Shown piece by piece: positions 1 to 64,000 of a stretch of DNA of 64,000 bases. The stretch spans positions 137,305 to 201,304 of the forward strand of contig CAWGVV010000002.1 in NCBI GenBank assembly GCA_963826125.1, read 5' to 3'. The first letter of the stretch is position 1, and each line of letters starts with the position of its first letter. Made by a program: the position numbers and the translations under genes. A model generated the notes under the pieces. The model made no database searches. It was not told the DNA's origin and saw only the letters and a list, made by a program, of their open reading frames with translations. Source of the stretch: an uncultured delta proteobacterium (lineage in GTDB: Bacteria > Desulfobacterota > Desulfarculia > JACQYL01 > CAWGVV01).

Positions 1-841
1 TACCGTGGACCCTATTTTCTTCCCTGGCGGCAACATCGGGTCGTTGGCCGTTCACGGCACGGTGAACGATCTGGCCATGAGCGGCGCGCGTCCGCTCTAC
101 CTCACCGCCGGTTTCATACTGGAAGAAGGATTTCCCCTGGCCGACCTGCGCCGCATCCTGGATTCCATGGGGCGGGCCGCCCGTGAAGCGGGCGTGCAGG
201 TGGTGGCGGGCGACACCAAGGTGGTGCCGCGCGGCAAGGCCGACAGGGTGTTCATCACCACTGCGGGCGTGGGCGTTATCGAAAGAGCCACCGTTCCGGG
301 AGGCGAATGCGCCGAACCGGGCGACGTGATAATCGTCTCCGGCACCATCGGGGACCACGGGGCGTGCATCATGGCCGGCAGGGCGGGGTTGAGCTTCACC
401 ACGCCCGTCGTAAGCGATTCCGCTCCGCTCAACGGACTGGTGGAACGGATGCTGAACGCCGCTCCCGGCGTCCACGTGCTGCGCGACCCCACTCGCGGAG
501 GCCTCGCCACCACCATCAACGAGATCGCCCTGCAGTCCAAAGTGGGAGTGGAGGTCGAGGAAGAAGCCGTGCCGTGCCGGGAATCAGTGGCCGGTATGTG
601 CGAGATTCTGGGCCTCGACCCGCTCTACCTGGCCAACGAAGGCAAGGTGCTCGCCTTCGTGGAGGAGAAAAGCGTGGCGGACGTGCTGAACGGCATGCGT
701 TCCCATCACCTGGGGAAGGACGCGGCAATCATCGGCCGCACGGTGGCGGAACATCCGGGACGAGTGGTGATGAAGACGCGGGTGGGGGGCAAACGCATTC
801 TGGACATGCTGGTGGGCGAACAGCTTCCCCGCATCTGCTGA
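1..841 (+). CDS. hypE: Hydrogenase maturation protein HypE (5' truncated by window edge)
   Basis: GTVNDLAMSGA, GDTKVV, RDPTRGG and ANEG motifs, and the diagnostic C-terminal LPRIC; the frame is open to the window start. Confidence 0.97.
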   Translation, partial: TVDPIFFPGGNIGSLAVHGTVNDLAMSGARPLYLTAGFILEEGFPLADLRRILDSMGRAAREAGVQVVAGDTKVVPRGKADRVFITTAGVGVIERATVPGGECAEPGDVIIVSGTIGDHGACIMAGRAGLSFTTPVVSDSAPLNGLVERMLNAAPGVHVLRDPTRGGLATTINEIALQSKVGVEVEEEAVPCRESVAGMCEILGLDPLYLANEGKVLAFVEEKSVADVLNGMRSHHLGKDAAIIGRTVAEHPGRVVMKTRVGGKRILDMLVGEQLPRIC

Positions 842-918
842 TACGGAGGAAGGCGATTTTCGTACGTGTCCTCCGGCAAGCGGGCAAAAGCTGCGGTGGA
901 AGTACCGTGAATCGGTTC

Positions 919-937
919 CCCCCTTTTGCAAAGGGGG
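919..937. terminator. Palindrome between convergent hypE and GTPase genes; possible bidirectional terminator or REP-like element
   Basis: CCCCCTTT-TGC-AAAGGGGG, perfect 8-bp stem. Confidence 0.5.
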
Positions 938-995
938 ACTTTGCTAATCGGCCCACTGTTGTTGCGGGGAATGAGCCATGAAGGGTTTCCCTCCC

Positions 996-2756
996 CTACT
1001 CCTTCGCCAGCTCCCGTATCTTCTCGGCTTTTTGGACCGCCCTCCCCAGGCTGTCCAGGTATTCGGCGATTCGATCCTTTTCCCGTCCCAGACGGCCGGC
1101 CACCAGTTTTCCGAACCGCTCGGCCAGGCTGTCGCGCATTTCACGGGCGTCGGATTCCATGCTCCGCATACTCCTCGCCCCCAGCCACACCACCAGCAGA
1201 ATTTCCAGCAGGATCGAAGAGCAGAGGGCGGTGAGGCCCCGTGAGGTGAAGAGCGTCAGGAAAAATCCGAAAACCATGCGGGGCAAAATGGACCAGTCGT
1301 AGGTGGACAGGAACGAATCCACGAGATTCGAATCCAGAAGGTAGCCCACCATCATGGCGACCGGCACCAGCAGCAGGAAGGACTGCCGCATGCGCGAGAA
1401 GGAAAACTTCCTTCGCCTCACCCGGGAAAGCGTTTCCACCATGCCGTTCATTTCCAGGGCGGCTTCTTCGCACAGCGTTTTCAGCCCTTGCGTTTCCCGC
1501 TCGCCGGAGGACGCCAGGGCTTCGTGATCCACGGGGATCATGTATCTGCCCAATTCGCTCACCAGCCGGTGCCGGATAAAGTCGATGCGTGCGGCCAACC
1601 CCTTGACCGACGGTTCGGGCAGACGGAGAAACGGCATGTGTTCCACCGGTCGGGGTTTACCCTCGAACAGCTTGCGAAACCCCAGCCGGAAACGGATGAA
1701 GGCGACTACCGGCCCCACGTTGCGCCCTTCCTCCAGGAGAATTTCGTCGATCCAGGTGGTCCCCTGTTCCTTGAGCGTTTCACTGGCCGCGTCGGCCGCG
1801 CTCTGCTCCACATCCCGCCACTGCTCCTCAAGCTGAACGCGAAGCCCTCCCAGGGCCTTGGCCAGGAGTTCGGTCTTCATCCGGGCGTTCAGACCGCTCG
1901 CCACAAGATTGAACTCACGGTCGAGATTGCTCAACTTGATGGCCCGGATTTTCTTCTCCTCGAACTCCCTTTCCAGGTAGCGGATGAGCCGTTCGAACCC
2001 TTCATTGGAAGGTTGTTCGGTGTTTTCCGCTGCCCAGCGGGCGGACAATGCGAACAGCCGGGGTTCCTCCACGCCATGTTCCCTGAGCTTGTGGGTGAAC
2101 GCCGACAGCGCCCGTTCCGCCTGTTCGGCCGAGTACCTCCCCTGTTCGTCCACCAGCAGATCGATCTTGTTGAAAACGAACCCGAAATTTGCCCGCGCCT
2201 GGGGGCTGGCGTCGAGCATTTCGTAGAACGCCCTGTCTGCGTACTTTTCCGGACTCACCACCCACAGGACCACGTCCAGCTGCGTAAGCGATCCGGCCAC
2301 CAGCCTGCGATGTTCCGGCCGTATGGAGTCGAAATCCGGCATGTCGTAGATCACGAGGTTCCGCAGCGCGTCGTTGTCGTGCACCCGGTGGGGCGAGAGG
2401 ATGAATTCGCCCGCCAGCGGCAATGGCTCCTCGATTCCGTCCCGGTGGCGGTATACCACGGCGTGATGCGTATGGGGGCGGCGGTCTGAGGTGCCCGAAA
2501 CGGGGGCACTGGCGACGGCGTTGATAAGCGTTGATTTGCCGGTGCCGGTCCCGCCCAGGAGGCCCAGGTGGAGCGGCCCTCCGCACCGGGCCAGCTTCAG
2601 TTCCAACTCCTCCAGCCTGCGCCGGAACGGAGCGAGCTTTTCGTGGCCCAGCAGCAGGGCCAGGTCGGGGACCGATTCTTCCAGGAGGCCGATTTTCTTG
2701 GCAAGTTCGTTCGAATGTCCGCGATCGGGGCCGGTTATGCCTTTTGCTTCGCCCAT
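996..2756 (-). CDS. Dynamin-like/YfjP-like GTPase with C-terminal membrane helices
   Basis: G1 GGTGTGKST, G3 DMPDFDS, G4 NKID; long helical stalk; hydrophobic segments FLLLVPVAMMVGYLL, MVFGFFLTLF and ILLEILLVVWLG. Confidence 0.85.
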   Translation of the reverse strand: MGEAKGITGPDRGHSNELAKKIGLLEESVPDLALLLGHEKLAPFRRRLEELELKLARCGGPLHLGLLGGTGTGKSTLINAVASAPVSGTSDRRPHTHHAVVYRHRDGIEEPLPLAGEFILSPHRVHDNDALRNLVIYDMPDFDSIRPEHRRLVAGSLTQLDVVLWVVSPEKYADRAFYEMLDASPQARANFGFVFNKIDLLVDEQGRYSAEQAERALSAFTHKLREHGVEEPRLFALSARWAAENTEQPSNEGFERLIRYLEREFEEKKIRAIKLSNLDREFNLVASGLNARMKTELLAKALGGLRVQLEEQWRDVEQSAADAASETLKEQGTTWIDEILLEEGRNVGPVVAFIRFRLGFRKLFEGKPRPVEHMPFLRLPEPSVKGLAARIDFIRHRLVSELGRYMIPVDHEALASSGERETQGLKTLCEEAALEMNGMVETLSRVRRRKFSFSRMRQSFLLLVPVAMMVGYLLDSNLVDSFLSTYDWSILPRMVFGFFLTLFTSRGLTALCSSILLEILLVVWLGARSMRSMESDAREMRDSLAERFGKLVAGRLGREKDRIAEYLDSLGRAVQKAEKIRELAKE

Positions 2757-4453
2757 TGGAGCGCCTCCTGCATGGTGGCCATGTCCCCGCTCCCGGCCAT
2801 GTGTTCGTCGAGGAACCCTTCCAGACGGCTGCGCTGTTCGTCGAGGATCGAAAAGAGGGCGCGGCGGTGGAGCCGGTCAAGCTCCCTCGCGATATCCTTG
2901 AGCTGGTCGTAGACGAACAGTTCGAGGACACCGCGCGGAATGAACGGAGCAATGGCCGTATCGAGCATGATCTCGAAGAAGGTGAAGCCTCCGAAGGTGA
3001 CGCTTTCCACGGCGATGATGAAGATGCCCGCCATAATGGATGCAGAATAGAGCCCTACTTCCTTGGGGCGGGAAAGCCCTTTTCGCAATTCCTTGAACTT
3101 CTCCTTGAGCCACGCCTCGATTTCCTTTTGCGCCGCATCGTAGCGCTGCTTCAGCTCTTCGGCCGAAAAGAAGATTTCCTCCTGCGCCATCCGGGCATAG
3201 AGGAGGCTGAGGGCTTCCTCCTGCCCCATGAAGCGCACCAGCGACTGCTGGAACCAGGCGTGGGCTTCGATAAGCGCTTCCTGCTGCGGGCGTACGGGCG
3301 AAAACCTTCCCTCTCCCCCCACCGCCGTTTCTCCGTTCCTTCTCCCCAGCCCCAACAACCGGATCGGCAATTTGATGATGCTGCGGGCGAGGCTCCTCGG
3401 CTTCTGCAGGAAGTCGTACCGGGCCAACAGAGTCCGGATGTGCTTGCGAATTTCCCGTTCGGTGTGTTCGTCCATCCGCGACGAAAGTTTTTCTTCCAGC
3501 CGGCTCTGGGCTCCGTCGATCAGCGTGCCCGTGGTCTCCCGCACCCGCCGGTGCAGCATGGCTTCCCGCAGCAGTTCCTCCGCCGCCCCTTCCAGGACGC
3601 GGCGGCAGAAGGCACGCAGGGCACGTCGGCTTTCTTCCAGCACCCGGCGGATATCCAGATTGAACAGCAGATCGCGCAGCCCCTTGATGGATTCTTCGGA
3701 CAGCACCACGGGCGCGCCGCGGGACAATCTAGGCAGGCCGATCACTTCCGATTCGGGGAACAGTGCGAACTCCCTCAGCTTGGCTTTCAGATCGTCCAGC
3801 CCTTCCGCCGAGTCGAGCTTGTTGATTACCAGCAGGAAAGGCTTGCGGTCTCCGCCCGCGTCCCGGATGAATCCGAACGGGGTGCGGTCGGCGTATTTCT
3901 CCTGGCTGGTGACGAAAACCACCAAGTCGCTCAGCATGATGATTTCCTCGGCCAGGGTCCGGTTGGCCTGCTCGACGCTGTCCAGATCGGGGGAGTCGAC
4001 GAGCATGATGCGGCTCCATTCCGCCCGGCGATGTTCCACGAGCGTGATGCCGCCGGGTTCTCCCTCCACCGGTGTGGAGAGACTGTCCTGGGGAAGCCGT
4101 TGCCGGGGGAAAGAAGCGAAGGGACGCTCTTCCTCAAGAAGGGAAGACGCGCGTTCGGGTAGAAAGAAGATGCTGCCCCGGGTCTGGGGGCGTTCCACGC
4201 CCGTGCGGCTGACCGGGGCGCCGATGAGCGCATTGAACAGGGAGGACTTTCCCGTTCCCGTTCCCCCCTGAAGGGTGACCGTCAGCGGAAAATCATCGCC
4301 CTGCCGTAATTTGAATTCCAGGGTTTCCAGTCCCTTGCGCAGCCAGACCAGACTGCTGCAGAAAGAATCCCGGGACGACAGCCATCCGCCGAAACGAAGC
4401 GTTTCCATGCCGGCCACGATGCGATCGATAATGCGGCCTTCCATATGCTCCAT
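2735..4453 (-). CDS. Dynamin-like/YfjP-like GTPase with C-terminal hydrophobic hairpin
   Basis: G1 GGTGTGKSS, G2 RPQT, G3 DSPDLDS, G4 NKLD; hydrophobic IMAGIFIIAV...FTFFEIML; overlaps the next gene by 22 nt. Confidence 0.85.
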   Translation of the reverse strand: MEHMEGRIIDRIVAGMETLRFGGWLSSRDSFCSSLVWLRKGLETLEFKLRQGDDFPLTVTLQGGTGTGKSSLFNALIGAPVSRTGVERPQTRGSIFFLPERASSLLEEERPFASFPRQRLPQDSLSTPVEGEPGGITLVEHRRAEWSRIMLVDSPDLDSVEQANRTLAEEIIMLSDLVVFVTSQEKYADRTPFGFIRDAGGDRKPFLLVINKLDSAEGLDDLKAKLREFALFPESEVIGLPRLSRGAPVVLSEESIKGLRDLLFNLDIRRVLEESRRALRAFCRRVLEGAAEELLREAMLHRRVRETTGTLIDGAQSRLEEKLSSRMDEHTEREIRKHIRTLLARYDFLQKPRSLARSIIKLPIRLLGLGRRNGETAVGGEGRFSPVRPQQEALIEAHAWFQQSLVRFMGQEEALSLLYARMAQEEIFFSAEELKQRYDAAQKEIEAWLKEKFKELRKGLSRPKEVGLYSASIMAGIFIIAVESVTFGGFTFFEIMLDTAIAPFIPRGVLELFVYDQLKDIARELDRLHRRALFSILDEQRSRLEGFLDEHMAGSGDMATMQEALQWAKQKA

Positions 4454-4612
4454 GATTGCTTTCGCCCCAGGGGAAACGTTGGATGGGCGGCAACGATTCC
4501 GCCCGTACCGGAATGTATAGCAGGTTCGGAGCGCGGATGAAAAGCCTTCAATCCCCGAATCGGGACGATCACCGTGAAGGAAAAACCAGTGAGGAAGGGA
4601 AAAGGGTCTGCG

Positions 4613-6913
4613 TCAGGCGGATTCGGCCGGGGTAACGGATGCCGAATGTGAATTCCGCTCCGAATGGAGCCGCACGAGCGTGCTCAGGAGGGAAGCGGAG
4701 GACTGCCCGAACCGGGCCAGGAGGTCCTTCATCTCCTCTTTCCGATGCCCTTCGGTTTCAGCCAGGCGCAACAACTCCTCGAAGTCGACCAGATTCCCCT
4801 GCACGTACTGTTCGATTTCCCGCACCAGACTTTGGCCGATACGATCCACCAGCTTGAAGAGATACAGGTATTTGAAATTCTCACGGTAGTCCAGAATATG
4901 CTCCTGAAGCTTCTGGACGGCATGTTTTTTGATCACCGCCACCCCCTTGTCGAAGGAAAGGGATCCATCGTTTCCCTCGTCCGGGCGCTTCAGCATCTTC
5001 CGCGCCAGCCGCCTGGCGCCGGTAAGCGTCTTTTCCATCCCCACCATGAGCATCACCTGGGCTCTGGTGGAGTATTCGTACTCGATGGCCGAGGAGAACA
5101 GGGGCACGCGAAGGTCGTCTCCCGGAGGACGCAGAGAGAAGCTAACCCGCTCCGGGGGGGCGAATCCCTCGATGAGCGGCCGCACTTCCCCGGCATATGA
5201 ATCGAAAAGCCGCTCCATGACCGCCACGTAGGTTTGGGCCTGTTCCTGAAAGCGGACTTCGATTTCCTCCTCCCGGCTCCGGGCATAGTCGATGATGCGG
5301 AGATTGATCTCGTCGTTTATGTACCGGGAGAACCGTTCGTTCAATTCGCGGTGGAATCCCATCACCTTGCGCATGACGTTGTCTTCGTCGGGTTCCGGGG
5401 CTTCCTCGACGGACTGCGGCCGCGTCGGCTCGAAGCGTTCAATGAACTCCAGCAGGTCGCGCACCACGGTTCCAGCGCTGCGGTCGAAAAATCCGTCCAC
5501 GCCGCCCGCCAGTTCCTTTTTTATCGTCTCGCCGAGGTTGCGAAGCGAGCTGCGCACGAGGTCCAGCGTGGCCCGCATCTCGTTCTGCCGCTTTTCGAGT
5601 TCCCCGTAGAGTTTTCGCAGACTTTCCACATCCTTCCCCTGGACGTGGAGCCTGACCGCGGCGTAGTCGTGCATGTTCCGGAGGACCCGGTTGAGCAGCG
5701 AAAAGGCTCGGTCGAGGCCCAGCCGGTAACGGTCCTGTTCCACAATGCGGCGCAGGTCGACCTCGAACCGTTCCCGTTCGGCATGGGAGAAAGCAAGCAG
5801 CTCCGTGGCCTCTTCCCAAAATTGGAGGCGCAGATGGTCTCTTCCCTCCAGCTTTTCGTCCCGTGCCGCCTCCATGGTCTTGAGGAGCGCGTAGAGCCCG
5901 GAAAAGCCGTACAGCGCGGGGTCCAGCCCCATCTGGGAGAGCGTGGCGGCGGTGCGGGCCATGAGGCCTTCCAGCTGGTCGATCGTGTCGATTTCCCCCA
6001 GGTCCACGTTGAGGACGAACAAGGCCCTTTTGTCCAGTCGGAGTGTTTTGAGTACGTTGATGAGCTTTACGTCGGCTTCGCGAATTCCGGTTCGCAGGCT
6101 CACGAGATAGACGGCGAGATGGCTTCGCAGAAGATAGTCGAGCACCGCCGCCATGTGATTGGGATTCGGGGAATCGACACCCTGGCAGTCCCCGAACTCC
6201 ACGTTGGGGGGAATGCCAGAGGAAGGCACGGTGAGCACCAGTTCCCGCAGGAAGACGGCCCGGCTTTCATCGCTCACGAAATCCCTGTGCTCTTCAATGG
6301 CCGCCGCATCAAGAACCAGGATATTCTCGCCATCCAGCAGGTTACCGCTTATGGCGGGATAACCGGACAGGTATGCGTTGAGCAGCATCCAATGCCGGTT
6401 TTCGCCGTTCCGAACGCCTGCGTTCGCTTTGGACATATCGTCGAGTAGTTGGGCGAGCCGACGACGATGGCTTTCCTCGCGGATGTCGAAGCCTTTCTGT
6501 TCGTTGAGGAATTCCGTGCTCTCCAGCCCCATGACGGCGCTGTTCATTTCGGCGTTGATCAGGGCGATCCCCTTCAACGTGAGCGTCGCCGACAATTCCG
6601 GCCCGTCGATCACCCGGGTCACCACGGAGGTGATGATGCCGGCGCCCCGTTTGAGCAGGTCCCGGCCCAGGAGGTAGTTGACGAAGGTGGACTTGCCGGC
6701 CTTGACGCTGCCGATGACGGCCACCCGGAACGTTTCCTCGGTCAATTCATTGCGCAGAAGATCGAGGGATTCCAGCCAGACCGAACCCTGCTCCGGCATT
6801 CCGCCCGTCTCGGCGGCAAATGCTTCCAAGGACCGGCGCACGTCCGTTTCGAGCGCAAAGAGGCGCTCCTTTATCTGCATGCCGTCCGGAGACGAATGGA
6901 AAGGGCTGCTCAT
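4613..6913 (-). CDS. Bacterial dynamin family protein (start uncertain: 6931, 6913 or 6880)
   Basis: G1 VIGSVKAGKST, G2 ITSVVT, G3-like DCQG, long coiled-coil C-terminal half, about 760 aa. Confidence 0.85.
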   Translation of the reverse strand: MSSPFHSSPDGMQIKERLFALETDVRRSLEAFAAETGGMPEQGSVWLESLDLLRNELTEETFRVAVIGSVKAGKSTFVNYLLGRDLLKRGAGIITSVVTRVIDGPELSATLTLKGIALINAEMNSAVMGLESTEFLNEQKGFDIREESHRRRLAQLLDDMSKANAGVRNGENRHWMLLNAYLSGYPAISGNLLDGENILVLDAAAIEEHRDFVSDESRAVFLRELVLTVPSSGIPPNVEFGDCQGVDSPNPNHMAAVLDYLLRSHLAVYLVSLRTGIREADVKLINVLKTLRLDKRALFVLNVDLGEIDTIDQLEGLMARTAATLSQMGLDPALYGFSGLYALLKTMEAARDEKLEGRDHLRLQFWEEATELLAFSHAERERFEVDLRRIVEQDRYRLGLDRAFSLLNRVLRNMHDYAAVRLHVQGKDVESLRKLYGELEKRQNEMRATLDLVRSSLRNLGETIKKELAGGVDGFFDRSAGTVVRDLLEFIERFEPTRPQSVEEAPEPDEDNVMRKVMGFHRELNERFSRYINDEINLRIIDYARSREEEIEVRFQEQAQTYVAVMERLFDSYAGEVRPLIEGFAPPERVSFSLRPPGDDLRVPLFSSAIEYEYSTRAQVMLMVGMEKTLTGARRLARKMLKRPDEGNDGSLSFDKGVAVIKKHAVQKLQEHILDYRENFKYLYLFKLVDRIGQSLVREIEQYVQGNLVDFEELLRLAETEGHRKEEMKDLLARFGQSSASLLSTLVRLHSERNSHSASVTPAESA

Positions 6914-6975
6914 GAAACAGAGATTCCTCAAGGGAAGGCTAAGTCATGTCTGATGGAAAAGCAAAACGTGATGAG

Positions 6976-7021
6976 AAAACAAAACGGCCGCGGAGTCAAG
7001 CGCATTCGACCCCGCGGCCGT
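6976..7021 (-). terminator. Intrinsic terminator after the HTH-membrane protein gene
   Basis: ACGGCCGCGG/CCGCGGCCGT inverted repeat (6984-7021), followed on the minus strand by TTTGTTTT. Confidence 0.65.
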
Positions 7022-7068
7022 CTTCGGCCTGAATGGCGGGGGGCGGAAAAATCGCCCCGACCGATACG

Positions 7069-8643
7069 TTATTTGATCGCTACGGGCTGCGTTGCGAGAG
7101 GCTCCCGGCGGGGTGACTGGACCTGTTCGAGCGCGCGCTCGGCGGCTTCCGACGGGACCTTGGATGACGATACCGCCGGGGTTTTCGCCTGAGCCGGCGC
7201 TTTCACATCACCGGTCGCAGCCGGTTTGGGGGCGGCAGTGGCCGGAGCTTTCGCCTCGGGTTTCGGCTCAGTATTTGCCGCGGGTTTCGCCTCGGGCTTT
7301 GCGGCCGGCGCCGCTTCCGGCTTGGGGGCGGCCTTGAGTTCGGCCTGCGGCGGGTTCTTCACTTCGGGCTTGGCTTGAGCCGGGACCGGGGCGGGAATCG
7401 TCGCTTCGGCCTTGGGGGCCGGCTTTTCTTCCGCTTTTACCGGAGGCGCGGGAATCGGAGCGGCGGCGGTTCCATCGGGGACTGCCTTCGCCTTCACCGT
7501 CCCCCCGGACTGGAGGAGCGTTTCGAGTTCATTGCGCCTGGACAGCCAGCTGTCTTTGTAATCGAAGTTCCATTTCCGCAGTTCGTTGAGCTTGGCCTGC
7601 ATGGTGCGGATCTGCTGCTCCACGGCTTCATCGCCGTCCGCGTTCAGCATCGACGCGCGCTGCAGGATGTCGATGGAGTCCTCATACATCTTGGCGAGCT
7701 GCTGTTCCGTCTGAACGACCCTTTTGACGGCGATGGTTTCGTAGAGGCGGGCGTATCGTTTATTGAGGGCCGTACGCTGTTCCCCCTTGAAAGCGACCTT
7801 TTCGGCCACGTTCAGGTATTTGTTGGCCTCGGCGTAGTCCGGGCCGTCGGTCTTGGCCAGCATTGCATCGGCCCGGCCGATAAGATATTCGAAGAGTCCG
7901 TTGACCGCTCCCCATTCGCCGAAAAAGGTTTTCGTGGGAATGGTATTTATCTGCAGCGCCCCTACGTCGATGGGAGCGAAGTCTGTTACCTGTTCCTTGC
8001 CGAACGGAGCGAATTTGCCTTTCCAGAGGGTGATCTTGGTGCCGTCCTGGGCAATGTAATACTTGCTGCTGTTATACATGCATAGGGAAACCACCAGACC
8101 GGCGATGATGAAAATAATCGCGATGGTGGCCACAAGAGACACATTCGTCTTTTTCGATCCTCCACCCGATTGGCTACTTGGCGTGCTCAAACCGACTCCC
8201 TCCTTTTGCGTCTCCTGCTGTTGTGCGGTCCGGATTGACGGCTGCGGTTCTTCCGGCGATGCGGGGGGAACGTCCCCGGGTTCCTTCTCGGCCGCCGGTT
8301 CCTTCTCGACCGCCGGTTCTTCAGGCGGCTCCACCGGGGAAAAATCCGCAGAATGGTTTTCGGCCGCGGTCGTTCCCGGCGGCTCTACCATGGACGGAGA
8401 TTCATCGGAACCTCCGATTTCCTGTTCCGACAGCGTGCGTTTGTCGATCAATCCCGATTCTCCATCCGTCTTGAAACGGTTCAGCCAGCTGTAGTAGGTG
8501 GAGCGGGAGATGCCGAGTTCGCGCAGAATTTCCGCTGTTGGACGTTCAGAATTGGCCACTCTGTCCAGAATGGCTTTTTTCTGCTCCTCGTCAACGCTGA
8601 TGTTTTTTCTGTCGCTTTCCGATGAGTTACGTCTTTCCGCCAT
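7069..8643 (-). CDS. Bitopic membrane protein: N-terminal transposase-type HTH, acidic/Pro linker, one TM helix, extracytoplasmic helical domain, Pro/Ala/Lys-rich TolA-like tail
   Basis: ILRELGISRSTYYSWLNRFKTDGESGL (HTH); TM LVATIAIIFIIAGLVVSLCMY preceded by KK; PKPEAAPAAKPEAK tail; RBS-like GAGGA upstream. Confidence 0.8.
   Translation of the reverse strand: MAERRNSSESDRKNISVDEEQKKAILDRVANSERPTAEILRELGISRSTYYSWLNRFKTDGESGLIDKRTLSEQEIGGSDESPSMVEPPGTTAAENHSADFSPVEPPEEPAVEKEPAAEKEPGDVPPASPEEPQPSIRTAQQQETQKEGVGLSTPSSQSGGGSKKTNVSLVATIAIIFIIAGLVVSLCMYNSSKYYIAQDGTKITLWKGKFAPFGKEQVTDFAPIDVGALQINTIPTKTFFGEWGAVNGLFEYLIGRADAMLAKTDGPDYAEANKYLNVAEKVAFKGEQRTALNKRYARLYETIAVKRVVQTEQQLAKMYEDSIDILQRASMLNADGDEAVEQQIRTMQAKLNELRKWNFDYKDSWLSRRNELETLLQSGGTVKAKAVPDGTAAAPIPAPPVKAEEKPAPKAEATIPAPVPAQAKPEVKNPPQAELKAAPKPEAAPAAKPEAKPAANTEPKPEAKAPATAAPKPAATGDVKAPAQAKTPAVSSSKVPSEAAERALEQVQSPRREPLATQPVAIK
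8279..8319. repeat. 18-bp coding tandem repeat (EPAVEK/EPAAEK)
   Basis: GGTTCCTTCTCG(G/A)CCGCC, about 2.3 copies. Confidence 0.7.
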
Positions 8644-8927
8644 GGCTCATCCTCTTGTTCTTGTTTACACATGCATCGTTTATAACGTACAGAGTGTGTT
8701 TTGTAAAGAGCTAATACGGTGTGCATCGATTCCTCACGATATTGGACGAAACTCGCGTATCGCGCGCCCGTAGCCGATTTCCACACGTCCATTCCGGTCC
8801 GGAATTGTCCATGTACACCGTTCGATCCACTCCGTCGTATGCGGTATTCAGTTTGTAGCCCCAACGGCTTGACGGGCGAGAGCGCCTCGTGAGATAAAAG
8901 TTGAAATTCAGTGGAGGATGCGGACCA

Positions 8928-9785
8928 ATGGGTGACAACCAGTTCAACAGATTTTCCGGCACGGCCAAATATATCGTATCTCCCGCCCTGCGGGACGTGG
9001 TCAACGTTTCCATCGCCCTGGGGAGACCGCTTCTGGTAAAGGGCGAACCGGGAACCGGCAAGACGTTGCTGGCCCACAGCATCGCCCAGGGGCTGGAGAA
9101 GAAGCTCCTCATCTGGAACGTGAAATCAACGACCAAGGCCAAAGACGGCCTCTACCTCTACGATACCGTGAAACGTCTCAACGACAGCCGGTTCGGCTCG
9201 GGCGACGTGTCCAGGATCGAGAACTACATCGAACTCGGCATTCTGGGCAGAGCGTTCGCCGCCGAGGAGCAGCTGGTGCTGCTGATCGATGAAATCGACA
9301 AGGCCGACATCGAATTTCCCAACGACCTCCTCAACGAGCTCGACGAAATGTCGTTCTACATCCCCGAGCTGGATCGAACGGTGAAGGCCGTGCATCGGCC
9401 CATCGTCATCGTCACCAGCAATGCGGAAAAGGAACTGCCGGACGCCTTCCTGCGGCGATGCGTGTTTCACTACATCGATTTTCCCGACGATCAACTCATG
9501 CAGGACATCGTGCAGGTGCATTTTCCTCATCTCCAGGAGCGTATGCTGAAAGAGGTGCTGAAGGCCTTTTACTGGCTGCGGACCTTCGACGAATTTCGCA
9601 AAAAGCCTTCCACCAGCGAACTGCTCGACTGGGTGCAGGCTCTCATGGCCGGAGGCATCAGCCATCAGGACGTAACCAAGGAACTCCCCTTCCTCGGCGC
9701 TCTCATCAAAAAGGAAGTGGACATGGACTATTTCCAGAAGAACCGGCTGCGGCGCGTGGGTTCCGGAGACCGGCGATTTTCCTAA
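8928..9785 (+). CDS. MoxR family AAA+ ATPase
   Basis: Walker A GEPGTGKT, Walker B LLIDEIDKA, ELPDAFLRRC, KKPSTSEL; GGAGG at 8913 supports ATG 8928. Confidence 0.92.
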   Translation: MGDNQFNRFSGTAKYIVSPALRDVVNVSIALGRPLLVKGEPGTGKTLLAHSIAQGLEKKLLIWNVKSTTKAKDGLYLYDTVKRLNDSRFGSGDVSRIENYIELGILGRAFAAEEQLVLLIDEIDKADIEFPNDLLNELDEMSFYIPELDRTVKAVHRPIVIVTSNAEKELPDAFLRRCVFHYIDFPDDQLMQDIVQVHFPHLQERMLKEVLKAFYWLRTFDEFRKKPSTSELLDWVQALMAGGISHQDVTKELPFLGALIKKEVDMDYFQKNRLRRVGSGDRRFS

Positions 9786-9829
9786 AAATCCGCTCCCGCG
9801 GTGCTCGGGTGCGGCGGACGGGCTGATCC

Positions 9830-11002
9830 ATGTTCACGGATTTCTTTTTTCTGCTGCGTAAAGCCAAGGTTCCCGTTTCCGTCACGGAATGGATGAGTCT
9901 GATGAAGGCCCTCAATGCGGGCTACGCCTTCAACAGCATCACCGGTTTCTACTACCTTTCCCGTTCCCTCCTGGTGAAGAGCGAATCCTTCTACGACCAG
10001 TTCGATCAGGCGTTCTACCACTATTTCGGCGGCATCGAGACTCCCGAGGCGATCAGGGAGAAGGTGCTGGACTGGCTCAACGACCCCATCAATGAGCTGC
10101 GGTTGAACGAGGAGGAGATGGCCCACCTGGAGCGTCTCAGCCTGGAGGAGCTGCGGAAAAAGCTTGAAGAGCGGCTCAAGGAGCAGACGGAAAAACACAA
10201 CGGCGGGGGAAAGTGGATCGGTACCGGCGGGACCTCCCCTTTCGGACACGGCGGGTCGCACCCCACGGGCATACGCATCGGAGGGGCCAGGGGCGGCGGC
10301 ATGGCGGTGCAGGTGGCGGCCGAACGACGGTTCCGCAACTACCGCACGGACCTTACCCTGGACGTGCGCCAGATCAAGGTGGCGCTGAAAAAACTGCGCT
10401 CCTTCTCGCGGGTGGGACCCGAGTCGGAACTCGACATCGACGCCACCGTCGACAAGACGTGCCGCAACGCGGGCGATATCGAACTCGTCTGGACACGTGA
10501 ACGCAAGAATCAGGTGAAGCTGCTGCTCATGATGGACTCCGGCGGGTCAATGGACCCGTACGCCCGGCTTTGCAGCAGGCTTTTTTCCGCCGCCCATTCC
10601 AGCAGCCACTTTCGGGACTTCAAACATTTGTATTTCCACAACTGCGTCTATCAGGAAATCTACCAGGACATGGGCACGATGGACGCGGTCAAGACGGCCG
10701 GCTTGCTCCAGACCATGGATTCCGACTACAAGCTCATCATGGTGGGAGACGCTTTCATGAGCCCCTACGAGCTGTCCTCCCGCGGCGGAGCAATCGATTA
10801 CTACTACTACAACGAAGTTCCGGGCCTCGAATGGCTGAAACGGCTGGCCGACCACTTCCATCACGCGGTGTGGCTGAACCCCATGCCCACGTCCGCCTGG
10901 CACCATCCGACCATCAGCGCCATCGGGCGGCTGTTCCCCATGTTTCCGCTTACCCTCGAAGGGCTCGAACGTTCGATCCGGACGTTGATCTCCAAGCACT
11001 GA
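9830..11002 (+). CDS. VWA domain protein (CoxE-like), MoxR partner
   Basis: MIDAS-like MDSGGSM, GGKWIGTGGTSPFG, YFHNCVY, VGDA and WLNP motifs. Confidence 0.9.
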   Translation: MFTDFFFLLRKAKVPVSVTEWMSLMKALNAGYAFNSITGFYYLSRSLLVKSESFYDQFDQAFYHYFGGIETPEAIREKVLDWLNDPINELRLNEEEMAHLERLSLEELRKKLEERLKEQTEKHNGGGKWIGTGGTSPFGHGGSHPTGIRIGGARGGGMAVQVAAERRFRNYRTDLTLDVRQIKVALKKLRSFSRVGPESELDIDATVDKTCRNAGDIELVWTRERKNQVKLLLMMDSGGSMDPYARLCSRLFSAAHSSSHFRDFKHLYFHNCVYQEIYQDMGTMDAVKTAGLLQTMDSDYKLIMVGDAFMSPYELSSRGGAIDYYYYNEVPGLEWLKRLADHFHHAVWLNPMPTSAWHHPTISAIGRLFPMFPLTLEGLERSIRTLISKH

Positions 11003-11148
11003 ACGCACGTTTTCGAACGGTCTCGGCTTCTTCATCACCCGGAAATTCCGAGGTACGGCAAGCCTTGTTCAAGAAAGTAGACGAATTCGTTTTTCCTGTG
11101 TTAGTAGTAGCAAGTCCGTATTCCATCTAAGGAGACGCACGCCGACAC

Positions 11149-13053
11149 ATGAAGCGGATAATTCTGGGCACCGCGGGTCACATCGACCACGGGAAGACAT
11201 CCCTCATAAAGGCCATATCCGGCATTGATACCGACAGGCTGAAAGAGGAGAAGGAGCGAGGCATCACCATTGAATTGGGTTTTGCCAACCTTACCCTCCC
11301 TTCCGGTCAACGGGTGGGGATTATCGATGTGCCCGGCCACGAACGCTTCGTGAAAAACATGGTTGCCGGCGCGGCCACGGTGGACCTGGTGATGCTGGTC
11401 ATCGCGGCGGACGAAGGGGTAATGCCCCAGACCAGGGAGCACATGGAAATCTGTCAGCTTCTGGGAGTGCGCAAGGGACTGGTGGCCCTCACCAAAATCG
11501 ACATGGTGGAAGAGGAATGGCAGGACCTGGTCACCGAGGACGTGATGACCTTCCTGGAAGGCACTTTTCTGGAGAATGCTCCCATCGTTCCCGTTTCGGC
11601 GGTGAAGGGGACGGGGGTCGACGAACTTTTGAAAGCACTGGACGTTCTGTGCGCCGAATCCTCCGAGAAGAGCAGCAGCGGCGTCTACCGTCTTCCGGTT
11701 GACCGCGTGTTCGTTATGAAGGGATTCGGTTCGGTGGTCACCGGCACCTCCATCTCCGGGTCCCTGACCCTGGGTGAAACGGTGAGCATCATGCCCCGGG
11801 GGCTCTCCGCCCGGGTGCGCGGCCTTCAGGTGCACGGGGAGAGCGTGGAAAAGGCCGAGGCCGGGCTGCGCACCGCCATCAACCTCCAGGGGTTGGAGAA
11901 GGACGAAATCCGGCGCGGCGACATCGTGACCACTCTGGAGAGCCTGGAACCCACCTACATGGTCGACGTGCAGTTTCACCTGCTCAAGAGCGCCAAGCCG
12001 ATCCGGTCCCGGACGAAAATACGCTTCCATTCCGGAACCGTGGAACTGATGGGCAACATCGTCCTGCTGGACAGGGAGGAACTGCGGCCCGGAGAAACGG
12101 CATTCGCCCAGATTCGGTTGGAGGAACAGACCGCGATATTGCCCCGCGATCGATACGTCGTGCGCAGCTATTCTCCCGTGCGCACCATCGGCGGCGGCGA
12201 AGTGGTGGCTTCCGCACCCTCCAAGCACAAGCGGCTCCGGTCGGAAGTCGTCGATCGGCTGGGAATTCTGCTTTCGGGATCGGACGAGGAACGCGTAGCG
12301 GCCATGGTGGAGGAGGCGGGAACGACGGGGATCAACCGCGCGCGTCTGGCCCGGGTCATGGACCTAACCGCCAAAAAGCTGGACACGGCGCTGTCGCTGC
12401 TCCAGTCCCGCCGCCAGGTCATCTGCTTCGACAAGGAAAGCGCCACCTTCGTCCATGCGGAAACCTTCCGGGAACTGGAAGAATCCATTCTGGCCATTCT
12501 CGCCGCGTACCATGAGCAGTTTCCTCTCCGGCCGGGCATGAAACGCGACGAGATCAGGACCAAGGCGAGTTACCAGCTCGACGTGAAATTGTTCAACAAC
12601 GTACTCAAGCACCTCCAGGATCAGAATCGGATTCAGGGAGAGGGCGATCTCCTGAGGTTGAGCACCCACAACATCCTCCTCAAGGAAGACGAGGAACAGG
12701 CGCGAAAGAACATTGAGGACATCTACACGAAGGCCGGGCTTCAGCCCCCGTATTTCAAAGAGATCGGTCAGAAACTGGATGCAAAACAGGCCAAGGAAGT
12801 CCTTTCCTTCCTCGTCAACGAGCGGGTGCTGGTCAAGGTCAAGGAAGACCTGTATTTCTCCGCTCGGGCCATCGACGATCTGCAACAGCGACTGGTTTCG
12901 TTCCTCAAGGAACATGGAGAAATCGCCACGGCCGATTTCAAGGAATTGACCGGGGTGTCCCGCAAGTACATGATTCCCCTGTTCGAGTATTTCGATTCCA
13001 TGCAGGTTACCATGCGAGTGGGCGAAAAGCGGATGTTGCGAACCCAGAGGTGA
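11149..13053 (+). CDS. selB: Selenocysteine-specific translation elongation factor SelB
   Basis: [31 protein letters not shown]; winged-helix C-terminus [13 protein letters not shown]. Confidence 0.97.
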
Positions 13054-13217
13054 CCTGAGCGGCATTCCGCAGGGGAAGGTTTCCAGCCCCACAAGGTAAC
13101 TGCCGACAGCCGAGCAAGCGGTATTTCGACCCCTGCCGGGTTTGTTGAGAACCAACGCGGCATTCACCGTTACTTCGGCCGGTTTACGCCGGCCCGCACC
13201 CAGGAAAGGAGAAGGTA

Positions 13218-14240
13218 ATGGCCCTACGGAGAACCGCAATTTCGATGCTTGTCGCCGTGCTGATGCTTGTCTGCGCATTTCCGGCAACGGCGGGAATGGT
13301 CATCAAGTACGGCCACGTGGCGCCGCCCTTCCACGGGCAGAGCATGGCCGCCGATCATTTCGCCAAATACGTGTTCGAAAAGACCAACGGGGCCATCGAG
13401 GTGAAAACCTTCCCCATGGGGCAACTGGGCGGTGAGCGGTCGCTGGCCGAACAGGTGCAGGCCGGAACGCTGCAGCTGGCCACGGTAAGCACCGCGGTGC
13501 TCATGAATTTCGTGCCCCAGGTGGCGGTGGCGGAGCTGCCGTTCGTCTATCCCGACCGGCGCACGGCGTATGCGGTTCTCGATTCCCCCATGCGCGACCG
13601 CCTTTTCTCCTATCTGCCGGCCAAGGGGTTCGTGGGGCTGGGCTGGACCGAAAACGAGTTCCGCGACATCACCGCCAAAAAGCCCATCCGCACTCCGGAC
13701 GACCTCAAGGGCGTGAAAATCCGGGTCATGGAAAGCCCCATCTACCTCGACACCTTCAAGCAGCTCGGTGCTTCCCCCGTGGGGATTCCCTTCCCGGAAA
13801 TCTACAACGCCCTCCAGCAGGGCGTCATCGACGCCCAGGAAAACCCGCTCTTCACCTCGATCCTCATGAAGTTCACCGAGGTGAACAAATACGTGACGCT
13901 TACCAACCACTTCCTCACCGAATGCATCGTCATCTGCGGGGTGGATTTCTGGAACTCGCTCAAGCCCGAGTACAAAAAAATCTTCATGGACGCGGCGTAC
14001 GAGGCGCAGTTCGTCAACCGGGGGGGCACCATGTCCCAGATGCTGAGCCTGCCCAAACTGGGCATCAGCGTGGCCCAGTATTGCCGGCAGAACAACATCG
14101 AGGTTATCGAACTGACCCCTGCCGAGCGGAAAGCGTTCAAGGACGCCTGCAAGCCGGTGTGGGACAAGTATCGCCCCATCGTGGGACCCGAACTGTTCGA
14201 CGATTTCGTGTCCACGGTGGATGCCATGAGCAAACGATAA
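13218..14240 (+). CDS. dctP: TRAP transporter substrate-binding protein (DctP family)
   Basis: Signal peptide; QLGGER, DLKGVKIRVM and YNALQQGVIDAQENP motifs. Confidence 0.95.
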   Translation: MALRRTAISMLVAVLMLVCAFPATAGMVIKYGHVAPPFHGQSMAADHFAKYVFEKTNGAIEVKTFPMGQLGGERSLAEQVQAGTLQLATVSTAVLMNFVPQVAVAELPFVYPDRRTAYAVLDSPMRDRLFSYLPAKGFVGLGWTENEFRDITAKKPIRTPDDLKGVKIRVMESPIYLDTFKQLGASPVGIPFPEIYNALQQGVIDAQENPLFTSILMKFTEVNKYVTLTNHFLTECIVICGVDFWNSLKPEYKKIFMDAAYEAQFVNRGGTMSQMLSLPKLGISVAQYCRQNNIEVIELTPAERKAFKDACKPVWDKYRPIVGPELFDDFVSTVDAMSKR

Positions 14241-14315
14241 ACCGTCGCCATACGCCCGAGTACGCAAAGGAACCGTTCGCCGGGGTGGCGGCCGGCACGC
14301 CTTATCGACAGCACG

Positions 14316-14345
14316 GAAGGAGGCTTTGCGGCCTCCTTCGTTTTC
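14316..14345 (+). terminator. Hairpin/partial terminator between dctP and dctQ
   Basis: GAAGGAGGC-TTTGCG-GCCTCCTTC followed by GTTTT. Confidence 0.55.
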
Positions 14346-14356
14346 GGAAATATGAA

Positions 14357-14860
14357 GTGAAGAAGCTTTTTCATTGGTTCAATCTGCTGGAGGAAGGCAC
14401 CCTCTGCTTTGTTCTGCTGGGGCTGGCCTGCATGGCGTTCGTCCAGGTGGTGTCGAGGTACGTGTTCCACTACAGTTTCAGCTGGTTTGAAGAACTGGGA
14501 AGGTACCTGGGCATTTTCATGGCCTTTCTCGGGGCGAGCATCGGGGTGAAGTACGGGGCGCACTTCACCATGGACGCCCTCGTCCGCCAGCTTCCGATTC
14601 GGGCTGCGGGACTGGTGCGAAGCGCGGTCAACGTGCTGAGCGGCATCTTCTTCCTGGCCGTGGTCTGGTTCGCCCTGCTTCAGGCCTCAAAACTCAGAAG
14701 ATACGGAGTTACGTCGGCGGCCCTGAGGATCCCCATGTATCTGGTGTATCTGCCGATTCCCGCCTTTTCGTTCAGCATGGCCGTTCGCTTTTTCCTGCGC
14801 GCCCGCACGGAATGGGGGGTGTTTCTGAGAGGAAATCCGGGGGGAGGAACGGGTTCGTGA
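14357..14860 (+). CDS. dctQ: TRAP transporter small permease
   Basis: C-terminal part of ORF 13922..14860 from GTG 14357; QVVSRY, SWFEELGRY, GAHF motifs and 4 TM segments. Confidence 0.9.
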   Translation: MKKLFHWFNLLEEGTLCFVLLGLACMAFVQVVSRYVFHYSFSWFEELGRYLGIFMAFLGASIGVKYGAHFTMDALVRQLPIRAAGLVRSAVNVLSGIFFLAVVWFALLQASKLRRYGVTSAALRIPMYLVYLPIPAFSFSMAVRFFLRARTEWGVFLRGNPGGGTGS

Positions 14861-16134
14861 TCGTCACCCTGCTCTCGGTATTCACGCTGCTTCTGCTGAC
14901 CGGCATGCCCATCGCCGTTCTATTGGCCGTCACCACCGCTGTGGCGCTCGCCGTGCATACCTCGACTCCCCTGCTGATGATCCCCCAGCAGCTGTTCAAT
15001 GCGCTGGACAACTTCGTGCTGCTGGCCATCCCGTTCTTCATCCTGGCCGGCGGAATCATGAGCGAAGGAGCCATATCCCGCAGGCTCGTGGCGATCATCA
15101 ACGTGCTGGTGGGATCGTTCCGGGGCGGCACGGCCATTGCGGGAGTCATCGCCTGCATCTTTTTTGCCGCGCTGTCGGGTTCCAGCCCCGCCACGGTCAT
15201 CGCCATCGGCTCGGTCATGATCCCGGCGCTGGTCAAGGCGGGATACAAAGAAAACTTCTCCATCGGACTCATTACCTCCGCCGGGTCGCTGGGCATCGTC
15301 ATTCCCCCGTCCATCCCCATGATTCTCTATTGCATGGTAATGAACGTCAGCGTGGCCGAGCTGTTCATGGCGGGGGTCGGGCCGGGGTTGCTCATCGGCC
15401 TCGTGCTCATTGGATACACGTATTTCATGGCGGTTCGCCACAACTGGCGCCATCGCCGCAGATACACGTCCCGGGAAGTGCTGCACACGGTGCGCGAGGG
15501 GATATGGGCGCTGCTCCTGCCGGTAGTAGTGCTGGGCGGCATCTACTCGGGCATCTTTACCCCCACCGAGGCGGCCGCCGTGTCGGTCGTCTACGCGCTG
15601 GCCGTGGAACTCGTCATCTACCGCGAACTGACGCTGCGCAGGCTGTTCAAGGTGTGCAGGGACGCCGCCGTACTCTCTTCCTGCCTGCTCTTCATTCTTT
15701 CCTGCGCCATGACCTTTCTGTGGCTGCTCACGTCCGAAGGCATCCCCGCGCAGGTGGCCGGTGCGGTGATGAACGTCACGGACACCTGGTGGAAATTCCT
15801 CCTGGCGGTCAACCTGCTGTTTCTGGTCATGGGCATGTTCATGGACGACGTATCGGCCATGCTCATTCTCTCGCCGCTGTTTGCGGAAACGCTCCGGCAG
15901 TTCCACATCGACTTGGTGCATTACGGCATCATCATGGTTCTGGCCATCGAGTTCGGCTTCCTTACGCCGCCCTTCGGACTCAACCTTTTCGTGGCCATGG
16001 GCTTGACCGGCAAATCGCTCCTCTATGTGGCCCGAGCGGTGCTGCCTTTTCTTTTTCTCCTGCTCTTCTGCATGCTCCTGGTGAATTTTATTCCCAAGTT
16101 GTCTCTCTTTCTCCCTTCCCTGCTTCTGCGATGA
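14857..16134 (+). CDS. dctM: TRAP transporter large permease
   Basis: LAIPFFILAG, SGSSPAT, IPPSIP, TPTEA and TPPFG motifs; GTGA overlap with dctQ. Confidence 0.95.
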   Translation: MIVTLLSVFTLLLLTGMPIAVLLAVTTAVALAVHTSTPLLMIPQQLFNALDNFVLLAIPFFILAGGIMSEGAISRRLVAIINVLVGSFRGGTAIAGVIACIFFAALSGSSPATVIAIGSVMIPALVKAGYKENFSIGLITSAGSLGIVIPPSIPMILYCMVMNVSVAELFMAGVGPGLLIGLVLIGYTYFMAVRHNWRHRRRYTSREVLHTVREGIWALLLPVVVLGGIYSGIFTPTEAAAVSVVYALAVELVIYRELTLRRLFKVCRDAAVLSSCLLFILSCAMTFLWLLTSEGIPAQVAGAVMNVTDTWWKFLLAVNLLFLVMGMFMDDVSAMLILSPLFAETLRQFHIDLVHYGIIMVLAIEFGFLTPPFGLNLFVAMGLTGKSLLYVARAVLPFLFLLLFCMLLVNFIPKLSLFLPSLLLR

Positions 16135-16693
16135 ACTTTATTTCGCACGTTCCTTTGATTTAGAAATCTATTCCTTTACTTCTCTTCGTATCTTGCGTTA
16201 TCCTGAGCGAAACACGCATCGGAATCGTTCCTTCGGGGGATGCCGAGCGGCGGCCGCACGACCAGCCTTTCACCGAATCGGCGTCGATCTCCGGTAGGGA
16301 GAATCCTTTTCCATTTAGCAATTACCAACGTACCGTGATATATGATTAAGCCGGAATATATGACGGATGCATCGACGGATCGAGAAGGTTCGGGTTCGCC
16401 GCCCCTCCGGATGCTTTTCCCGGAGGAGCCCTTGAAACGTCCGATCGCGTGACTCCCGCCGGACAGCATCGTATCGAGCAAAACAATTTCGACCGCGCTC
16501 CGGAGTATTCGAAGGAATGCGCGAGCCAGGTTACTGCCGGCCGAGGTTTTTGACCGCTTCCACGGGGAACGGGATAGTGTGGAACAAACACTGAGCGCTT
16601 CGACTGCCACCCCATTGCATCCAGTCGGTGCATTGATGCAGTTCGGCAGCTGTGTCTTCACGGGGAGGTTCACTCACCGACCCGGATCGGGAT

Positions 16694-18643
16694 ATGCGAA
16701 TGACGACGCAATTACGGGTTCTCATTGTGGAGGATTCGGAGGACGACTGTCTCCTTCTGCTGGACCGGTTGAGGAGAGGCGGCTACGACCCCCTCTACCA
16801 AAGGGTGGAGACGGAGAAGGAGATGGAAGAGGCGCTTGATCGGCGGAAATGGGACATTATCCTCTGCGATCACGCCTTGCCTTCCTTCAGCGCTTTCGGG
16901 GCGCTCGCCCTCATGAAAAAGAAGGGGCTGGATTTCCCCTTCATCATCGTATCCGGGACGGTGGGCGAGGAAACGGCCGTCAAGGCCATGAAAGCCGGCG
17001 CCCACGATTACCTCATGAAAGACAACATGGCGCGGCTCCTGCCGGCCATCGAACGCGAGCTGCGCGAGGCCAAGGAGCGCAACAAGCGACGGCGGACCGA
17101 GGAGGCGCTGCGTGCTTCCGAAAAACGATACCGCGAACTCTTCGATTCAATCAGCGACATCATCTATACCCAGGACATGGAAGGACGGTTTACGACCGTA
17201 AACCTGGCGCTGGCCAGGACCTTCGGCGTTCCGCGCCACAAACTCGTCGGCCACAAACCCGATGAATTCATGAAACAGGCATTCCGCGACGAGTTCCGGA
17301 ACGTATACCTCAAGGGATTGAAAGAACAGGGCCATTTCGAAGGTACTTCCCTCTATTTCGACGTCGAGGGAAAGAGGCATTACATCGAATATCGCAGCAT
17401 CCTCGTACAGGGCGAGGGCGGCTCCATGCTCATCAGCGGCTCGGGGCGGGAAGTCACCGAACGGGTCAATGCCGAAAAGCGCCTCAAGCAATTGCAGGAC
17501 CAGCTGCTCCAGGCGCAGAAAATGGAAGCCGTGGGCACGCTTGCCGGCGGCATCGCGCACGATTTCAACAACATCTTACAGGCCATTCTGGGGAGCGTCC
17601 AGCTCCTCTGGACCCACTACGGACTCGACGAGACCACCCAGAAATACCTCTCCCAGATCCACAGCTCCGCCGAACGGGCCGGAGAATTGGTCAAACGACT
17701 CCTGACCTTCAGCCGCAAGGTGGAAACGAATGTCCACTCCCTCGATCTGAACGACATGGTGACTCAATCGGTAAAAATCCTGGAGAGGACCCTGCCCCGA
17801 ATGATCGAGCTGGACGTGTCGCTCGCCGCCACGCTTCCCCGTATCAAGGGCGACGACAATCAGCTCGAACAGGTGCTGCTGAACCTGGGGGCCAATTCGC
17901 GCGACGCGATGGAAGACGGAGGAAAAATCACCATCAGGACGGAGGCGGTGGAGGTGCAGGATGAGCTTTGCCGCCGAAACGTGATCGGTTTCACCGGTCC
18001 GGCCGTGAAGCTTTCTTTTTCCGATACGGGGTACGGCATGGACGATGAGACCATGAAGCACATCTTCGAGCCCTTCTACACCACCAAGGAGGTGGGCAAG
18101 GGCACCGGACTGGGGCTGGCCATGGTGTACGGGATCGTCAAAAGCCATGACGGAGCCATTCTCTGTTCGAGCACCCCGGGATCGGGAACCACCTTCGAAA
18201 TTTTCTTTCCGGTTCCCGCACATGAAATGGTCCAACCAGCCGGGACGGGCACTCCGAAACGCGTTACCAAGGGAGGGACGGAAACGATCCTTCTGGTGGA
18301 CGACGATGAAGCCATTGTGGACATCGGACGGAGTATTCTGGAGCGGTTCGGCTACGTCGTCGTTACCGCATCGAGCGGGGAGGACGCGATCAAGCTGTAC
18401 CGCGAGATCGGAAGGAACATCGCCTTGGTGATCCTGGATCTGAGCATGCCGGGCATGGGGGGGTCCAAGTGTCTGAACATACTCCTGCAGGCGGATCCAA
18501 CCGTTAAGGTACTCATCGCCAGCGGCTATTCGGCGGACATGCAGATCGGCGACATGGCCGCCATGGGAGCGGCCGGGTTCATCGGCAAGCCGTTCCGCCT
18601 GGACGAACTGCTCCGGAAGGTGCGGGAAATACTGGACGCCTGA
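16694..18643 (+). CDS. Hybrid sensor histidine kinase (REC-PAS-HisKA-HATPase-REC), soluble
   Basis: LIVEDSEDD receiver, [13 protein letters not shown]-box, [14 protein letters not shown], and a C-terminal LLVDD...LDLSMP receiver. Confidence 0.93.
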
Positions 18644-18868
18644 ATGTTTTTCAATAACTTGCGTTCGCCCTTCTCTACATCAGGGCGAACGGGCCGTTCA
18701 ATGACCGAGGGCAACTTTGACCGTTCGTACTGAGGTATCGAAGTACAACGGTCCGACTCATCACTGTGTCAGAAAGCTATCCCGGAATTCAGTGAAACAC
18801 TATTGCAGGTTAGAAAAACCCCGCGCAATCCCCCGTAGACGCACCAGCGGCAGGCTCCACCGGGAACA

Positions 18869-20878
18869 TCAGCCGAGAGTGACGGCCGCCTTGAAGCCGC
18901 TTTCTATGGCCCGGGCGGCGTTGGAGGCGGAAGCGGCGTCCCCGATGGCGGTCACCTTTCCCGGCATGCGGGATTCGAGTTCCGCGGACAGCGTGTTCAC
19001 AGGCTCGGCCCCCACCGCCATCACCACGCTGTCGGCGGGAATACGGGTTTCCTTTCCGGCCTTGTCGCGGCAGACGACACCGTCGGGCAGGATTTCCGCC
19101 AGCGCGGTCCCCGGCATCACCTTCACTCCATAGAGGTCCAGCTTCTTCAGCACCACCCAGCGGGTGGAGGGGCCGACGTCCTTACCCACCTTGGGCAGCA
19201 TCTCCACGACGGTCACTTCACGGGTCCCCCTGGTCATCAGCTGCCGGAGCACTTCCGGGGATTCGGCCTGATGGAGCATGAGGAATGCGAGCTGGCGGGG
19301 GGTGAGCGTGCCGATCTTGGCCAGATGGATGGCCGTTTCCAGCCCCACGGCGCCGCCGCCCACCACCACCACTCTGCGGCCCGTCTTCGCCCGGTCCTGA
19401 AGCACATCCCAGGCATTCACCACAATGTCCCGCCCGATTCCCGGAATGGGCGGCAGCAGCGGCCGGGCCCCCGTGGCCACGAACACCGCGTCGTAATCGT
19501 CGGCGGAAATGGATTCGGGAGTCACTCCTTCCCCCAGCTTCACCATCACCCCGGCCTTGGGCAAAACGGCACCGTAGTAGCGGAACATGTCGCCGAAGTC
19601 GTATTTTTCCGTGGGTTCGCTCCACCACCGGATCTGTCCGCCGAGCCGTTCCTCCTTCTCGCACAGGGTCACGGTGTGCCCCCGCTGGGCGGCCCTAAGC
19701 GCCGCCTCGCAGCCCGCGGCCCCGCCCCCCACCACGAGCAGCCGTTTGGGATCGGTCGCCGGAGTGATCTTCACCCGGAATTCCTCGCCCGCCTCGGCGT
19801 TGACCAGGCATCCCACCGGCTTGAGCTGGAAAACATGGTCGAAGCACTTCTGATTGCAGGCGATGCAGGATCGTATCTCGTCGTCCCGTCCTTCCGCCGC
19901 CTTGATGGGCAGGTCCGGGTCGGCAATGAGGGAACGGCCGATGCACACCAGGTCACCGAACCCTTCGGCCAGGGCTTCCTCGGCGCTCCGCGGACGGTTG
20001 AACCGGTTGCTCACCGCCACCGGGACGGTGACCGCCTCGCGGATGCCCCTGGCCAGATATGCGAATCCTCCGCGCGGAAGGTCCGCCGTGATCTGCGGCA
20101 CGCGCGTTTCGTGCCAGCCGCCCGTGACGTTGATCAGGTCCACCCCCGCCTGTTCACAGGCGCGGGAAAATTCACGGGTCTCCAGGTTCGTGTTGCTGCC
20201 GGGCACGAAGTCGTTGCCCGCCACGCGGATCCCCACGCAGAAATCGGCTCCCACCGTGTCCCTCACCGCGCGCACCACTTCCAGACCGAAACGCATGCGG
20301 TTTTCCGGCGATCCGCCGTATTCGTCCGTCCTTTGGTTGATCACCGGGGAGAGAAACTGGCAGATGAGGTACCCGGCCGACCCCAGTATTTCCACCATAT
20401 CGAACCCGGCTTCCTTGGCCCTGCGCGCGGCGGAGGCGAAGTGGTCGACGACCATGCGGATTTCGTCGAGGGTCATCTCCTTGGCTTCTTCACGGGTGAA
20501 AACGGAGCGATGGCCGGATGAGGAGAGCGCCTGGCGGCGGATAAACGCGCTGTGGGCATAGGCCCCGGCCATGTAGAGCTGAGCCCCTATTTTTGCGCCG
20601 TGCGCGTGGCTTGCATCGGTCAGTGCACGCAACCCCGGGATGTATTCGTCCTTGTGCAGCCCGATCATGTTGAGGCCGCCCGACCATTCGTCGATGATGC
20701 ATCCCCCCACGATGATGAGGCCCACGCCTCCCATGGCCCGTCGCTCGTAGAAGCGGATGAGCCTTTCGGTCACCGAACCGTCCGACACATAGTTCAGGTG
20801 CATGGCGGGCATGACGATGCGGTTGCGCAGTTCCATGCCGTTGATGGTAAGGGGCGCGAACAGGTTCGGATAGCTCAT
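18869..20878 (-). CDS. FadH-like NADPH-dependent 2,4-dienoyl-CoA reductase / Old Yellow Enzyme family FMN-FeS-FAD oxidoreductase
   Basis: LRNRIVM, GYLICQFLSP..NQRTDEYGG, GWHE, CIACNQKC...CLVN cluster motif, and two GxGxxG Rossmann motifs. Confidence 0.88.
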   Translation of the reverse strand: MSYPNLFAPLTINGMELRNRIVMPAMHLNYVSDGSVTERLIRFYERRAMGGVGLIIVGGCIIDEWSGGLNMIGLHKDEYIPGLRALTDASHAHGAKIGAQLYMAGAYAHSAFIRRQALSSSGHRSVFTREEAKEMTLDEIRMVVDHFASAARRAKEAGFDMVEILGSAGYLICQFLSPVINQRTDEYGGSPENRMRFGLEVVRAVRDTVGADFCVGIRVAGNDFVPGSNTNLETREFSRACEQAGVDLINVTGGWHETRVPQITADLPRGGFAYLARGIREAVTVPVAVSNRFNRPRSAEEALAEGFGDLVCIGRSLIADPDLPIKAAEGRDDEIRSCIACNQKCFDHVFQLKPVGCLVNAEAGEEFRVKITPATDPKRLLVVGGGAAGCEAALRAAQRGHTVTLCEKEERLGGQIRWWSEPTEKYDFGDMFRYYGAVLPKAGVMVKLGEGVTPESISADDYDAVFVATGARPLLPPIPGIGRDIVVNAWDVLQDRAKTGRRVVVVGGGAVGLETAIHLAKIGTLTPRQLAFLMLHQAESPEVLRQLMTRGTREVTVVEMLPKVGKDVGPSTRWVVLKKLDLYGVKVMPGTALAEILPDGVVCRDKAGKETRIPADSVVMAVGAEPVNTLSAELESRMPGKVTAIGDAASASNAARAIESGFKAAVTLG

Positions 20879-21039
20879 CGGTCGCTCCTGCAGAAATATG
20901 GTATGTGGGGTTTCGTATTCGGGCCGGAAAGAATCTTGCGGCCCAAGGCGCAGACAACAACTTCCCCTTTACCGGCGCGATGTCGCACCGGCGCATTCGG
21001 AGAAATCCGCCCGTTCCCGATATGCGGGAACGGAGTGAA

Positions 21040-22644
21040 TTACAGCGTGACCTGCCTGACTTCGATCATGTGGGGCAGCGCACGCAATTCCTCAAGCACC
21101 TGATTGGAAACCGGGGCATCCACCTTTATGAGGGCCATGGCCCGGTCGCCAGCCTTATTGCGGGCCAGATGCATTTTGGCGATGTTGATTTCGTACTTGC
21201 CCAGGGTGAGTCCGATGTTGCCGATGACGCCGGGACGGTCGTAGTTGTGCGTGAGCAGGATGTTTCCGCTGGGAACCGTTTCGGTCACGAACTCGTTGAT
21301 GCGCACGATGCGCGGTCCGTGATCGGTGAAAACCGTGCCCGCCAGGGAGAATTCGTCGGTTCTGGAACTCACCGTCATCTTGACCAGTTCGGCGAACCCC
21401 TCGGCCTCGGCCGACTTGTTTTCGAATACCTTGATGCCCCGTTTCTGCGCTTCCAGGGGGGCGTTGATGATGTTCACGGCTTCGCTCACCACGGGGTCCA
21501 GCAACCCCTTGAGTACGCCGTTGGTGAGGAGCGATACTTCCAAGTCGGCCAGTTTGCCCGAGTATTCGATGTCCACCCGCTCCACGGTTTCCACGTGTAC
21601 CTGCGACAGGAACCGCCCCATGCTCTGCACCAGGTCGAGATAGGGGGCAAGCTTGTCCATGTCCTTGAGCGCGGAGGCGGGCAGATTCACCGCGTTGACG
21701 ATGCTCCCCGCGGCGAGATAGCCGCCGATCTGTGTGGCGATGGTTTCGGCCACCTTCACCTGGGACTGTTCGCTGGAAGCTCCCAGATGGGGGGTGAGGA
21801 TCACGTTGGGCTGAGCCAGCAGCGGGTTGTCGCTCAGAGGCGGTTCGTTGGAAAAAACGTCCAGGGCCGCGCCCGCGACGTGGCCCGACTGCAGGGCCTC
21901 GTTCAGGTCTTCCTCGTTGACGATCCCGCCCCGGGCGCAGTTGATGATGCGTACTCCCTTCTTCATCCTGGCGATGGATTCCCGATTGATCAGGTTGCGG
22001 GTGTCTTCGGTGAGGGGGCTGTGCAGCGTGATGAAATTCGCCGAGCGGAAGATAGTGTCCAGGTCGGCCAGACTCACGTTCAGCTTTCGGGCCGCCTCCG
22101 GGGAGAGATAGGGGTCGAAGGCCACGACGTTCATGCGCAGTCCGATGGCCCGTTCCGCCACCAGCTTGCCCACGTTGCCGAGTCCGATGATGCCGATGGT
22201 CTGGCCGGATACTTCCGTTCCCATGAACTTCTTCTTTTCCCATTTGCCCGCGCGCATGGATGCGGTGGCCTGGGGAATGTGTCGAGCGAGCGCCAGCATC
22301 ATGGCGACGGCGTGTTCGGCGGCGGCGAGGGCATTGGCGCCCGGCGTGTTCATCACCAGAATGCCGTGGCCGGTGGCTGCTTTCACGTCGATGTTGTCCA
22401 CCCCGGTTCCGGCCCTGCCCACTACCCGCAATTCCGTTCCCAGCTCCAGGAGACGTGCGTCCACCTTGGTACGGCTCCGCACGATCATTCCTTGGTAGGA
22501 GCCGATGACGGTTTCCAGCTCCTCACGGTTGATGGACGTTCTGTCGTCTACTTCCACGCCCGGCGTTTTGCGCAGAATTTCCAGACCCTCGGGATTCAGT
22601 CCGTCACAAATGATCACTTTCATCGTTTTCCGTAACGTCTCCAT
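21040..22644 (-). CDS. serA: D-3-phosphoglycerate dehydrogenase (start may be 22623)
   Basis: VRSRT, RAGTGVDNID, GLGNVG, NCARGG, TPHLGAS; ASB and ACT (DRPGVIG) C-terminus. Confidence 0.95.
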   Translation of the reverse strand: METLRKTMKVIICDGLNPEGLEILRKTPGVEVDDRTSINREELETVIGSYQGMIVRSRTKVDARLLELGTELRVVGRAGTGVDNIDVKAATGHGILVMNTPGANALAAAEHAVAMMLALARHIPQATASMRAGKWEKKKFMGTEVSGQTIGIIGLGNVGKLVAERAIGLRMNVVAFDPYLSPEAARKLNVSLADLDTIFRSANFITLHSPLTEDTRNLINRESIARMKKGVRIINCARGGIVNEEDLNEALQSGHVAGAALDVFSNEPPLSDNPLLAQPNVILTPHLGASSEQSQVKVAETIATQIGGYLAAGSIVNAVNLPASALKDMDKLAPYLDLVQSMGRFLSQVHVETVERVDIEYSGKLADLEVSLLTNGVLKGLLDPVVSEAVNIINAPLEAQKRGIKVFENKSAEAEGFAELVKMTVSSRTDEFSLAGTVFTDHGPRIVRINEFVTETVPSGNILLTHNYDRPGVIGNIGLTLGKYEINIAKMHLARNKAGDRAMALIKVDAPVSNQVLEELRALPHMIEVRQVTL

Positions 22645-23023
22645 ACCTTACCCGCTTCCGTGTACCCTCAATATCCTGTTTTCGTCGATCTTCGGCCCGA
22701 ACAGAACCCATCCCCCGGTCGAAATCGCAAAATTGTCGAAATCGGCCTTGTTCCTCCGACGGTTTCCCGCGATAACGAAAAGCGGAGAGCTTTTTTTACC
22801 CCATGAGCCCGCTCCTGTTGCTAAATCACAAACCACGCGGGGAATCAAGGGCATTTCGGCGCACGGTTTCCCGTCATGAGAGCAAACAAGCCGTAAATTA
22901 CTTCATTTTTGTAGCAATTCAAACGAATTATTACCTGTGCGTAAGCAATAAGGAACAGCGGTATTTTATGACTGTCCATTATATTTCACTGATATCTTTC
23001 GCATTCTTCGTCAATGTCGCCCG

Positions 23024-23040
23024 CTGGCATGCCGGTTGCT
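23024..23040 (+). promoter_or_regulatory. Sigma-54 (-24/-12) promoter of amtB-glnB-glnD
   Basis: CTGGCATGCCGGTTGCT with exact GG-N10-GC spacing, about 50 nt upstream of the amtB start. Confidence 0.85.
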
Positions 23041-23091
23041 CTCCATGCGGTACCGCACCATTTTATTCCTGCTACCGGAGGTAGAGAAGTG

Positions 23092-24306
23092 ATGAACTCA
23101 GGGGACACCGCTTTTCTGTTGGTGTCATCGGCACTTGTCTTGCTGATGACACCGGGCCTTGCGCTTTTTTATGGAGGCATGGTCCGATCGAAAAATGTTT
23201 TATCAACGCTCATGCACAGCTTCGTGTGCATGGGCATCGTCACCATCGTCTGGGTGCTATGGGGGTACAGCCTGGCGTTCGGGGACGACATCGGCGGCTT
23301 CATCGGGGGATTCGGCAAGTTCGCGCTCGCCGGAGTGGGCGCCAAGCCTTTGGAGGGCTCGACCATTCCGGAATCGGTCTTCATGATTTTTCAGTTGATG
23401 TTCGCCATTATTACTCCGGCACTGATTTCAGGGGCAGTGGCGGAACGCATAAAATTCAGCGGTTATTGTCTTTTCATCCTGCTGTGGTCCACGTTCGTCT
23501 ATAGCCCCCTGGCCCATTGGGTATGGGGCGGCGGCTGGATCATGAAAATGGGGGCGCTCGATTTCGCCGGAGGAACCGTCGTGCATCTGAGTTCCGGCAC
23601 CTCGGCCCTGGCGGCCTGCATCATGCTGGGCAAGCGCCGGGGCTATCCACGGGAGAGAATCATGCCCCACAGCCTGCCCATGACCATCGTCGGGGCCGGC
23701 CTGCTGTGGTTCGGCTGGTTCGGATTCAACGCAGGGAGCGCGCTCGCCGCCAACGCTGTGGCCGGCAACGCCTTCGTCACCACCCACATCGCCACTGCCG
23801 CCGCGGCCATTACCTGGATACTGGCCGAATCCATCCATTCGGGCAAGGCCACGACCCTGGGGTTCGCCTCGGGCGCGGTAGCCGGTCTTGTGGCGATCAC
23901 GCCGGCCTGCGGCTTCGTGGGGCCCATATCGGCCATCGTCATCGGCATGGGCGGCGGATTTATCTGCTACACGGCCGTGATGTCCAAGTCCAAACTGGGC
24001 TATGACGACTCTCTGGACGTGGTGGGCGTTCATGGCGTAGGGGGAACCTGGGGCGCTCTGGCCACCGGTCTGTTCGCCACCACGGCCGTCAACCAAGCGG
24101 GCGGCAACGGTCTGTTCTTCGGCAACATGGGGCAGGTGGGCATTCAGCTTCTCTCCATCGTGGCCACCATTGCCTTTGCATTTGTGATGACGGTAATCAT
24201 ATACAAGCTGGTGGACGCCATCGTCGGCATGCGCGTGAAGGACGAGGATGAAGTCAGGGGACTCGATCTTACACAGCACAGTGAAGCCGCCTATACGACA
24301 GTGTAA
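23092..24306 (+). CDS. amtB: Ammonium transporter
   Basis: GDTAF, MTPGLALFYGG, DFAGGTVVH, LWFGWFGFN, DDSLDVVGVHG; GGAGG RBS at 23077. Confidence 0.97.
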   Translation: MNSGDTAFLLVSSALVLLMTPGLALFYGGMVRSKNVLSTLMHSFVCMGIVTIVWVLWGYSLAFGDDIGGFIGGFGKFALAGVGAKPLEGSTIPESVFMIFQLMFAIITPALISGAVAERIKFSGYCLFILLWSTFVYSPLAHWVWGGGWIMKMGALDFAGGTVVHLSSGTSALAACIMLGKRRGYPRERIMPHSLPMTIVGAGLLWFGWFGFNAGSALAANAVAGNAFVTTHIATAAAAITWILAESIHSGKATTLGFASGAVAGLVAITPACGFVGPISAIVIGMGGGFICYTAVMSKSKLGYDDSLDVVGVHGVGGTWGALATGLFATTAVNQAGGNGLFFGNMGQVGIQLLSIVATIAFAFVMTVIIYKLVDAIVGMRVKDEDEVRGLDLTQHSEAAYTTV

Positions 24307-24433
24307 ACGGGAATATGCGGCAATGGCGGAACATTGCGTTTCCGTCATTGTCGCCGGACAAGGGAGCATCGTCCAATCGAGAGGCAGGGGTAGGGGTTTC
24401 GACAGCAGCAACGTAGGCCACGGGCGACCGTAA

Positions 24434-24796
<363 letters not shown>

Positions 24797-25044
24797 TTTT
24801 CAACTCCGCTTCGCGCCGTCCGGTTCTCTCTCCAGGCCCCGGACCGTACGGGCGGCGGATAGTATGCTTGTAGTGCCGCGTCGCAAAGGAAATCCGGAGC
24901 CGCAATGATACCGCACAGACCGACCGCATACGGGGCAAAACTGTTGATACCCGGTTTTTGTTCCCACCCGGGAAATGCGGATCGTTGCACGGCGCCCTTT
25001 TCCTTTCGAGACCGGCACGCACAGGAGAAACAGTCGAGGAAAAG

Positions 25045-27702
25045 ATGTCAGAGCTTGCTCCACACCATGGAGAAAAATGGCAGGTTCCAGTGGAAGGCAC
25101 CCCCCTAGAGAGGCTGAAAAAGACTCGTGAGGAACTCGTCGCCCGATTTCTCTCCGGGAGGGAAGCCCAATTCCTCAGCCGCCACGCCGGCGCGTTCGAC
25201 GAGTATTTTCGCTCGAGCTATGAGGAGAGCGCAGTCGGTCCCCGTATGGGCATCGACAAGAATCCCTACGTCTTCATCGCCCTGGGCGGTTACGGTCGGA
25301 TGGAACAATGCATCCACTCCGATGTGGATGTCCTCGTCCTTTTCAAGAAGAAAGTCCCCGCCGCCGCAAAGGAACTGGTGCGGGAACTATTCTACCCGCT
25401 CTGGGACCTCGGGCTGGAGGTGGGCTACTCCACCAGGAGCTTGAGAGAGTGCTGTTCCATGGCCGCGGACGATTTCGAGATACTCACCGCCCTCCTCGAC
25501 TGCCGGTTCGTGTGCGGCATGTCCCATCTGTTTTCCGAACTCACGGAACAACTCCACGAAAAGGTGATTCGAAAGCAGCGCCGTGCCTTCACGCAATGGC
25601 TGGCGCAGTGGACCGCCGAACGCCACGCCAGATTCGGCGATTCCAGCTATCTTCTGGAACCCAACCTGAAGGACGGCCAGGGCGGGCTGCGGGATTATCA
25701 CACCACTCTGTGGCTCGCGCACTCCGTGTACAACCTGCGTGAACCGAGGGAAATGGTGTACGCAGACCTTCTCACCCACCAGGAATACGAAGAACTGCAG
25801 CAGGCCCTCTCGTTCATCTGGGAAGTACGCAACTGGCTGCACCACCTCACCGGCCGTAAGGCCGACCAGCTCTATTTCGAACACCAGATCAAGGTGGCCG
25901 AGGCGCTGAAATACCAGAAGGTCAACGGTCAGGAGCCCGTGGAGCGTTTCCTGGGCGAGTTGCACGGACACATGGAGCTGCTCAAGCGCCAGAACCTCAT
26001 GCTCCTGCAACGGGTGGCGCCGGTACGACAGGGACTTCGGCTGGTAAAGCCCCGCAAGCGCGTCACCGTGGCGGGATTGGAGATAGAGAACGACAAGCTG
26101 AAGTTCGAGACGCCCGAAATTATCCTCCAGAAACCCCACCTGCTGATCAAGATATTCGAACAGAGTTCCCGGCTCGCTCTGCCCATCAGCACGTCGGCCA
26201 AACGGCTGGTTCACGAGTTTTCCTACCTGGTGGACGACGAATTCCGTTCCGACAGGACCGTGGTGCAGGCAATGCAGCGCATCGTCAGCGATCCCCCCCG
26301 TACCTTCAACGTGATGGACGAAATGTACTTCTGCGGGCTCATGACCGAACTGTTCCCGGAACTCAAGGACATAGTGAATCGGGTGCAGTACGACATCTAC
26401 CACGTGTTCCCCGTGGACAAGCATTCGCTGCGGGCGTTGGAAAACGTGAAGAAGTTCGCTCGTGAGGAACGGGACGGCGAACACGACCTGTTCCAGGACA
26501 TCTACCGGGAGCTGAAACGGCCCGACCTTCTGCTGTGGGCCACCTTTTTCCACGACATCGGCAAGGGGATGGTAGGCAAGGACCATGCCGTGGCGGGCGA
26601 GGAACTGGTCAGGACCATTTTCACGCGCATGGAGTTTCCGCCCAATGACGTGGATACCATCGCGTTTCTGGTGCGGCATCATTTGCTTCTGGTGCACACG
26701 GCACAGAAGCGGGACATCAACGACGAAATGGAAGTTGTCCAATGTGCCCGCACTGCCCATGACACCGAACTGCTCAAAATGATCTATCTTCTCACGGTGG
26801 CGGATTCCATGGCCACCGGCCCCAAAGCCTGGAACGACTGGTCCGACGTACTCTACCGTGATCTCTTCTTCAAGGCCAGACGCATTCTGGCCAGAGGGGA
26901 ACTGGCGTCGCCCGCCGCCAGCGAATCGGTAAAGCGGAAACGGGAAGCGGTATTCGCCTCCCACTCCACCATGTCGGAGAAGGAACTGGAGGCGGTTTTC
27001 AATTCTTTTTCTCCGCGTTATGTCCTCTATACCCCTGAAAAAGACATCACGGCCCACATCGAATTGTACCGAAAGCTACTGGACAATCCTTTCGTGTGGG
27101 ACGTTCAGATGCACTCCAAGCGCAAATACCGGATAGCCACCATCTGCGCCAAGGACCGTCCAGGGCTGTTTTCCAAAATGGCCGGTGTTTTCACGCTGAA
27201 TAATCTGGACATCATGAACGCCCAGATTTACACGTGGCGAAACCAGGTGGCCATGGATATTTTTACCCTCAAGGCACCCCCGGACGAAACGAGGGAAGAC
27301 GAAACCTGGAAGCGCGCCGCCGAGAACCTCAAGGATGCCCTGGACGGATCGCTCGATCTTTCCGTCGCCCTGGCCAAGAAATTCGAGGGTCCCTATAACG
27401 CCGGGCACCGGCTCCGTCTCAAGCCGCCCAAGGTGGTGGTGGACAACAATTCCTCCGCTTTCTCCACCATCGTCGAAGTGTACACCTACGATTACCCCGG
27501 CCTGCTCTATCGTATCACCGATGCCCTTTTCCGTTGCAAGCTCGACGTGAAAGTGGCTAAGATCGGGACCAAAGTTGACCAGGTGCTGGATGTGTTCTAC
27601 GTACGCGACCTCGAGGGTCAGAAGGTCGACGATCCCAAGCAGGTGGAGGCCATCCAAAAGGCGCTCGAACCGGTGACGCAGTTCCCGTCGGAAGACGAAT
27701 AG
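25045..27702 (+). CDS. glnD: [Protein-PII] uridylyltransferase
   Basis: ALGGYGR...SDVD NTase, EPNLKDGQGGLRD, HD domain (FHDIGKG), and two ACT domains. Confidence 0.95.
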   Translation: MSELAPHHGEKWQVPVEGTPLERLKKTREELVARFLSGREAQFLSRHAGAFDEYFRSSYEESAVGPRMGIDKNPYVFIALGGYGRMEQCIHSDVDVLVLFKKKVPAAAKELVRELFYPLWDLGLEVGYSTRSLRECCSMAADDFEILTALLDCRFVCGMSHLFSELTEQLHEKVIRKQRRAFTQWLAQWTAERHARFGDSSYLLEPNLKDGQGGLRDYHTTLWLAHSVYNLREPREMVYADLLTHQEYEELQQALSFIWEVRNWLHHLTGRKADQLYFEHQIKVAEALKYQKVNGQEPVERFLGELHGHMELLKRQNLMLLQRVAPVRQGLRLVKPRKRVTVAGLEIENDKLKFETPEIILQKPHLLIKIFEQSSRLALPISTSAKRLVHEFSYLVDDEFRSDRTVVQAMQRIVSDPPRTFNVMDEMYFCGLMTELFPELKDIVNRVQYDIYHVFPVDKHSLRALENVKKFAREERDGEHDLFQDIYRELKRPDLLLWATFFHDIGKGMVGKDHAVAGEELVRTIFTRMEFPPNDVDTIAFLVRHHLLLVHTAQKRDINDEMEVVQCARTAHDTELLKMIYLLTVADSMATGPKAWNDWSDVLYRDLFFKARRILARGELASPAASESVKRKREAVFASHSTMSEKELEAVFNSFSPRYVLYTPEKDITAHIELYRKLLDNPFVWDVQMHSKRKYRIATICAKDRPGLFSKMAGVFTLNNLDIMNAQIYTWRNQVAMDIFTLKAPPDETREDETWKRAAENLKDALDGSLDLSVALAKKFEGPYNAGHRLRLKPPKVVVDNNSSAFSTIVEVYTYDYPGLLYRITDALFRCKLDVKVAKIGTKVDQVLDVFYVRDLEGQKVDDPKQVEAIQKALEPVTQFPSEDE

Positions 27703-27713
27703 AGGATACCGTC

Positions 27714-28238
27714 ATGCCCAGGATTTTCAAAATCCCGCAAGTGGAACTACAAACGAAGGAATCGCCGCTTCCCGCGTTTGCATGGAAAACGAGCGCCCGA
27801 CTGGCGAACCTGGTGGGCGCGAAACATCTTCAGTTCGACATCCGCTCCCTGGATCCGGGGAAATTCTCCTTTCCCTACCACTTTCATCGAAACGCGGAGG
27901 AATTGTTCCTCATTCTTTCCGGAAAGGCCACCTTGCGCTCGCCGGACGGTTACAAGGAGTTGGAGGAAGGCGACCTGGTGTTCTTCGAAATGGAAGCGTC
28001 GGGGGCCCATCAGATGTACAACCATACGGACTCGCCGTGCCTCTATCTGGACATCCGGACCACGGTGGGGATCGACGTTTGCGAATACCCCGATTCCAAT
28101 AAAGTGAACATACTGCCCTACATGGAAGTGTACGAAAAGGCTTCCCGTGCGGATTACTATCGGGGGGAGGAAGACGTCGAAAGCCGGTGGCCCGAGGAAA
28201 TCGTCAAAAAGAAGGCCGGACCCGCCGACCGGGAATAA
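27714..28238 (+). CDS. Cupin domain protein
   Basis: PYHFHRNAEE...GAHQ metal-binding cupin motifs. Confidence 0.88.
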   Translation: MPRIFKIPQVELQTKESPLPAFAWKTSARLANLVGAKHLQFDIRSLDPGKFSFPYHFHRNAEELFLILSGKATLRSPDGYKELEEGDLVFFEMEASGAHQMYNHTDSPCLYLDIRTTVGIDVCEYPDSNKVNILPYMEVYEKASRADYYRGEEDVESRWPEEIVKKKAGPADRE

Positions 28239-28366
28239 CCCTGCGGGGCGGGCCTTGATAAATGGTCGGAAAACGGACATGATGCCCTTTCGGGATGAAT
28301 AGCTGAATTTGAATATGAACGACCATGCCTTATTCGGGTTCAACCGGGTGTGTCGGGGATGCGCAG

Positions 28367-28744
28367 ATGGAGTCGAGCGATACCAAAAACAGAATGGACC
28401 GGATTGTTGCCGATGCCAGAAAGGAACGGGAGCAACGGGAGAAAACCTACCGTGAGCGGGCGTTAAAGCTTTTCCCCTGGGTCTGCGGCCGGTGCGGGCG
28501 TGAATTCAGCGGCAAGAGGCTTCGCGAACTTACCGTCCACCACAAGGACCACAATCACGACAACAATCCGCCGGACGGCAGCAACTGGGAACTGCTCTGC
28601 ATTTACTGCCACGACAACGAGCATTCACGGCTCGATGTGGCCGAAGCGTACGCCGGTGACAACGCAGGCGGGGAACCGAAGCAGGCTTCCACCCTCCACA
28701 CGCCGTTCGCCGCGCTCGGGGACCTGTTGAAGAGTAAGAAATAA
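28367..28744 (+). CDS. yajD: YajD family HNH nuclease
   Basis: YRERALKLFPWVCGRCGREF, LTVHHKDHNHDNNPPDGSNWELLCIYCHDNEH. Confidence 0.9.
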   Translation: MESSDTKNRMDRIVADARKEREQREKTYRERALKLFPWVCGRCGREFSGKRLRELTVHHKDHNHDNNPPDGSNWELLCIYCHDNEHSRLDVAEAYAGDNAGGEPKQASTLHTPFAALGDLLKSKK

Positions 28745-28777
28745 CATCCGGTACACAACCGGAAAATCACGGGCTCG

Positions 28778-29290
28778 TCAATCCTTGGGCGGTTTTGCTA
28801 CAATCTGGTAGCGGAGCTTTTGCCGGCCGAACTCTTTTGCTTTTTTCACGCTGTTTCCCATGTAGATGTCGAAATGATTGGCCCCTTTGTGCTCAGCCAT
28901 CCGGTCCTTCACCTCGCACGTACCGAGCCCCTCTATTCTGACCTTGGTCCCGAAGTCCAGCGCGTTGTTGGCAAGGACGCATTGCGACGTGTCGCGGAGG
29001 TCCGAACCGTCCGCGGTAACGTACGGGTGTTTATCGGTTTCCGCTTTCCTGGCCGTGTAGGCGGTGAAAATACCGGTTTTAGCGTGATGGTTCGTGGTGG
29101 AGACATCCGCTTCCACCATAGGGGGATATGCTTTGCCCGCTTGCGCCGGCGCGGAGGCGAACAGCCCGGCCGCTTTGGGCGGCCCCTCGTTGTTCATGGT
29201 CCAGGGTAAAGGATACACCACCCAGGCAGCGAAGACCGCTATCATTACAACTCCCAATACGAATCTCCCCTGCATCTGATGTTTGCTCAT
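28778..29290 (-). CDS. Membrane-anchored 3D-domain (peptidoglycan lytic transglycosylase-like) protein
   Basis: N-terminal TM; TAYT...TADG...FGTKV...DR...FDIY pattern. Confidence 0.78.
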   Translation of the reverse strand: MSKHQMQGRFVLGVVMIAVFAAWVVYPLPWTMNNEGPPKAAGLFASAPAQAGKAYPPMVEADVSTTNHHAKTGIFTAYTARKAETDKHPYVTADGSDLRDTSQCVLANNALDFGTKVRIEGLGTCEVKDRMAEHKGANHFDIYMGNSVKKAKEFGRQKLRYQIVAKPPKD

Positions 29291-29668
29291 GGCTTTCCTA
29301 AACCTTTGGTACGGTATATTAGCGCTGTTTCATTTCTTTTTTCATCTTACTACATATTCAATCGATGGAACGACATTTCGGCAAAACTATCGCTTTCTTT
29401 TATTATACACACCGAACCAATTCATCGCCATAGTCCCCGCTGACGATTTTGCACGATGTCTATAAGTCACTTGAAAAAGGTAATAAATGGTCATACTATG
29501 CTGTTGTCGTGATTGCCCGCAGTAGCGCCGGTCTCTCGCGTGAAAGGGAAAAGCCGAGTTCATTTGCGAACCGGGCAGGTACGAATCGAACGCACGCAAA
29601 GCCATTCGTGGTGCGGTATCGAGCCATGAACGGCTCGGGGCGAACTCGCTCACGCCTCTGCTTGAATG

Positions 29669-29707
29669 AAAAAAAGGGGGTGCCGCTCACGTCGCGGCAC
29701 TCCCCCT
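29669..29707 (-). terminator. Intrinsic terminator of the PhoH gene
   Basis: Minus strand GGGGGAGTGCCGC-loop-GCGGCACCCCC followed by T7. Confidence 0.8.
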
Positions 29708-29760
29708 CGTTGTCGTGCGAGCCCGCATCCATCGCGGACTGTGCGATTCCCTCGTTTCCC

Positions 29761-31065
29761 TTACAGAAGCCGGGCGCCCAGTTCGGCAACCAGCGACCGC
29801 TCCCCCTTGACCAACGTGACGTGCCCGGTGATCTCCTCGTCCTTCAGCTTCTCCACCAGATAGGTGAGGCCGTTGCTGCTGGCGTCGAGATACGGATGGT
29901 CGATCTGGTCGGGATCGCCCGTAAAAACGATCTTGGTGCCTTCGCCCACCCGGGTAAGGAGCGTCTTGACCATGTTGGGGGTGAGGTTCTGCGCCTCGTC
30001 GCAGAGGATGAACTGACCCGGAATGCTGCGGCCGCGGATGTAGGTAAGCGCTTCCATCTCCAGCGATCCCCGCTTCTGCAGGTCTTCCAGGATGCCGAGG
30101 GGGTCGGCGCAGTTGCCGAGCAGGAACTCCAGATTGTCGTAGATGGGCTGCATCCAGGGGCGGAGCTTCTCCTCCTTTGAGCCGGGAAGATAGCCGAGAT
30201 CGTTCCCCATGGGAATAACGGGCCGCGTGACCAGCATGCGGCTGTAGGTGTTTTGCTCCAGCACCTTTTCCAGCCCCGCCGCCAGCGCCAGCAGCGTCTT
30301 CCCGGTACCGGCTTTGCCCACCAGGGTCACCACCTTCACCGAATCGTCCATCAGCAGGTCGAAGGCGAACTTCTGTTCCTTGTTGCGGGCCTTGATCCCC
30401 CAGTATTTGGGATTTTCCGACGCAAGGAGGGCGATGGCTCCTCCCCGGTATCGGCACAAAGCGGACTGGGAAGGGTTGACGCCGTTCCTCACGATGAGAA
30501 AGCAATGGGGGGCCACCCGCGGCTCGCTTTCGGGCCAGGCCAACCGTTCCTCGCGAAAGAGGCAGTCCACCTCCTCCGCTCCCAGGTGCATTTCCTGCAC
30601 GCCGTTGTAGAGCTGATTGTAGTCGACCCGATCCGAATGAAAATCCTCCGCCTGAATGGACAACACGTCGGCCTTGATGCGCAGGTTCAAGTCCTTGGTG
30701 ACCAGAATGACCGGTTCCTTTTGCTCCATCTTCAGATTGTAGGCCACGGCCAGGATTCGGTTGTCGTACTTGTTCGGGTCGAGTCCCTTGGGCGGCTCCA
30801 TGATCTCCTGATGGTTGAGTTCGATCCACAACATACCGCCGTCTCCGATGGGAACTCCTTCCGAAAGATGGCCGAGCCCACGCATGGTGTCCAGTTCCCG
30901 CGACACCATGCGTGCATGCCGGCCGATCTCGTCCTGACCCCGTTTGTGGTTGTCGATCTCCTCCACCACCGCCAACGGAATGACCACGTTGTTGTCCGCA
31001 AACGAGAACAAAGCTCTGGGATTGTGCAGCAAAACGTTGGTGTCCAGGACGTAGGTTTTTTTCAT
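29761..31065 (-). CDS. PIN-PhoH family ATPase (PhoH2/YlaK-like)
   Basis: YVLDTNVLL PIN, VTKDLNLR, GKAGTGKT, GYLPG, YIRGRS, DEAQN, GDPDQID. Confidence 0.93.
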   Translation of the reverse strand: MKKTYVLDTNVLLHNPRALFSFADNNVVIPLAVVEEIDNHKRGQDEIGRHARMVSRELDTMRGLGHLSEGVPIGDGGMLWIELNHQEIMEPPKGLDPNKYDNRILAVAYNLKMEQKEPVILVTKDLNLRIKADVLSIQAEDFHSDRVDYNQLYNGVQEMHLGAEEVDCLFREERLAWPESEPRVAPHCFLIVRNGVNPSQSALCRYRGGAIALLASENPKYWGIKARNKEQKFAFDLLMDDSVKVVTLVGKAGTGKTLLALAAGLEKVLEQNTYSRMLVTRPVIPMGNDLGYLPGSKEEKLRPWMQPIYDNLEFLLGNCADPLGILEDLQKRGSLEMEALTYIRGRSIPGQFILCDEAQNLTPNMVKTLLTRVGEGTKIVFTGDPDQIDHPYLDASSNGLTYLVEKLKDEEITGHVTLVKGERSLVAELGARLL

Positions 31066-31702
31066 GCCTTCATACCTTCCTTTCGTCTGCAGGGATTTGG
31101 CCCGACGGACAACGGCCGTGCCGGCGGGACAAGAGGAGATGCGGTTTGCGGAAAAGCTCGAGCCGGGACGATAGCGTGCCGAGACATTCCGCACTTTGTT
31201 CATGGTTCCCGCCCATCCGACGCTTTCGGGGGAAAAGAGGCCATGGACGTTCCGTAATCGGGCGTCGGAACGCGGAACCGGCCTGTGGAGGGCAGTGGAG
31301 AGAAGAAAATGCGGAGGAATGGTTCCCGGGGAATGCGATCGAGGAATGGCATCGTTTCCTGTTTCGTCTTAACGCCCTCCGATTCGGTGAGAAAAAAGAA
31401 AACCGCCGGCTGTTACACCGACGGCTTTCAAAAGGAGGAAGATGCGAAAGGGCTGCTGCATGGGCCGGGAATTCCCCGACATCATAATGAAGTCGTTAAG
31501 GGGCGCAATTCTCCTTCGCATTCCGAATTCCTATCCTCACAATATTAGACAGTAATGAGGAACAACGAAAAAGACAATTATTTTCCCTGCCGAGGTGCCG
31601 GGATGTCCCCTTATTATCCTCTTTCACGTCGCGCGGACGTCTCGTTATGCACTTTTTCTGCGTTATCCGTCCCTATCCGATTCATTTGGCGGAAAGATAA
31701 AA

Positions 31703-31730
31703 TTCACACTACGTTAACATCAAATTAACA
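31703..31730 (+). promoter_or_regulatory. Three 11-bp-phased direct repeats (OmpR/PhoB-PhoP-type box)
   Basis: TTCACA-N5-TTAACA-N5-TTAACA at 31703, 31714 and 31725. Confidence 0.65.
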
Positions 31731-31822
31731 AACGCCGTTTATTTTAGTCCAATAGAAAAAAGAAATTCCCACCGGCGAACTCCCGCGGGAGAGTACTACG
31801 ATTGGAAAGGCAGGATAAATAC

Positions 31823-32194
31823 ATGCAATTTTACGTACATGAAGTTCCCGGGAGGCTTCGGGTAAAAATTCCAACCATAAAACACAACCCTGCAGGCGCC
31901 GACCGGGTGAAGGATATGATCGGCGGGCTCGGCGGGGTGCAGTCCGTTGCCGTCACGCACGTCACCGGCAGCGTTGTCGCCTATTTCGACTCCACCGCCA
32001 TCAGCTCCTCCGATATCCTCTCGACCCTGAAACAGAACGGCTACTTCGACGATTCCAGAGTCATTACCAACGAAGCCTATGTGAAAGACGCCGTGTCCAA
32101 GGCCGGTCAATCGGTGAGCCGAGTAATGATGAGCTGGTTACTGGGAGCCGCGTTGGAAGACACCGGACTGGGATTCCTAGCCGCGCTCATTTAA
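31823..32194 (+). CDS. HMA2-domain small protein (Fez-like)
   Basis: VHEVPGRLRVK...VTGSVV ferredoxin-like HMA fold without CxxC; hydrophobic C-terminus GLGFLAALI. Confidence 0.85.
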   Translation: MQFYVHEVPGRLRVKIPTIKHNPAGADRVKDMIGGLGGVQSVAVTHVTGSVVAYFDSTAISSSDILSTLKQNGYFDDSRVITNEAYVKDAVSKAGQSVSRVMMSWLLGAALEDTGLGFLAALI

Positions 32195-32436
32195 TTTCCT
32201 TTCTTCCTTCAGTTCCCGCGGGGCCAACCCGCTGAGATCCTTTACCCCTTCGCTCCCTTTTTCTCTCTTCCTTCATTTCTCATGAGGGGTTCCCTCATTT
32301 TTTTCTTCGGAGCTTCACCCGCGTCCGAACGCGCGGACTCATGTCCCGTCATCCAAGTCGGCAAAAGGAATTACGAAACGGGGATTCACCATCTCCTTCC
32401 GGGAGACGTTGCCCTCGCATATCGAAGGAAACCGCG

Positions 32437-32464
32437 CACCCCATCTCCTTCAGGAGATGGGGTG
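32437..32464. terminator. Perfect hairpin between convergent HMA2 and metK-like genes
   Basis: CACCCCATCTCC-TTCA-GGAGATGGGGTG; a degenerate copy lies near 32387-32410. Confidence 0.6.
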
Positions 32465-32523
32465 ATGGCTTTAACCTGCAGATGCCCGAAGGCGGTATTT
32501 TGGTAGGAAAGGGTCTGGGACCC

Positions 32524-33723
32524 TCACTTGGGAAGGTACTGGGCCAGCAGCTCCGCCTTGTCCGTCTTCTCCCAGGGCAGGTCCATGTCCGTTCTTCCGA
32601 AGTGGCCGTACGCCGCAAGGTTCTGGTAGAACCCCCGAGGATTGAGTCGCGGGAGGCGGCGCAGGTTGAGATCGCGCAGGATGGCGGCCAACCGAAAATC
32701 GAAGTGCCGTTCCACCAGTTCGGTGAGTTCGAGGTCGTCGAGTTTCCCCGTGCCATACGATTCCACCACCAGACTGACCGGACGGGTCAGCCCGATGGAG
32801 TAGCTGAGCATCACTTCGCATTCCTCCGCCAGGCCGGCGGCGACGATGTTCTTGGCCGCATAGCGTGCGGCATAGGCGCCCACGCGATCGATCCGGGTCG
32901 GGTCCTTGCCGCTCAGCGCATTGCCGCTCTGGCGCGAATATTCTCCATACGTGTCCACGTGGTTTTTTCTGCCCGTCAGCCCCGAATGGTGCGGCGGCCC
33001 ACCCATGAACACTCCGTCCGGATTGATGAAAATCCTCGTCTTTTCATCCGGCTTCACCGTCAACTCAGAAAAAACGGGGTCAATCACGGCCGTACGCAGG
33101 TCGTCGGAGAGAGTCTTCAGGTCGGGAGTTTTCAAATCCCGCTGGCTGGCCGTGATAGTCACGCTGTGGATGCGTCGGGGCCGGCGGTCTTCATATTCCA
33201 CCCCCACCTGTATTTTGCCGTCCGGCATGAGGTAGGGAAGAATTTTTTCTGTTCGAACGGTGTCCAGCCTGCGGGAAAGTTTCCGGGCGACCCAGATGGG
33301 GAACGGCAGGAACGTGGGCGACTGGTTGCAGGCAAACCCGAACAGGGTGACCTGGTGCTTCACCGGAATCTTTTCGATCTGTTCGTCGGACAGTTCGTGT
33401 TCGTTGAAAAGCGCATACTCGTCGGGCGGCGTTCCCACGGGAGAGCTGAGGATGCTGGTGCTTTTGGAATTGAAATCCTGCTGGTCGTAGCCGATGCGTT
33501 TGATCACCTTGCGCGCGACGTGCGACAGATCCACCTTGGCGCTCGTTGCGAACCGGGCGGCAATGAACACGATGGCGCTCGACACGGCGCATTCGGCCCG
33601 CACGCGGGCGGCCGGGTCCTGCATCAGAAAATGATCGACAATGGCGTCGCTGATCTGGTCGCACAGCTTGTCAGGATGGCCCTCGGTCACCGATTCCGAC
33701 GTGAACATGAAGTCTTTTCTCAT
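32524..33723 (-). CDS. metK: Divergent methionine adenosyltransferase (MetK) paralogue
   Basis: FTSESVTEGHPDK, DGKIQV, GLTGRK, SGKDPTRIDR and YGHFGR..PWE motifs; Met-binding motifs altered (see findings). Confidence 0.85.
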   Translation of the reverse strand: MRKDFMFTSESVTEGHPDKLCDQISDAIVDHFLMQDPAARVRAECAVSSAIVFIAARFATSAKVDLSHVARKVIKRIGYDQQDFNSKSTSILSSPVGTPPDEYALFNEHELSDEQIEKIPVKHQVTLFGFACNQSPTFLPFPIWVARKLSRRLDTVRTEKILPYLMPDGKIQVGVEYEDRRPRRIHSVTITASQRDLKTPDLKTLSDDLRTAVIDPVFSELTVKPDEKTRIFINPDGVFMGGPPHHSGLTGRKNHVDTYGEYSRQSGNALSGKDPTRIDRVGAYAARYAAKNIVAAGLAEECEVMLSYSIGLTRPVSLVVESYGTGKLDDLELTELVERHFDFRLAAILRDLNLRRLPRLNPRGFYQNLAAYGHFGRTDMDLPWEKTDKAELLAQYLPK

Positions 33724-36700
33724 AGTGTGTCCCGACTTTTTGTTTTTATCAGTTCATTCACGGTCAGGGACAGAAGAGAACTTCCGGCGATGACCGCCGC
33801 GTCCATCAACGCGGGCGTCGTTATTCCGAGGAGCCCCCTCAATCCGGGAATCACCATGGTGAGCGCCTGCAGCACCAGCGATCCACCCACGGCCAGGGTA
33901 AGGTATCCGTTGCGGGGAGGATGCTCCCGTGTGAAGATGCTGTGGTTCTCCGACCGGCACACGATCGCGTGCAGCAACTGACCGATGGTGAGACTCTGAA
34001 AGGCAATGGACGTAGCCTGCGCACCCAACCCGTACCGCGCCAGCCCGTAGAGGTACGCACCCAGCGTGGTTCCCGATATCACCGAGGATTCGACGACCAT
34101 CTTCCGGTAGTCGCGCCCCGAGAAGAGCGGAGCCTCGGGGTCCCGGGGCTTCCTTTCGAGGATGTCCGGTTCCGCCGCTTCCATGGAAAGGGCCAGCCCC
34201 GGAAAAATGTCCGATATGATGTTGATCCACAACAACTGCATGACGTTCAGCGGCGCGCCCACGCCCCCGGCGAGCGCCGCGAACATGACCATGATTTCGC
34301 TCAGATTGGTGGAAAGGAAGAAATGCACGGATTTCCGGATGTTGCTGTAGGTGACGCGGCCGTCACGTACGGCGATGATCAGCGTCTCCAGCCGGTCGTC
34401 TTCCAGCACCACGTCCGCCACTTCCCTGGCCACGTCGGTCCCGCTCAGGCCCATGGCGATTCCGATGTCCGCGGCCTTCAAGGCCGGTCCGTCGTTTATG
34501 CCGTCCCCGGTCATGGCCACGACCCGACCTACGGACTGCAACGCCTGGACGATTCGGAGTTTGTGGGCGGGGCTGACCCGGGAGTAGACATGCACTTTTT
34601 CGGCCAGCGCTTCCATCACCTCCGGGTTCACGGACATGAGTTCGGTGGAGTCGAGGATTTCCAACGGTTCGTTTCCGTTGAGATTGAGCCGACGGGCCAC
34701 GGCGTAAGCCGTGGGGCTCTGGTCGCCGGTGATCATGACGGTCCCCATGCCCGCTGCGTGGAACATCCGCACCAAGTCCTCCACGCCCTCCCGTATGGGG
34801 TCGGTCATGCCCACGATGCCCAGCCAGGTCATGTTGTCTTCCTCGTCGGAAGCGTCGCCCTCTCCGTTCGAATCGCGATAGGCCACGCCCAGGACGCGGA
34901 GCGCTTCACCGGCCATGCGGTCGTTTTCCGCCTCGATTTCCAGCCGGTCTTCATCGCCCAGCGGCACTCTGCGGCCGTCGTCATTCATCCACCAGGAACA
35001 CCGGGCCAGCACTTCCGGCGGGCTTCCCTTCATGGCCAGATACGTTCCGCCGATGGGCGCCGTGTGCAGGGTGGTCATAAACAGCCGGCTTTCGGCGCGG
35101 TGGGAGATCGAAAGGAGCGGGTATTCCTCCTTGAGAACCGATATGTCGATGCCCGAACTGATGGCGGTGTCGATGAGCGCGTTTTCGGTGGGAGAGCCGT
35201 GAAAGACGTAGCCCTCCTCATCCGTCTTTTTCTCCACCTGCGTTTCGTTGCACAGGGCGCACACCCTGAGGAGGTCCCCGATCTGCTCCATTCCCCGCGG
35301 ATCGACGGATTCGTTCCCCAGGAAGAAGCCGTTGTTCCTGATGTCGATCCGGCTGCCGCCGGAGTAAATCCGGACCACGGTCATGCGATTCATGGTGATG
35401 GTGCCGGTCTTGTCCAGGCACAACGTCTGTACCGCGCCCAGCGTTTCCACTGCCTGCAATTTCCGGATAAGCACCCGGTGCTTCTTCATGTTCTGGATGC
35501 CCAGGGCGAAGTTTACGGTGGCAGCGGCCGGGAGCCCTTCCGGCACCGCCGCCGCGGCCAGCGACACGGACATCCGCAGCATCTGTAAAAATCCGTAGCC
35601 GCGCAGCATGCCGATGGCGAACACCACTCCGCAAATGCCGCTGCACAGCACCACGAGTTGATCGCCGATCCGGCCGAGGCTCTTTTCAATGGGCGTTTCC
35701 GGCGTTTCCGTGCCTTCAAGCAGAATCTGCAATTTTCCGATTTCGGTGAACCTGCCCGTGGCGACCACCACGACCAGCCCTTCCCCGCCCGTCACCAGGG
35801 TGCCCATGTAGGCCATGTTGAACCGGTCGGCGATGGGAATGTTGATTCCTTCCAGGTCGCCAGCATACTTGAACACGGGCATGCTCTCGCCGGTGAGGGT
35901 GGATTCGTCGATGCTGAGGTGCGACGCCCTGAGCACCCGGCAGTCGGCCGGTACGTAGAACCCCGGTTTGAGCACCATGACGTCGCCGATGGCCACTTCT
36001 TCCACCAGGACCTGCATGGGTTCGCCGTCGCGGATGACTTCGGCGTGGTGGTGCACAAACCGTTTGAGGGATTGGATCGTCTTCTCCGCCCTGTTTTCGG
36101 TGACGAAGCCGATGACCGCGTTGGCCACGGTGACTCCCGCGATGATGGCCGCATCGAGCAGCCCGCCCGATACGATGGAAATTCCCGCCGCCACTCCCAG
36201 CAGGGCCACGGGCAACGACATGAACTGACCGGCGAACATGGCCCAGCGCGAACGGGGTTCCGCCTCGGGAAGCACGTTCAAACCGTAGCGGTCCACGCGC
36301 TCACGCGCGTCCAACGGACTGAGCCCCCGCTCGAAATCGGTTTCCAGCACCGAAAGAAGCGACTGGTTGTCCACCAGGTGCCAGGAGTTGTCCCTCCGTT
36401 CCTCGGTGGGGAACAGGAAGTGTTTCAATTTCTCGGGGATAAGGAGGTCGGCGACGTCGATGACGGCGCGCCGGATTTTCTTTTCCTTCGGAGGAGGCGG
36501 AGCGTCTTCTGTCTTCCGCTGTCTGAACGGGATGACGCGCGGGCGGGAAGGCGGTCCGTCGTCGGTATTTTCCGGGAGAATGCCGCGAATATACTCCTCA
36601 ACGTCCCAGTGGCGTACGTCGGGGGTGAACAGTACCAGGACGTTGCCGGTACCGATGTCGGCCCGCACACTCAGGACGTTGGGAAAGAAAGCGAGTTCCC

Positions 36701-36794
36701 GTTCCAGAAGGGCTTTCAGATACTCCGATTGCCGGAGCCCCCGAACCTTGTATCGTCCCCTTCCGGGGACTTTCGTGTGGAGCGGTTGTACCAT
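33720..36794 (-). CDS. P2A-type (Ca2+/Mn2+-like) P-type ATPase with N-terminal HMA2 domain
   Basis: TGES, PEGL, DKTGT, KGSPE, TGD, GDGINDGPAL, M5 STNLSE, M6 QLLWINIISD; N-terminal HTKVPGRGRYK..TGNVLV; ATGA overlap with the metK-like gene. Confidence 0.93.
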   Translation of the reverse strand: MVQPLHTKVPGRGRYKVRGLRQSEYLKALLERELAFFPNVLSVRADIGTGNVLVLFTPDVRHWDVEEYIRGILPENTDDGPPSRPRVIPFRQRKTEDAPPPPKEKKIRRAVIDVADLLIPEKLKHFLFPTEERRDNSWHLVDNQSLLSVLETDFERGLSPLDARERVDRYGLNVLPEAEPRSRWAMFAGQFMSLPVALLGVAAGISIVSGGLLDAAIIAGVTVANAVIGFVTENRAEKTIQSLKRFVHHHAEVIRDGEPMQVLVEEVAIGDVMVLKPGFYVPADCRVLRASHLSIDESTLTGESMPVFKYAGDLEGINIPIADRFNMAYMGTLVTGGEGLVVVVATGRFTEIGKLQILLEGTETPETPIEKSLGRIGDQLVVLCSGICGVVFAIGMLRGYGFLQMLRMSVSLAAAAVPEGLPAAATVNFALGIQNMKKHRVLIRKLQAVETLGAVQTLCLDKTGTITMNRMTVVRIYSGGSRIDIRNNGFFLGNESVDPRGMEQIGDLLRVCALCNETQVEKKTDEEGYVFHGSPTENALIDTAISSGIDISVLKEEYPLLSISHRAESRLFMTTLHTAPIGGTYLAMKGSPPEVLARCSWWMNDDGRRVPLGDEDRLEIEAENDRMAGEALRVLGVAYRDSNGEGDASDEEDNMTWLGIVGMTDPIREGVEDLVRMFHAAGMGTVMITGDQSPTAYAVARRLNLNGNEPLEILDSTELMSVNPEVMEALAEKVHVYSRVSPAHKLRIVQALQSVGRVVAMTGDGINDGPALKAADIGIAMGLSGTDVAREVADVVLEDDRLETLIIAVRDGRVTYSNIRKSVHFFLSTNLSEIMVMFAALAGGVGAPLNVMQLLWINIISDIFPGLALSMEAAEPDILERKPRDPEAPLFSGRDYRKMVVESSVISGTTLGAYLYGLARYGLGAQATSIAFQSLTIGQLLHAIVCRSENHSIFTREHPPRNGYLTLAVGGSLVLQALTMVIPGLRGLLGITTPALMDAAVIAGSSLLSLTVNELIKTKSRDTL

Positions 36795-36983
36795 TGGTTT
36801 CCGTTTGTTTTCCGAAGATGGAGGAGTTTCGCTTTCAGCGGGAAGGAGCGGTCCGGGCCGGTTTCCCCTGGCAAGCAGATTCAGCCGTCTTTGCCTGTTT
36901 ACCCGGACCGCATGAGGAATTCGTTAGCAGTACATGTAAAGGCTATTTTTCAAGCCTTTTCTCTTCGTATTGCGGGTTCCGGA

Positions 36984-37478
36984 TCAGATGATCGGTCCGT
37001 TGTTATGTTTTTCCATGAGCGATTTGGTGAAAACCCCGAAAGCGTACCAGAATGCGGTATACCAGGGCGGAAATTGCAGCCTGCCTCTCAATGCCTGGTA
37101 AATGCCCACTCCCACCAGGCCCGTGAAAACGGCCTCTCCCAGCCCCACTTCGCCGCCCGTAATGCTTTGCATCTTCCGGTTGGCGTCGAGAAGCGGAGAA
37201 ATGATCTTCTGCGCGAGGGGGACGGGCGTGCCCGCCTTCTTCTCCAGTTCGAAGAGCCCCTCTTTCCTGGCATAAGCGGCAATGTCCTCAACACCGGGCT
37301 CTCCCCCGACGATGAGCACGCTCGCTGAATGAGGATTCACCTGAACATATTCAAGAGAGCGAAGGGTTTCGAGCTTTTGTCGAACGGTTTCGAAGTAGCC
37401 GCTGTCCGCCCTTCGCTCCGTGATCTTGATTCTCACCCTTTGGTTCGTCCTGTGCACAACCTGTGCTTGGGGAAGCAT
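36984..37478 (-). CDS. HMA2-domain membrane protein (FezC-like)
   Basis: VVHRTNQRVRIK..NPHSASVLI, then GLVGVGIYQALRG and PPWYTAFWYAF membrane segments. Confidence 0.82.
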   Translation of the reverse strand: MLPQAQVVHRTNQRVRIKITERRADSGYFETVRQKLETLRSLEYVQVNPHSASVLIVGGEPGVEDIAAYARKEGLFELEKKAGTPVPLAQKIISPLLDANRKMQSITGGEVGLGEAVFTGLVGVGIYQALRGRLQFPPWYTAFWYAFGVFTKSLMEKHNNGPII

Positions 37479-37522
37479 ACCTGGATCCTCAATAGGGTGT
37501 TACGGTGTTTGCTGCTAGGGAC

Positions 37523-37789
37523 TTAGCCCTCCACTACCTCGACCTTTTTGGCCGCGTCGACTTCCGCCTTGGCTTCGGCCGCGATATCCTCGATCATTTC
37601 CTGCGTCTCGGCGCCGATCACTTTCCCCTTTTCAAAGAGCAGGTAACCGCCCTTGATGGCCGCCTTGGCCAAGGGCCTGAACGCGCCCGCCAGAACCGGG
37701 ATGATCACCGGAGCGACCAGCAGAGCGCCGACGCCCACCAAGAGACCCGTGCCCAGGCCGTTTTCCAAATCCAAACCCAAAATTTTCAT
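37523..37789 (-). CDS. DUF5132-family small GxxxG membrane protein (Fez/MamC-like)
   Basis: GLGTGLLVGVGALLVAP..RPLAKAAIKGG..EDIAAEAKAE; GGAGG RBS. Confidence 0.85.
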   Translation of the reverse strand: MKILGLDLENGLGTGLLVGVGALLVAPVIIPVLAGAFRPLAKAAIKGGYLLFEKGKVIGAETQEMIEDIAAEAKAEVDAAKKVEVVEG

Positions 37790-37943
37790 AACACACCTCC
37801 CAATTCATCCGTTTACCATTAATAATGAAGCACCGAACCTCTTCAGCGCGTAACGAGCGGATAAGCTTTTCTTTTTCGCGCTCGATTTTTCCTCGGGGCC
37901 TTTTTATTTCATGTAAATAGAACCCCATGTTTATGTAGCCCTA

Positions 37944-37960
37944 TGTTAAAAAGATGTCAA
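37944..37960 (-). promoter_or_regulatory. 11-bp-phased direct repeat / -35 element upstream of the DUF5132 operon
   Basis: Minus strand TTGACA-N5-TTAACA, the same pattern as 31703-31730. Confidence 0.55.
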
Positions 37961-38288
37961 CAGAATTATAATGGTGTAAGAAAAACAGCGAGAGAGCACT
38001 TTTTCCGTTGTCCTCCTCGGGACCCTTCTGTTACCATTCATGGTGGATTGCTTCTTTCAGGAGAAATTGCCGGGCATCGGCTAAAAGATAACCATGAGAA
38101 TGCAGCGGAAATGAGGCGGCGTCCCTTTGACGACCACTCCCCTGCGGCAGTTGTGGGTGAAACCTCCATGCCAACAGGATACGCTATCTTCCAAAGAGAA
38201 GACAATAGCTTCGTTTGATGAATACATTGTTAGCGTTGCAATAATTTTTTGTTAGATTTTTATTAGCATTCCAGCCTCGGAGGTATCA

Positions 38289-40529
38289 ATGAAACCACTC
38301 CAAGCAGCCTCCTTCCGCGTCGCCCACTCCGTGCCGGGCCGGATAAAACTCAAATCCCGCAGCCTTCGCTCCGCCCCCGCACTGGCGGACGAAGTCGAAT
38401 CGAACCTTTCCTCCATCGACTTCATCGACAGCGCGGCTGTTCGCAGAACCACGGGGTCCGTCATCATCGCCTACGACCGGCGCCGGTTCTCGCCCGAGAA
38501 CATCGTCGACCGGTTGGGCAAACACCTGGACATCCGCCCCCTGCCCGGCCGCGCACCCGTGTCCGAAACCGATGCCGAGGCCATGGAGTGGCAAACCATG
38601 TTCACGGGAGAAGTCTCGACGTCCAGACCGGTATTCGTCGTTCATCTGGTCAATCTGATCGCCCTGAGCGGAGTCCTGGCTTTTATTCTCGTCAAACGGT
38701 TCCTGTTCCGTTCATCCCTTTCGCAGAAAGCGCTGAGTCCGCTCGGCGGGATCGCCATGATCGCCTCCCTGCCGCTCCTCCTCCGCGCCTTGAAAGACCT
38801 GCGATCCACCGGCCGTTTCGGCCTCTTCCCCTTTCTGGTCATGGGCTGCTTCCTGGCCGTCTTCCTGGGGGAAGCCATCACCGCCATCGAGATTCTCTGG
38901 GTGCTTTCCCTCGGGCTGTTGCAGGAAGAGTATGCAACGGACCGTTCCCGCAGGGCGGTACGCGGGTTGTTCAGGATCACGGACAGCAATGTGGTCGTCC
39001 TGGTGGACGGCGCCGAAGTCGTGCTCCCCGTCTCCGGTCTCAAGATCGACGACGAAATCGTGCTGCGCTCCGGCGACAGAATTCCGGCCGACGGCGAGGT
39101 TATCCGAGGAGAAGCCCTGGTGGACGAAGCCCACATCACGGGGCGGTCGAATCCGGAATATCGAAGCGCCGGCAGCCGGTTGTACGCCGGAACCACGCTG
39201 TGGGAGGGAACCCTGTTCCTCCGCGCCGAAAAGGTCGGATCGGAGACGTATCTGGCGCGCATGCTGCGCATGGTGGAGGAATCCCTGGCCCGGCAGACCG
39301 AATCGGAAAAGAAGGCCGATGAACTCGCCCACCGCATGACCGCCACCGGTCTCGCGGCGACCGTCGGCACCCTGCTGCTCACCGGCAGCCTTTCCCGCGC
39401 TTTCTCCGTCATGCTGGTCATGACCTGCCCGTGCGCCACCGTGCTTTCCGCTTCCACCGCCGTGGCGGCGGCCATCGGCAACGCCGCGCGAAAAAACGTT
39501 CTGGTAAAGGGCGGAATCCACCTGGAACACATGAAGTACATCGACACCTATTGTTTCGACAAAACGGGCACCGTCACCGAGGACGTACCCTCCGTCATAG
39601 AAGTGGTGCCGCGCGCCGCGTGGCAGGACAGGGACACCATCCTCGGTCTGGCAGCCGCGGCCGAAAATGGAAGCAACCATCCCATGGCCAGGGCCCTGGA
39701 CGAAGAAACCCGCAATCGCTCCATCGACGTCCCAAAGGTGGACAAAACGGAAGCGGTGCTGGGCAGAGGCATACGGGCGGAGATGGGTGGAGAGCCGATT
39801 CTGGTGGGCAACGGCGCCTTCATGGAGGAAGAAGGCGTGAACGTCGCCTACTTCAAGTCAAAGGCCTCCAGTCACCAGGATGCGGGCGAAACCGTGCTGT
39901 ACGTGGCCCGCAAAGGCAAACCGCAGGGCATGATCGTGCTTTCCAATCAGCCCAGAGCCGAGGCGGGCAAGGCCCTCACCTGGCTGAAAACGCATACCGG
40001 AGCCCGCATCTGCCTCCTGAGCGGCGACACCGAACCCCTGGTGCGCTCCCTATCCGGCCGGCTCGGCTTCGACGAATTCAAGGCCCCCATGCTGGGGGAG
40101 GAAAAGGCGCTGTTCATCGAGAAGTTGGAAAGCGCGGGGCGCCGGGTGGCCATGATCGGGGACGGAATCAACGACGCACTGGCGCTCTCCAAGGCCACCA
40201 TCGGCATCGGCATGGGCGCGGGCGGCTCCGAGGTGGCCATCGAAGCTTCCGACGTGGCGCTGGTCAAGGACGACCTCATGGGACTCGTCTTCCTGCACCG
40301 GCTGAGCGAACGGATGATGAAAACCATCGAGCAGAATTTCTGGATCGCCAACGCTACCAACATCGTCGGCATCGTCTGCGGGGGACTGGGCTGGTTTCCC
40401 CCGGTCATGGCGGGGGTTCTCCACGTGAGCCACACCATGGCCATCATGGCCAATTCGAGCCGACTCCTTTCCTGGAACCCGGCTCTTCCCGCGGATGAGG
40501 AGATTGCGGACGCCGAAGCCGCGGACTGA
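38289..40529 (+). CDS. P1B-type heavy-metal P-type ATPase with HMA2 N-terminus (ferrosome FezP/FezB-like)
   Basis: VAHSVPGRIKLK..TGSV, CPC in M4, DKTGT, HP, GDGINDALAL, LHVSHT..NS in M6; the A-domain motif is TGRS. Confidence 0.9.
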   Translation: MKPLQAASFRVAHSVPGRIKLKSRSLRSAPALADEVESNLSSIDFIDSAAVRRTTGSVIIAYDRRRFSPENIVDRLGKHLDIRPLPGRAPVSETDAEAMEWQTMFTGEVSTSRPVFVVHLVNLIALSGVLAFILVKRFLFRSSLSQKALSPLGGIAMIASLPLLLRALKDLRSTGRFGLFPFLVMGCFLAVFLGEAITAIEILWVLSLGLLQEEYATDRSRRAVRGLFRITDSNVVVLVDGAEVVLPVSGLKIDDEIVLRSGDRIPADGEVIRGEALVDEAHITGRSNPEYRSAGSRLYAGTTLWEGTLFLRAEKVGSETYLARMLRMVEESLARQTESEKKADELAHRMTATGLAATVGTLLLTGSLSRAFSVMLVMTCPCATVLSASTAVAAAIGNAARKNVLVKGGIHLEHMKYIDTYCFDKTGTVTEDVPSVIEVVPRAAWQDRDTILGLAAAAENGSNHPMARALDEETRNRSIDVPKVDKTEAVLGRGIRAEMGGEPILVGNGAFMEEEGVNVAYFKSKASSHQDAGETVLYVARKGKPQGMIVLSNQPRAEAGKALTWLKTHTGARICLLSGDTEPLVRSLSGRLGFDEFKAPMLGEEKALFIEKLESAGRRVAMIGDGINDALALSKATIGIGMGAGGSEVAIEASDVALVKDDLMGLVFLHRLSERMMKTIEQNFWIANATNIVGIVCGGLGWFPPVMAGVLHVSHTMAIMANSSRLLSWNPALPADEEIADAEAAD

Positions 40530-40549
40530 GGAAACACCGCGAGTCGATC

Positions 40550-40576
40550 CGGGGGGGCGCGTACCGCGCCCCCCCG
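40550..40576. terminator. GC-rich hairpin after the P1B ATPase
   Basis: CGGGGGGGCGCG-TAC-CGCGCCCCCCCG. Confidence 0.6.
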
Positions 40577-40606
40577 CCTTCGAAACGACATCCCGTTTGC
40601 GTGGAA

Positions 40607-40847
40607 TCAGCGGGCCGAATACCGGTCGTGCAGATACACGGCGAAACTTGCGGCAGGTGCGCCGGCAGCGGTGCTTGTGCACTGGCGATGCGGTCCGGCA
40701 GGTCCCCCAGCGCCACTACCGGCACGTCGCCCACCTTCCCCTCCGCCGCATCGACAGCATCGGGGCATACGAACAGGGGCTGGGGCAGATATTCGGTCTC
40801 GTAGCCTTTCCGGATAATCATGGAGAGAAAGTGGAAGACCTGCCACA
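40607..40847 (-). pseudogene. Frameshifted 3' fragment duplicating the C-terminus of the NERD-like gene at 41908-42618
   Basis: About 88% nt identity (hand alignment) to 41908-42149; 1-nt deletion at AAACTT(T)GC near 40649; no 5' half. Confidence 0.9.
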
Positions 40848-41141
40848 TATCATAAGGTTTGAAGTAATAGTACCGAACCCAGTGAAAATGGGCGTTTTCT
40901 CTACTAATTCTTCCACCAGATGCTTCTAAGCACGCCATCCTCATTCGTACATTTATTTCTAAAGTTAATCGTTAAATACTCCGACAAAATACACACGCAG
41001 CCGTTATTACTGCATGCACACTCTCGTTTGGAGAATGGACGGAGGTGAGGCATCATCGTCGCGGACACCTTTTGCCTAAGTTTGGAAATGATGGACGAAC
41101 CGCGCTCTCAGCGTATTCACTAACCAAGAACGGAGGACTGA

Positions 41142-41609
41142 ATGAAAAAAGCGTTTCTACTCGTGCCGATTCTTATGCTTTTCTGTATCGTTTCTCTTTT
41201 GGGCACCGCCCTGGCGGAAGAAAAGGCCACCAAAGATGAATGCATTGCCAAAGTCAAAGAGGCAGTGGCCATGGTTAAGAAAGACGGCCTGGAGGCTACC
41301 TTGGCGAAGATCAACGATCCCAAGGGTCCTTTCCATTGGAAGGACACATACGTGTTCTGCTACGACATGGACGCAATGCTACTGGCTCATCCCAACCCGA
41401 AACTGGTGGGGAAAAATTTCATCGGCCTCAAGGATACCAATGGAAAAGCGTTTGTTGCCGAGATAATCGGAGTGGCGAAAAGCGCCGGCGAAGGTTGGGT
41501 AAGCTACACGTGGCCCAAGCCCGGCGAAAAGAATGCTTCGCCCAAAATCAGCTACGCCTACAGAGTACCCGGCCAGGACGTTGTAATGGTGGCGGGCATT
41601 TACGAATAA
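41142..41609 (+). CDS. Secreted single Cache domain protein
   Basis: Signal peptide; YVFCYD..LLAHP..LVGKN..LKDTNGK..GWVSYTWPKPG..K.SY; GGAGG RBS. Confidence 0.9.
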   Translation: MKKAFLLVPILMLFCIVSLLGTALAEEKATKDECIAKVKEAVAMVKKDGLEATLAKINDPKGPFHWKDTYVFCYDMDAMLLAHPNPKLVGKNFIGLKDTNGKAFVAEIIGVAKSAGEGWVSYTWPKPGEKNASPKISYAYRVPGQDVVMVAGIYE

Positions 41610-41907
41610 ATCGATAAAATAAACGCATGGTGAACCCCTCCACACGTTCGCCATGCGCCTTTCATATTTCCCGGGGGAACTATTTTAATGGATTTCCCAT
41701 GGCAGAGGGCGGATTGATCTCGATCCGCTCTCATGTTCATGTGCAGGTTTGCCAAGCACCACTTCCCCTTTTTCGTCAGTGCGTTTGCACTGACGGACAT
41801 GAATATCGCTCCTCCGAACGCATTCGGCAAAGTAATCGACCGGCATCCTTTGGTTATCTCACAAGTCAGACGGTCCGGGGATGTTTGAACCTCCGATTTT
41901 CCCCCGC

Positions 41908-42618
41908 CTATCGGGATGCGTATCGATCGTTGAGGTAGACGGCGAAACTTTGCGGCAGGTGTTCCGGCAGTGGTGCTTGTGCGGCGGCGATGCGGTCCGG
42001 CAGGTCCCCCAGCGCCACTACCGGCACGTCGCCCACCTTCCCCTCGGCCGCATCGACAACATCGGGGCATACGAACAGGGGCTGGGGCAGATATTCGGTC
42101 TTGTAGCCTTTCCGGATCACCATCGAGAGAAAATGGCAGACCTGCCACAGCTTGCGAGCGGCCGTCGCGGGCTCGTCGGCGGCGGGGAAAAACCGGCCGT
42201 CCTTCCGCACCACTTCGCTTCCCAGGAGCGCCCGGCGGATAACGAACAGTCCGCCGGGGCCGATCACCAGATGATTGCAATGGAAAAACTCGAACTGCAC
42301 CTCGTGGAAGACGAAGTAACGATCGTCCAGTGCCGCCAGGACTGCGGCGATGCGTTGGTTGGCCGCCAGCAGATGTTCGTATTCCGTTTTCCGGAAAATC
42401 TTTTTCCACGCCATGGGGGTGATCTTCAGGGACGAGACGACGATGAAGAAACCGACCACGACGGTGGTGGGAATGATGACGGACGCCTCGCTGCGCCAGT
42501 CCCTGGAGGAGATGAGAAGAACGACGACGGTCACGCTGAGTAAGCTGAGGAGCAGGGCCATGCGCTTCAGCGAATGGGCCTTGACGTTGCTTCCGGGATA
42601 CCCCTGTACGTATGCCAT
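41908..42618 (-). CDS. Membrane-anchored NERD-like domain protein
   Basis: Two N-terminal TM segments, then LDDRYFVFHEV..NHLVIGPGGLFVI; GAGGAG RBS before ATG 42618. Confidence 0.7.
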   Translation of the reverse strand: MAYVQGYPGSNVKAHSLKRMALLLSLLSVTVVVLLISSRDWRSEASVIIPTTVVVGFFIVVSSLKITPMAWKKIFRKTEYEHLLAANQRIAAVLAALDDRYFVFHEVQFEFFHCNHLVIGPGGLFVIRRALLGSEVVRKDGRFFPAADEPATAARKLWQVCHFLSMVIRKGYKTEYLPQPLFVCPDVVDAAEGKVGDVPVVALGDLPDRIAAAQAPLPEHLPQSFAVYLNDRYASR

Positions 42619-42700
42619 TTTTCCGGTCTCCTCCTCGGTTCGATCCCGGCGGACCATGGATGGCGGCCGAATACCGACGATCCGGCCGCCATGCGGTTCA

Positions 42701-44182
42701 TCAATAGTTCGCAGCCAACCCCTCCTTGACGGCGGCGGCGGCGGTTCCGGCGGCCTCTTCCTGATGCCGTTTCACCTCTGCCGCGATCTTCTCGGGCGAG
42801 TTGCCCGGGAATACCGGTTCGGTTTCCATGTAGGCGTTTTCACGCGAGCTCCCCAGATACATCAGCGCGCACAGCAGAATCGCGGTACCCAGTCCCCATG
42901 CCGCGCCGCGCGTGGCCATCACGGCCCCGGCGATGCCCGCGATCCCCAGATCGTTGAAGGACCGGGACTTGAGCACGCCCACCCGAACGGAAACGTAACC
43001 CTGGATGAGCATTGTGGAGGCGAGTCCCACGCCGAGGATGGGTTTCACCGTGGAGACGATGGGAGCCAGGAAGTAGCCCGTCCACGTACCCCAGCGGAAG
43101 GTGCCGGCGCCGCCGTTGATGGATTCCATGGCCGCCGGGCCGTTCTTGTAGCGTTCGCACACCACTACCTGCATGGCCGCCCACAGGGGTCCGCACATGG
43201 AGATATCGGGGCCCAGAACGCTCATGATGAAGTTCCGGCTGCCGAAGATGATGTGTGAACGGTTGGCATTGTAGTTGATGTCCTCATCCGGACGATACTT
43301 CTGGGCATCCTCCAGCAGGGCCTGGGACTGGATCACGTCTCCGAATACCACGATATAGGCCGAGATGACCATGGGCAAACCGGTGAGGAACATCGTGAGC
43401 GGCGGGAAAGGGATCTTCCCGAAGATGGTCCAATCCCTGAAGAGGCCGATGAAATCCGGTCGGGTGAAGATGTTGCTGTCATAAGTCGGCCACGGGATTT
43501 CGCCCGCCAGAGGGCCTACGATGACGGCGAGGGCCAACGCCGGCATCATACCCAGGTTGGACAGGTACCACAGCGCCTTGTTTCTTTTCTTGATTTTCTT
43601 GAAGTGTTCCGAGAAGAGCAGATAGAACGCAAGCCCCATGCAGATGCTGATGGTCCAGCGGTAGGAGTCGAAGCTCTTGAGCCCCGTGCCGGGCTGGAAC
43701 ACGATCATGATGGCGGCGAATCCGGCCCCCAGAAGCACCGCGGATTGTACGGCATTAGGGATGAGCCGGATGAATTTTTTCGCCAACCCCGTCACGCCGA
43801 GGATGATGCAGAACAGGCCGAAGGTGGACTCGAACGCAATGAGGGCCTGCATGCGCTCCACGCCGGGTTGGAACGTTCCCACATAGACGATGAGCAGCGG
43901 GATGGCCGGGGTGACCCACCCGGGGATTACGGGATCGCCGAAAGCGACGTGCGTCAGATAGAGGGTTCCGTTCAAAATGACGATGGCCAGCGCCACCTCG
44001 AAGGTCATGCCCAGCTTGCCGGTGAGCACCGGGATAATGGACAGGCACACGGTGCACATGAGCAGGCCCTGAATGTAATCGGCCCACTCGAACCGGTAGT
44101 GTATCCCCGGTAGTCTGAGGGTAAGCGGTCCTGCCAGTTTTATTCCGGGCTGTACGCCCCCATACGGTCTCTCTGCTCTCAT
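42701..44182 (-). CDS. Multi-pass permease (DUF3360 / nucleobase-ascorbate transporter-like), putative 4-hydroxybutyrate-pathway transporter
   Basis: About 12 TM; RLPGIHYRFEWADYIQG, GDPVIPGWVTPAIP, AYIVVFGD and GPLWAA motifs; last gene of the abfD cluster. Confidence 0.7.
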   Translation of the reverse strand: MRAERPYGGVQPGIKLAGPLTLRLPGIHYRFEWADYIQGLLMCTVCLSIIPVLTGKLGMTFEVALAIVILNGTLYLTHVAFGDPVIPGWVTPAIPLLIVYVGTFQPGVERMQALIAFESTFGLFCIILGVTGLAKKFIRLIPNAVQSAVLLGAGFAAIMIVFQPGTGLKSFDSYRWTISICMGLAFYLLFSEHFKKIKKRNKALWYLSNLGMMPALALAVIVGPLAGEIPWPTYDSNIFTRPDFIGLFRDWTIFGKIPFPPLTMFLTGLPMVISAYIVVFGDVIQSQALLEDAQKYRPDEDINYNANRSHIIFGSRNFIMSVLGPDISMCGPLWAAMQVVVCERYKNGPAAMESINGGAGTFRWGTWTGYFLAPIVSTVKPILGVGLASTMLIQGYVSVRVGVLKSRSFNDLGIAGIAGAVMATRGAAWGLGTAILLCALMYLGSSRENAYMETEPVFPGNSPEKIAAEVKRHQEEAAGTAAAAVKEGLAANY

Positions 44183-44242
44183 ATTGCTGCTCCTTTATTT
44201 TGGATGCCCGAAGGGCTCCCTACCGGTTGTTGCAGCATGATC

Positions 44243-45556
44243 CTAAAATTCCTTGCCGAACCGTTTCCTGTAATCGCTCTTCAATTGGTCCCGGAAATCC
44301 GGATGAGCAATCCCGATCAGGGCTTTCGCCCGCTGAGACACCGACCTGCCCCGCAGATCGGCAATGCCGTATTCGGTGACGATGTAATGCACGTCCGTTC
44401 TGAGCGTGGTGACGCAGGCCCCCGTATCGATCACGGGCACGATTTTGGACAACGTGCCCTTGGCCGCCGTGGAGGGAAAGGCGAGAATGGAACGTCCGCC
44501 CTTGGCAATGGACGTCCCGCGTACGAAGTCGACCTGGCCGCCCGTACCGGAGTACTGGCGCAGGCCGATGGTGTCGGAAACGACCTGGCCCGTGAAATCC
44601 ACCTGGAGGGCGGAATTGATGGAGATCATGTTGTCGTTTCGACCGATGATGGAGGGATCGTTTGTGTAGTCCACGGGATACATTTCCACCATCGGGTTGT
44701 TGTGGACGAAGTTGTACAGTTTTTCGGTTCCCATCAGGAAGGACGCCACCAGCTTTCCGGGGTGGAGGGTCTTGCGGGCCCCCGTGATCACGCCCGATTC
44801 CACCAGGTCCGCCACGCCGTCGGAAAACATTTCGGAGTGGATTCCGAGGTCCCGTTTCTCCTTGAGGAACCCCAGGATGGCGTCGGGAAGCGAGCCGATT
44901 CCGAGCTGCAGCACGTCGCCGTCCCGAATGAGTTCCGCGCAGTGCCCGCCGATGGCCTCGTCGATGGGGCCGAGCTTGGGCGGATTCATGACGATGGGTT
45001 TATCGTCGCATTCGACGATGTAATCGAGCTTGGACACATGGATGAAGGTGTCGCCCAGGGTGCGCGGCATGGAGGGCGATATCTCCGCAATGACGGTCTT
45101 CGCCGATTCCGCGGCGGGCTTGGTATAATCCACGGAAACGCCGAAGGAGCAGAACCCGTGCTCGTCCGGAGGCGAGAGCATGCACAAACACACGTCCACC
45201 GGCAGGATGCCCTCCTTGAAGAGAGTGGGCACCTGGGAAAAATGGCAAGGGGTGAATTCCGCCCGCCCCTCGTCGATGGCCGCTCGCGAAGTGGCCCCCG
45301 CAAAAAGTGAATTGTGTACGAAATGTTGGGAGCATTCGGGTCCGCAGTAGGCGCTGGGACCCATGGAAACCATGTGGACCAGTTCGACCTTGCCCTTTCC
45401 ATTTCCGTAGTTTTGCCGGTTGTCGACCAGAGCGTTCAGGAGGGTTTCCGGGGAACCCGTGGCGTGACCGACCACCACACGATCTCCGGATCGAACGTGG
45501 CTCACGGCCTCTTCGGCGGTAGTGAGCCTGCTTTGGTAGATTTTCTCCCAGTTCAT
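44243..45556 (-). CDS. abfT: 4-hydroxybutyrate CoA-transferase (acetyl-CoA hydrolase/transferase family, Cat2/AbfT)
   Basis: LQLGIG, LGIHSEM (catalytic Glu), SINSALQVD, SGTGGQVDFVRG and VTEYG motifs; abfD context. Confidence 0.88.
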   Translation of the reverse strand: MNWEKIYQSRLTTAEEAVSHVRSGDRVVVGHATGSPETLLNALVDNRQNYGNGKGKVELVHMVSMGPSAYCGPECSQHFVHNSLFAGATSRAAIDEGRAEFTPCHFSQVPTLFKEGILPVDVCLCMLSPPDEHGFCSFGVSVDYTKPAAESAKTVIAEISPSMPRTLGDTFIHVSKLDYIVECDDKPIVMNPPKLGPIDEAIGGHCAELIRDGDVLQLGIGSLPDAILGFLKEKRDLGIHSEMFSDGVADLVESGVITGARKTLHPGKLVASFLMGTEKLYNFVHNNPMVEMYPVDYTNDPSIIGRNDNMISINSALQVDFTGQVVSDTIGLRQYSGTGGQVDFVRGTSIAKGGRSILAFPSTAAKGTLSKIVPVIDTGACVTTLRTDVHYIVTEYGIADLRGRSVSQRAKALIGIAHPDFRDQLKSDYRKRFGKEF

Positions 45557-45599
45557 GGCACGTCCTCCGCGTGTTACTGGAGATTCTTTCCGATCTACT

Positions 45600-45896
45600 T
45601 CACGAGTCTTCTTCCTTGTCCTTCATTCCCGGCGCCGGTGTCAGAAGATGATGCGCGGTGGTTTCTTCTGCTTCCGCTTCGCTCGTCACCCAGCGGACGG
45701 GCAGTTCGATTTCTCCCACCTCCGCGCAGGCCGACGGACAGCCGCAGACGACCAGTGCAGAATCCGCTTCCGGATGGTCCCATGACACGAAGGCGGCCCG
45801 GTCACCCAGCCGTTCTGCGATCCGTTGAAAGGCAGCAACCCGGTCATAGCGCGGATGACAGCCTCCGCAATATTTCACCCGCACTTTCCTACGCAT
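45600..45896 (-). CDS. Small Cys-rich hypothetical protein
   Basis: KYCGGCHPRYDR and VVCGCPSAC; lies between abfD and abfT on the same strand. Confidence 0.75.
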   Translation of the reverse strand: MRRKVRVKYCGGCHPRYDRVAAFQRIAERLGDRAAFVSWDHPEADSALVVCGCPSACAEVGEIELPVRWVTSEAEAEETTAHHLLTPAPGMKDKEEDS

Positions 45897-45989
45897 GCAT
45901 TCCCCGTTGTATCCCTACCACGGGCCGGGCCGATCCCGGACGAACCGTCACGGAAGTCTTCGCAAGTCCCCCTTGGGGGCGCCTCCGCG

Positions 45990-46025
45990 GCGAAAGCCGG
46001 AGCATAACGGGATTCCGGCTTTCGC
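45990..46025. repeat. Intergenic inverted repeat (REP-like)
   Basis: GCGAAAGCCGGA-N12-TCCGGCTTTCGC. Confidence 0.55.
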
Positions 46026-46088
46026 GGCAGCGACGGAGCAGGCGTCACGATACCTCAACGATTCCCCCGGAGCGGGCGAGAGCGACCG

Positions 46089-47540
46089 TTATTCGGCCGT
46101 GATTCCGCACAGTTTTTGAGCGACTTTCATCTTTTCGGCCATGTTCGTCTGCCGGGCGATCATGATACGCTGGGCCTGGGGCGAACCGGCGCCGTGCATG
46201 GATTCGGTGAGGTAGCCGACCGCCGCTGTTCCCAACGTCAGGTTCTCGATCAGCCTCAGCATACGCATGCGAAATTCCGTAGGCACCGTGGCTACGGTCT
46301 TGTAGTACTTTTCCAGGTAGTGGCCCACCTCGGGCGACCGGAAATCCGCCTCGGAAGGCAGCGTCACCATGAGGCCCCCGGCGATGTCCTGGGCGATCCG
46401 GGCCAGTTCATAGGGAAACCGTGTGATGTTCTGCTTGTGGACGTTGGCCAGAAGCGTGTCCACCGCATAGGTGCCCGACGGTTCCTTGTGGCCCTCCGCC
46501 GCGCAGGCGATGCACCCGCAGTAGAGGGTTTCGTTGAGGTGGTTCATCTCGATGATCTTGTCCTTGATGTGGGATGCCTTCTGCGCGCCGTTGTATTCGG
46601 CCATGCACTGGGCCGCGCCGATGAGGACGTCCCCCACGCCCACCTTGCAGGCGTAGCTCTGACGATGGTAGGAAGCGAACTGCTCCACCAGCCGCCCCGC
46701 AAAGGCTGTCTCCCGGAACATGAACACGCGCTCCCAGGGAACGAAAACGTTGTCGAAGACAACCAGGGCTTCATGGCCGCCGAACAGGACGTTTCCGCGA
46801 TCCATGGTGTCGCCCTCGAGCTTTCGCGTATCGCAGGACTGGCGGCCGATGATGTAGGTGATCCCTTCCGCATCGGCGGGAAGGGCGAAACTGACGGCAT
46901 AGTCCTCGTCGCCTTCACGCATGGCGATGGTGGGCATGACGATGACTTCGTGGGAGTTGACCGCGCCGGTCTGATGGGCCTTGGCTCCGCGAACGACGAT
47001 CCCCTCTTTCTGCTCTTCGACGACGTGCAGGAACAGATCAGGATCGGCCTGCTGATGGGGAGCCAGGGAGCGATCACCCTTTGTATCGGTCATGGCGCCG
47101 TCGCAAGTGAGGTCGTTTTCCTGCACGTAGGAGAGGTATTTCAAAAAACGCTTGTTGTATTCGGTGCCGCACTTCTGGTCGATGTCGTAGGTGACGATGG
47201 AGAGGGCGTTCATGGCGTCCATACCCACGCACCGCTGGAAGCAGCAGCCGGTTCTGGACCCCAGAAGGCGACCCATCTTGCTTTTCTTGACCAAGTCGGA
47301 CGTGGATTGATGGATGTGGGTGAAACGGTTGATCTTTTTGCCGGAAATGTGGGAGGTGGCGACCATCAGGTCTTCATACTCCGGGAGATGGGCCAGTTCG
47401 TAGGTCAGCTTTACGGCATTCATGGATGGACGGACGACGGGATCGTCCACTACGTTTTCGACGCGCTTGCCGAACATGAAAACCTTGAAGTTGAGCTTGC
47501 GCAGACTTTCTTCGTACTGCTCTCCTGTCATCATAGGCAT
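46089..47540 (-). CDS. abfD: 4-hydroxybutyryl-CoA dehydratase / vinylacetyl-CoA isomerase
   Basis: MMTGEQYEESLRK, CFQRCVG, GAMTDTKGDR, GGHE, YHRQSYACK (His/Cys Fe-S ligands), ESMHGAGSPQAQR; GGAGGAGG RBS. Confidence 0.95.
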   Translation of the reverse strand: MPMMTGEQYEESLRKLNFKVFMFGKRVENVVDDPVVRPSMNAVKLTYELAHLPEYEDLMVATSHISGKKINRFTHIHQSTSDLVKKSKMGRLLGSRTGCCFQRCVGMDAMNALSIVTYDIDQKCGTEYNKRFLKYLSYVQENDLTCDGAMTDTKGDRSLAPHQQADPDLFLHVVEEQKEGIVVRGAKAHQTGAVNSHEVIVMPTIAMREGDEDYAVSFALPADAEGITYIIGRQSCDTRKLEGDTMDRGNVLFGGHEALVVFDNVFVPWERVFMFRETAFAGRLVEQFASYHRQSYACKVGVGDVLIGAAQCMAEYNGAQKASHIKDKIIEMNHLNETLYCGCIACAAEGHKEPSGTYAVDTLLANVHKQNITRFPYELARIAQDIAGGLMVTLPSEADFRSPEVGHYLEKYYKTVATVPTEFRMRMLRLIENLTLGTAAVGYLTESMHGAGSPQAQRIMIARQTNMAEKMKVAQKLCGITAE

Positions 47541-47665
47541 AACGAAATCCTCCTCCGGTTGCGGGTATGGATGTATTGAACCGCGGATTCGGAGGTACTC
47601 TGCCATTGAACCCACGGAAGATTTCTTGTCGGGAAGCGATCGCTTGCTGGTCGTTATCCTTACTG

Positions 47666-47682
47666 AGCAACAAGGGTGCCAA
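47666..47682 (-). promoter_or_regulatory. Sigma-54 promoter of the abfD operon
   Basis: Minus strand TTGGCACCCTTGTTGCT, a consensus -24/-12 element. Confidence 0.92.
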
Positions 47683-47731
47683 TTGCCGGGAATCTGTCGG
47701 CCAAAGGGGAGGTGCGCGATTTCACAAACGA

Positions 47732-47744
47732 CAAGATATTGATA
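47732..47744 (-). promoter_or_regulatory. IHF binding site
   Basis: TATCAATATCTTG matches WATCAANNNNTTR, between the promoter and the enhancer. Confidence 0.75.
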
Positions 47745-47844
47745 ATACGGAAAGTATTTAAAAAACGCCGATCGGGTTGAAGGCCGGGAAACGTCGATGG
47801 AAGGATGAAATCAATGGGCCGAAACGCGGGAATGGGTCCCTGAT

Positions 47845-47950
47845 CGATGCGACAGCGCATCGGTTCTTTGGGGAACTCCCGCTGATAAGTATGTATTCAT
47901 TGAGGATTTTACCACGCGATGCTCTCACGCATCGATGCTGAACGGCATCG
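47845..47950. promoter_or_regulatory. Three palindromic enhancer (UAS) sites CGATGC-N6-GCATCG
   Basis: Copies at 47845-47862, 47917-47934 and 47933-47950. Confidence 0.8.
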
Positions 47951-47992
47951 GCCGCTGTGCCCCTTACGGGTGGAGAAAATCACTGGAGCCGG

Positions 47993-50182
47993 TCAGTCGT
48001 CTCCGTCCAACCCGTACCGCCGCAGTTTGCGAACCACCGTCGACTGGTTGATGCCAAGCGCCCGTGCGACTTTGCGAGTGGACCCGTATTGAGTGAGGGC
48101 CTTGCGCAGGATTCGCTTCTCCACCTCCTCCAGCGCAGCCTGAAGGGTTTTCCCCCCCAGTTGGTGGATGTTGATGTGGCGGGTTTCGAGGCCGGGCAGC
48201 AGCCCCGCCGGAAAGTCGGCCATGGTGACCGCGTCGGATTGGGAAACCACCACCAACCGTTCCACGACGTTTTCGAGTTCCCGTACGTTGCCCGGCCAAT
48301 CGTAATCGTGCAGCGCCGAGAGGACGTCGGCATCCAGCTGCCGGTTGAAGCCGTACCGCTGGTTGTACTTGCTCAAGAAATGAAGCGCAAGATTGAGGAT
48401 CGCCTCCTTTCGCTCACGGAGCGGCGGTATGGTAACCGGAACCACGTTCAGGCGGAAAAACAGGTCCTTACGGAACAATCCCTTTCCCACCATCTGATCG
48501 AGATTGCGATTGGTGGCTGCGATGATGCGGATATCCACGGGAATGGGCTCGGTGGAACCCAACCGAACCACGACTTTTTCCTGCAGCACCCGAAGCAGTT
48601 TGGCCTGGATGCCCAACGGGATTTCTCCGATCTCGTCCAGGAATACGGTGCCGTTCTGGGCCGTTTCAAGCGTTCCGGCTTTTCCGCGGGTGCTTGCTCC
48701 GGTGAAGGCGCCGGGGACGTAGCCGAACAGTTCGGATTCGAGCAGCTGTTCGGGGATCGCGGCGCAACTGATTTTCACGAACGGCTTTTCCCGGCGGGGA
48801 CTATTGGCGTGCACGATGTCCGCGAATACTTCCTTGCCCGTGCCTGACTCGCCCACGATCAGGATCGTGGTGTCCACTCGCGCCAGACGCAATGCCAGGT
48901 CGTGCAATTCCTTCATCTTCGCCGACCGGATCACTACTTTGGACAGGCCGTAGGACTCTCCCCGCAGCTTTACCAATTCCGTTTCGTAACGCGTGCGGAG
49001 GATCTCCATCCGCCCGAGTTCCCGCTGCAGGTTATAGAGTTCCGTAACGTCCCGCACGTTGGTGACCACAAGGGTGATTTCGCCCGCCTCGTCGAAAAAG
49101 GGATTGCCGGTCACCATGACGGTCTTGCCCGTTTTGACCTTCTGGATCAAACTTTCCTGGCAGCGGGTTTCGAGCACCCGGAGGGTGGCCGACTGGTTGT
49201 AAAAACCGGCGTCCACCAGTTGCCGCATGGTGTAGCCCAACACCTGTTCGCGATGGATTCCGGTGATGCGCTCGTAAGCACGATTGACGCGGATGGTGCG
49301 CCCCTCGCCATCGGTGACGTAGATGCCGTCGAAGGAAGACTCGATGATGGCGTCCAGTTCTCGGGAAATTTTTTTTGTGTAGGAAAGTTCGCTGGCAATT
49401 GCCTCAAACTCGGAGATGTCCTCCAGCACGGCCACGGCGCCGATGATCTGGCCGCCCGCCTTGATGGGCGTACGGTTGGTCATGTACACCCGGTTGCCGC
49501 GCCGGATTTTCTGGGCGGACTCCGCTTTTCCGGTCCGGATGATCCGCCGGAGCTGGGAATCGGTGAAAATCGTCTCGATCCGTTCGCCGAATAGATCGTC
49601 CACCTTCGTGTCGGCGATGTCCGCCATGGCTTTGTTGCAGAACATGACCTTGCCGGAGGAATCGATGGCGATGATGGGATTATAGATGGCGTCCAGGAAG
49701 ATGCTCAAGCGTCGCAGCATGGGAATGTGTTCCGCCCGGAGGCCGGCGGAATGACGACGGGTATCGAGTACGCCGAAAAACTTTCCGTCCTTTGTGACCA
49801 CCCGGAACCTGGCACGATCGGCCCCGAATTCCACACCTTCCAGGGCATTCACCATTTCGAAATCGGTACTGGCGTATCCCGCCGCACCATCTTCCGGCCG
49901 GGCGCCGGCGCCCAATGCGACGCTGATTTCCCAGGAGGTGAGCACCCCGGCCACAACGTCCGGCCGGATCGGCACTACCACGCATCCCTCCTCGGTTTCG
50001 GCCAGCACCGCGGCAGCCTCGGCCAGGGTGGTATCGGCGTCAATCAGTCGACAATCCCCCTCAACCAGGTCTTCGTACGTCATGCCTTTCTCTTTCTTCG
50101 CAGGGGGAGACGGCTTCGGTTCGGTATCCTGCTTGACAGGCGGTCCCGTCGACGGTTTCATTTCAAGGCACCATTCGAACAC
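47993..50182 (-). CDS. Sigma-54 dependent activator (degenerate CBS-PAS-PAS-AAA-HTH); start uncertain, possibly 50161 or 50083
   Basis: GESGTGKE, ESELFGY..GAFTGA, FLDEIGE, WPGNVREL, and a TyrR-like HTH STRKVARALGINQSTVVRKL. Confidence 0.93.
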   Translation of the reverse strand: MFEWCLEMKPSTGPPVKQDTEPKPSPPAKKEKGMTYEDLVEGDCRLIDADTTLAEAAAVLAETEEGCVVVPIRPDVVAGVLTSWEISVALGAGARPEDGAAGYASTDFEMVNALEGVEFGADRARFRVVTKDGKFFGVLDTRRHSAGLRAEHIPMLRRLSIFLDAIYNPIIAIDSSGKVMFCNKAMADIADTKVDDLFGERIETIFTDSQLRRIIRTGKAESAQKIRRGNRVYMTNRTPIKAGGQIIGAVAVLEDISEFEAIASELSYTKKISRELDAIIESSFDGIYVTDGEGRTIRVNRAYERITGIHREQVLGYTMRQLVDAGFYNQSATLRVLETRCQESLIQKVKTGKTVMVTGNPFFDEAGEITLVVTNVRDVTELYNLQRELGRMEILRTRYETELVKLRGESYGLSKVVIRSAKMKELHDLALRLARVDTTILIVGESGTGKEVFADIVHANSPRREKPFVKISCAAIPEQLLESELFGYVPGAFTGASTRGKAGTLETAQNGTVFLDEIGEIPLGIQAKLLRVLQEKVVVRLGSTEPIPVDIRIIAATNRNLDQMVGKGLFRKDLFFRLNVVPVTIPPLRERKEAILNLALHFLSKYNQRYGFNRQLDADVLSALHDYDWPGNVRELENVVERLVVVSQSDAVTMADFPAGLLPGLETRHINIHQLGGKTLQAALEEVEKRILRKALTQYGSTRKVARALGINQSTVVRKLRRYGLDGDD

Positions 50183-50864
50183 TCAAGGGATTCCACCCCT
50201 CACGCGGAGCCGGGGGTGCGAATACGGTTGCCGTTGTGGGTGTCGGATTGAGGAAAAAACGGGGAGGTCGTCGGCAGGCATATTCCCGTCCCGATACCCG
50301 CTGAGGAGGGTTGAGCCGCTAAGAGCCGCTGCATTCGTTTCCGTCCATACGAGCAGATACAACCGTTCGAGATGAACCTCATATCGGACAGTTTGCCGTG
50401 GATACGACGTTGCTATTATTAAGACAACATCATCTGCTCGCTTGTCAAGGCTTTGCCGAGGCGACACAACCACTTGACGAAAAGAACGGCGGGAGTCTAT
50501 AAAGAAAATATTCAATGCTCGTGTTGGCAGCACACTGTACGTATGGCCGCAACATTACCGTTCTTGCGACACGATCGACGACAACACCATTGCGGCTCCG
50601 GACGATCGAGGCCCGCTTTCCTCCTCGATCCCCGAATATCCAACGTTTTCCCCTTCGACCGAACTGCCAGCCGCCGTCTCCTGTCCGTGCTGCACGGAAA
50701 TCGACCTCGCGTGCGGTTGCAAACGTTAGATCCGGCATAGCCATGCCCGGGAATAACGACCAAGAGACCCGCTCCCAACGTCGGTGACGTGAATCCCTTT
50801 GCGCCCCGTTCCGGGATGCCCCGCCTCCTGGCCCCCACATCGTTCACGTACGGAGAGTGCCATC

Positions 50865-51797
50865 ATGTCCTGGAATTTCTATCTGCCCATCGCAGGGCAC
50901 AGCCTCAACGTTTTCCTGTTGCTGGGCCTGGGAGCCGCGGTCGGCTTCCTTTCAGGCCTCACCGGGGTAGGGGGAGGCTTTCTCATGACCCCCCTCCTGA
51001 TCATGGCCGGTATCCCTCCCACCATTGCGGCCGCCTCGGATTCCAATCAGATCGTGGCGGCAACCACTTCCGGCAGCTATGCCCACTACCGCATGGGCAA
51101 CGTGGACCTCAAAATGGGGGTTATCCTCCTGACCGGGGGGTTCCTGGGCGGCACAGTGGGAGTGCAGATTATTAAGATTCTGCGCAGTCTGGGGGATGCC
51201 GACTTTTTCATTAAAGTGACCTACGTGGTCATGCTCACCCTGGTCGGCTCCTACATGCTCATGGAAAGCATTCGCTGCCGGCGGAGAGAAGCCTGCGGTG
51301 TCGACCTTTCCTCCGAGCCCCCGACGGTTTCCCGGTTCCGCCGGTTCGTGGCGTCCCTCCCCGGACAAACCTACTTCGCCAAATCGGACGTGACCCTGCC
51401 GTTCATCCTGCCCTTTGTGGTGGGCGCGTTCGTGGGCACGCTGGCCGCCGTAATGGGGTTGGGCGGGGGATTCATCATGGTGCCGCTGATGTGCTACGTA
51501 CTGAACATGCCCATGCACGTGGTGGTGGGCACCAACCTCTTTCAGGAGGTGTTCGTCTGCGCCAACGTAACCATCATGCAGGCCGCCTCCAACCACACCG
51601 TGGATCTTATCCTGGCCCTCATGCTGCTTATCGGTTCCAGCATCGGCGCTCAGCTGGGAGCCAAATTCAGCCTGCGGCTCAAGGCGGACCACCTCAAGAC
51701 GCTGCTGGCCTGCATCGTGCTGGCGGTCATGATCAAAATTCTGCTGGGGCTGCTCCTCACTCCCCACTACATGCTCGACTTCAAAGGCGGAGAGTGA
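50865..51797 (+). CDS. Sulfite exporter TauE/SafE family protein
   Basis: FYLPIAG, GVGGGFLMTP, GNVD and MGLGGGFIMVP motifs. Confidence 0.92.
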   Translation: MSWNFYLPIAGHSLNVFLLLGLGAAVGFLSGLTGVGGGFLMTPLLIMAGIPPTIAAASDSNQIVAATTSGSYAHYRMGNVDLKMGVILLTGGFLGGTVGVQIIKILRSLGDADFFIKVTYVVMLTLVGSYMLMESIRCRRREACGVDLSSEPPTVSRFRRFVASLPGQTYFAKSDVTLPFILPFVVGAFVGTLAAVMGLGGGFIMVPLMCYVLNMPMHVVVGTNLFQEVFVCANVTIMQAASNHTVDLILALMLLIGSSIGAQLGAKFSLRLKADHLKTLLACIVLAVMIKILLGLLLTPHYMLDFKGGE

Positions 51798-51798
51798 G

Positions 51799-52572
51799 AT
51801 GGCGCTTTTCAGGAGATTCGGACTCGTCATCATTCTGGGCCTGATCGTGCTCTCGGTGCTTTCCTCTCCCGCCGGGGCCTCGGCCGGAGATTTGAAGATC
51901 GAGCCGGAGGTGGTGAAGATATCCTCTTTCTTTTCCGGCGTTACGATGCACATCACCGGGGACATTCCCCCGGGCAGCCAGGCGGTATTGCGCGTACGAG
52001 GCAAGCGGATCGAAGAGGAGCTGATGCGCAAGGCCCACCACTGGGACGTGTGGATGAACAGCGGCGAGGTGGACATCATCCGCGCCCCGCGGCTCTATTT
52101 CGTGCTGAGCAGCGATCCCGGATTGATCGGCCCCCACGACAGCGATTTCCCTTGGGAATATGACGAAGTGGCCAAGGAAGCCACGGTCAGTGGAAAACTC
52201 AATCCGTCGGAGCGCAACGCCATTTTCAAGGAGTTCGTGGAGTTGAAAGAACGGGACCATCTCTATCGCCTTTTCCCGGGCGGCCTGAAAATCGATCGGG
52301 ACGGCGACCGCTGGCGGGCGGAAGCCGACGTCCGACTGCCTTCCCGCCTCATACCCGGCACCTACCACGTGGCGCTGTGGGCAGTACGGGACGGAAAGGA
52401 AATCGAGCGGCACGATGCGCTTTTTGAAGCTCGACGGGAAGGGCTGCCGGAATTCCTGCACTCAATGGCCGTGGGGCACGGGGTGGTGTACGGTTTTCTG
52501 GCCGTGGCCATCGCCATGGTGGTGGGCATGATCACCGGACTGGCCTTCCACCGCAAGGGCGGAGGCCATTGA
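51799..52572 (+). CDS. TIGR02186-family membrane protein
   Basis: Signal/TM; ISSFFSG, WMN, LY, PGTY motifs; C-terminal TM YGFLAVAIA; typical partner of this TauE subtype. Confidence 0.8.
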   Translation: MALFRRFGLVIILGLIVLSVLSSPAGASAGDLKIEPEVVKISSFFSGVTMHITGDIPPGSQAVLRVRGKRIEEELMRKAHHWDVWMNSGEVDIIRAPRLYFVLSSDPGLIGPHDSDFPWEYDEVAKEATVSGKLNPSERNAIFKEFVELKERDHLYRLFPGGLKIDRDGDRWRAEADVRLPSRLIPGTYHVALWAVRDGKEIERHDALFEARREGLPEFLHSMAVGHGVVYGFLAVAIAMVVGMITGLAFHRKGGGH

Positions 52573-52632
52573 TTCACCGTCCGCCGGAAACGCAAACGGT
52601 TCGAACAACGCAAAGCACCGATAGGAGTGTGC

Positions 52633-53460
52633 ATGGCAATCATAACGATTTCACGAGGGTCCTACAGCAAGGGGAAAGAGGTGGCCGAAAAGGTCGCGGA
52701 GACGTTGGGCTATGAATGCATCTCCCGGGAAATACTCCTGGAAGCCTCGGAACATTTCAACATCCCCGAGATCAAGCTCCTGCGCGCCCTGCACGACGCC
52801 CCCTCCATCCTGGAGCGTTTCACCTACGGCAAGGAGCGTTACCTGACCTACATCTCCGCGGCGATGCTGGAGAAAGTCCATGGAGACAACGTGGTCTATC
52901 ACGGGCTGGCCGGCCAGTTCATGCTGAAGGGCGTTTCCCACGTGCTCAAGGTGCGAATCCTGGCCGACATGGAAGACCGCGTGACACTGGAGATGGCGCG
53001 GGATCGCGTAAGCCGGGAGGAGGCGCTGGAACGGCTGCACAAGGACGACGAGGAGCGGAGGAAATGGAGCCTCCATCTTTTCGGGATGGATACTTCGAAC
53101 CCCGGCCTCTACGACCTCGTGCTGCACGTGCACAAACTGAACGTGGACAACGCGGTGGACATCATCTGCAAGACCGCCCGTCTGGAGCAGTTCAAGACGA
53201 CTCCGCGATCGCAGGCGGCCCTGGACAACCTGCTGCTGGCGGCGAGAGTCAAGGCCGTGCTGATGCACGACTACCCCATGGTGCAGACCACTGCCGAGGA
53301 CGGGGTCGTGACCGTGGACGCGCGATTCAACGTTACCGAGGAACCGGGGCTGGTGGAGAAAATCAAAAGAATGGCCGAGCAGGTGCCGGGGGTGAAGGAT
53401 GTCCGCATGCACGCCCTGCCGGTGAGCGCCTATGCGTGCGGTTCCTGCGGCGAAGAATAA
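52633..53460 (+). CDS. Cytidylate kinase-like family protein with C-terminal BON domain
   Basis: AIITISRGSYSKG, NVVYHG, YDLVL; BON-like VQTTAEDGVVTV..VPGVKDV. Confidence 0.85.
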   Translation: MAIITISRGSYSKGKEVAEKVAETLGYECISREILLEASEHFNIPEIKLLRALHDAPSILERFTYGKERYLTYISAAMLEKVHGDNVVYHGLAGQFMLKGVSHVLKVRILADMEDRVTLEMARDRVSREEALERLHKDDEERRKWSLHLFGMDTSNPGLYDLVLHVHKLNVDNAVDIICKTARLEQFKTTPRSQAALDNLLLAARVKAVLMHDYPMVQTTAEDGVVTVDARFNVTEEPGLVEKIKRMAEQVPGVKDVRMHALPVSAYACGSCGEE

Positions 53461-53508
53461 GGCAAGGCGGGAATTCCCTCCCGGACATGCCGCACCGGCA
53501 TGCCCGGT

Positions 53509-53862
53509 TCAACTTTCGCTCCGCTCCACGTATTCCTTGAGCGCCGCCGCGTTATTGATGGTGGGCTCCTTGGAGCTGTACAGAAAGGTCACCGTGCCCG
53601 TGCCCATGGCTTCCCGGAGCTGCCGCACACCCTCGGGGACTCCATCCAGTTCGGCGAAATAGCGGGCGCGGAACTCGTCCCACTTGGCCGGATCGTGGCC
53701 GTACCACTTGCGCAGTTCGTTGGAAGGGGAAATTTCCTTGGCCCAGAAGTCCAGGGCGGCCTTCTCCTTGGTCAACCCGCGCGGCCACAGCCGGTCCACC
53801 AGGATGCGTTTGCCGTCTGTTGCTTCCGGCACTTCGTACACTCGTTTCATGCGAATGTGCAT
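53509..53862 (-). CDS. DUF488 (YeaO-like) protein
   Basis: KRVYE..DGKRILVDRLWPRG..SPSNELRKWYGH. Confidence 0.92.
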   Translation of the reverse strand: MHIRMKRVYEVPEATDGKRILVDRLWPRGLTKEKAALDFWAKEISPSNELRKWYGHDPAKWDEFRARYFAELDGVPEGVRQLREAMGTGTVTFLYSSKEPTINNAAALKEYVERSES

Positions 53863-53956
53863 GGTTGTCTCCGTCGCGTCCAATTGAACCGGACCGTTCG
53901 GCTTCGATACTCAACTAACAGCGAACTCCTTCGACGGGCAGGGTGGTTTCCCCGAT

Positions 53957-54030
53957 GCACAGGCGAGGCGCCTGTGCTCCACGTAAATTGTCCTGGTGAA
54001 ACGATCCGCTTGTGGAGCACAACTGTGTGC
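53957..54030. repeat. Inverted pair of GTGGAGCACA-headed REP-like palindromes
   Basis: Minus strand GTGGAGCACAGGCGCCTCGCCTGTGC (53982-53957); plus strand GTGGAGCACAACTGTGTGC (54012-54030). Confidence 0.65.
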
Positions 54031-54429
54031 AATTTCTCTCTACCGCTCGAATGACAATTCGCGGATACACGCGGACACCTGCTTCTTCTTCACGCCTTGC
54101 CACGCCAACGGCGGGGCTTACTTCGCTCAGTCCGAACGATCAAAGATGTCCTCGGCCGAAAGCTATTCCGTTCGCCCGGCCTGACGAGAAAACGCTTCCC
54201 GGAATTCCCCGAAGAACCATTGCCAAGCGACCGTTCCAGCCTCCCCCGGCACAGGCGCATCCGCACCCGCTATCGCTCTGCAACGGAGGAGTAAAGCTCT
54301 TACCCTTCTGAGAGGGCGCCCCGGAGACAGGGCTCTCCCCGGCGTCGTTCAAAGCGATTTCCGCTGCGAAGACGCAGTACGGGAACGGCGATTGCCGTGG
54401 ATACCGCCCCGCAAGGGCTCGGACCTTCA

Positions 54430-54621
54430 TCAACCTTTCTTGTCGGACTGCAGCACCCCCGCGACGGACATATTGTCTTTCGACATTTCGGAGAGGATGA
54501 TCCGTACGGTTTCGGGTTTCACGTCGACTGATTTCACGATGGCGTCGGTCACGTTTTTCACCAGCGTCCGCTTCTGTTCCAACGTCCTTCCTTCGAACAG
54601 TTCAATGTGCACGATGGGCAT
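54430..54621 (-). CDS. 4-oxalocrotonate tautomerase family protein
   Basis: M-P-IVHIELFEGRTLEQK (catalytic Pro1, Arg11), 63 aa. Confidence 0.93.
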   Translation of the reverse strand: MPIVHIELFEGRTLEQKRTLVKNVTDAIVKSVDVKPETVRIILSEMSKDNMSVAGVLQSDKKG

Positions 54622-54766
54622 GGATTTCCCTTTCCCGAGGTTTGGCGGAATTGCTCCGTTCATATTCACCTTGGCATCCATCTCCGCATCCGTCAACCCG
54701 CTCGGACGCGCATCCGCGGTGCACGGCACGGCGAGGGTTTCCCGTACCTCGATCGTTTCCGGCTTG

Positions 54767-57346
54767 CTACCGGAGGCCCATGATGCGGTAAATGCGGTCC
54801 AGACGGATGCTCCGCCGCACCACATCGGCCAGCCGGTCAAGGGCGGGTTCCAGGTCGTACACCGCCATGATCCGTCCCAGGGGAGGGAGTCCCCGGCGTT
54901 GGCGGAGCCGGTCGATGAACCAGCGCCGGAAGCCGTCGGCGTCGAAAACGCCGTGAAGGTACGTTCCCCAGATCATCCCGTTTTCACGACCCACGCCGAT
55001 GGTTTCGCCGTCTTCTCGCCGAATGACGGGATCGAACCCGGCGGAGTCGGTGCGGCCGTGATGAATTTCGTAGCCGAAGATGTCCTGCCCCGTGGGCAGA
55101 TGTTTGGCCCGGACGGGCGCCAGGGTCTTTTCGCGCTCCAGCACCGTGGTCAGCGGCAGCAGCCCCAGACCTTCCAGGTCGCGGCCGTCGGACTCGATGC
55201 CGTATGGGTCGGAGATGTCGCCCCCCAGAATCTGGAACCCTCCGCACACTCCCACGATTTCGGCTTTTCCCTCCCCCGCCAGTCCGAGCAGCTTTCGGTC
55301 CAGGCCGGTTTCCTTCAGATAGAGCAGATCGCCGATAACGTTTTTGCTCCCCGGAATGATCACGGCGTCGGGACGATCCAGGTCCGCCACGTTTCGAACG
55401 ATGCGGAGGTTCACGTCGGGTTCCATGCGCAGCGAATCGAAGTCGGTGAAATTGGAGATGTGGGGCAGGTCGACCACGGCGATCTCGACCCCCTCCTTCT
55501 CCCCACGGGGACGGTCGAAATCGCCGCTTTTGAAGCTGACCGAATCCTCCTCCGGCAGGCCGTGATCCTTGATATAGGGGACGGTCCCCAGCACCGGCAA
55601 CCCGGTGTGCCGCTCGGTATAGACAAAGGCGTCTTCCAGCAACTGCTCGCGGCCTCGGAACCGGTTGACGATGAAGCCGGCCACCAGTTTGCGTTCCCAT
55701 TCCGCCAGGACTTCCATGGTCCCGATGAACGAGGCGAAAACCCCTCCCCGGTCGATGTCCCCCACCAGAAGCGCGGGGGCTTCGGCGTATTCGGCCATGC
55801 GCATGTTGACGATGTCGTGGTGCTTCAGGTTCACTTCGGCCGGGCTGCCCGCTCCCTCCAGCAGAACGGCGTCGTACTCGCTCGACAGTGAATCGTAGGC
55901 TTCCCGGACCTTTTCAAACGCCGTGGGCTTGTAGTCGATGTACTGGTTCACGTCCATGTTGCCCACGGGCCGGCCGAGGACGATCACCTGGGAACCGGTG
56001 TCGCTGCTCGGTTTGAGCAACACCGGGTTCATGCGAACGTCCGGGTCCAGCCGGGCGGCCTGGGCCTGGACCACCTGGGCACGCCCCATCTCGCCGCCGT
56101 CACGGGTGACGAAGGAATTGAGCGACATGTTCTGGGCCTTGAACGGGGCCACCCGATAGCCGTCCTGCAGCAGGATCCGGCACAGGGCGGCCGTGAGCAC
56201 GCTTTTGCCCGCGTTGGAACTGACGCCCTGGAGCATGAGCGCCGGGGTTTTCCTTCGTTTCACCACGGCGGCCGAACGGCCGGACAACTCGGAAGAAAGA
56301 GCTTCCGCCAGCCGCCGGTTTTCCCGCTCCGACCGGACCGCCACGCGAAAAAAGCGATGGTCCAAGCCTTCGTAGTTATCGCAGACCCGTATGGCGATGC
56401 CACGGGCGAGCATCCGCTGCGCCAGGTCGCTCGCCTTGAGGTCGGGGCGATCCAGCCGCGCAAAGAGGAAATTGGCTTCGCCGGGGTAGATGGTGAGGCG
56501 GGGAATCTCCGCCAGCAGGTCGTGCAAGAGCTTCCGCTGCTCCACGACCAGACGCCGGGAGCGTTCCTCGTACTCCGCGTCCTTCAAAGCGGCTTCGCCG
56601 ACCCGCTGGGCCAGCGTATTGACCGTCCAGGGCGGCAGGATCTCCCTCACCTTCGATGCCCATTGCCGGTCCAGGACGGCGGCACCCAGGCGCAAGCCGG
56701 GAACGGCGTAAAACTTGGTGAATGACCGGAGCACGACCACGTTGGAGGGGCGGTGAGCGGTCAAACTTTCCAGGCCGTCCACGAAATCGGCAAAGGCCTC
56801 GTCCACCAGGAAGAACGTTTCGGGATGTCCCGCGGCCAGTTCCCGCAGAGCGCGCGGATCGACAGTGAGTCCCGTGGGATTGTTCGGCTGTCCCAGAATC
56901 ACCAGTTCGCCCCCGGCGAGCAGAGGCGCCAGTTCCGCGGGGTCGAGCCTGAACCCGTTTTCCTCTTTCAGAGCGTGGTATCGGACCGGCAATCCGGCCA
57001 GCGTTGCCGCCCGTCCATAGTCCACGTACGCCGGGACGGCGATAAGGGCCCTGGACACCGGCAGCACTCGGGGGATGAGGTACAGCAATTCGGTGGAACC
57101 GTTCCCCGGTAGGACCTCTTCACCGGCCGCCCCGTAGCGCGAAGCCACGGCTTCCGTCAGCCGGGTACAGTCGGGGTCGGGATAGTGGACCAGGGAGGAG
57201 AGGTGGGAGCTGACCAGGGGCCGGAGCCACTCCGGCGGCCCCAGCGGGTTGATGTTCGCCGAAAAATCCAGAATATGATCCGGTTCCACGCCCGCTTCGC
57301 GGGCCAACCGTTCGATGTTGCCGCCGTGTCCGAATGTCGCCGCCAT
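54767..57346 (-). CDS. cobQ: Threonine-phosphate decarboxylase (CobD) - cobyric acid synthase (CobQ) fusion
   Basis: N-half: [39 protein letters not shown]-half: [47 protein letters not shown]. Confidence 0.95.
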
Positions 57347-57454
57347 GTCTCGATTCCCATACGTCCAATAAAAATCCCCGAAACCGATCGAAGGTTTCGG
57401 GGATACCGTTTATTATCCGCCCTTGTGCGCAACGCTCTCCCTCGAAAGCATTGC

Positions 57455-57625
57455 AGCTCTCCACCGGCCAGGTCTTCTGACTCCCGGATCGACCTACTCG
57501 CCGCGCCTTCCCGGCCGTTCGGCCAGTGACGTGATGCGGTTTTCGTCCCCGGTTACAGCGGCGGGTCCGTGCCGGACTTTCACCGGCTTCCCTGCTCGAT
57601 CCCCACGGGATCGCCCCGGATGATG
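57455..57625 (-). ncRNA. Cobalamin riboswitch (boundaries approximate)
   Basis: Minus strand AGGGAAGCCGGTGAAAGTCCGGCACGGACCCGCCGCTGTAA...CACTG..GGGAAGG...AGTCAGAAGACCTGGCC (B12 box), upstream of cobD-cobQ. Confidence 0.95.
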
Positions 57626-57676
57626 CGGAGCAGAATAAAATCTCCCATGCGGAAAGTCAAAAAAAAGAAATGCATG

Positions 57677-57714
57677 GCCGATCCGCACGGGCGAGGGCGC
57701 CCGTGCGGATCGGC
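57677..57714. terminator. Perfect 17-bp stem-loop downstream of the TaoR-like gene
   Basis: GCCGATCCGCACGGGCG-AGGG-CGCCCGTGCGGATCGGC, with a T-rich tract after it on the minus strand. Confidence 0.65.
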
Positions 57715-57747
57715 AAAGGAAGGATGTGCGCACCCAATTTACGACCC

Positions 57748-57777
57748 GTGGAGCACAGCCGCCCCCGGCTGTGTTCC
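57748..57777 (+). repeat. GTGGAGCACA-headed REP-like palindrome
   Basis: GTGGAGCACAGCCG-CCCC-CGGCTGTGTTCC. Confidence 0.6.
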
Positions 57778-57780
57778 GGT

Positions 57781-58899
57781 TTACCGTATTTCTTCTATGG
57801 TCTTGCCGGTCTGCGACGGTTCGTATCCCGGAACCGAAGCGAGTTCCTCCCGCAACCCCCGCGACTGAAGCGCGTCCAGCACGACCCGGATGGTGGGATG
57901 TTCGAGCAGGTCGCCGGGGATGACGAGGTCGCAGCGCACCACGGCCACCGGAACGAACCCGAGGCCGAACGTTTGCGCTATCGAATGAAATCCCAACGCC
58001 GCGTCCGCCAACCCGAAGGCCACTTTCTGCGCGCCTTCGTCGTGCGTGCGCGCCTCCTGATCGTACCCGTTCACCGCTTCGGGGGGGATACCGTTTTTCA
58101 AAAGCTCGTCGTCCAGGAGAATCCTGAGCGCCGCCCCCGGTTCCCGATTCACGAATCGAACGGCTTTCGAAGCGAGGTCGGCCACCGTGCGAATCCGGTG
58201 AGGGTTGCCCGGCGCGACCATCAATCCCTCCTCCATCAGCGAAAACCCTACCACCACGCCGCCCAGCCCGGCGAGCCTTTGGCGGGCGAGCGTTACGTTG
58301 GAATCCGATCCGGGACGGTTGTGCAGGTGGGTACCCGCAATATGGGCGTGCCCCGCGGCAAGACCGCCCAGCGCACGATGGCTGGAAGCGAAGCGCCAGG
58401 CGACCCGCGCCGCCGGGGCGATGCGGGACACGTGCGCCGCCAGGAGAGAAAAGGCCGGATCGCAGCCCAGCAATAGAACGGTGTTGTCCAGGTATTCGGG
58501 GGAAGCGAACAGCCGTACTTCCCCGTCTCCTTCCAGCATCCCGTCCGCCGTGGGCAGTCCCCGGACCAGCGAGTACCGTCCCCCCACGGGGTGGCCCACC
58601 AGCCGACCGCGCACCCTGAACACTGAAACACGGGAGGAAGCAGCGCCGGTTTCTTCCGCCATCACCACGGGTTGCCGCGCGGGCCGGTCGTCTTCGACAA
58701 AGAGGTCCTCAACGAGGCAGTCAAGGTGCCGCGCCAGCCGCAGGGATATTTCGGTGTTGGGCAGGTAGCGGCCGGACTCGATGTCGTAAATCGCCTGGCG
58801 TTTCACTCCCACCAGTTCGGCCAGCCGGCTTTGGGACAGCCCTCGCGACTGCCGCACCTGTTTCAGCCGGCAAATAACGTTTCCATGAGAGGTATTCAC
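57781..58899 (-). CDS. XRE-HTH plus molybdate/tungstate PBP-like domain regulator (TaoR-like)
   Basis: LSQSRLAELVGVKRQAIYDIESGRYLP HTH; GCDPA, HIAGTHL, GLMVAPGNP and FVNREPGAALR motifs. Confidence 0.85.
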   Translation of the reverse strand: MNTSHGNVICRLKQVRQSRGLSQSRLAELVGVKRQAIYDIESGRYLPNTEISLRLARHLDCLVEDLFVEDDRPARQPVVMAEETGAASSRVSVFRVRGRLVGHPVGGRYSLVRGLPTADGMLEGDGEVRLFASPEYLDNTVLLLGCDPAFSLLAAHVSRIAPAARVAWRFASSHRALGGLAAGHAHIAGTHLHNRPGSDSNVTLARQRLAGLGGVVVGFSLMEEGLMVAPGNPHRIRTVADLASKAVRFVNREPGAALRILLDDELLKNGIPPEAVNGYDQEARTHDEGAQKVAFGLADAALGFHSIAQTFGLGFVPVAVVRCDLVIPGDLLEHPTIRVVLDALQSRGLREELASVPGYEPSQTGKTIEEIR

Positions 58900-58945
58900 G
58901 AAAACCCTCCACCACGCCTGGGTTGCATATGGTGAGCCGCATGTA

Positions 58946-58989
58946 GTCTATAAAATTCTATTGACAGCTATACACGTCATAGGTAGTTT
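58946..58989 (+). promoter_or_regulatory. Palindromic operator overlapping the sigma-70 promoter of DUF364-modAB
   Basis: GTCTATAAAATTCTATTGAC (16/20 self-complementary); -35 TTGACA at 58961, 17-nt spacer, -10 TAGTTT at 58984. Confidence 0.7.
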
Positions 58990-59042
58990 GCAAACGTGAT
59001 TTGTTGTTTATAAATAGCACAAGAATGAGGCCGGGGACAGCA

Positions 59043-59765
59043 ATGAAAAGTTTCGACGGGATGAGAAAAGCATTCCTCGCCATGATCGAGGAGAACGGGG
59101 TCGGCGAAGCACCGGTTCGGGTGACGGTTCGCGGTTTGACGCCCACCGAAGCGCTGGGCACTCCCGAGGACCGGGACTATCCCCTGATCAAGGGGCGGGA
59201 ACGGCTCCTGGAGGCGGAAATCCTGGGCAGCCGGGGACAGGCGTTTACCGATACCCCCGGCGACTTTTCCGGCACGCTGCGGGAAGCGGCTGACCTGCCG
59301 TTGACCGACAACCACAATCAGGCGATTTTCATCGCCGCCCTGAACGGCCTGATGCGTCATCTGGGGCTCATCGAAAACACGGTGCACTGCAAGGACACCT
59401 CACCCCCTCAATGCGCCGCCGATCTGGTCGAGTACGTACGCAAGCAGTTCGGGAATCCGCGTATCGCCATGGTCGGTTTTCAACCGCGCATGGTGCAGGC
59501 GTTGGCCCAATCATTCGAACTGCGGGTTACCGATCTGGACGAGGACAACATCGGACAGGTGAAGTTCGGCGTAACGGTCCAGGGGCCCGATCGCACGCGG
59601 GAAAACATCGAATGGTGCGACATGGCGCTGATCACCGGGAGCACGACGGTCAACGACACCATGGACGAGCTATTGTCCGGGAAGCCCACCGTTTTCTTCG
59701 GCATCACCGTGGCCGGCCCGGCCGCACTGCTGAACCTGGCCAGATACTGCCCCTACAGTTCCTGA
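59043..59765 (+). CDS. DUF364 / Rossmann-like domain protein
   Basis: EALGTPEDRDYPLIKGRE, GQAFTD, TVHCKD, MVGFQP, TGSTTVN and FFGIT motifs. Confidence 0.8.
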   Translation: MKSFDGMRKAFLAMIEENGVGEAPVRVTVRGLTPTEALGTPEDRDYPLIKGRERLLEAEILGSRGQAFTDTPGDFSGTLREAADLPLTDNHNQAIFIAALNGLMRHLGLIENTVHCKDTSPPQCAADLVEYVRKQFGNPRIAMVGFQPRMVQALAQSFELRVTDLDEDNIGQVKFGVTVQGPDRTRENIEWCDMALITGSTTVNDTMDELLSGKPTVFFGITVAGPAALLNLARYCPYSS

Positions 59766-59806
59766 AAACCCTCTCTTGTCATGAAAAGCGGAAGATAAAG
59801 GAGACC

Positions 59807-60556
59807 ATGCTAGTGAAACGTTTGACCGCGGTGAAAATTTTTATCGGTATTGCGCTGATATTCCTCTGGGCCTCCGTCTCCGCCGCCGAGACGCTGACGC
59901 TGGGCGCCGGCGCGGGCTACAAACGAATGCTGGAGGGGGTCCTCAAGGCATACGAACAAACGACCGGGGCGAAAGTCGACCAGGTGTACGGACACATGGG
60001 CCAGGTCACCATGCAGGCCAAGGCCGGGGGAACCATCGGGGTCATTTTCGGGGAACTCTCCTTCCTGAAAGGTTCGAGCCTGGAATTCGCCGACTTCAAG
60101 GAACTCGGCCGCGGCGTTCTGGTGCTGGCCTATGGGAAAGAGGTCAAACTGACGTCACCCGAGGACCTCACCAAGCCCGACATCCGGAAAATCGCCATAC
60201 CTGACGCCAAACAGGCCACCTACGGCAAGGCCGCGTATGAATTTTTGAACAAGTCGGGGCTGGGCGAGAAAATAAAAGACAAGATCGTACCGGTAGGCGG
60301 CGTGCCGCAGGTGTCGTCCTACCTCATCAGCAAGGACGTGGAGGCGGGGTTCATCAACCTCACCGACGCCATTTACATCAAGGAGAAAATCGGCGGCTGG
60401 GTGGAGATTCCCACCACGGAATACGGGCCGATTCACTTGGTGCTCGGCGTCCTGAAGGGATTTGAAAACAAGCCCGAGGTGAAGCAGTTCACGGATTTCA
60501 TGACCACGAACGCCGAGGCAAAGGACATCATGAAAAAGAGCGGCCTGGGCAAGTAG
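59807..60556 (+). CDS. modA: Molybdate/tungstate ABC transporter substrate-binding protein
   Basis: Signal peptide; GAGAGYK, IAIPDAKQATYGKAA, VPQVSSY, GFINLTD; followed by modB. Confidence 0.85.
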   Translation: MLVKRLTAVKIFIGIALIFLWASVSAAETLTLGAGAGYKRMLEGVLKAYEQTTGAKVDQVYGHMGQVTMQAKAGGTIGVIFGELSFLKGSSLEFADFKELGRGVLVLAYGKEVKLTSPEDLTKPDIRKIAIPDAKQATYGKAAYEFLNKSGLGEKIKDKIVPVGGVPQVSSYLISKDVEAGFINLTDAIYIKEKIGGWVEIPTTEYGPIHLVLGVLKGFENKPEVKQFTDFMTTNAEAKDIMKKSGLGK

Positions 60557-60681
60557 CCGCTTTGCGCTCCCCCGCGAACATGCAGGAAAACGGAGGCGTG
60601 GTTCCTCTCCGGGAACCGCCTCCTTCCCCCCCGGGTGCAGCCATGCTCCCCTCCACTCCATCCATCGGGACGTAGACTACC

Positions 60682-61359
60682 GTGTCCATGTGGGACTACT
60701 TCCGGGACGACAGGTTCCTTTTCCCCCTGCTCTTCACGGCCAAGATCGCCGTCATTACGACACTGCTGCACGTGGTCTTCGGTGTGCTGCTCGGCAAATA
60801 CCTGAGCGGAAAGCCTTCGCCGCTCCGTTCGGCGGTCGACCTGCTGATTACCCTTCCCCTGGTATTTCCGCCCATCGCCCTGGGGTTCCTCTTTCTTCTG
60901 ATCCTGGGAAAGGGAGGGCCCGTCGGCCTGCTGCTGTACCGCTTCCTGGACGTGCGCATCATTTTCACCGTGTGGGGGGTGATCATCGCGGCCTTTGTCG
61001 CCGGCCTGCCGCTGATCGTCAAACCCGTGCAGGCGGCCATTCGGAGCACCGCGCTCGGCCTGATGGAAGCATCCTACACCCTGGGCAAGTCCGAATGGCA
61101 AACGTTCTTCCACGTGGTGCTGCCGAGCATCAAACGGAACATCCTGGGCGGCCTTTCGCTGGCCTTCGGCCGGTCGTTGGGAGAAGTGGGACTTACGCTC
61201 ATGCTGGGTGGAAACATCGTGGGGAAAACCAACACGCTTTCCCTGGAGATTTACAACGCGGTGTTTTCGGGCGAGTTCGAAAGGGCCATGGTGCTGGCGG
61301 CGGTTCTGGGGGCGATTTCCGCCGTAATCTTCATTCTGTTCAAGAAATGGTCGGACTGA
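60682..61359 (+). CDS. modB: Molybdate ABC transporter permease
   Basis: TLPLVFPPIALG, EASYTLG, FGRSLGEVG and GGNIVGKTNT motifs. Confidence 0.92.
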   Translation: MSMWDYFRDDRFLFPLLFTAKIAVITTLLHVVFGVLLGKYLSGKPSPLRSAVDLLITLPLVFPPIALGFLFLLILGKGGPVGLLLYRFLDVRIIFTVWGVIIAAFVAGLPLIVKPVQAAIRSTALGLMEASYTLGKSEWQTFFHVVLPSIKRNILGGLSLAFGRSLGEVGLTLMLGGNIVGKTNTLSLEIYNAVFSGEFERAMVLAAVLGAISAVIFILFKKWSD

Positions 61360-61374
61360 CGCCTCGTCTTTCCG

Positions 61375-62184
61375 TCAACTATCCTTGCGAAAATCATCTT
61401 CGCTGACGGTCGCTTCCACGAGTTCCGAGCCCACTTCGACGAGCAGGGACCAGGCGGAAGCGGTGCGGCGCATCCGCACGACTTTCCCGGGAAGCACGCC
61501 GTCCGGGGACGCCAACGAGCGGCGGCGTGCGGGCCAGGACTTCAGAGGGGTCACTGTTCCCCCGGCGACCTGCAGGACCGAATCGGCCAATCGGCCGATT
61601 TCCTCCGGGTCGTGGGAAACCAGAAGAATGGTGAGGTTCAGCTCCTTGCGCAGCAGGAGGATTTCTCCCTGCAGTTTTTCCCGCATGGCCATGTCCAGGG
61701 CCGACAACGGTTCGTCCAGAAGGAGGATTTTCGGCCGTCTCACCAGCGCCCGGGCCAGAGCGACCCGTTGTTGCTGGCCGCCGGAGAGCCTGTCCGGGTA
61801 TCGGTCCTGAAGCTCCTCGAGTTCCACCATTTTGAGAAGCGTTTCGATACCGGGATCGTTACGGACCGGCGCGGCGTATTCCAGGTTCCTGCGCACGGTC
61901 ATGTTGGGGAACAGGGCGTAGTTCTGAAAAACGAAACCGATGCTGCGTTTCTGCGGGGGAAGGTCGATCATGGACCGGCCGTCGAACCAAACTTCACCGT
62001 CCACGCGAATCGTCCCATCGTCCGGGCGGTCCAATCCCGCCAGCAGACGCAGAATGGTCGTTTTCCCCGCGCCGGAGGGTCCGGACAATACGGCGATACC
62101 GTTCTTCTCGATGGTTGCGCGGACGTTCAGGTGGAAAATCCCTTCCGGCCCCATCAACTTCTTGCGAAAATCGAGTTCGATCAC
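61375..62184 (-). CDS. modC: Molybdate ABC transporter ATP-binding protein (opposite strand to modAB)
   Basis: GPSGAGKT, WFD..IDLPPQKRSIGFVFQ, LSGGQQQR, LDEP; short TOBE-like tail. Confidence 0.88.
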   Translation of the reverse strand: MIELDFRKKLMGPEGIFHLNVRATIEKNGIAVLSGPSGAGKTTILRLLAGLDRPDDGTIRVDGEVWFDGRSMIDLPPQKRSIGFVFQNYALFPNMTVRRNLEYAAPVRNDPGIETLLKMVELEELQDRYPDRLSGGQQQRVALARALVRRPKILLLDEPLSALDMAMREKLQGEILLLRKELNLTILLVSHDPEEIGRLADSVLQVAGGTVTPLKSWPARRRSLASPDGVLPGKVVRMRRTASAWSLLVEVGSELVEATVSEDDFRKDS

Positions 62185-62359
62185 GATCCATACCCTCCCG
62201 CTTCGGGAGTGTACAGGTTTTCCGTGAAAGGTGAAAGGGATTGACCCGCGCGTTCCCTTTCAATGGAGGGGCCGGCTTTCGCTTCAGGATTCGGAAGTCG
62301 TTGAAGTCCGCTTCCTTCATGGACGGAGAGGATGCGTATCCCGGAAAAAGACGGGTGGG

Positions 62360-63301
62360 CTATTTCCCCGCTCCGAAGGAAAGGGTCATTCCCGTGGTGC
62401 CGTAGGCGAAGCGATCCCGGAAAACGTTCAGCAATCGGTGCGTTGCCACGGCGCCGGTGCAATGCAGCGGGACCACCAGCCGAGGATCGTAGGACACGAG
62501 CGTTTCGACCACCTTGTCGAGCTGGGAACCATTTAAAAAATTGAAGTGAAAGCCGCCGATAACGGCCAGGAGCGGTTCTTCGGGAAACAAACGTCGCGCC
62601 GCCTCCAGCGTGTTGATCAAACCCGCATGACAGCAGCCGGTCAGCACGACCAGGCCCTGCCTCTCCACCGCGCAGAACAATGCGGTGTCGTCCTGAAAGT
62701 CATCGGGAACCGGGATGCCGTTCTCCACCCGCACCCCTGCCGCAAAGAGCGGTTCCAGGTCCGAGACCCGCGGAATGGTGCCGCTCGTCCTGACCCCTGG
62801 CCCCACCGGAACGGAAGCGTCGGTGGAGGTAATCCGTTCCGCGAGCAGTTTCCCCAGTTCCTCCTCGGGCAGCTGCCAGGTTGCCCCCAATTGGCCGTTG
62901 GGAAGGGTGATCCCCCGGGCACCGAACGCACGGGGATGAACCTTCAGGGGAGCGTGGAGTTCATTTTCACGCAGGAGGGGAACGAGTCCCCCGTAATGAT
63001 CGATGTGGCCGTGGCTCAGCACCAGGGTATCGACGGCCCGGGGATCGATGCCGAGCACCTCGAGATTTTTCCGCAGAACCAATCCGCCTCGCCCGAAATC
63101 ATAGAGGATACGGGTAGTTTCTCCCCGTTCGTCGACCGCTTCCACCGAGACCGAAAGCCCCTGCTCCGCCAGCAGTGTCGAATGCATGCCCGGCTTCGGG
63201 TATGCGATCCCTTCTCTGGCCGGGAGAAAGATGTCCACATTGTTGTCGACTACGATGGTGAGTTTCAGGCTGCGCGCCTTTGCGGAAAATTCCGTCAACA
63301 T
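62360..63301 (-). CDS. MBL-fold metallohydrolase (7,8-dihydropterin-related subfamily)
   Basis: VVDN, AEQGLS, LSHGHIDHYGG, DD, TGCCHAG, GGFH, PLHCTG; GGAGAGGA RBS supports ATG 63301. Confidence 0.88.
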   Translation of the reverse strand: MLTEFSAKARSLKLTIVVDNNVDIFLPAREGIAYPKPGMHSTLLAEQGLSVSVEAVDERGETTRILYDFGRGGLVLRKNLEVLGIDPRAVDTLVLSHGHIDHYGGLVPLLRENELHAPLKVHPRAFGARGITLPNGQLGATWQLPEEELGKLLAERITSTDASVPVGPGVRTSGTIPRVSDLEPLFAAGVRVENGIPVPDDFQDDTALFCAVERQGLVVLTGCCHAGLINTLEAARRLFPEEPLLAVIGGFHFNFLNGSQLDKVVETLVSYDPRLVVPLHCTGAVATHRLLNVFRDRFAYGTTGMTLSFGAGK

Positions 63302-63473
63302 CTTTTCCTTCTCCTCTCCGGAGAAATGCCGCTGAGGAAAGCCGGTCGCCCTTTTGTGCGGCAAGGACGGACCCGGAGCCATCGTCCCCCCGGAATCCCG
63401 GCGACGTTTGCGGTTCCGGGGTCCGGGGGGAAGAGCTGTTCAGCCACGATCAGGACGAAGAAGTGTCAACGCC

Positions 63474-64000
63474 CTATTTGGCCCACCCTTTTTCCTGATA
63501 AAACTTAAGGGCGCCCGGGTGAAAAGGAATGCCGATGAACTTGCCCATGTCTTCCTTCTTCCCCATGGTCATAGACTTCATCACCGTACCGTACCGCTCG
63601 AAGTTTTCTGCGATGGTCTTCACAATGGCGTAGGCCACATTGTCGGGCATGTCCGCCGAGCCGATCACCACCACGTTGGCCGCCACGCCCTGGGTGGGAT
63701 AATCCACCCCTTTGTAGGAACCCGCGGGCAGGGTATACGGTTCCAAGCCCTTGTGGTCCTTGATCACCTTGACGATGCTATCGGGGGGCATGGAGAGCAA
63801 TCGCACCTGTCGCTGGCTGTTGGCGCTGATGATGGGCGGGGCGGGGAAGGCCATGGCTCCGTAGAATATGCAGTCGATGTGACCGTCGGTCATCTGCTGT
63901 CCGGCTTCGTCAAAGCTGAGGTATTTGGTGTCGATGTCATCGAAAGTCATCCCGTAGGCTCCCAGCACATACTTCGACACCGTGGCGATGGCGCTGCCCT
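63474..64000 (-). CDS. TAXI family TRAP solute-binding protein (5' truncated by window edge)
   Basis: DGHIDCIFY, LPAGSYKG, AYAIVKTIAEN, and C-terminal IPFHPGALKFYQEKG. Confidence 0.9.
   Translation of the reverse strand, partial: GSAIATVSKYVLGAYGMTFDDIDTKYLSFDEAGQQMTDGHIDCIFYGAMAFPAPPIISANSQRQVRLLSMPPDSIVKVIKDHKGLEPYTLPAGSYKGVDYPTQGVAANVVVIGSADMPDNVAYAIVKTIAENFERYGTVMKSMTMGKKEDMGKFIGIPFHPGALKFYQEKGWAK

What the first reader, a model, noticed from the sequence alone, without database searches (positions are those of the whole stretch)
31703..40529. Ferrosome-like organelle cluster rebuilt around a Ca2+-type P2A ATPase and a non-canonical MetK: candidate new cation-phosphate storage system
Seen: six genes in three transcription units: HMA2 (+), DUF5132-HMA2/TM-P2A ATPase-metK-like (-) and a P1B ATPase (+). 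Four of the six proteins begin with the same Cys-free HMA-like module with a H-x(3-4)-G/Q-R-x-R/K motif (HEVPGRLR, HTKVPGRGR, HRTNQRVR, HSVPGRIK). Known: Arg-rich HMA-like N-termini, small GxxxG membrane proteins and P1B-6 ATPases mark the fez clusters that build iron-phosphate ferrosomes. What differs here: there is no FezB-type D(Y/F)SC ATPase in the window, the tagged pump in the main operon is a SERCA-like P2A ATPase, and it is coupled to an altered MetK. Inference: a membrane compartment that may load Ca/Mn (and possibly Fe) together with phosphate, with HMA2 acting as an addressing or assembly tag.
Basis: partly seen in the sequence, partly recalled or inferred. Interest (0 to 1): 0.88.

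Follow-up and report, generated by a model that had tools for sequence, protein, structure and literature searches.

The report
Ferrosome-like cluster with calcium pump, MetK
A conserved gene cluster joins ferrosome-type membrane proteins to a calcium-type ion pump and a remodelled copy of the enzyme that normally makes S-adenosylmethionine, which suggests an undescribed bacterial system for handling or storing calcium-like metals.

Summary
All six genes are present. All four N-terminal Cys-free modules exist and are CoBaHMA domains (Pfam HMA_2).

- The P2A-ATPase/MetK-like pair is adjacent in 28 of 30 loci found through the MetK paralog.
- It is adjacent in 23 of 26 loci found independently through CoBaHMA-tagged ~1000-aa frames.
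- These loci come from Desulfobacterota and heterocystous cyanobacteria, usually with DUF5132 and a CoBaHMA-hairpin gene upstream.

The kinship with ferrosome (fez) clusters rests on homology, not just resemblance:
- FezB-type pumps carry the same CoBaHMA tag.
- The small protein upstream of FezB-type genes is a remote DUF5132 homologue (hhalign 95.6%).
- The window's P1B pump belongs to the CPC/HxxH(T/S) clade that sits beside FezB elsewhere (FezH-like).

It is not a fez cluster, because no FezB-type pump exists in the whole genome.

The P2A pump keeps the Ca2+-site residues. In MetK2 the ATP/triphosphate/Mg residues are kept, but every methionine-binding side chain is replaced (D238H and K269R in 167 of 167).

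An organelle, the transported metal and any phosphate mineral remain inference. The main rival is a regulated plasma-membrane efflux pump. I rate it a new variant of a known kind, of high interest.

The parts
31823..32194 (+). CoBaHMA1: 123-aa Cys-free CoBaHMA (HMA_2) protein with a weakly hydrophobic C-terminal tail (residues 106-123). It is transcribed convergently to the main operon.
   Evidence: Pfam HMA_2 38.7 bits. Hydropathy. Orthologues of 33-46% identity lie beside the cluster in 12 of 30 and 11 of 23 loci.
32282..32298 (+). Terminator-like hairpin with a T-run, downstream of CoBaHMA1.
   Evidence: This is a consensus match only: 15 sites were found in the region against 11.1 expected.
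32437..32464 (-). 13-bp perfect inverted repeat, 60-87 nt beyond the MetK2 stop. It may mark the operon end.
32524..33723 (-). MetK2: a 399-aa MetK-fold paralogue. ATP, triphosphate and Mg residues are kept; the methionine-binding residues are replaced.
   Evidence: It belongs to a subfamily 56-79% identical across two phyla.
33720..36794 (-). P2A-type P-type ATPase, 1024 aa. It has an N-terminal CoBaHMA domain (about residues 1-75, window 36570-36794), and its stop overlaps the MetK2 start.
36984..37478 (-). CoBaHMA-hairpin protein, 164 aa. It matches the full length of the HMA_2 model: CoBaHMA domain plus a C-terminal hydrophobic hairpin.
   Evidence: HMA_2 36.5 bits over model positions 9-152. 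Hydropathy. Orthologues are found upstream of the P2A gene in 18 of 23 and 14 of 23 loci.
37523..37789 (-). DUF5132 protein, 88 aa. It has an N-terminal GxxxG-rich transmembrane segment, a basic stretch and then an acidic helix with invariant E61, D68, E72 and E76.
   Evidence: It is a remote homologue of FezA-position proteins.
37790..38288 (.). A 499-bp AT-rich divergent intergenic region between the DUF5132 operon and the P1B gene.
   Evidence: No regulator site was identified.
38289..40529 (+). P1B-type ATPase, 746 aa, with an N-terminal CoBaHMA domain. TM4 reads TCPCAT and TM6 reads HVSHT. It belongs to the FezH-like clade.

Best explanation
The six genes form a real, conserved module.

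Core and companions:
- The core is an operon: DUF5132 membrane protein, CoBaHMA-hairpin membrane protein, CoBaHMA-tagged P2A ATPase, and MetK2. MetK2 is translationally coupled to the pump.
- A small CoBaHMA protein with a hydrophobic C-terminal tail is a frequent companion.
- A CoBaHMA-tagged P1B pump of the FezH-like clade is an optional companion.

Relation to fez: the module is an evolutionary sibling of ferrosome (fez) clusters. It shares the CoBaHMA tag, a FezA-like/DUF5132 GxxxG protein and the FezH-clade pump. The defining iron pump FezB is replaced by a Ca2+/Mn2+-type pump plus MetK2.

Most likely mechanism:
1. Inferred: the small membrane proteins mark or shape a membrane domain or vesicle.
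2. Inferred: the basic CoBaHMA N-domains hold the pumps there.
3. Site residues shown, ion and direction inferred from family knowledge: the P2A pump moves Ca2+ (or Mn2+) out of the cytosol into the lumen in exchange for H+. That would concentrate the cation and raise lumenal pH.
4. Residues shown, chemistry unknown: MetK2 binds ATP and handles the triphosphate chain, but it does not use methionine. Its pocket has switched from acidic to basic residues. It therefore supplies an unknown ATP-derived product, or regulates the pump.
For: Linkage:
- 28 of 30 MetK2-type loci have the P2A gene directly upstream. Of the other two, one has no upstream DNA and one holds a truncated gene.
- In an independent sample, 23 of 26 CoBaHMA-tagged frames of 1010-1180 aa from 301 genomes of the phylum are followed by MetK2. 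The 3 exceptions are divergent paralogues, 36-41% identical.
- The two sets share no locus.
- The estimated gap between the two genes is 3 nt or less in 22 of 28 and 10 of 23 loci.
- DUF5132 lies upstream in 21 of 23 and 21 of 23 loci.
- The same pair occurs in cyanobacteria: 14 of 251 genomes (L011, L013, L037).

fez kinship:
- 10 of 11 FezB-type pumps (TM4 D[YF][SG]C, TM6 HNxxT) were found by the HMA_2 model at E <= 1e-4, and 4 of the 11 are marked over the family cut-off (one only when neighbouring matches in the frame are added).
- The CPCA / H-x-x-H[TS] pumps form one clade (SH-aLRT 100). It holds the window's P1B and 4 pumps that sit beside FezB-type genes.
- FezA-position ORFs match the DUF5132 orthologues in hhalign at 95.6%, E 1.2e-8. 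The reversed control and 20 shuffled controls reach at most 0.8%.

Pump:
- M4 VPEGLPA, M5 STNLSE and M6 WIN[LI]ISD are conserved in 46 orthologues.
- The closest solved structures are SPCA1 and Listeria LMCA1.

MetK2 (n = 167 distinct sequences):
- Kept: H14, D16, K17, D163, K165, R244, K245, K265, D271.
- Changed: E55 to R/H, Q98 to L/F/S/M, D238 to H (167 of 167), K269 to R (167 of 167).
- These four residues bind methionine in E. coli MetK (passages of PMC1282579 and PMC3853416).

Calcium-side analogy: DUF5132 and CoBaHMA genes flank and co-express with ccyA and cax in Microcystis.

Hints of a positioned structure: a ParA/MinD-like ATPase with a 72-aa hydrophobic-tailed protein is embedded in 7 loci, and a 230-aa repeat protein in 18 loci.
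Against: - No experiment or expression data exist for this module, and no RNA run was listed.
- Nothing in the window is specific to a mineral. The genes within about 10 kb on either side hold no calcyanin, ferritin-like protein, carbonic anhydrase, polyphosphate kinase, Feo or Fur gene.
- Bacterial P2A pumps are usually plasma-membrane efflux pumps.
- The authors who named CoBaHMA proposed a regulatory, lipid-binding role, not addressing (as cited).
- The pump scores below the NCBIfam equivalog cut-offs for PMR1-type and SERCA-type Ca pumps (600 against 798, and 505 against 703), so the ion is not settled.
- The ParA-like and repeat-protein genes are absent from this window.
- The P1B pump accompanies the core in only about 7 of 51 loci.
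Confidence: 0.48

Rival explanations
1. It is a plasma-membrane Ca2+/Mn2+ efflux or homeostasis pump with accessory regulators, and no organelle is formed. CoBaHMA would be an autoinhibitory or lipid-sensing N-domain. DUF5132 and the CoBaHMA-hairpin protein would be small regulatory subunits, comparable to the single-pass regulators of SERCA (recalled, not tested). MetK2 would be a metabolic sensor or regulator.
For: - The pump's nearest solved relatives include the Listeria plasma-membrane pump LMCA1.
- A regulatory role for CoBaHMA through anionic lipids is the published hypothesis (cited).
- The window holds no mineral-specific gene.
- DUF5132 is a single-pass membrane protein with an amphipathic helix.
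Against: - Three accessory part types are homologous to parts of fez clusters, which were shown to be needed for a membrane-bound organelle.
- The same accessory genes sit beside ccyA in a bacterium that forms calcium-carbonate inclusions.
- ParA-like positioning genes are embedded in 7 loci.
- A simple efflux pump does not explain an obligate, strongly conserved MetK paralogue.
Confidence: 0.35
2. The module loads calcium carbonate (iACC-like) inclusions rather than a phosphate mineral. The H+-countertransporting P2A pump would alkalinise the lumen.
For: - DUF5132 and CoBaHMA genes neighbour ccyA and cax in Microcystis and co-express with them.
- The module is present in Chlorogloeopsis fritschii, a ccyA carrier.
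Against: [quoted passage not shown]
- No ccyA-like or carbonic anhydrase gene lies in the window or in L011 within 10 kb.
- Only 14 of 251 cyanobacterial genomes carry MetK2.
Confidence: 0.1
3. It is an ordinary ferrosome (iron-phosphate) cluster.
For: It has CoBaHMA tags, a GxxxG small protein and a FezH-clade P1B pump.
Against: - The defining FezB P1B-6 pump is absent from the whole genome.
- No iron-homeostasis genes lie nearby.
- The main pump has a Ca-type site.
Confidence: 0.03
4. The juxtaposition is chance, and MetK2 is a normal second SAM synthetase.
For: MetK2 passes the TIGR01034 cut-off (364.5 against 309.4).
Against: - The P2A gene and MetK2 are adjacent in 51 loci from two phyla.
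- All four methionine-contacting residues are replaced, two of them invariantly.
Confidence: 0.02

Closest known systems
fez (ferrosome) gene clusters: FezA, FezB, FezC and the second pump FezH (Grant et al., bioRxiv 10.1101/2020.01.10.902569; I read passages only)
   Same: - P-type ATPases and small proteins carry an N-terminal R-rich motif. I show here that this motif is the Pfam HMA_2 / CoBaHMA domain.
- Both have a small GxxxG membrane protein. The FezA-position ORFs are remote DUF5132 homologues.
- Both have a second P1B pump of the CPC / HxxH(T/S) clade.
   Different: - There is no FezB (P1B-6; D[YF]SCA, HNxxT) anywhere in the genome.
- The operon's pump is a P2A Ca-type ATPase.
- An obligate MetK paralogue is present.
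- No iron-homeostasis genes lie nearby.
- No organelle has been observed.
ccyA (calcyanin) neighbourhood of Microcystis aeruginosa PCC 7806, a candidate module for intracellular amorphous CaCO3 (bioRxiv 10.1101/2024.07.07.602159; I read passages only)
   Same: - Both have DUF5132 proteins (TM plus a long helix), a CoBaHMA protein with a helical hairpin, and a small CoBaHMA protein.
- In both, these sit next to a calcium transporter.
   Different: - The transporter there is a Ca2+/H+ exchanger, not an ATPase.
- Calcyanin is present there and not here.
- There is no MetK paralogue there.
SPCA1 / PMR1-type and Listeria LMCA1 P2A Ca2+(/Mn2+) ATPases
   Same: - These are the best-matching solved structures (479 and 468 bits).
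- M4 PEGLP and the M6 N..D Ca-site residues are conserved.
- The DKTGT, TGES and TGDGxND motifs are present.
   Different: - An extra N-terminal CoBaHMA domain and about 60 residues of linker.
- M5 keeps the SERCA-like N and E, while M8 has Q at the SERCA E908 position.
- The scores fall below the NCBIfam equivalog cut-offs.
MetK / methionine adenosyltransferase (E. coli MetK, PDB 1RG9 family)
   Same: - The three-domain fold.
- H14, D16, K17, D163, K165, R244, K245, K265 and D271 are conserved.
   Different: - E55 to R/H, Q98 to a hydrophobic residue, D118 to N/S/T (H in the window), D238 to H, K269 to R.
- The GAGDQG motif is lost.
- A longer gating-loop region and a 6-7 residue insertion near the C-terminus.
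- Always encoded next to the P2A pump.

Membership tests
fez (ferrosome) gene cluster | FezB: a P1B-6 ATPase with D[Y/F]SCA in TM4 and HNxxT in TM6 (definition from passages of bioRxiv 2020.01.10.902569) | tested here: not met
   None of the genome's 7 P-type ATPases has these motifs. The window's P1B has TCPCAT and HVSHT.
fez (ferrosome) gene cluster | N-terminal R-rich motif on the pump and on small proteins | tested here: met
   Four proteins carry H-x(2-4)-[GQ]R-x-[RK] inside a CoBaHMA domain. FezB-type pumps are hit by the same HMA_2 model: 10 of 11 at E <= 1e-4.
fez (ferrosome) gene cluster | Small hydrophobic protein with a GxxxG motif (FezA-like) | tested here: met
   The DUF5132 protein has GLGTGLLVG. 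hhalign against FezA-position ORFs gives 95.6%, E 1.2e-8, with controls at 0.8% or less. The ORFs compared were taken by their position upstream of FezB-type genes. They were not checked against FezA itself.
fez (ferrosome) gene cluster | [quoted passage not shown] | tested here: inconclusive
   The window's P1B falls in the clade that also holds 4 pumps adjacent to FezB-type genes (quick tree, SH-aLRT 100). No named FezH sequence was available for comparison.
fez (ferrosome) gene cluster | Formation of membrane-bound iron-phosphate granules | not testable with these tools
   This needs microscopy and genetics.
CoBaHMA domain (Pfam HMA_2, PF19991) | HMA-like fold without CxxC, a conserved His in an extra strand beta0, and conserved basic residues in beta1/beta2 (from passages of PMC8890360) | tested here: met
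   Three of the four N-termini pass the gathering score, and the fourth scores 17 bits. His, Arg and Arg/Lys are conserved. There is no Cys in the first 80 residues. The fold itself was not modelled here.
DUF5132 (PF17195) | Match to the Pfam model over its gathering score | tested here: met
   35.1 bits against a cut-off of 25. It is the only copy in the genome.
P2A Ca2+-ATPase (PMR1/SPCA or SERCA equivalogs) | NCBIfam equivalog score cut-off | tested here: not met
   TIGR01522 scores 600.3 against 798.3. TIGR01116 scores 504.8 against 703.4.
P2A Ca2+-ATPase (PMR1/SPCA or SERCA equivalogs) | Ca-site residues: M4 PEGLP Glu, M6 Asn and Asp (site II); M5 Asn/Glu and M8 Glu (site I). The residue roles are recalled from SERCA literature. 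| tested here: met
   M4 VPEGLPA, M5 STNLSE and M6 WINIISD are conserved in 46 orthologues. M8 has Gln, so site I is incomplete.
MetK (methionine adenosyltransferase, TIGR01034) | HMM score over the equivalog cut-off | tested here: met
   364.5 against 309.4.
MetK (methionine adenosyltransferase, TIGR01034) | Methionine-binding residues Glu55, Gln98, Asp238 and Lys269 (roles from passages of PMC1282579 and PMC3853416) | tested here: not met
   Window residues are R, T, H and R. Across the family (n = 167), residue 55 is R/H in 160, residue 98 is mostly hydrophobic, residue 238 is H in 167 and residue 269 is R in 167.
iACC (calcyanin) system | A ccyA gene with a (GlyZip)3 C-terminal domain | not tested
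   No calcyanin model or sequence was available. None of the ORFs examined near the cluster resembles one.

The most novel reading that the evidence does not exclude
The module builds a previously unrecognised Ca2+- (or Mn2+-) storing membrane organelle, a sister of the ferrosome. In this reading, homologous FezA/DUF5132 and CoBaHMA scaffold proteins recruit a Ca-type P2A pump in place of FezB. A MetK-derived enzyme with a charge-reversed substrate pocket performs a new ATP-dependent reaction: adenosyl transfer to an anionic substrate, or production of tripolyphosphate/pyrophosphate. That product would stabilise or regulate the amorphous mineral.
Probability: 0.25. Interest if true: 0.92.

Novelty: new variant of a known kind. 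Interest (0 to 1): 0.8.

Why it matters
- Ferrosomes and intracellular calcium carbonates are two recently recognised bacterial storage compartments, and how they are assembled is not understood. This cluster links them. The same three accessory part types (CoBaHMA tag, DUF5132/FezA-like protein, CoBaHMA-hairpin protein) accompany an iron pump, a Ca2+/H+ exchanger and, here, a Ca-type ATPase. That points to a general toolkit for addressing cation transporters to a membrane compartment, and the idea can be tested directly by localising and swapping the tags.
- The module also defines a large, strongly conserved MetK subfamily that almost certainly does not make SAM from methionine. This is a candidate new enzyme activity tied to a P-type pump.
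- The module occurs in about 8% of the sampled Desulfobacterota and about 5% of the sampled cyanobacteria. If it sequesters Ca, Mn or P, it could matter for sediment and freshwater geochemistry.

Tried and rejected
- Complex prediction: CoBaHMA domain of the P2A pump (residues 1-80, alignment A2) against the soluble part of DUF5132 (residues 33-88, alignment A3). The result was no verdict (score 0.27, mark 0.32), so it counts neither way.
- The look-up of sequencing runs for RNA: no RNA holder was listed.
- Sigma-70 promoter scan: 0 sites, uninformative. The terminator scan did not exceed the shuffles (15 against 11.1).
- Rfam: no riboswitch or other RNA in the cluster. There was one sub-threshold ctRNA hit outside it.
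- Search for end-to-end P2A-MetK2 fusions: 3 of 334 longer proteins combine ATPase and MetK domains. All three are joined through internal deletions at different points, each losing part of the pump's C-terminal membrane region and part or the very start of MetK2. I do not count them as fusions.
- No conserved docking motif was seen in the variable linker between the CoBaHMA domain and the pump body.
- Intergenic regions: I did not recognise any known regulator site.
- Literature searches:
  - 'DUF5132' gave 1 paper.
  - 'CoBaHMA' gave 5 papers, none about ferrosomes.
  - PF19991/HMA_2/IPR033456/PF17195 gave only the Microcystis preprint as relevant.
  - 'methionine adenosyltransferase' with paralog, P-type ATPase, gene cluster and calcium gave nothing relevant among the 10 listed of 72.
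  - So I found no description of the P2A-MetK2 pairing or of the fez-CoBaHMA link in the held library.
- Papers I could not read. Gaschignard et al. 2024 (Proteins 92:776), which catalogues CoBaHMA architectures, is not held. The supplementary tables of the ferrosome preprint are closed. Either may already list such architectures. The published Nature version of the ferrosome paper was not read.
- Two ferrosome-related texts held none of my search terms.
- The P1B tree is the quick tree. The careful search did not finish in the time allowed.

Full report
**What is there**

| Gene | Coordinates | Strand |
|---|---|---|
| CoBaHMA1, a small HMA_2 protein | 31823-32194 | + |
| MetK-like gene (MetK2) | 32524-33723 | - |
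| P2-type ATPase, 1024 aa | 33720-36794 | - |
| HMA_2 protein with a hydrophobic C-terminus, 164 aa | 36984-37478 | - |
| DUF5132 protein, 88 aa | 37523-37789 | - |
| P1B ATPase, 746 aa | 38289-40529 | + |

- Pfam confirms HMA_2 over its gathering score in three proteins. It also confirms DUF5132, the three MetK domains and the two P-type ATPase domain sets.
- The N-terminus of the P2 pump scores only 17.1 bits for HMA_2. It aligns with the other three over the H-x-x-[PN]-[GQ]-R-x-[RK]-x-K motif, and its orthologues elsewhere score 31-39 bits.
- None of the four N-termini has a cysteine in its first 80 residues.
- The flanking genes look unrelated to metal handling. They are amt, glnD, a cupin, a PhoH/PIN ATPase, an sCache protein, a permease and an acetyl-CoA hydrolase.
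- In the whole 6.0-Mb genome these are the only HMA_2 and DUF5132 matches.

**What HMA_2 is**

- The Pfam family is the CoBaHMA domain. It was named after conserved basic residues in an HMA-like fold with an extra N-terminal strand that carries a conserved histidine. It was first seen in calcyanin, the marker of intracellular amorphous calcium carbonate in cyanobacteria (passages of PMC8890360).
- In Microcystis, two DUF5132 genes, a CoBaHMA-plus-helical-hairpin gene and a small CoBaHMA gene lie beside ccyA and a Ca2+/H+ exchanger. Several of them co-express with ccyA (passages of bioRxiv 10.1101/2024.07.07.602159).
- The window's 164-aa protein matches the HMA_2 model over positions 9-152, which is the CoBaHMA-plus-hairpin form.

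**Is the linkage conserved?**

I sampled in two independent ways, and the two sets share no locus.

*Sample 1, seeded on MetK2*
- A scan of one genome per species returned 31 loci. Thirty hold a MetK2-type gene (60-79% identical) and one holds a canonical metK (39%).
- In 28 of the 30, an orthologue of the P2 pump (49-69% identical) lies directly upstream on the same strand.
- Of the other two, one locus has no upstream DNA and one holds a truncated MetK2 without a pump.
- Of the 23 loci with enough upstream sequence, 21 have DUF5132 and 18 have the CoBaHMA-hairpin gene.

*Sample 2, seeded on the HMA_2 model*
- I searched 301 genomes of the window's phylum. Forty-seven have a match.
- I fetched all 26 matches that lie at the start of an open frame of 1010-1180 aa.
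- Twenty-three of the 26 are followed directly by a MetK2-type gene (56-70% identical).
- The three exceptions are divergent pump paralogues, 36-41% identical.

*Further points*
- The estimated distance between the pump's end and the MetK2 start is 3 nt or less in 22 of 28 and 10 of 23 loci. In the window the two genes overlap by 4 nt.
- The pair also occurs in cyanobacteria. Fourteen of 251 sampled genomes hold a MetK2-type gene.
- Chlorogloeopsis fritschii PCC 6912 has two copies, each downstream of a CoBaHMA-tagged pump frame.
- The linkage is therefore as strong as gene order can show.

**Relation to ferrosome clusters**

The ferrosome preprint defines FezB as a P1B-6 ATPase with D[Y/F]SCA and HNxxT. 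It notes R-rich N-terminal motifs on FezB, FezC and related pumps, GxxxG proteins such as FezA, and a second pump, FezH, in the larger clusters (passages).

1. *No FezB.* None of the genome's seven P-type ATPases has the FezB motifs. This is not a fez cluster.
2. *Shared tag.* Among HMA_2-tagged frames of about 700-800 aa in the phylum sample, 11 have FezB-type motifs. Ten of those 11 were found by the HMA_2 model at E <= 1e-4, and four are marked over the family cut-off (one only with neighbouring matches added). The fez R-rich motif is therefore the CoBaHMA domain.
3. *Shared pump clade.* A second class has TM4 [AS]CPCA[TS] and TM6 H-x-x-H-[TSA]. It forms one clade (SH-aLRT 100, quick tree).
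   - The clade contains the window's P1B.
   - It contains six other pumps that lie near P2A-MetK2 operons.
   - It contains four pumps that sit beside FezB-type genes, which is the position described for FezH.
4. *Shared small protein.* The small ORF directly upstream of FezB-type genes in four of these loci, with a similar ORF in a fifth locus that is not directly upstream, has a GxxxG segment followed by ...VQKAVVKG...EEVKEQIEDxKAE.
   - The DUF5132 model hits such ORFs at 19-21 bits, below its cut-off, in 3 of 5 fez genomes.
   - A profile-profile comparison with 35 DUF5132 orthologues gives 95.6% probability, E 1.2e-8, over 62 columns.
   - The reversed alignment and 20 column shuffles reach at most 0.8%.

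So three accessory part types are shared by descent, while the central pump differs.

**The P2 pump**

- Its best solved relatives are human SPCA1 (479 bits) and Listeria LMCA1 (468 bits), ahead of SERCA.
- It scores below the NCBIfam equivalog cut-offs for PMR1-type and SERCA-type pumps.
- In 46 orthologues the M4 motif VPEGLPA, M5 STNLSE and M6 WIN[LI]ISD are conserved, and M8 has Gln where SERCA has Glu908. The residue roles are recalled from the SERCA literature.
- This fits a Ca2+ or Mn2+ pump with a complete site II.
- Pumps of this family move the cation out of the cytosol and take H+ back. That is family knowledge and was not tested here.
- Eight divergent paralogues that lack MetK2 have lost these residues.

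**MetK2**

- The genome has a housekeeping metK on the other contig (592.7 bits). MetK2 scores 364.5 bits and is 43% identical to it.
- MetK2 belongs to a tight subfamily. Its 120 best database hits are 65-75% identical and include named Desulfobacterota and Nostoc proteins.
- I aligned 167 distinct subfamily members to E. coli MetK, which fixed the residue numbering.
  - Conserved: catalytic His14, the Mg and phosphate ligands Asp16, Lys17, Arg244, Lys245, Lys265 and Asp271, and the ribose ligand Asp163 with Lys165.
  - Replaced: Glu55 to Arg (141) or His (19), Gln98 to Leu/Phe/Ser/Met, Asp118 to Asn/Ser/Thr (His in the window), Asp238 to His (167 of 167), Lys269 to Arg (167 of 167).
- According to passages of PMC1282579 and PMC3853416, Glu55 and Asp238 hold the methionine amino group, and Gln98 and Lys269 hold its carboxylate.
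- Every named methionine contact is therefore changed, and the two acidic ones have become basic.
- I infer that MetK2 still binds ATP and the triphosphate chain but does not use methionine. What it uses instead is unknown.

**How it most likely works**

*Shown*
- The conserved operon.
- Homology of its parts with fez and with the ccyA neighbourhood.
- The Ca-type site.
- The remodelled MetK pocket.

*Inferred*
- The DUF5132 and CoBaHMA-hairpin proteins organise a membrane domain or vesicle.
- The CoBaHMA N-domains keep the pumps there.
- The P2 pump loads Ca2+ or Mn2+ and removes H+.
- MetK2 supplies an ATP-derived product or regulates the pump.

*Indirect support from other loci*
- A ParA/MinD-like ATPase with a 72-aa hydrophobic-tailed basic protein is embedded among the cluster genes in 7 loci.
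- A 230-aa Gly/Ala/Val/Glu-rich repeat protein lies between the hairpin gene and the pump in 18 loci.
- In cyanobacteria, DUF5132 is fused to the hairpin part of the HMA_2 model.
- C. fritschii strains were reported to hold Ca- and P-rich inclusions (passages of PMC8890360). Such inclusions are common, so this is weak.

*Main rival*

The system could be a regulated plasma-membrane efflux pump without any compartment. Nothing computed here excludes that. I put the compartment reading at about one half and the efflux reading at about one third.

**Novelty**

- I found no description of the P2A-MetK2 pairing, of the fez-CoBaHMA identity or of the FezA-DUF5132 relation in the held literature.
- The paper that catalogues CoBaHMA architectures is not held, and supplementary tables are closed. 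Prior listing of the architecture cannot be excluded.
- I rate it a new variant of a known kind, with a possibly new enzyme activity inside it.

Noticed in passing
window 40444-40944 (-) and 41908-42657 (-): Two ORFs share a near-identical stretch of about 60 residues (…FLSM[IV]IRKGY.TEYLPQPLFVCPD…GDLPDRIA…). They look like a duplicated gene, one copy truncated. Neither has a Pfam match. A sub-threshold Rfam ctRNA_pND324 hit (39.2 bits, cut-off 45) lies between them at 41612-41687.
   Followed up: no
L015:8211-11165, L016:12945-15740, L017:13135-15957, L020:12805-15528, L027, L028, L030, L051, L062: A second CoBaHMA-tagged P2-type ATPase paralogue (34-39% identical) often lies near the main operon. 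It keeps DKTGT and TGES but has lost the Ca-site residues (M4 IPAGLS, no M6 Asp), and it has no MetK2 partner.
   Followed up: partly
L014:11224-12032 (also L008, L009, L010, L015, L058, L059): A ParA/MinD-like ATPase (209 aa) and a 72-aa basic protein with a hydrophobic C-terminal segment are embedded between MetK2 and further CoBaHMA genes in 7 loci. This recalls cargo-positioning systems. Both are absent from the window.
   Followed up: partly
L041:6781-7473 (18 loci in all): A 230-aa Gly/Ala/Val/Glu-rich repeat protein with no Pfam match is encoded between the CoBaHMA-hairpin gene and the P2A pump in 18 loci. It is absent from the window.
   Followed up: partly
L056:8586-8930 (17 loci in all): A 114-aa protein with two zinc-ribbon-like CxxC pairs (Pfam Zn_ribbon_InsA, 28.4 bits) recurs beside the cluster. 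It may be a regulator.
   Followed up: no
L011:6165-6737 and L013 (Chlorogloeopsis): In the cyanobacterial loci, DUF5132 is fused to the C-terminal hairpin part of the HMA_2 model (positions 89-152). A second DUF5132 gene carries a long Thr/Glu/Lys-rich repeat tail.
   Followed up: partly
proteins P0122, P0123, P0125: Three database proteins join a P2A pump to MetK2 through internal deletions at three different points. They may be deletion variants or assembly artefacts.
   Followed up: yes
G301 (genome of L011), C1:5014698-5017491: Chlorogloeopsis fritschii PCC 6912 has 18 HMA_2 matches. They include a tandem run of CoBaHMA repeats inside frames of 389-767 aa, and tagged frames of 663-975 aa at 6.54-6.55 Mb.
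   Followed up: no
L036:10001-11183 and L075:6996-10147: MetK2 in L036 and the P2A pump in L075 match only in several frame-shifted pieces. They are either pseudogenes or sequencing errors.
   Followed up: no
L016:3198-4082 (9 loci) and L007:2524-2979 (7 loci): An ABC transporter ATP-binding gene that looks PhnC-like to me (no family search was run on it) and an ORF that looks like an ArsC / low-molecular-weight phosphatase (judged by eye, no family search run) recur near the cluster in subsets of loci. This may be lineage synteny only.
   Followed up: no
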